Below the pieces are notes generated by a model. It was not told where the DNA came from, did no database searches, and saw only the letters and a list, made by a program, of their open reading frames with translations. A program made the translations under genes and the position numbers. From Promethearchaeota archaeon (GTDB lineage Archaea; Asgardarchaeota; Lokiarchaeia; Sigyniarchaeales; SOKP01): DNA of 23,252 bases. The stretch is from NCBI GenBank assembly GCA_048938855.1, contig JBHLLT010000019.1, positions 2,636-25,887 of the forward strand, in the 5' to 3' direction. Shown one piece after another: positions 1 through 23,252 of this stretch. The stretch's first letter is position 1, and every line of letters begins with the position of its first letter.

Positions 1-347
1 CCAAATCTAAACCAAAACTCAACTATAACTCCTAAATTAAAGAATCTCATATTTATAACAAATAACCATAATGCTCCATTTACAATAGCAACTAAAATCT
101 GTAACCAATCAGTTGTTTTTGCTTGGGTTTTTTCATACCACCAAGTGATATATATTGCGAGTGCTATTAAAATTAATATAGCTATTTGAGCAGATAATAA
201 ATTGACTGCAGCTATACCATCAATAAGAACGGCTACAGCACTGAATAGAGCTATAACATATACTGGGACTGTTTCTTTAAGCCTTTCAATAATTTTAGGT
301 ACTGATTCAAGAGTAGGTGATAACTGAGATTTCCTTACATTTGTCAT
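1..347 (-). CDS. Hypothetical multi-pass membrane protein, 3' end truncated by the window edge (not in ORF track)
   Basis: Manual translation from ATG at 347: MTNVRKSQLSPTLESVPKIIERLKETVPVYVIALFSAVAVLIDGIAAVNLLSAQIAILILIALAIYITWWYEKTQAKTTDWLQILVAIVNGALWLFVINMRFFNLGVIVEFWFRF..., open to position 1; at least 3 hydrophobic segments. Confidence 0.75.
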   Translation of the reverse strand, partial: MTNVRKSQLSPTLESVPKIIERLKETVPVYVIALFSAVAVLIDGIAAVNLLSAQIAILILIALAIYITWWYEKTQAKTTDWLQILVAIVNGALWLFVINMRFFNLGVIVEFWFRF

Positions 348-507
348 ACTTTATAACACCAACTTTAATTATTCTTTTATACTAATTTTTCATTAGGGAT
401 AATATTTTTGATTTTTATGATTCGATATAAAAAAAGATAAATAAAAATCAATCTAATCGAAGTAGTTTAAATAAAATTTTTTTTTTTTATTATTCATTCT
501 CAGAATA

Positions 508-1059
508 TTAATCGAGATTTAGTGAAAATTTTAGGGAATTTATCAATAATTCGAGATAATAAAATAGTTGGCTTACTCGTTTAAAGCTTTCGGGACTTTT
601 CTTAAATAATCCTTCTTTAATACGATATCCTAGGTAATAGAACGCCGTTAATGCAGTTGCAGATAATAATATTAATGAAACACTAAGTGTTGCTAAAATA
701 TTGAAAGTTAAAAAATAAATAATGAGTGCAACTGTAACAGCTAAGATAAAACTCAGTCCAATCACGAGCAAAAATTGTACTATAAACACGCGAAAGGGAA
801 TTCTCCATGCATTCCGTATATTTTCAATATCACTATTTATCTGTTCCATTTGAATTTCTCCTAAACCAGGTATTTTGATGAAATTTAGGTGTCCAGAATC
901 CGAAAATGTAGCAATATTATTCACAATATAATCAAGATCAGATCTGGCATTTTTTTGTAAATATTTTTGAACTTTATGATCCGTATAACCTCTATTTTTT
1001 CCAATTAACTTTCCTAAAAAATCCGAAAACCTTGCTAAAATAGCTATATCTATTTCCAT
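508..1059 (-). CDS. Hypothetical membrane protein with two adjacent TM helices
   Basis: 183-aa ORF; hydrophobic hairpin at aa ~88-143 flanked by soluble segments; in-frame TGA just upstream fixes the ATG start. Confidence 0.7.
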   Translation of the reverse strand: MEIDIAILARFSDFLGKLIGKNRGYTDHKVQKYLQKNARSDLDYIVNNIATFSDSGHLNFIKIPGLGEIQMEQINSDIENIRNAWRIPFRVFIVQFLLVIGLSFILAVTVALIIYFLTFNILATLSVSLILLSATALTAFYYLGYRIKEGLFKKSPESFKRVSQLFYYLELLINSLKFSLNLD

Positions 1060-1206
1060 AAGTTTTCAACAATGCAAAATTTGAGTAAAAATGACTAAGC
1101 TTAAGAAGATCAATCATAAATAAAAATATTAGTATTATTTTATTCGTCAGAATAAGCATTTTAACTCAGATCCTTTTCATACTATAGGATTTTTTATAAT
1201 ACTGCA

Positions 1207-1478
1207 TTAATTGTAAAAATTCATAAATGCTTCATTCACAATCCTTTTTCTATTCGCCAGTACATTGCTTTCTAATTCTCTGGAATACGGGATGGTAATT
1301 TCGGTACATAGGTGCCCAAATTTGAATGAGATATCGTTTTCTATAAGTATAGCACAGATTACGCCTGACATTCCAAACTTTTTATAGTCTTCATCAACTA
1401 TTAAGAGCGCTCCAGTTTTTTCTACAGAATTTTTCAATCTTTCTACATTTAACGGACCACACACCTTAAGTCTACATT
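1207..1478 (-). pseudogene. Frameshifted C-terminal remnant of a 2-oxoacid (pyruvate/acetoin/branched-chain) dehydrogenase E1 beta subunit (transketolase C-terminal domain)
   Basis: PLNVERLKNSVEKTGALLIVDEDYKKFGMSG...IPYSRELESNVL matches the E1-beta C-terminal pattern. The preceding DLR motif (VDLRCVV, 1475-1455) is in another frame and is joined by restoring 1 nt near 1454. The N-terminal domain is absent. Confidence 0.8.
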
Positions 1479-1623
1479 TATTTAAAGCATAGATTTTGTT
1501 TAATCAAAAAAAAAAAAAGAAGTAGTAAATAAGTACATTATTCTATTCTTGAAGCCTTTTTTAATATACTTTTTACTAGCTTTATTTAATTAATTATGTG
1601 ATTATATTAAATCTACTGAATAT

Positions 1624-2220
1624 TTATGCTACAAAATTTAAAGGATACTCAAAGCTATATACAGCTCCAGGAGGTGAAATATAGCCCCAATAATCCACGA
1701 AAATTCTCCAATGATTCAAACCATCATTTTGATAAGGTCTTCTTACCCAGAATTCCCATCTTAAAAGATACTCTCCTCCTGCTGTAAAATAACCAGGTCC
1801 AAAGATGTGATACCAATATACGACTTTTGCCAAAATTTCTCTATCAGGAAGTTGCCAAAATTTAGGAATAGGAACAGCATATTCTTGTAAAGGAATTTCC
1901 ACATTGTTAATATAGAGTTTAACTTCGTATGGCCATTTAGGGATCAAATCATTTTCCATTTCTTCCCAAAACGTTCCCCAACCTACCCAAAATGCTATAT
2001 TCCAAGAAGAATTAAATGGCCAATATGCATACTGATATTCATACGGAGGATTCTCCCAATCCCAATCTCCCGCAAAAAATGGCATTGCTAAATTTACCCA
2101 GTAATCAAATTCCGGTACGAAACCTGGAGGACCTGCACTAACTGCAGGAATTATACCGAGTGCTAAGATACCTACTGTCGCAATCAATATACTTTTTTTT
2201 ACAATTTTTTGTCTATTCAT
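1624..2220 (-). CDS. Secreted hypothetical protein, Trp/Tyr/Phe/Pro-rich, single beta-rich domain
   Basis: Signal peptide (MNRQKIVKK, hydrophobic core, PAVSA-G); SD-like GAGGT upstream (2234-2230); TATA box TTTATATA at 2337-2330. Confidence 0.85.
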   Translation of the reverse strand: MNRQKIVKKSILIATVGILALGIIPAVSAGPPGFVPEFDYWVNLAMPFFAGDWDWENPPYEYQYAYWPFNSSWNIAFWVGWGTFWEEMENDLIPKWPYEVKLYINNVEIPLQEYAVPIPKFWQLPDREILAKVVYWYHIFGPGYFTAGGEYLLRWEFWVRRPYQNDGLNHWRIFVDYWGYISPPGAVYSFEYPLNFVA

Positions 2221-2260
2221 TTAATTTCGACCTCTTTTTTGCATTTAATTATTTAAATGC

Positions 2261-2308
2261 TGATCATAATTGATCATCTAATTGGATTTTTTGATCAAGA
2301 TTGATCAA
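2261..2308. promoter_or_regulatory. Two pairs of TGATCA palindromes (10-bp period); candidate operator of the 1624..2220 gene
   Basis: TGATCA at 2261, 2271, 2292 and 2302, between the minus-strand TATA box (2337-2330) and the start codon (2220). Confidence 0.5.
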
Positions 2309-2591
2309 TTATAAAGTAGGACATATACTTATATAAACTTATTGCAGTCTGTTGGATTGTCAAAAAAAAATTATATAAAGATTATGTTCATTATCTTATT
2401 GGATAATATAATTCAATTTGAACAGCTCAAACCGCTTTTGATGTCAGAAAAAACCTATAAGAAATTAATATTCACATACAAAGTTTATATTTAATTTTCC
2501 AAATAATATTTTTAAAAAAGAACTTAGGTGGAATCAAACGCCAAAATTAAATTATCCACCAAATTTACGATTAATTTTATATGTAATTATT

Positions 2592-2753
2592 ATGGGGGTA
2601 ATTACATTAATTGTATTAATAATATTTGTATCAATGAGTACCTATTCGCTAGTAAATGCATTCTTTTATTTTCTAATAGTATTATTAATAATTTGTCTAC
2701 CAATACTCACTCTATTTTTAATATACTTAGAGAGGGCTGGTAAAAAAAGTTAA
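2592..2753 (+). CDS. Small two-TM membrane protein (53 aa; reading frame is open further upstream)
   Basis: MGVITLIVLIIFVSMSTYSLVNAFFYFLIVLLIICLPILTLFLIYLERAGKKS*; two hydrophobic helices and a basic tail; different frame from the tracked 2528..2743 ORF; TATA-like TTTATAT at 2484-2490. Confidence 0.5.
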   Translation: MGVITLIVLIIFVSMSTYSLVNAFFYFLIVLLIICLPILTLFLIYLERAGKKS

Positions 2754-2836
2754 ACTCTAGGAGTAATAAGTTCTAATGAATCATATATTAGGACAATCTA
2801 AGGCCCAATTGATATTTTTATAAATACCCCTAAAAT

Positions 2837-3490
2837 TCACTCTTTTAATATTTCTAAAGGAATTATTTGATTCAATATATTTTTGAGCTCTAAATAATCG
2901 TCGAATTTAAATTTTACATTAAAGCTAGGAGATTGAGTTAAGCCAAAAATAGGTTTAAAGTGGAATGCAAGATTATAATTTGACCTGATTCTGCTAACAG
3001 TGGCTTTTTTAATATTTTTGAAATCAATACATATTAGATCTTTTAAAGTAGAAATATATTCAACTGGAAGGTTTTTCTCGCTAAAATAGATAAGAGATCT
3101 ATAGTCCTTTTGAATCCACCGTTCATTTGTGAGTAAGTGAATTTGCTGATATGATCTTAAATCTGACAGTTTTAACTCCAATCTCCGAAGTCCTCGTCTA
3201 AACAATTTAATTGCATACGCAATAGCAAAGATAGCTCCAGCAATAAATATGGATAAAATTATGATATAAATAATGAGTGGATGTACTATTATATCTGTCC
3301 AAAAAAGATAAAAAGTTCCTCCCCAGCTTGGAACATACCAAAAAAATAATCCCAAAAGGGTCATAAATACACTTATCAGAGAAATTGCTATAATAAAAGA
3401 ATCTATAAATTTCTTTCGGTAGTTTATCACTCTACATTTTTCCCATTTTATTATTTCATTATCTTTAATATTACTTTTTATAACCTCCAT
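2837..3490 (-). CDS. Membrane protein with two TM helices and a C-terminal cytoplasmic domain resembling bacterial PH-like domains
   Basis: IIKWEK N-terminus, TM at aa ~30-53 and ~68-94, then a LLTNERWI motif like the TNxR motif of bPH domains (inference). Confidence 0.75.
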   Translation of the reverse strand: MEVIKSNIKDNEIIKWEKCRVINYRKKFIDSFIIAISLISVFMTLLGLFFWYVPSWGGTFYLFWTDIIVHPLIIYIIILSIFIAGAIFAIAYAIKLFRRGLRRLELKLSDLRSYQQIHLLTNERWIQKDYRSLIYFSEKNLPVEYISTLKDLICIDFKNIKKATVSRIRSNYNLAFHFKPIFGLTQSPSFNVKFKFDDYLELKNILNQIIPLEILKE

Positions 3491-3654
3491 TCACGATCAC
3501 AAGCTAAACATCATTTTTGATTTGAAATTAATTCAGATTAAAGAATAGATCTCAATACAATACTAATAAGGGAATTATATTATTTTCATATAAATATGAA
3601 TATTTATATTTTAATTATCTACTTGCTTTATCAGGAATTATTACAATGTAACGA

Positions 3655-4479
3655 TTAAATCAATTTTGCTATTTTTTCGCAAGTACGTGCGCAGTCGAGA
3701 AAAATCAATCCGAGTCTTACATCTTTCCCGGTTGAGACAGATAGTACTCCATTAGGACCTGCAGGCATAACGAGGAGGTATCCATCATTTCCGCGAATAT
3801 ATAACTGTTCGAATTCCCCACGTTTTATCAAGGTTATAGCACTTTCGGCTAATGAGAGAAGCGCTGCAATCATTACGGCAACTGTGTTTTCCTCAACATC
3901 TTTAGGCATTACTGAAGCTAAGATCTCCCCTTCAGTGGAAACGAGGGTTGCCGCATTTAATTCTGGAATTGAATCTATTAAATTTTCTAAGAGGTTGTCA
4001 AGGTTATCTAAAACTTGGGATTCAAATGACTCTCTAGTTAAGAAATCTGGAAGATTTACTTTTTTTTTAGGAGGATGTTCGATATTTTGTAGCATTTCAA
4101 GTTCTTCTTCTAAATCATCATAACTTTCATTTGTTTTAGAAGCAAGAGTATTAAGTTTCGCCTCGAGCGCAGCAATCTTCTTCTTGACTTCTTTTTTAAA
4201 GCTTGGTTCAGACTCAAGATAATCCTTTAATACTTCTACCAACATATTAGTGTCAATTTGAGGTTTTTCCGAGTCTACAGGTGATTTATAGGTGTAGATA
4301 TATTGCCTTCCTCTTTTTCCGAGAGTTTTAATCTTTTCTTTTTTCTTTAGACGTTGAAGATAAGTACGAGTATCTTGTTTACTTAAACTAAGCTGTTGTG
4401 CTATTTCATCACTTGTTAATGATTCAGTTTTAAGTAGATTTAATATACGGTCTTTATTGCTCAGTTCAAATTGAGCGAT
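3655..4479 (-). CDS. Winged-helix DNA-binding domain + coiled-coil linker + Roadblock/LC7 domain fusion (274 aa, probable ATC start)
   Basis: The tracked ORF (to 4245) extends 78 in-frame codons: IAQFELSNKDRILNLLKTESLTSDEIAQQLSLSKQDTRTYLQRLKKKEKIKTLGKRGRQYIYTYK, a typical wHTH. SD GGTGAGG precedes ATC at 4479 and an in-frame TGA lies at 4488-4486. C-terminus AATLVSTEGEILAS...EQLYIRGNDGYLLV...RLGLIFLD is Roadblock/LC7. Confidence 0.85.
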   Translation of the reverse strand: MAQFELSNKDRILNLLKTESLTSDEIAQQLSLSKQDTRTYLQRLKKKEKIKTLGKRGRQYIYTYKSPVDSEKPQIDTNMLVEVLKDYLESEPSFKKEVKKKIAALEAKLNTLASKTNESYDDLEEELEMLQNIEHPPKKKVNLPDFLTRESFESQVLDNLDNLLENLIDSIPELNAATLVSTEGEILASVMPKDVEENTVAVMIAALLSLAESAITLIKRGEFEQLYIRGNDGYLLVMPAGPNGVLSVSTGKDVRLGLIFLDCARTCEKIAKLI

Positions 4480-4559
4480 TGTTCCTCACCCTTTTATATA
4501 ACACTCTTAACTTTATTGTTATGAAAAATAATTTTGAAATATGTTTTTTTTTATTTGAC

Positions 4560-4687
4560 CTGTATATTAATTGTATATTATCATATATAAATATGTGGGG
4601 ATAATCATATTAATGATACAAGAACCAAAAAATTTAAATATGCATGTATACAATTAATATACAGTTGTATATACTTTAATATACAGG
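4560..4687. promoter_or_regulatory. Divergent promoter pair with identical 18-bp operators
   Basis: Minus strand: TTTATATA (4591-4584), 6 nt, TATACAATTAATATACAG (4577-4560). Plus strand: TTTAAATA (4633-4640), 6 nt, TATACAATTAATATACAG (4647-4664). Third degenerate copy TATACTTTAATATACAGG at 4670-4687. Confidence 0.8.
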
Positions 4688-4710
4688 ACAATTATTAAAT
4701 CCAAAATTGA

Positions 4711-4887
4711 ATGATGAATAATCGGGAAAACAATTACATTCGAATACCAGAGGATATTGATTTTCTTTTAGAGTGTTGTCGAGAATTATTAAGAAAAGTT
4801 AAAGATTATAACCCAAATGATGATTTACCTGTTAGTTTTGAACAAATAAGAAGATTAAAAAGTATAGAACAAACATATAGGAAGTGA
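4711..4887 (+). CDS. Small helical hypothetical protein (58 aa; not in ORF track)
   Basis: MMNNRENNYIRIPEDIDFLLECCRELLRKVKDYNPNDDLPVSFEQIRRLKSIEQTYRK*; first ORF after the plus-strand promoter; two amphipathic helices; stop overlaps the SD of the next gene. Confidence 0.65.
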   Translation: MMNNRENNYIRIPEDIDFLLECCRELLRKVKDYNPNDDLPVSFEQIRRLKSIEQTYRK

Positions 4888-4893
4888 GTAATT

Positions 4894-5280
4894 ATCAGAG
4901 AAGAAAATATTTTTTTAACTGAATTAGAAGCAGTTTTAAAAAAATTATTAGAAAGTAATCGAGAGATAACACTTGCGATAATCACTTCTATAGAAGGTCT
5001 ACCAATTCTTTCGATATTGCCCCGAGAATATAATGAAACAACATTATCTGCAATGGTTGCTACTCTACTCTCTTTAGCTGAAAGGACTGTTGTAGATATG
5101 GAAATTGGGATATTTAATCAAATATATATTAAGGGAAATGATGGTTATTTATTAATTTTTGATGCGGAATTAGCTGCTTTAGCTGTATCGACTACAGAAA
5201 AAGCGAAATTAGGGTTAATATTCCTTGAGTGTGAACGTGCTTCACATGAAATATCAAAGATTATGAAAGGAGTGAAATAA
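4894..5280 (+). CDS. Roadblock/LC7 domain protein (128 aa, probable ATC start)
   Basis: The tracked ORF (5017) extends upstream in frame as IREENIFLTELEAVLKKLLESNREITLAIITSIEGLPILSILP. It is collinear and equal in length to paralog 21193..21579, whose ATG aligns with ATC 4894. SD-like GGAAGTGA at 4880-4887. Confidence 0.88.
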   Translation: MREENIFLTELEAVLKKLLESNREITLAIITSIEGLPILSILPREYNETTLSAMVATLLSLAERTVVDMEIGIFNQIYIKGNDGYLLIFDAELAALAVSTTEKAKLGLIFLECERASHEISKIMKGVK

Positions 5281-5321
5281 TTATAAAATTCATTTTTTAA
5301 TAATATCAAGAATATAACAGA

Positions 5322-7112
5322 TTATTTCTTTACAAATTCTCTTCTCTTTTGAAAGTAATAAACTATGCTTGGTATTGCAATAAATATTGTCAACAAGATA
5401 AGAGAAGAAACTCCAATAGTAGTTGGAGATGATGGTTCATTATGAATCATTTTAATTATCAATGTAGATTGCGTACAGATGATTTCGTTATTATGATTTT
5501 GGAAAATAGCTGAGTTATCAATACCTCTATTGTTAACTGCAAATATTGTTCTTCGATTTTCTTCTAATAACCAGATATGCAGATCATCATTCCTTCCAAT
5601 GAGGATACCCTGTTCAACAGAGCAATATCCTAAAGATGGTTCAATGACGGCATTTGGACCATAGATATCGGTGAAATTAGCAAATTCTGTGGTAATTAAT
5701 TGTTTTTGCATTGACCCATCAGGTATTTTATAGAGGGAGTTATTATATGCTTCATAAATGAAGATATTACCAAATTCATCGACAACTCCATTTGTTTTAG
5801 TTGTGTGTGGCATTGTTAATACTTTAGAATAATTCATTGGATCGCCTAAAGGAATTCTATAAACATTTGATTCGTTTTGTAAAGCGTCTTCAGTTATCAG
5901 AACAATGTTGTGATTTTTCTCGTCATAAACCATTGTTTTAGTTACTTCAACAATTTCATTTTTAAACCAGCTAGTCATTGTCCCTGCGTGACTAACCTGA
6001 TAGATTGAAACAGAGTCGTTTAATAAGGTCGCAAATATATGGTTGTCAACATCTACAATGAGTTTATTAACAGATGTATTAATTGGAGCTTGACAAAAAA
6101 CTGTAGGTCCAGATTGATTAATCTGATAAATAGTATCATCGATCACATAAAGTATTTTTCCATCTCTCGTTTCGATTAATGTGTGAGAATTAACGACGGG
6201 TGTTAGTATTTCAGCTACTGATTTCACAGGGTCATAATTCACAAGGCACCCACCAAAACTAACTGCAGCTATGAATGTTTTTAATTTTGGAAACCAGGTT
6301 AGTTGTCCCATTCCTAATTTTGACGCCATTATAAATTCATATGAATTATTGGTGTACTTGTAGAATCCTCTCTCGTTTCCATCCGCAGTCATACTATAAA
6401 GAGTATCATTGTCATCGACCCCAATGCCGATTACTTCTTGTGTATCTGGTAACCCAATTCCAGTTCTCATTACTTTTGTTGTGAATGATGTTAAATTCAA
6501 TTGTGTAATAGTTCCAATGTAAGTCTGAGTATAATAGAGAAGGGTTTGATTATTATTCAAAATTATCTGACTGCATCCCTGAACATTCGATACTACAGTA
6601 GAGAGATTATTACCATCTGCATCATAGTAAAAAATGTCTGTGTTTTCAAATAGAGAGCCGCAATAAAAAGAATCATCGATTGGATTAATAGCCAATTCAC
6701 TTATCGGTCCAAAATACGTATAATTTTTCAATAAGGTAATTTGACTGGGAGTTATCGTATAAAAACCAGACATAGTTACTCCTAATAGTCGATTGTGATT
6801 TGGTTGATATTCTATATCAGTAAAACTAAGGTTTCCTGTTGATATTACTTCTGAATGTATACCATTTTCATCCATTTTCATCAAAATATGATTTAAATTA
6901 TCGATATAATATAGATCTCCATTTTCCCCAATACAATTTGTACCTGGAGGGTGTGGAATTTCATAGATTGGATATGCATCCCATCCAGATCTAAGATCTT
7001 TTAACGGTAAACTTTCTTGAGCTCTAGCAAATATGATTTGAAAAAATGGGTTGATAAAAAGTGCTATTATTATTAGAACAAAATATAATCTCGAGTTTTT
7101 AAACAATACCAT
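5322..7112 (-). CDS. Membrane-anchored extracellular beta-propeller protein (NHL/SMP-30-like repeats)
   Basis: Signal peptide; repeated blade motifs (GENGDLYYID, ELAINPIDDSFY, IGVDDNDTLY, LIVDVDNHIF, VVDEFGNIFI); C-terminal TM helix followed by QKRREFVKK. Confidence 0.8.
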   Translation of the reverse strand: MVLFKNSRLYFVLIIIALFINPFFQIIFARAQESLPLKDLRSGWDAYPIYEIPHPPGTNCIGENGDLYYIDNLNHILMKMDENGIHSEVISTGNLSFTDIEYQPNHNRLLGVTMSGFYTITPSQITLLKNYTYFGPISELAINPIDDSFYCGSLFENTDIFYYDADGNNLSTVVSNVQGCSQIILNNNQTLLYYTQTYIGTITQLNLTSFTTKVMRTGIGLPDTQEVIGIGVDDNDTLYSMTADGNERGFYKYTNNSYEFIMASKLGMGQLTWFPKLKTFIAAVSFGGCLVNYDPVKSVAEILTPVVNSHTLIETRDGKILYVIDDTIYQINQSGPTVFCQAPINTSVNKLIVDVDNHIFATLLNDSVSIYQVSHAGTMTSWFKNEIVEVTKTMVYDEKNHNIVLITEDALQNESNVYRIPLGDPMNYSKVLTMPHTTKTNGVVDEFGNIFIYEAYNNSLYKIPDGSMQKQLITTEFANFTDIYGPNAVIEPSLGYCSVEQGILIGRNDDLHIWLLEENRRTIFAVNNRGIDNSAIFQNHNNEIICTQSTLIIKMIHNEPSSPTTIGVSSLILLTIFIAIPSIVYYFQKRREFVKK

Positions 7113-7496
7113 CGTTATTTATTGATGACTTTAAAATTATATAAATTTACTTTTTGTATCTAATATAGTTATTCAATCTTTGCTTGTATTTGTTACAATT
7201 TTGTAAAGTAATCTTAAAGTGTTTTAACTTATATTTTGACTGACTCGGTTATGTTATTGAATCAAAAAGTCATCGTTCGTGAATTTTTTATTTTAGGATT
7301 AATCAAATAACGTTTTATTATCTATAATAAATACCAAGATTCGATGTAAATTTTGAGAACCGATCAAATATGAAAATCCAAAATCAATAATTTTAAATAA
7401 AATTTTTTGTTATAATTTCCAGTGGTTCTCCAAGGTATCACCTAAGAGAAAACATATAGAAAGTCTAAAATTAAATTTGTTAATAAGGTTATTAAA

Positions 7497-7934
7497 ATGA
7501 AAGCTCTTATTGTTTATGATACAAAGTTTGGAAATACTAAGAAAGTGGCTGAACTAATTGCAGATGGAATTAAATCAGTAGAAGAAAATGAGGTTGAAAT
7601 TAATCATGTGAATGATTTTGATCTCAGTAAAGATGAGGTCTATGATCTAATAGTAATAGGATCTCCCAATCATGCGGGTACTTACACAGGTAAAGTAAAG
7701 AAATTCATAACTAAATTTTCAAAAACTCCTATAAAAGGGAAATCCTTTGCAGTTTTTGATACATATCAATCAAAGACAATTGTAAATAAGTTAGAAAAAC
7801 TTATACATGAAAAAATACCAGATATGAATATGGCTCTTTCAGGCTTATCGATAAAAGTGACCGGTTTGAAAGGACCAATACTTGAAGAGGATTTACCAAA
7901 ATGCATGGAGTTTGGTAAACAGTTAACAAAATAA
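7497..7934 (+). CDS. Flavodoxin
   Basis: MKALIVYDTKFGNTKKVAELIA FMN phosphate loop; YDLIVIGSPNHAG; FAVFDT; 145 aa. Confidence 0.92.
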   Translation: MKALIVYDTKFGNTKKVAELIADGIKSVEENEVEINHVNDFDLSKDEVYDLIVIGSPNHAGTYTGKVKKFITKFSKTPIKGKSFAVFDTYQSKTIVNKLEKLIHEKIPDMNMALSGLSIKVTGLKGPILEEDLPKCMEFGKQLTK

Positions 7935-7937
7935 TTA

Positions 7938-7950
7938 TTCTTTTTTTTTT
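7938..7950 (+). terminator. Oligo-T archaeal terminator after flavodoxin
   Basis: T10 run at 7941-7950, 6 nt after the stop codon. Confidence 0.55.
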
Positions 7951-8130
7951 AATTATTCAAAATGGAAATTATTTGTATTTATTCATGAAGTTATTTTCTC
8001 GTGTTATAGAGAGCTCTATTTAATTATTTTCAAAATTGCATAAATTTATGGAATTAGTTTTATTACTGATAAAAGCAAATAATAATCTATAAATGATAGT
8101 TAACATGCGTAAGTTTAGAAGAGTTATAAA

Positions 8131-9807
8131 ATGGATGAAGAATTTGACGTTATTGTAGTTGGTGCAGGATTTGGAGGTCCTGTGGCGGCATTGATATGTG
8201 CTGAAGCGAGATTAAAGACGCTTATAATAGAGAGGTCTGAGAATGTAGGAGATAAGGTCATTTCTGGATTAACAATTCCATTTTATGGTTTTTTATTTGG
8301 ACCAAAATTTATAAGAGACGGAAATCCTCCTATTGAACGCCCTTCAGATGGAATAATTAATTATATTATAAAGGATATAGAGAAAGGAGATATTGAAATT
8401 GATGATTCTTTACGGGTACCAAAGCCATTTTCCCCTATAATTGCTTTTGGGTATAATGCATATTGTAAGCCTTTTTGCGAATGGGAAGTGAGAAAGGCAA
8501 TTGACGCAGGTGCTATCTTGAAGAAATCCACAACAGTAATCGATGTTATAAAAGAAGATGGAAGTATTAAGGGTGTCATAACCGATAAAGGAGAAAAAAT
8601 ACGATGTAAGGTAGTTATTGATGCGGAAGGTTCAAAAGGATTACTGGCAATAAAAGCTGGTGTAAGAGAAAAATATCTTCCTGAGACAATTTCTTTAGCT
8701 GATACGTATGATTATGTAATGGAAAAAGAAGATATTGATAGAATTTTCGGTTATTCGGTGAAAATGTGTTGGGGATGGGATGAACAAAGGATAGCTCCTC
8801 CTCTTGGATACGGTAACGGTTTGATGGTGTGGCCTTATCGAGATAGTCTTCATTTTATGCAAGATCAATGTTTAAGAATAAATGGAGGTCCCGTTCCTAA
8901 TTTAAATAAACTTTTTCAAGAATATCATAAAAATATTACAGGAAAGTTACCTTGGTGGAATAATTTAGTAGCACCTCGAGCGAAATTGAGGGCAAGGATG
9001 TGGGATGGTTTTGAAATATATGTAGGATTGAATAAGAAACTACGTAAGATGGCTAATCATACAGATGGAATGATATTAATTGGAGATGCTGCGGGACTTG
9101 AAAGTACAGAATTATGTGATGGAGTTCCAGCGGCATGGTTCTCTGCAGAAATAGCAGCAAATACTGCAATTGAGGCAATAACTGCAAATAATACTTCAAA
9201 ATTATTTCTGGAAAAATATGATCAAAAAATAAAAGAACATCCAATAATTCAATGGTCTATTTCTGGAAGAAACAGATATGAATTGCGGAATGCCCAAAAA
9301 GAGCATAAAATTAAAAAATTAAGAAAATATATTCATAATGGGTGGGGTTTAGGTGCGTTAACCCATTTTATGACTCCCTTTTTTAAACTACTTTTAGTCT
9401 ATGTGAAGAATGATCCAACAATTATAACTAAATGGATAAAAATGTTTTTTAGATATTATCAAAATTGGATATATGAGAGTTATGATTACTCTAGTACGGG
9501 TAAAGTTAAAGAATTAAATTCCAAAAAATTGAAAAGAATGGAAAAGAAATTCACACGCTATTTAAGAGTAATAGATTCTCTGTTAAAATCATTGAAACCA
9601 AAGCAAAAATTTATTTCTGCTATAATAATCCCTATTTCAAATTCCGTAAATACTTTGATGAAAAATATCCTCCCAATTTTTGAACCTCTCTATTCATTTA
9701 TTTTAAAATTAATAAAACCAATTTCGAATCGCTATGCTATAAAAGTGACAAAATTTGCTGAATATGCTAACCCAATTATATTTAAAAACTTAAGAGGAAT
9801 TAATTAA
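8131..9807 (+). CDS. FAD-dependent oxidoreductase, FixC / geranylgeranyl reductase superfamily (FixC-like)
   Basis: DVIVVGAGFGGPVAA Rossmann motif, ERxxxxGDKxISG, VIDAEG, LIGDAAG FAD motifs; directly followed by a FixX-like ferredoxin. Confidence 0.88.
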   Translation: MDEEFDVIVVGAGFGGPVAALICAEARLKTLIIERSENVGDKVISGLTIPFYGFLFGPKFIRDGNPPIERPSDGIINYIIKDIEKGDIEIDDSLRVPKPFSPIIAFGYNAYCKPFCEWEVRKAIDAGAILKKSTTVIDVIKEDGSIKGVITDKGEKIRCKVVIDAEGSKGLLAIKAGVREKYLPETISLADTYDYVMEKEDIDRIFGYSVKMCWGWDEQRIAPPLGYGNGLMVWPYRDSLHFMQDQCLRINGGPVPNLNKLFQEYHKNITGKLPWWNNLVAPRAKLRARMWDGFEIYVGLNKKLRKMANHTDGMILIGDAAGLESTELCDGVPAAWFSAEIAANTAIEAITANNTSKLFLEKYDQKIKEHPIIQWSISGRNRYELRNAQKEHKIKKLRKYIHNGWGLGALTHFMTPFFKLLLVYVKNDPTIITKWIKMFFRYYQNWIYESYDYSSTGKVKELNSKKLKRMEKKFTRYLRVIDSLLKSLKPKQKFISAIIIPISNSVNTLMKNILPIFEPLYSFILKLIKPISNRYAIKVTKFAEYANPIIFKNLRGIN

Positions 9808-9809
9808 AA

Positions 9810-10079
9810 ATGGTAAGAACTTTTAAAGAAATCCCGGGTGTGGAATGGGCACCAGGAACGGGAGATTTTATAAAAATTGATAAAGCGAAATGTACAGGTT
9901 GCGCTAATTGTGTAAAAGTGTGTCTCGCGGGATGTTTTGAAATTGTGGAAAAACTAGCTAGGGTTAAAACTTTAGAAAAATGTATGGAGTGCGCTTCATG
10001 TTGGTATATCTGTCCTGAGAACGCAATTATATTTACTTGGCCTATTGGTGGAACTGGTTATAAAAGTGATTGGGGCTAA
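9810..10079 (+). CDS. 2x[4Fe-4S] ferredoxin, FixX-like
   Basis: CTGCANCVKVC and CMECASCWYICP motifs; C-terminal WPIGGTGYKSDWG resembles the FixX YPxGGxGVxYxxG tail; 2 nt after the oxidoreductase stop. Confidence 0.9.
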   Translation: MVRTFKEIPGVEWAPGTGDFIKIDKAKCTGCANCVKVCLAGCFEIVEKLARVKTLEKCMECASCWYICPENAIIFTWPIGGTGYKSDWG

Positions 10080-10236
10080 ATTTTCATCATGATGAAGATT
10101 AAAGAATTTATTCAAATCAAATGACAACATATCATCAATTTTCACATTGATTTAAATATGTAAATCACTATTTTTTTACATAACTGTAATTTGATTACAG
10201 ACTATAATAGTTTTAGAAGGAAAAAGGGGTATTGGG

Positions 10237-13200
10237 TTGAAGGTAAATAGACGCCAAATTCGAGTTTTGTATATTTTAATTTTAACATGCTCAATTTTAA
10301 CGATTTTTTCTATAGATAATATCAGAAATAATAATTTTAATGATAAAGGGGATACCAGTTATGATTTAGATTCACGAATGAAGCTTTCGAGTAATCCTCC
10401 AAATCAGGACTATTTTAATTATTATAAAGAGATAACAATAAATCATTTAAAAGTTGCAGAGGATCTTACTAATTTTCCATTATTAATTTCTATATACGAT
10501 TCTGATTTACATTCAAAGGTTCAATCAGATGGAGATGATATTGCTTTCTCAAATGGCTCAGATTGGTTAGACTATGAGATGGAATTATTTGATCAATCTT
10601 ATAGTGGTACTGAAGCTCAGTTAGTAGCTTGGGTAACCGTTCCTTCAGTTTCAAGTTCTACGGACACTAAAATTTACATGTATTATGGAAACTCCACCAT
10701 GGAAGCGCAAGAAAATCCTAGTGGAGTTTGGAGTTCTAATTATAAAGCGGTATGGCACTTAAATACTACCTCGCAAGGTCCAAATATGCTAATAGACTCA
10801 ACAGTCAATAATAATGATGGAACTAATTTTGAAGCGAATGATGGATCAGCATATATTGTTAACGGTCGGGATTACGATGGAAGTAATGATTACTCAAATA
10901 TGGGTTCAGGAAGTAGTATAGATAATATATTTAATGGAGGAGCAACAATATCAGCTTGGATTTACCCGGAAGGATGGGGGGGAGGTACTTATGGCCGAAT
11001 CTTAGATAAAGCAACTGAGACAGCAGGTACAGATGGATGGGTCGTTTGCCTTGATGGTGGTGTTTCACCATGGTACAATCAGTTATTGTTTTATCGTGAT
11101 TTCACTGGCACTAGGGGACTTTGGATGAGTGGAGATAATACCATAGCACTCGATCAATGGCAATATATAACCATTACTTACGATGATTCTTCTGCATCAA
11201 ACGATCCAATGCTTTATATCAATGGTGTAGATGAGAGTGGGAAATCAGGTTGGGAAGATGTCACCCCTACGGGTGGTGCAAGTGACGATGCAGCACAATC
11301 ATTATATATTGGGAACTTTTTGAGTGGAATACGGGGTTTTAACGGTTTAATTGACGAGGTTCGTTTAATATCAGGTATGAAAACCTCCGGTTGGATTCAA
11401 ACAGAATTTAATAATCAAAATAATCCCAGTACATTTTATACAATTGGTGCTGAAATTTCACTTGATACTATACCTCCTGATATTACAATCAACTCACCAT
11501 CAACCAATAGTTTATTCGGGAGTATAGCACCAAATTTCAATGTAGAAATAAATGATAGTAGTAGTATAGATTCAAGATGGTATCGATTGTTTAATGGAAC
11601 AGTTACTACACTTAATACAACTTTTACGACAAATGGAACAATTAATCAAGCACGTTGGGACGAGATGGGAAATGGTACTGTGTCACTTCAATTCTTTGCT
11701 AACGATTCTTCAGGTAATATAGGATTTTCAGAGGTAACAGTGCGAAAGGATATCCGTTATCCAACGATTGTTATCAATTCTCCAAACAGTTTTGAGCTTT
11801 TTGGTACTACACCTCCTACTTTTAATGTAGAAACTAGTGATGTTAATGGTGTAGATGATATGTGGTATACTTTAAATAATGGAATAGAAACTTATTTCAC
11901 TACTAATGGTACAATATCACAATCAGTTTGGAATACATGTGGAAATGGTACTGTTTCAATTAAATTTTATGCGAATGACTCCTTAGGTAATGAAGGTTTT
12001 TCAGAAGTGATAGTACGAAAAGAAGTAAATTCTCCAACGATTCAGATTAATTCTCCAAATGCTTATGAATGTTTTGGTAAAAGTGCACCAAGTTTCAATG
12101 TTTTAATTAGAGATAATTATACAATTGATGATATGTGGTATACTTTAAATAATGGAATAGAAACTTATTTCACTACTAATGGTACAATATCACAATCAGT
12201 TTGGAATACATGTGGAAATGGAACTGTTTCAATTAAGTTTTATGCGAATAATTCTTTAGGTAATGGCGCTTTCACTGAAATTATTGTTAGGAAAGATATA
12301 ATAAATCCTATTATAACAATTAATAGCCCTGATGATTATGATTTATATGGACGATCTGCACCTGCATATAATGTTTTGATTAGTGATCCTAATGGAATCG
12401 ATTCGAAGTGGTATACCCTTGATGGAGGAACCACTAATACTACCTTTATATCAAATGGGATAATTAATCAGACAAGATGGAATGAAATGGGAAGTGGGAT
12501 AATAGTGATTAGATTTTATGCAAGTGATACTCTTGGAAATATAGGTTTCTCAGATGTATACGTTGATAAAGATGTTGACAATCCGGATATTACTATTAAT
12601 TTTCCAGCACCTAATCAGTTATGTGGAGCGATTGCTCCTAGTTTTAATATCGAGATTTCTGACCATAGTAGTATAAGTTTGAGAACATATTCGATTAATA
12701 ACGGCATAAATGTGACATTTACTACAAATACTTCAATAAATCAAGCGTTATGGAATTTAGAAGGAAACGGCACAGTTAATATTAAGTTTTACGCAAAAGA
12801 TTCCTTAGGTAATGAGGGTTTTTCAGAAGTCAATGTTCGTAAGGATATAGATCCTCCTACGATATTAATTAATAATCCCATCTCAGATCAAGTATTTGGA
12901 ACAACTTCACCAGCTTATAATGTTGAAATAACTGATATAAATGGTATCGATGCTATGTGGTATTCTCTCGATGGTGGATTCACAAATACGATCTTTACAA
13001 CAAATGGATCAATAAATCAAGCGATTTGGGACAGTATAGGAGATGGAAATGTTAATATCCGCTTCTATTCCAACAATAGTATTGGAACAGTCGGATATTC
13101 AGAAGTTTCAATCATTAAAGATGTTTATGCTCCAAGGATAACGATAACAATTGATAATCCAATTAATGAAGTATATTGTAAAGAAGCACCAATTATTAAC

Positions 13201-14658
13201 GTATCCGCTTCTGATGTCAATATAGATAAGTTATGGTGTGAAATTGGAAACGATACAATATCACTGATAAATAACGAAGATTTTGAATTAAATAGCTCCA
13301 TTTGGAATGACTTACCTCAAGGATTATTTCAGATTTTTATTTATGCTAATGATACACTTGGTCATTTAAACAATAGCATAATATTAGATTTTTGTAAGGA
13401 TACAATTGCTCCAAATGCTCCAATACTAACAGAATTTCCATCGGGAGAGGTTTCTATACCTTTAGTATTTGATTGGCAGGAGGTAATTGATGATTCGGGG
13501 ATTAAGGAATATCGATTAATCATAGACACCGAACAAAATCCTTTTGCAACTCCAGGTTTTACATTTGAAGAAGTAATTCAAAATAATGGCTCAGGAAGTA
13601 GTTATTACGAATTACTTGAGTACTTAGTTCCAAGAAACTACTACTTCTTTATTTATCAAATTGATATGGCTGGAAATCAAGGTAATGCAGCATATGGCAC
13701 TTTTACCATTAAAGGTGCGTCTGGTCCAGATTCGGGATTTCCATGGTGGATAATTTTGGCAATTGCGGTTCCATTAGGAGTAGCATTACTTGTTGTTGGG
13801 CTGAAAAAATCAAAAAAGAAAGAGGTGCAGGTACTTGTAATAGACAAGGAGTTAGATAAATTAAAGGAGAAAAGAACTTTTTTGGATACTGAAGCTAAAA
13901 GTGCCCTGAAAGCGTATAATTATGTAAAAGCCGCAGAAATCTATGAAGAATGTGCCCAAATATCATACAATTTATACAATGAAGGAGATAAACTTGAGCA
14001 AAGCAGATATAAGCATTTTAAAGACTTAGAGATGGAAGCGCGATCACAAGCGGAAGCCATTCCTATAAGAAATGTTTGTATTAACAAGATACTGACAAAA
14101 TTTTTTGATGAGAATGGAATAAAGTACTATTCAAATCCTCAAATCTATCCTGAAAATCAAGACACGATAAATGGGTTAATCCTAAATGAGAACAATTTCA
14201 TAAAAAATAGATTTACAGAACTTGATGATGGCATGGATCTGGCTAAAGAATTACATACTGATCTTACCATCTTAGAAAATATAAATGCTATACAAATCAT
14301 ATATGCTGTAGATTTATCTGCAGATACCTTAATTGATTATTGTCAAAAGTACCAGAATCCAGAGATGATACTTTATATTGTAGGTGTTGAGTGGCCTGCT
14401 TATAACTATGATGAAAGAATTAATCTTCCTAGAGATAACAAGATAAAGTACTCACAAAATATCAGTGTAATTAGTGTAAACTTGTTTGCTACAATATTTC
14501 TATTAAACGAACAAAATAAAGAAGACCTTCAAAGAATCATTAAATTGAGTGATTTAGATCGATTAAAGGAATTATATGAATCAATGAAAATTGATATACA
14601 TGGTACAGAAGAATTAAAAGATGAACTTAAGCAGAAAGGATGGTTTTTCTTAATTTAA
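10237..14658 (+). CDS. Large cell-surface protein: DUF2341-like + LamG/concanavalin A-like + ~6-7 Ig-like repeats of ~91 aa + TM + ~285-aa cytoplasmic region
   Basis: N-terminal hydrophobic segment; LTNFPLLISI...DGDDIAF...IYMYYGN (DUF2341-like); TISAWIYP...WQYITITYD...LYING...FNGLIDEVRL (LamG); repeats PxIxINSP...WYTL...FYANDSLGN; TM FPWWIILAIAVPLGVALLVVGL then KKSKKK. TTG start. Confidence 0.9.
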   Translation: MKVNRRQIRVLYILILTCSILTIFSIDNIRNNNFNDKGDTSYDLDSRMKLSSNPPNQDYFNYYKEITINHLKVAEDLTNFPLLISIYDSDLHSKVQSDGDDIAFSNGSDWLDYEMELFDQSYSGTEAQLVAWVTVPSVSSSTDTKIYMYYGNSTMEAQENPSGVWSSNYKAVWHLNTTSQGPNMLIDSTVNNNDGTNFEANDGSAYIVNGRDYDGSNDYSNMGSGSSIDNIFNGGATISAWIYPEGWGGGTYGRILDKATETAGTDGWVVCLDGGVSPWYNQLLFYRDFTGTRGLWMSGDNTIALDQWQYITITYDDSSASNDPMLYINGVDESGKSGWEDVTPTGGASDDAAQSLYIGNFLSGIRGFNGLIDEVRLISGMKTSGWIQTEFNNQNNPSTFYTIGAEISLDTIPPDITINSPSTNSLFGSIAPNFNVEINDSSSIDSRWYRLFNGTVTTLNTTFTTNGTINQARWDEMGNGTVSLQFFANDSSGNIGFSEVTVRKDIRYPTIVINSPNSFELFGTTPPTFNVETSDVNGVDDMWYTLNNGIETYFTTNGTISQSVWNTCGNGTVSIKFYANDSLGNEGFSEVIVRKEVNSPTIQINSPNAYECFGKSAPSFNVLIRDNYTIDDMWYTLNNGIETYFTTNGTISQSVWNTCGNGTVSIKFYANNSLGNGAFTEIIVRKDIINPIITINSPDDYDLYGRSAPAYNVLISDPNGIDSKWYTLDGGTTNTTFISNGIINQTRWNEMGSGIIVIRFYASDTLGNIGFSDVYVDKDVDNPDITINFPAPNQLCGAIAPSFNIEISDHSSISLRTYSINNGINVTFTTNTSINQALWNLEGNGTVNIKFYAKDSLGNEGFSEVNVRKDIDPPTILINNPISDQVFGTTSPAYNVEITDINGIDAMWYSLDGGFTNTIFTTNGSINQAIWDSIGDGNVNIRFYSNNSIGTVGYSEVSIIKDVYAPRITITIDNPINEVYCKEAPIINVSASDVNIDKLWCEIGNDTISLINNEDFELNSSIWNDLPQGLFQIFIYANDTLGHLNNSIILDFCKDTIAPNAPILTEFPSGEVSIPLVFDWQEVIDDSGIKEYRLIIDTEQNPFATPGFTFEEVIQNNGSGSSYYELLEYLVPRNYYFFIYQIDMAGNQGNAAYGTFTIKGASGPDSGFPWWIILAIAVPLGVALLVVGLKKSKKKEVQVLVIDKELDKLKEKRTFLDTEAKSALKAYNYVKAAEIYEECAQISYNLYNEGDKLEQSRYKHFKDLEMEARSQAEAIPIRNVCINKILTKFFDENGIKYYSNPQIYPENQDTINGLILNENNFIKNRFTELDDGMDLAKELHTDLTILENINAIQIIYAVDLSADTLIDYCQKYQNPEMILYIVGVEWPAYNYDERINLPRDNKIKYSQNISVISVNLFATIFLLNEQNKEDLQRIIKLSDLDRLKELYESMKIDIHGTEELKDELKQKGWFFLI
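11854..12265 (+). repeat. Intragenic direct repeat with a 95-bp identical core (11854-11948 = 12127-12221), 273-bp period
   Basis: Direct comparison; near-identity continues to about 11992/12265. Confidence 0.9.
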
Positions 14659-14659
14659 A

Positions 14660-14672
14660 TTTTTTTTTTTTT
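14660..14672 (+). terminator. Oligo-T terminator between convergent genes
   Basis: T13 run immediately after the stop of 10237..14658. Confidence 0.55.
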
Positions 14673-14688
14673 ATTTTAAAAATATATT

Positions 14689-16245
14689 TTAAATAAGATT
14701 TTTAATAGCTGTTAACATTGCTTTTAATTGATTATGGATTTCTAATTGATAATCTCTACCCATTTTGAAGAAAATAATCGAGCCCATCTTTCGTTCTAAT
14801 TCCTCATCTATATGAAACTCTTGTATTAATTTTGTCCAATCATTTTGTTCTGATACAAGGATTCCTAACACTAAGACTTTATTTTTATCTAAAAATTCTA
14901 TAATTTTGCTAACGATATATGTCCATTTGGGATTAATTGAATCCCTATCTCGGGCGTCAAAGATACAGAATACACCATCAGAATCACTGACATCCTTTAA
15001 GAAATAGATGCAATTTTTTAATACTAAGCCATTTGAATACTGATAAAATTTTTCATCTTCTTCATCCTTAAAATTTACTAGTTGTTCATTATCACTTGAT
15101 TCAATCATTATTTGTAAAGCAGGATTCCAAAGAGGATTTTCAGTTATAAAAGTTAAAATTAGATTTTCTCGAAATTGCAAAATATATTCAATTTCGTTGA
15201 GCAATTCTTGATTTCTTTGTTGTTTAGCTACTTCTTTACATTTGGTTATGAAATTATATGCTATAAGTCTGAATGCATCTTCAATGTTTTCTCCCGTTAA
15301 TGCACTAGTCTCGAAATATAAAATATTATTATTTGAGGATCTCGCTAATGAATGTGACATACTAACAGCATCTTGATTGCTAATCGCACGTTTCTCAGTT
15401 AAATCTCTTTTATTCCCAATTATCATAACTGGTAAATCCTTACTGTCAATGAATTCATTTAACTCATTATACCAATTTATAACATTTTCAAATGATTTCC
15501 TATTTGTTAAATCAAAAACAATAAATCCTGCCTGGGCAGCATTATAATAAGTTTTACGATATCTTCGAAAATATTCTTGTGCGCCTATGTCCCAAAGAGC
15601 GACATTGATTTGATTCCCAAAAGATTCGAAGTCATGCGATATAACATTAAGCCCAATTGTAGCCCGATAATCTGAGAGAAATCGATTTTCTGAAAATCTA
15701 TGGATAATGGAAGTTTTTCCCACATTATGATCTCCTATAATTATGAATTTAAATTTGTAATTACCTTGAGGATCAAAATCTAACTGATATAATTGGTTTT
15801 TCATTCTTTTTGCTTGTTCAGCATCATACCTAAAATTAGGAATAGATAATTGAATATGATCATTTTCTTTCAGATTAATAATTTGAGCCGTTTTTTCTGC
15901 CAGAAAATACCCATAAGGAGAGTATTGCTCAATTGACGCCATTGTATTTAAAACCATGCTAAGCATTCTGTTTTCATCAACAGATATAAAAATCAATCGA
16001 TTATGATCTGTTTCAAATGAACATGAACCAAATTTTTTAAAATCAAATTCGTACCTAATTCGGTCCAAAATCGGATTAACAATAGTGGTTAAGACTGATA
16101 CTATTTCCATGTCAATATCTTTTCTTGTTTCTCCAGCAATAATCAATCCTTCTTCATCAGATACAATTATAGCTTCAGTTTCCTTATTCATTTCTAAAAA
16201 ATTGTTAAATAATTCATTGAATAGTGTATTTTTATTTAATAACAT
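14689..16245 (-). CDS. Roadblock/LC7 domain + Rab-like small GTPase + degenerate GTPase-like C-terminal domain
   Basis: N-terminal TEAIIVSDEEGLIIA (Roadblock); G1 GDHNVGKTS, G2 ATIG, G3 WDIGAQE, G4 GNKRD, G5 ETSAL; C-terminal SDGVFCIFDARDRDS...VLVLGI echoes GTPase beta4-beta5 with no P-loop. Confidence 0.92.
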   Translation of the reverse strand: MLLNKNTLFNELFNNFLEMNKETEAIIVSDEEGLIIAGETRKDIDMEIVSVLTTIVNPILDRIRYEFDFKKFGSCSFETDHNRLIFISVDENRMLSMVLNTMASIEQYSPYGYFLAEKTAQIINLKENDHIQLSIPNFRYDAEQAKRMKNQLYQLDFDPQGNYKFKFIIIGDHNVGKTSIIHRFSENRFLSDYRATIGLNVISHDFESFGNQINVALWDIGAQEYFRRYRKTYYNAAQAGFIVFDLTNRKSFENVINWYNELNEFIDSKDLPVMIIGNKRDLTEKRAISNQDAVSMSHSLARSSNNNILYFETSALTGENIEDAFRLIAYNFITKCKEVAKQQRNQELLNEIEYILQFRENLILTFITENPLWNPALQIMIESSDNEQLVNFKDEEDEKFYQYSNGLVLKNCIYFLKDVSDSDGVFCIFDARDRDSINPKWTYIVSKIIEFLDKNKVLVLGILVSEQNDWTKLIQEFHIDEELERKMGSIIFFKMGRDYQLEIHNQLKAMLTAIKNLI

Positions 16246-16492
16246 GGTTGATCCTTCTTACGTCTACTAAAATTTAGAGATTTTAATGAAGCTTTATGAT
16301 CCAGTTTATCCTTTGAATATAATATGAAGTAATGAATATTTAAATATACTTTCTTGTCAAGTGTAAAGAAGGCAAAATCTTTTGCTTATATATTCTAAAA
16401 TTGGATAATTTTGTAATTCAATCGTAGAAATATCTTTTTCAAATTCTGTTTTAGATTAATATGTAAATTTTTTAGAAGTACAAAGAAAGAGT

Positions 16493-16936
16493 TTAGTTTC
16501 TTTTTGAGAGTGTATTTATTAGATCCATTAAATGGTTCTTCCCTTCAATAATTCTTTTAATATCCTCTTTAAAAGATTTTAGAAGTGTAACTTTTTCTTG
16601 CACTGGTAATGTAAAATGTCCTGTAAATTTCTCTACAAATTTATTTTTTATTTTTCTTAATATTGGATTTATGATTTCTGATTTCGCGTTTGGTTTAGCT
16701 TTTATAATAAAGAGGTAGCTTGTTAATTTTTCTCTAATTAAAAAGAATTTATTTCTATCAATATTAACTACTTTAATTTCGTCTTCTTCAATATTTTTTG
16801 CTACTGATTGTAAAGCATGGATAAAATGGGTTAATATAGAATGATCAATATCGGAATTTCCGTTAGCATAATTATCATAACTGAAGATAGTTGCTCCAGA
16901 GTTATCAATAATGTAAATCCAAATTATCTCATTCAT
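16493..16936 (-). CDS. Stand-alone longin domain protein
   Basis: IYIIDNSGATIFSY...LTHFIHALQSVAKNI...IKVVNID...LFII...LRKIKNKFVEKF is the longin beta-beta-alpha-beta-beta-beta-alpha-alpha pattern; SD AGGTGA upstream. Confidence 0.82.
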   Translation of the reverse strand: MNEIIWIYIIDNSGATIFSYDNYANGNSDIDHSILTHFIHALQSVAKNIEEDEIKVVNIDRNKFFLIREKLTSYLFIIKAKPNAKSEIINPILRKIKNKFVEKFTGHFTLPVQEKVTLLKSFKEDIKRIIEGKNHLMDLINTLSKRN

Positions 16937-16985
16937 TTTACATCACCTTGTATACTATTTTTTACTGTTATTTACTTGAATTTTG

Positions 16986-19280
16986 TTAACCATTTAAATC
17001 TAAATCAATTGGTATGAATATTTTGTCATTAATTAAGTTGAATATTATTTTGGTTGTCTCAAGATTAAATTTTTGGTCAGGCATTAGAAAAGTCGAATAG
17101 AAATAATTTAAGTTAGTTTGTTCCATAACTTCTCTTGCTTTCTCTACAACTGAATTTTCTACATCATTAAGTTTCACTCTTTTAGGCATTACAATTCTTA
17201 ATGGAGAGGCAAATGAGGCATTTAAATGCATTTCAATTAAATCAGTTATACCGGCAAATTGAGTAATTTGTCCTCCTTTAAATTGTCGTATTAAAACTCC
17301 ATACTTTTCTTCAATATCTTTTGCTAAATTTGTTATCGCATTTGTGAAATCTTGTGAAGGTTTTTCAGACATGACAATTATTATTCGAAAATCACTTGAT
17401 TCATTCATCAAGATTATTGAGTCTTCATAATCTAGACTAATTGTTTCAGATTTTCTATAAGCACCTGTTAATTCAACCCCAAAGTTACTTATAGCTTCTA
17501 GGAATCCTGAGATTAGGGTGGGATCCATAAATTTTCCCATAAAGAATTTTTCATATACGTTTACCCCCGATTTGATATCTGAAATCATTAAATAATTTAA
17601 ATTAAGGATATCTTTAAATTTATTTGATATACTTTTAAGTTTAAGCTCATTTCTTTTCTTAGTTCTCTTGACTAGTTGATATGTAGCTACACTACCAACA
17701 CTCCCACCCCCTATTACCACACCAAGTATAATAATTAAAATATTTAATCCATCATTAGGAGGAGTTTTCGGTCCAGAATCAGCTTTTATTGTGAATGGTT
17801 GAGATTGAATTCCAGCATCATAGTGATTGTTCCAATAAATATAGGCAGTCCAATTACCAGGAGGGTCACTTGATGAGATATTATAAGTGTAAATTGCTTT
17901 TTCTAAAGTTGCATTTAATGTTTTGGTATCCATTTCTGCTCCGAATCCATTATATAGTTTAATTGTAAATGTTCCTTCTCTAATGGGAGCGGTAACCGAA
18001 AATTTTAACTGCTCACCCAAATCAAACTCAGTCCCTTTAGTAAGGCCAATAAGATGATCAGGAAAACTTATCTTTGGTGATTTCGCAGTTATTTCCCAGT
18101 TAACTCCCTCAGTAATGGTATTATTTAAGATAGTTAAAAAATTTCCATTAATTACAATTTCTTCTGATGTTATAATATCGAACCCATCTTTAAGTATAGC
18201 CAAATCATACCAGTTATTTGGCAGTTTAATTTTGACGGAGTAGTTATAATTATATCTAAAAATATTAGGAAATATTTCCCAAAAGTTATCTTGTTCTTCA
18301 TTTATGGTCACAAAAGCATTAGAGAGAAATTGATTTTTTAATTTAGTATTATAATTTAAATCGAAGACGAATCTATTGGTTTTAATGGGAATAGTTAATA
18401 TTGGATCATTAGGACAAAAATCAATCCCTGATACTTTAAGATAACCTGAACCACTGTAAGTATTATTTAGGATTTTATAAGCTTGTCCATTTATTTCAGC
18501 AGTCATATTATATTTTTCTGGGTAAATATCTCTCTCTGTAATCTCCTGATCTAATTTATATAAAAATGGTGATCCTTGAGTTCCATTTGTCCAACCCAAT
18601 TCATCATATTCTGAAGTATATAAATCTGGATTATTTGGATTAATGTTGTTATAATTCCAATGATAATTTGCTCCTGCTTGGATCATACCTACCATGACTA
18701 AAAAATAATTACCTTTAGGGAGTGCGATAGGTGATGTAAATTTCTGATAATTCCAACCATCAGCTATAGTATGATTTAAGTCTACATTTCCATAAATAAT
18801 ACTATTTGGTGCATTGATAGATGGGTTGTAACCTAATATTTGTATTGATATATTATCCATTGGATGTGGTTGTGAAACATTTATCTTAATATAAGTCCCA
18901 TAAATGATTGTAGATGTGTTGAGTATAATCTGAACTCCAAACCCTTTTAAGCCGTGTTTATATAAGAATAGGTTATTTCCAGTAGATATATCTTCAATAG
19001 TATTTATTGCTCGCATATAATATTCAATGTTTGAAAAATTAAGTTCTATTTGTGTTATTTGCCAAGTTAATGAAGGCAATTCAATATCTATTGAACTTAT
19101 ATTATCTATTGATCCTTTCTTATCAGAGAATTCAGAAATGGAGAAATTTAGAGGAATCCTTAAAGAATTATTATTAGGGTTAGCAAATGAAGATTTCATA
19201 TTACTAAATAAAATTAAATAAAAAATTGCCAAAACCAGAACGGTTACACTGATAAGCTTTTTCTTCTGTGAACTTCGCAA
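16986..19280 (-). CDS. Single-pass membrane protein with a large extracellular beta-rich region and a cytoplasmic longin domain
   Basis: Signal/anchor at aa 9-26; Asn/Thr-rich ectodomain; TM ILIIILGVVIGGGSVGSVATYQLV then KRTKKR; LMISDIKSGVNVYEKFF...DPTLISGFLEAISNFGVEL...FRIIIVM (longin); C-terminal helical domain. TTG start. Confidence 0.87.
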   Translation of the reverse strand: MRSSQKKKLISVTVLVLAIFYLILFSNMKSSFANPNNNSLRIPLNFSISEFSDKKGSIDNISSIDIELPSLTWQITQIELNFSNIEYYMRAINTIEDISTGNNLFLYKHGLKGFGVQIILNTSTIIYGTYIKINVSQPHPMDNISIQILGYNPSINAPNSIIYGNVDLNHTIADGWNYQKFTSPIALPKGNYFLVMVGMIQAGANYHWNYNNINPNNPDLYTSEYDELGWTNGTQGSPFLYKLDQEITERDIYPEKYNMTAEINGQAYKILNNTYSGSGYLKVSGIDFCPNDPILTIPIKTNRFVFDLNYNTKLKNQFLSNAFVTINEEQDNFWEIFPNIFRYNYNYSVKIKLPNNWYDLAILKDGFDIITSEEIVINGNFLTILNNTITEGVNWEITAKSPKISFPDHLIGLTKGTEFDLGEQLKFSVTAPIREGTFTIKLYNGFGAEMDTKTLNATLEKAIYTYNISSSDPPGNWTAYIYWNNHYDAGIQSQPFTIKADSGPKTPPNDGLNILIIILGVVIGGGSVGSVATYQLVKRTKKRNELKLKSISNKFKDILNLNYLMISDIKSGVNVYEKFFMGKFMDPTLISGFLEAISNFGVELTGAYRKSETISLDYEDSIILMNESSDFRIIIVMSEKPSQDFTNAITNLAKDIEEKYGVLIRQFKGGQITQFAGITDLIEMHLNASFASPLRIVMPKRVKLNDVENSVVEKAREVMEQTNLNYFYSTFLMPDQKFNLETTKIIFNLINDKIFIPIDLDLNG

Positions 19281-19590
19281 AAGCCTTCTCCAAAATATGA
19301 TTATAATTTATTGTTATTTAAAGTTTTTTGAAGTAGTTTTTATGTGTTTCACCCGAGAAGATGGAGAAAAACCCTTTAAAAGAGTAAATGAAAAGAATTG
19401 AGTGTTTGATTCATCTGCATTTAGAATTAATTCTATTAACAACAATGTTATACTGAATAGGAATAATAATGACAATAATGTAAAATTTATATATTTGAAT
19501 TTTCCTAAGAAACTAGGAAGAAAAATAATAAAATCTTTCAAAAGACTTGTTTATTATAATTATCTATAAATAGAGACCTTCTGCATTCAA

Positions 19591-20322
19591 ATGGGCTTAT
19601 TAAAACATTGGAGGAAAAGAAGAAGGTTAAGAGATATTACAGGAGAGTTTATTTCTGAATCATTATATCAGACAATTAAAAACTTTAATGAAGATATGCC
19701 TGTTAGCGTTAAAGTCTCTAAAAGAAAACTTCCTAAGCAAGAATCTTCTGGAGATAAATTGATATATCGATTACATTTTGAGAGGATATATGATGCTACA
19801 TATAAAATCGTGTTATTTGGCGAGGCTGGCGCACCAAAGGTAGAATTAGTTCAAAAATTTTTAACTAATTTATTTAAATCAGATGCAAGAATGACAATAG
19901 GAGTAGATTTTGAAGTCAAGAGTCTTGAAGTCGATAATAAAAGGATAAAATTACAAGTTTGGGATTTTGGTGGAGAAGAAAGATTCAAATTCTTACTATC
20001 TACCTATGTTCGAGGGGCTAATGGAGCTCTCTTCTTATATGATGTTAATAATTATAGTTCCATAGCACATATAGATGATTGGCTAATGATAGTTAAAAAA
20101 GAGATTCAAGCTGAAGATCAATTCCCCATACTTGTTGTGGGAATAGTGTCAGAATTAGAAAATCGAGAAGTATCATCAGAAGAAGGAATGAGTATCGCAA
20201 AATCAAAAGGAGTAGACGGTTTTATAGAGTGTAGTCCAAGAACAGGTGAGAATGTAGAAGAAACATTTGAAACTCTAACTCGATTAATGCTTACTCATTC
20301 TGGAATGGGTATAATGCAATAA
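19591..20322 (+). CDS. Rab-like small GTPase paralog with degenerate nucleotide-binding motifs (probable pseudo-GTPase) and basic N-terminal extension
   Basis: MTIGVDF, KLQVWDFGGEERF and TGENVEETF are Rab-like, but G1 is GEAGAPKVE, G4 is GIVSE and G5 is ECSP. Confidence 0.9.
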   Translation: MGLLKHWRKRRRLRDITGEFISESLYQTIKNFNEDMPVSVKVSKRKLPKQESSGDKLIYRLHFERIYDATYKIVLFGEAGAPKVELVQKFLTNLFKSDARMTIGVDFEVKSLEVDNKRIKLQVWDFGGEERFKFLLSTYVRGANGALFLYDVNNYSSIAHIDDWLMIVKKEIQAEDQFPILVVGIVSELENREVSSEEGMSIAKSKGVDGFIECSPRTGENVEETFETLTRLMLTHSGMGIMQ

Positions 20323-20379
20323 TTAGATAAAATCTGAGAATTTAAAACTAAAGAGGCAGAACATCTGAATTATTTAACT

Positions 20380-20682
20380 TTAACCAGTATTTTCCGATAT
20401 ACTTGCTTGATCCATATAGACATCATGAAGGAGATTAAAAAATTTAGAGAAATCAAGAATACGATATTTCTTTGGAGATTTAGAGCCAAATCTCTTTACA
20501 ATTTTATCTTCTTCGAGGGTTTGCAAAGATCTCCAATAAAAATTAATTTTAGAGTAATCTGATGGGTCGATTTTGTTAAATCTTCTTATTTTTTTAACAG
20601 TTATAAGCGAATGGTATTCGAACTTTGTTATATACCCTATAGCGCGTACAGTTTCATCCATGTATTTCTTATGAATATTCAT
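20380..20682 (-). CDS. Hypothetical basic protein, probable winged-helix fold
   Basis: ITVKKIRR...KINFYWRSLQTLEEDKIVKRFGSKSPKKYRI fits helix-recognition helix-wing spacing (inference). Confidence 0.65.
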   Translation of the reverse strand: MNIHKKYMDETVRAIGYITKFEYHSLITVKKIRRFNKIDPSDYSKINFYWRSLQTLEEDKIVKRFGSKSPKKYRILDFSKFFNLLHDVYMDQASISENTG

Positions 20683-21192
20683 TACTCTCCAACCATATAA
20701 ATTATATAGTGATTTTTTAATTTTATCATATTTACCTACAATCCAATTTTGTTATTTGCTTCATGACAATTGTATGTATAATTCAATCATGAAATTACTA
20801 ACGTAATTAAATTAAATAAAAAAGCGTAAATAGCGAAAACTCGATTAAGAAACCGTTATAATATTTATTGTCCAATGAGTTTCTCTTTTTCAAGATTTTT
20901 AGTGAGATTTTATGAGATTGTTATTCCTGAAAACTTAAATTTTATAAATTGGGCAGTATGGAGATAGCATATATTATAAAAATTATAAATTGTTCATTAT
21001 TCTATATTATAGTTAGAAAAAGGAATAATTCATAATGATCTTTTATTTCATAAATTAAAAGACCATTAATCCATTAATATATAATTAGAAATTATTTAAG
21101 ATGATTAGGATACTTAAATATTATGTTGAATCTATTTATGAGACGGTATTTATTTTCAACTTTGTAAAACTTAACAGATATTTTTAGAGATT

Positions 21193-21579
21193 ATGCCTGA
21201 GGAAGATAATATTACATCGAAATTGGAAGTTGTTTTAAAAAAATTATTAGCAAGTAGTCGAGAGATAAAACTTGCGATAATTTCGACAATGGAGGGGCTT
21301 CCAATTTTTTCAATATTGCCCCGAGAATATAATGAAACAAGACTTTCTGCTATGGTTGCAACATTACTCTCTTTATCTGAAAGATCTGTAGTAGATATGG
21401 AAATAGGCATATTTGAGCAGATATTTATTAAAGGATTAGATGGATATTTACTAATTTTTAATTCGGAACAAGCTGTACTGGCTGTTTCAGCAACAGAGAA
21501 AGCAAAACTGGGATTAGTTTTTCTTGAATGCGAGCGGGCATCGCATAATATCTCAACGATTCTAAAAAAGGAGAAATAA
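21193..21579 (+). CDS. Roadblock/LC7 domain protein
   Basis: LAIISTMEGLPIFS...LSAMVATLLSLSER...EQIFIKGLDGYLLI...KLGLVFLE; 128 aa. Confidence 0.93.
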   Translation: MPEEDNITSKLEVVLKKLLASSREIKLAIISTMEGLPIFSILPREYNETRLSAMVATLLSLSERSVVDMEIGIFEQIFIKGLDGYLLIFNSEQAVLAVSATEKAKLGLVFLECERASHNISTILKKEK

Positions 21580-21757
21580 AAAGTCAACTATAGTTGTCTT
21601 AACTTTTTAAACATAAGTCCTGTTTGTTAAATTTTCTCCGATCAAGAGAAATAAATTCAAAAGAAAGTAATCAGATTTATATCACTAAGTTGAAAAATGG
21701 ATTATTTCTACAGATAATTTGTGGATCTAATCAAATATCGAGAGAACATTAATATAT

Positions 21758-22615
21758 ATGGAATTGGCGGATTTGTGTAATTCAATGAAAGGTATAGAAT
21801 TAAAAATTTCAGAAAAGGTGGTAAGATTTAAAATTTTAAGTATAATCGGCAGTGGAAGGAAAAATGGACACACATCTAAAATAATTTCATTATTGAAAGA
21901 AGAAATCGAGAAACTCTCAACAGAAAATAATAAAAATCTCCTCTTTGAAACGATCTTTTTAAGTGATTATCAGATAGACCATTGCAGGGGATGTCGTGCA
22001 TGTATGGATTATGGAAAGGATAAATGTCCCATTGAGGATGATCTCCCTTTGATAAAGGCTAAGATGGATGAATCTGATGCAATTATTTTTGCGACTCCTG
22101 TATATGTGGGGGATATTAGTTCTGCAATGAAAGCTTTGATTGATCGAATGGCATACATGTGTCATCGACAAGAACTATATAAAAAGAGTGCGATAATCAT
22201 TGCTACCACTAATGCAACAAGCCTAAAACGCACTATTCATACTATTGGAGCAGCTACATATAGTTGGGGGCTTAAAACAGTCGCAACAAAAGGTTTTAGA
22301 ACCACTACCTCAAATGATCCAAAAGGAATACTTCAAAAAAGATATCAAAAGGATATTTCAAAACTTTCAAGAAAATTATATTCAGCAGTAGAACAGAAGG
22401 CATATTTAGAACCATCAGCCATGGCACTTGCTTCATTTAAACTTCAACAGAAATATAGGGGTAATCCAGAAGTATCAAGTGAGATTGATTATACCTATTG
22501 GCAGAAAAAAGGCTGGACGGATTCCAAAAAGAAATACTTTGTCGATGTTAAAGTAGGATTGGGGAAAAGAATAGTTTCTAAAATTTTATATAGTATATTT
22601 ACGGTTTTTTTTTAA
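21758..22615 (+). CDS. NADPH-dependent FMN reductase family / iron-sulfur flavoprotein
   Basis: IIGSGRKNGHT FMN loop; CRGCRAC-x7-CP cluster motif; SDAIIFATPVY; MKALIDR. Confidence 0.9.
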   Translation: MELADLCNSMKGIELKISEKVVRFKILSIIGSGRKNGHTSKIISLLKEEIEKLSTENNKNLLFETIFLSDYQIDHCRGCRACMDYGKDKCPIEDDLPLIKAKMDESDAIIFATPVYVGDISSAMKALIDRMAYMCHRQELYKKSAIIIATTNATSLKRTIHTIGAATYSWGLKTVATKGFRTTTSNDPKGILQKRYQKDISKLSRKLYSAVEQKAYLEPSAMALASFKLQQKYRGNPEVSSEIDYTYWQKKGWTDSKKKYFVDVKVGLGKRIVSKILYSIFTVFF

Positions 22616-22942
22616 TTTAAAAAAATTATATAAAAACTTTTATGGTTGATAAAGAAATTTTTTGAAATTTCCTTCAATTCACGGGACAAAAAAGAATAAA
22701 ATCGAAATCTTTTTCAATACTCTAGTTTTCCATTAATTATAGCAAGGAAGACAAAAAATTGGTTAACTATTTGAAAAAGATTTAAATATTAATGTTACTA
22801 TGTATAGAATGCATTATTTTAGTGCAAAAGTTCCTTGCATGCCTATTTTGTAGGAAAGCCTTTTTGGGTGGTTGTGTAATAAAACCATTAGATGTTAAGG
22901 GTTAAGGATTAAGATTATCATAGGAGATTAAATAGGATTAAT

Positions 22943-23252
22943 ATGTACGATGCAATTTTTAAGGTTGTTATTTTCGGAGATGCTGGTTGCGGTAAAACCA
23001 CATTAAGAAAGAGATTTATGACTAATCAGTTTATATCAAGCTCACAGCATACTATTGGAGTTGATTTTGAAACCAAACACATAGAAGTGAATGGAAACAA
23101 GGTCAAACTGCTAATCTGGGATTTTGCAGGTGAAGAGCGATTTAGATTTATGTTTCCTTCATACATATACGGCGCGATGGGGGGGATTCTAATGTATGAT
23201 ATTACAGATTACTCTTCCTTTTCCCATACAGTTGATTGGTTAACAATCATAA
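22943..23252 (+). CDS. Rab-like small GTPase, truncated by the window edge (not in ORF track)
   Basis: MYDAIFKVVIFGDAGCGKTTLRKRFMTNQFISSSQHTIGVDFETKHIEVNGNKVKLLIWDFAGEERFRFMFPSYIYGAMGGILMYDITDYSSF...; intact G1, G2 and DxxG. Confidence 0.93.
   Translation, partial: MYDAIFKVVIFGDAGCGKTTLRKRFMTNQFISSSQHTIGVDFETKHIEVNGNKVKLLIWDFAGEERFRFMFPSYIYGAMGGILMYDITDYSSFSHTVDWLTII

Follow-up and report, generated by a model that had tools for sequence, protein, structure and literature searches.

The divergent locus and its proteins

Within the window (the whole 23,252-nucleotide stretch of Promethearchaeota DNA analysed here), a gene for a 274-residue protein lies on the reverse strand and is divergent from a 58-codon open reading frame (ORF) and a stand-alone Roadblock/LC7 gene on the forward strand (Table 1). 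An earlier note, made from the sequence, had proposed that the first of these genes fuses a winged helix-turn-helix (wHTH) domain, hidden from ORF calling, through a coiled coil to a Roadblock, and domain profiles and structure prediction recovered both domains. Pfam places the wHTH at residues 9-52, with FaeA as the best profile (E 1e-4, 22.9 bits, cut-off 20.7) and weaker matches to many further HTH families, and Robl_LC7 at residues 161-248 (E 4.5e-16); scores of 58.8 and 38 bits with the Roadblock/LC7 profile (PF03259), whose gathering cut-off is 23, establish membership of that family. The SdpR autorepressor profile (NF033789) gave 23 bits against a curated cut-off of 100, and at the level of sequence the domain belongs to no named family beyond generic HTH. 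The AlphaFold2 model, built with 29 homologues, consists of three helices and a wing hairpin (pLDDT about 90), helices at residues 77-115, a disordered linker and the Roadblock, which Foldseek matched to Asgard Roadblocks, MglB and LAMTOR (E 5e-11 to 9jue).

Table 1. Features of the divergent locus and the second free Roadblock gene (positions in the window)
Feature	Position	Strand	Basis or remark
Fusion gene (wHTH, coiled coil, Roadblock) of 274 codons starting at ATC	3655..4479	-	Pfam, AlphaFold2 (AF2), dN/dS, start-codon comparison
Winged helix-turn-helix domain, residues about 6-64	4288..4464	-	Pfam FaeA/HTH_11/HTH_24; AF2; dN/dS
Helical / coiled-coil segment, residues 77-115	4135..4251	-	AF2 model; dN/dS
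Fused Roadblock/LC7 domain	3658..4020	-	Diverged copy (62%) of the family's near-invariant core Roadblock
Shine-Dalgarno GGTGAG of the fusion gene	4485..4490	-	ATC start 6 nt after GGTGA
Putative left operator with ATATACA directly repeated once at 11-bp spacing	4560..4580	-	Between TATA box and expected fusion-gene start site
Putative TATA box TTTATATA, fusion-gene promoter	4584..4591	-	Conservation 0.97; archaeal consensus
Putative BRE-like A-run and TATA box TTTAAATA, facing operon	4627..4640	+	Alignment
Putative right operator, four TATAC(A) repeats, about 11-bp period (4647, 4658, 4670, 4680)	4645..4687	+	Spans expected start site
58-aa helical-hairpin protein gene, no known family, single copy	4711..4887	+	Conserved, nearly always at the switch locus
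Free Roadblock/LC7 gene	4894..5280	+	Robl_LC7; start probably ATC, behind a GTGAG that overlaps the stop of the small ORF
Second copy of free Roadblock, 75% identical	21193..21579	+	Operator absent upstream

The full frame of the fusion gene is obtained with table-11 alternative starts, among which ATC is permitted; calling from ATG alone shifts the start 78 codons downstream, and because of the ATC start some database entries (196-residue calls) lack the wHTH. Across 15 genomes, dN/dS was lowest in the wHTH (0.16, residues 6-64) and the coiled coil (0.17), followed by the Roadblock (0.22) and the linker (0.45); residues of the recognition helix and wing show almost no variation among homologues, and the Roadblock strand GEFEQL is essentially invariant among fusions. 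The N-terminal 78 codons are confirmed as coding, with the wHTH under purifying selection. An ATH codon (ATC in 17 cases) lies 6 nt after GGTGA in 20 of the 21 loci that have this Shine-Dalgarno sequence, and the in-frame upstream stop is the TGA inside the Shine-Dalgarno sequence itself. Since ATH starts behind GGTGA appear common in the genome of the window, with ATC the rarest of them, the ATC start of the fusion is just mildly unusual. Long frames of the window's genome (G000) beginning 5-7 nt behind GGTGA start with ATT (28) and ATA (19), compared with 37 for ATG, and the start-codon pattern suggests that many genes of this genome are mis-started by callers restricted to ATG, GTG and TTG.

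On the forward strand, the stand-alone Roadblock is also a Robl_LC7 member, and the 58-residue protein is encoded by a conserved ORF with dN/dS of 0.40. It is modelled as a two-helix hairpin and has about ten relatives at 50% clustering; searches of the ESM Atlas and of known folds returned nothing specific. Assignment as a ribbon-helix-helix protein was rejected on the basis of the hairpin model and an unconserved N-terminal stretch. Nor was there support for the idea that the 58-residue protein is a stand-alone version of the small C-terminal domain that follows related wHTHs (P0087, G263, L091): hhalign gave probabilities of 1-7% (P 0.005-0.04) and HMM cross-scores reached at best about the top 1-5% of background ORFs, and we retain the likeness only as a weak lead, prompted by the complementary distributions of protein and domain. 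A seemingly natural fusion of the small protein to a Roadblock (P0088) was discarded, as the gene call reads TGA as Trp. The small ORF and the free Roadblock (4711-5280) share a frame with one TGA between them, as in L012, L007, L016 and L010 and unlike most loci; read-through from one into the other is not indicated. Complex prediction with two copies of fusion residues 4-135 and the 58-residue protein scored 0.01, which is evidence neither way. In most relatives a CBM96/'YITLKL'-domain gene follows the free Roadblock, where it is a more constant neighbour than GTPases; it is absent in the window.

Elsewhere, the window holds an isolated 85-residue transketolase C-terminal fragment (1207-1464, reverse strand), probably a gene remnant, and two predicted surface proteins, one beta-propeller-like with a C-terminal anchor (5322-7112, reverse strand) and one of 1473 residues with DUF2341 and LamG (10237-14658, forward strand).

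An element shared by both promoters

The earlier note had also described the same operator-like element at both promoters, and this held up on comparison: the 18-bp element TATACAATTAATATACAG occurs with the same letters at 4647-4664 of the forward strand and 4560-4577 of the reverse strand, within a 40-bp inverted repeat. Alignment of the intergenic regions of 21 loci revealed two mirror-image blocks, each consisting of a TATA box followed by TATACA-type direct repeats, with column conservation of 0.96 and 0.83 in the operator blocks and 0.48-0.66 in the flanks. By standard archaeal spacing, the repeats would lie at about -19 to +1 of the fusion gene's own promoter and at about -18 to +24 of the facing promoter. 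A sigma-70 scan, a model not applicable to archaea, stayed at chance level.

A position weight matrix (PWM) scan of the 3.95-Mb genome found these two as the only strong sites, scoring 28.9 and 25.4, with the next at 17.3; one hit above 22 appeared in one of three shuffled controls. This two-site uniqueness argues for local control, as opposed to a regulon or a general promoter element, and a regulon under the wHTH was rejected on the same count. The exact 19-mer is present in 21 of 135 genomes of the family (reversed-pattern control, 0): in 19 it lies at the wHTH locus, in G233 it belongs to the same two-sided promoter, at a contig end, and in G158 it is solitary, has no TATA box and looks like a chance hit. 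The element is missing from G194 and G178, which have lost the wHTH, and from G227, which has lost the facing genes, and is retained beside Roadblock-less wHTH proteins in G203, G214, G197, G263 and L094; G183 carries a more distant wHTH at the syntenic position and no PWM match. Tracking the wHTH gene and vanishing where the wHTH is lost, the element behaves as expected of a wHTH operator, although kin share the locus by descent, so that the co-occurrence counts overstate independence and only about three of the losses are independent. A conserved site in the regulator's own promoter that follows the regulator gene, the mark of an archaeal wHTH autorepressor, was found here.

Distribution of the fusion and exchange of its domains

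Homologues of the fusion carry the labels Promethearchaeota (Loki) and other Asgard MAG names. The full-length fusion occurs in 17 genomes, namely 16 of the 54 in the genus of the window and one from another genus of the same family, and none was found outside that family among 400 genomes of the phylum. The fusion is not pan-Asgard. Where it occurs, the arrangement is well kept: the 58-residue ORF and the free Roadblock accompany it in 16 of the 17 genomes, of which G207 and G228 are locally rearranged.

Among the closest variants, even the Roadblock-less ones, the coiled-coil segment remains joined to the wHTH. In G203 and G214 the regulator runs from a gelsolin-like domain through the wHTH to the coiled coil and ends without a Roadblock, and in G197 its C-terminal end is an unrelated domain; all three genomes retain the operator, the small ORF and the free Roadblock. 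P0065 joins gelsolin-like domain, wHTH and Roadblock in one protein, and a gelsolin-like domain ahead of the same wHTH, whether or not a Roadblock follows, is seen in P0065, P0072 and P0086 and at L058 and L059. In G263, from another genus, the same operator pair drives a wHTH chimera that includes a Rab-like GTPase, with no Roadblock at the locus. This chimera (L100:8682-11324, C112) spans at least 881 residues and contains a host-gene fragment, coiled coil, wHTH, small domain, coiled coil, Rab-like GTPase, Zn ribbon and a further host piece; it faces a gene with CDC48 N-domain, coiled coil and Zn ribbon. G233 (L146, C18) has the same promoter pair and CDC48 fragment, again with no Roadblock at the locus, and the cargo pieces of G263 and G233 match separate genes in the genome of the window at 57-76% identity. 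At L094 the operator precedes a wHTH followed by short unknown ORFs. Conversely, G194 and G178 have lost the wHTH but kept the free Roadblock. VapBC-like antitoxin/PIN pairs, recognised by eye, sit at break points, where they replace the wHTH in G194 (L060) and the facing genes in G227 (L025), and at L099:1348-1617 (G166) the small domain of related wHTHs stands behind a different, possibly ribbon-helix-helix, N-terminus.

Since the same wHTH and operator also occur with gelsolin-like, Rab-GTPase or other host-gene copies and no Roadblock, the Roadblock is swappable cargo. The part of the earlier reading that made it the core of a transcriptional switch is not supported, as the same wHTH, operator and facing operon persist where the regulator has none (G203, G214, G197). 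What stands is the hidden wHTH, the conserved arrangement and the element, which behaves like a wHTH operator and lies where a repressor would be predicted to act.

The two Roadblocks of the locus form separate, faster-evolving offshoots of a near-invariant core Roadblock in a tree whose bootstrap support is not fully settled. In the window's genome the core gene lies at C34:349469-349822; average identity to the core is 64% for fused and 54% for free copies, and the two in the window are 41% identical to each other. Purifying selection acts on both (dN/dS about 0.2), and each retains the conserved strand. In the main fused clade, core residues are replaced on and near helix 2 (ETRIAAM to ExTVAVM, ERSVIEM to ESAITLI; GLP to GEI), the helix that we take to be the MglA-binding face. 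The fused Roadblock probably arose by capture of a copy of the core gene, which has since diverged; it is under selection within the clade yet exchangeable.

A proposed autorepression switch and related systems

We consider it likely, from the arrangement of promoters and element, that the wHTH autorepresses the bidirectional promoter, with the coiled coil, the Roadblock or both acting in oligomerisation. The protein, probably present at a low level given its ATC start, would bind the TATACA direct repeats just downstream of both TATA boxes and block recruitment of RNA polymerase, repressing its own gene and a facing operon of small protein, free Roadblock and, in most relatives, the CBM96/'YITLKL'-domain gene. 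The position of the repeats fits repression by blocked polymerase recruitment, and the majority of archaeal factors characterised so far repress by occluding TBP/TFB or RNA polymerase (PMC5569661). Oligomerisation through coiled coil and Roadblock would make binding cooperative along one helix face, although a two-fold Roadblock dimer has no obvious match to direct repeats unless flexible linkers allow it. The essentially invariant GEFEQL strand of the fused Roadblock agrees with such a role, and the solved Asgard Roadblocks are homodimers (PMC10933270). The conserved element coincides in part with the core-promoter melting/initiator region, where basal promoter constraint could be the cause of conservation. 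The 58-residue protein or a Roadblock partner would be the candidate inducer.

Readings that give a part to the 58-residue protein, the free Roadblock or a GTPase are modifiers of autorepression and not exclusive alternatives to it. In one, the 58-residue protein would be an anti-repressor or co-repressor acting on the wHTH/coiled-coil part; it is the single-copy first gene of the facing operon at most loci, its ORF is found in 19 of 20 cassette-bearing genomes of the clade, it stays where the regulator has no Roadblock, and its ORF is interrupted by stop codons in G178, a genome that has lost the wHTH. Its absence from the G263 and L094 switches, its displacement downstream in G228, its weaker selection and its lack of a family or fold assignment count against this, and we regard the role as doubtful. 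Somewhat less probable still is that the free Roadblock, made from the facing promoter, heterodimerises with the fused one and removes the repressor, which would create positive feedback and a bistable switch. Its constancy in cis with the fusion, which includes a relocated copy in G207, and the selection on both Roadblocks agree with such an exchange, and Roadblock heterodimers are known from LAMTOR2/3 (PMC10933270). Yet the free Roadblock is retained beside Roadblock-less regulators and in G194 and G178, which have no regulator, while in G227 the fusion stands without a free Roadblock in the 14 kb examined. The two Roadblocks are distant in sequence and fall in separate clades, and the free gene has been duplicated in the window to a place that lacks the operator.

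Coupling to a small GTPase, which would dock on the dimer of fused Roadblocks in the way MglA does on MglB and so switch DNA binding, seems to us improbable. The fold matches to MglB and LAMTOR and the Rab-like GTPase joined to the same wHTH in G263 favour it, as does a Ras-like gene within 3 kb at 7 of 18 homologous loci compared with about 12% of random genome positions, a count affected by some short contigs and by the kinship of the loci. Against it, the GTPases that do lie nearby belong to different families and differ in side and orientation, and most loci have none; core residues on and near helix 2 have been replaced in the main fused clade; and in MK-D1, GTPase genes as a rule do not share operons with Roadblocks (PMC10933270). 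No cognate small GTPase was found in the fusion's operon, as would be typical of MglB, the nearest in the window being about 9 kb away. Both Ras-family GTPases of the window (14689-16245, reverse strand, 518 residues; 19591-20322, forward strand, 243 residues) have long N-terminal extensions. The variation in GTPase type, side and orientation is more in keeping with a locus inside an island rich in duplicated signalling genes than with a partner dedicated to the fusion, and as relatives run the switch with other domains or no Roadblock, a GTPase-to-transcription link is possible yet unsupported.

A different question is where the switch came from. That promoter pair and wHTH form a portable cassette of mobile-element origin, which repeatedly captured host signalling genes (Roadblock, gelsolin-like, Rab, CDC48 N-domain), is compatible with autorepression, and we hold it to be a serious possibility that falls short of probable. 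It would account for the patchy distribution within one family, the operator and wHTH before short unknown ORFs at L094, the related wHTHs in short-gene clusters with divergent wHTH pairs (L091, L092) and the resemblance of cargo pieces to separate host genes. However, no integrase, capsid or terminal repeat was seen, the window has no mobility gene, IMG/VR and phage records gave no convincing match, PHROG matches were generic HTH, and inheritance within the genus is vertical as far as the Roadblock tree shows. Element-like short-gene clusters with related wHTHs, in which no integrase was seen, occur at L101:9007-12254, L092, L089 and L087; they include a divergent wHTH pair with TATAC-like half sites between. 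A broader proposal, in which the fused Roadblock makes DNA binding depend on its partners (the free Roadblock, the core one, or a GTPase attached to these) by way of a domain-capturing portable wHTH cassette, strikes us as rather unlikely; if partner-dependent binding were true, it would link a eukaryote-like signalling module directly to transcription in an Asgard archaeon.

The fusion is a new, lineage-restricted domain architecture on a known kind of switch, probably that of the archaeal autorepressors. The earlier note knew of no characterised example, and in the literature that we searched, with incomplete coverage, no description of an HTH-Roadblock fusion was found. To our knowledge, transcription control in Asgard archaea is little characterised, and the locus offers a compact, fully specified switch, with regulator, both promoters and operator known in sequence, that is open to testing in vitro. 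The cargo swaps indicate that a DNA-binding cassette fuses with copies of eukaryote-like domains (Roadblock, gelsolin-like, Rab), and its restriction to one family means that the switch is probably not ancestral to eukaryotic systems. Work on Asgard Roadblocks and GTPases has suggested that transcription factors control these genes (PMC10933270), and the wHTH switch is a candidate for such control, for the lineage-specific copies only.

Among known systems, the FaeA-like wHTHs (PF04703; FaeA/PapI family in the NCBI label) give the best HTH profile, just over the gathering cut-off, but the fusion is archaeal and multi-domain and so marginal a match is silent on fimbrial regulation. With Asgard Roadblocks (PDB 7f8m, 9jue, 7yh1), MglB (3t1s, 6hjm) and LAMTOR2/3 it shares the full Roadblock fold with its C-terminal helix; unlike them, its Roadblock is linked to a DNA-binding domain, fast-evolving and lineage-specific, and no cognate GTPase was found. 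C68 of the Sulfolobus plasmid-virus pSSVx (PMC5569661) is a regulator that binds between its own promoter and a divergent small gene, as proposed for the fusion, but it is AbrB-like and sits on a proven mobile element, whereas the regulator in the window is a wHTH of unproven mobility. Closest are the archaeal wHTH repressors that act by promoter occlusion, Mdr1, LrpA, Phr, Lrs14 and TrmB (PMC5569661), which resemble the fusion in their wHTH, in control of their own gene (as proposed here) and in conserved sites overlapping the region from TATA box to start site; the fusion differs from them in its direct-repeat operator on mirror-image promoters, its second domain, a Roadblock, and its ATC start.
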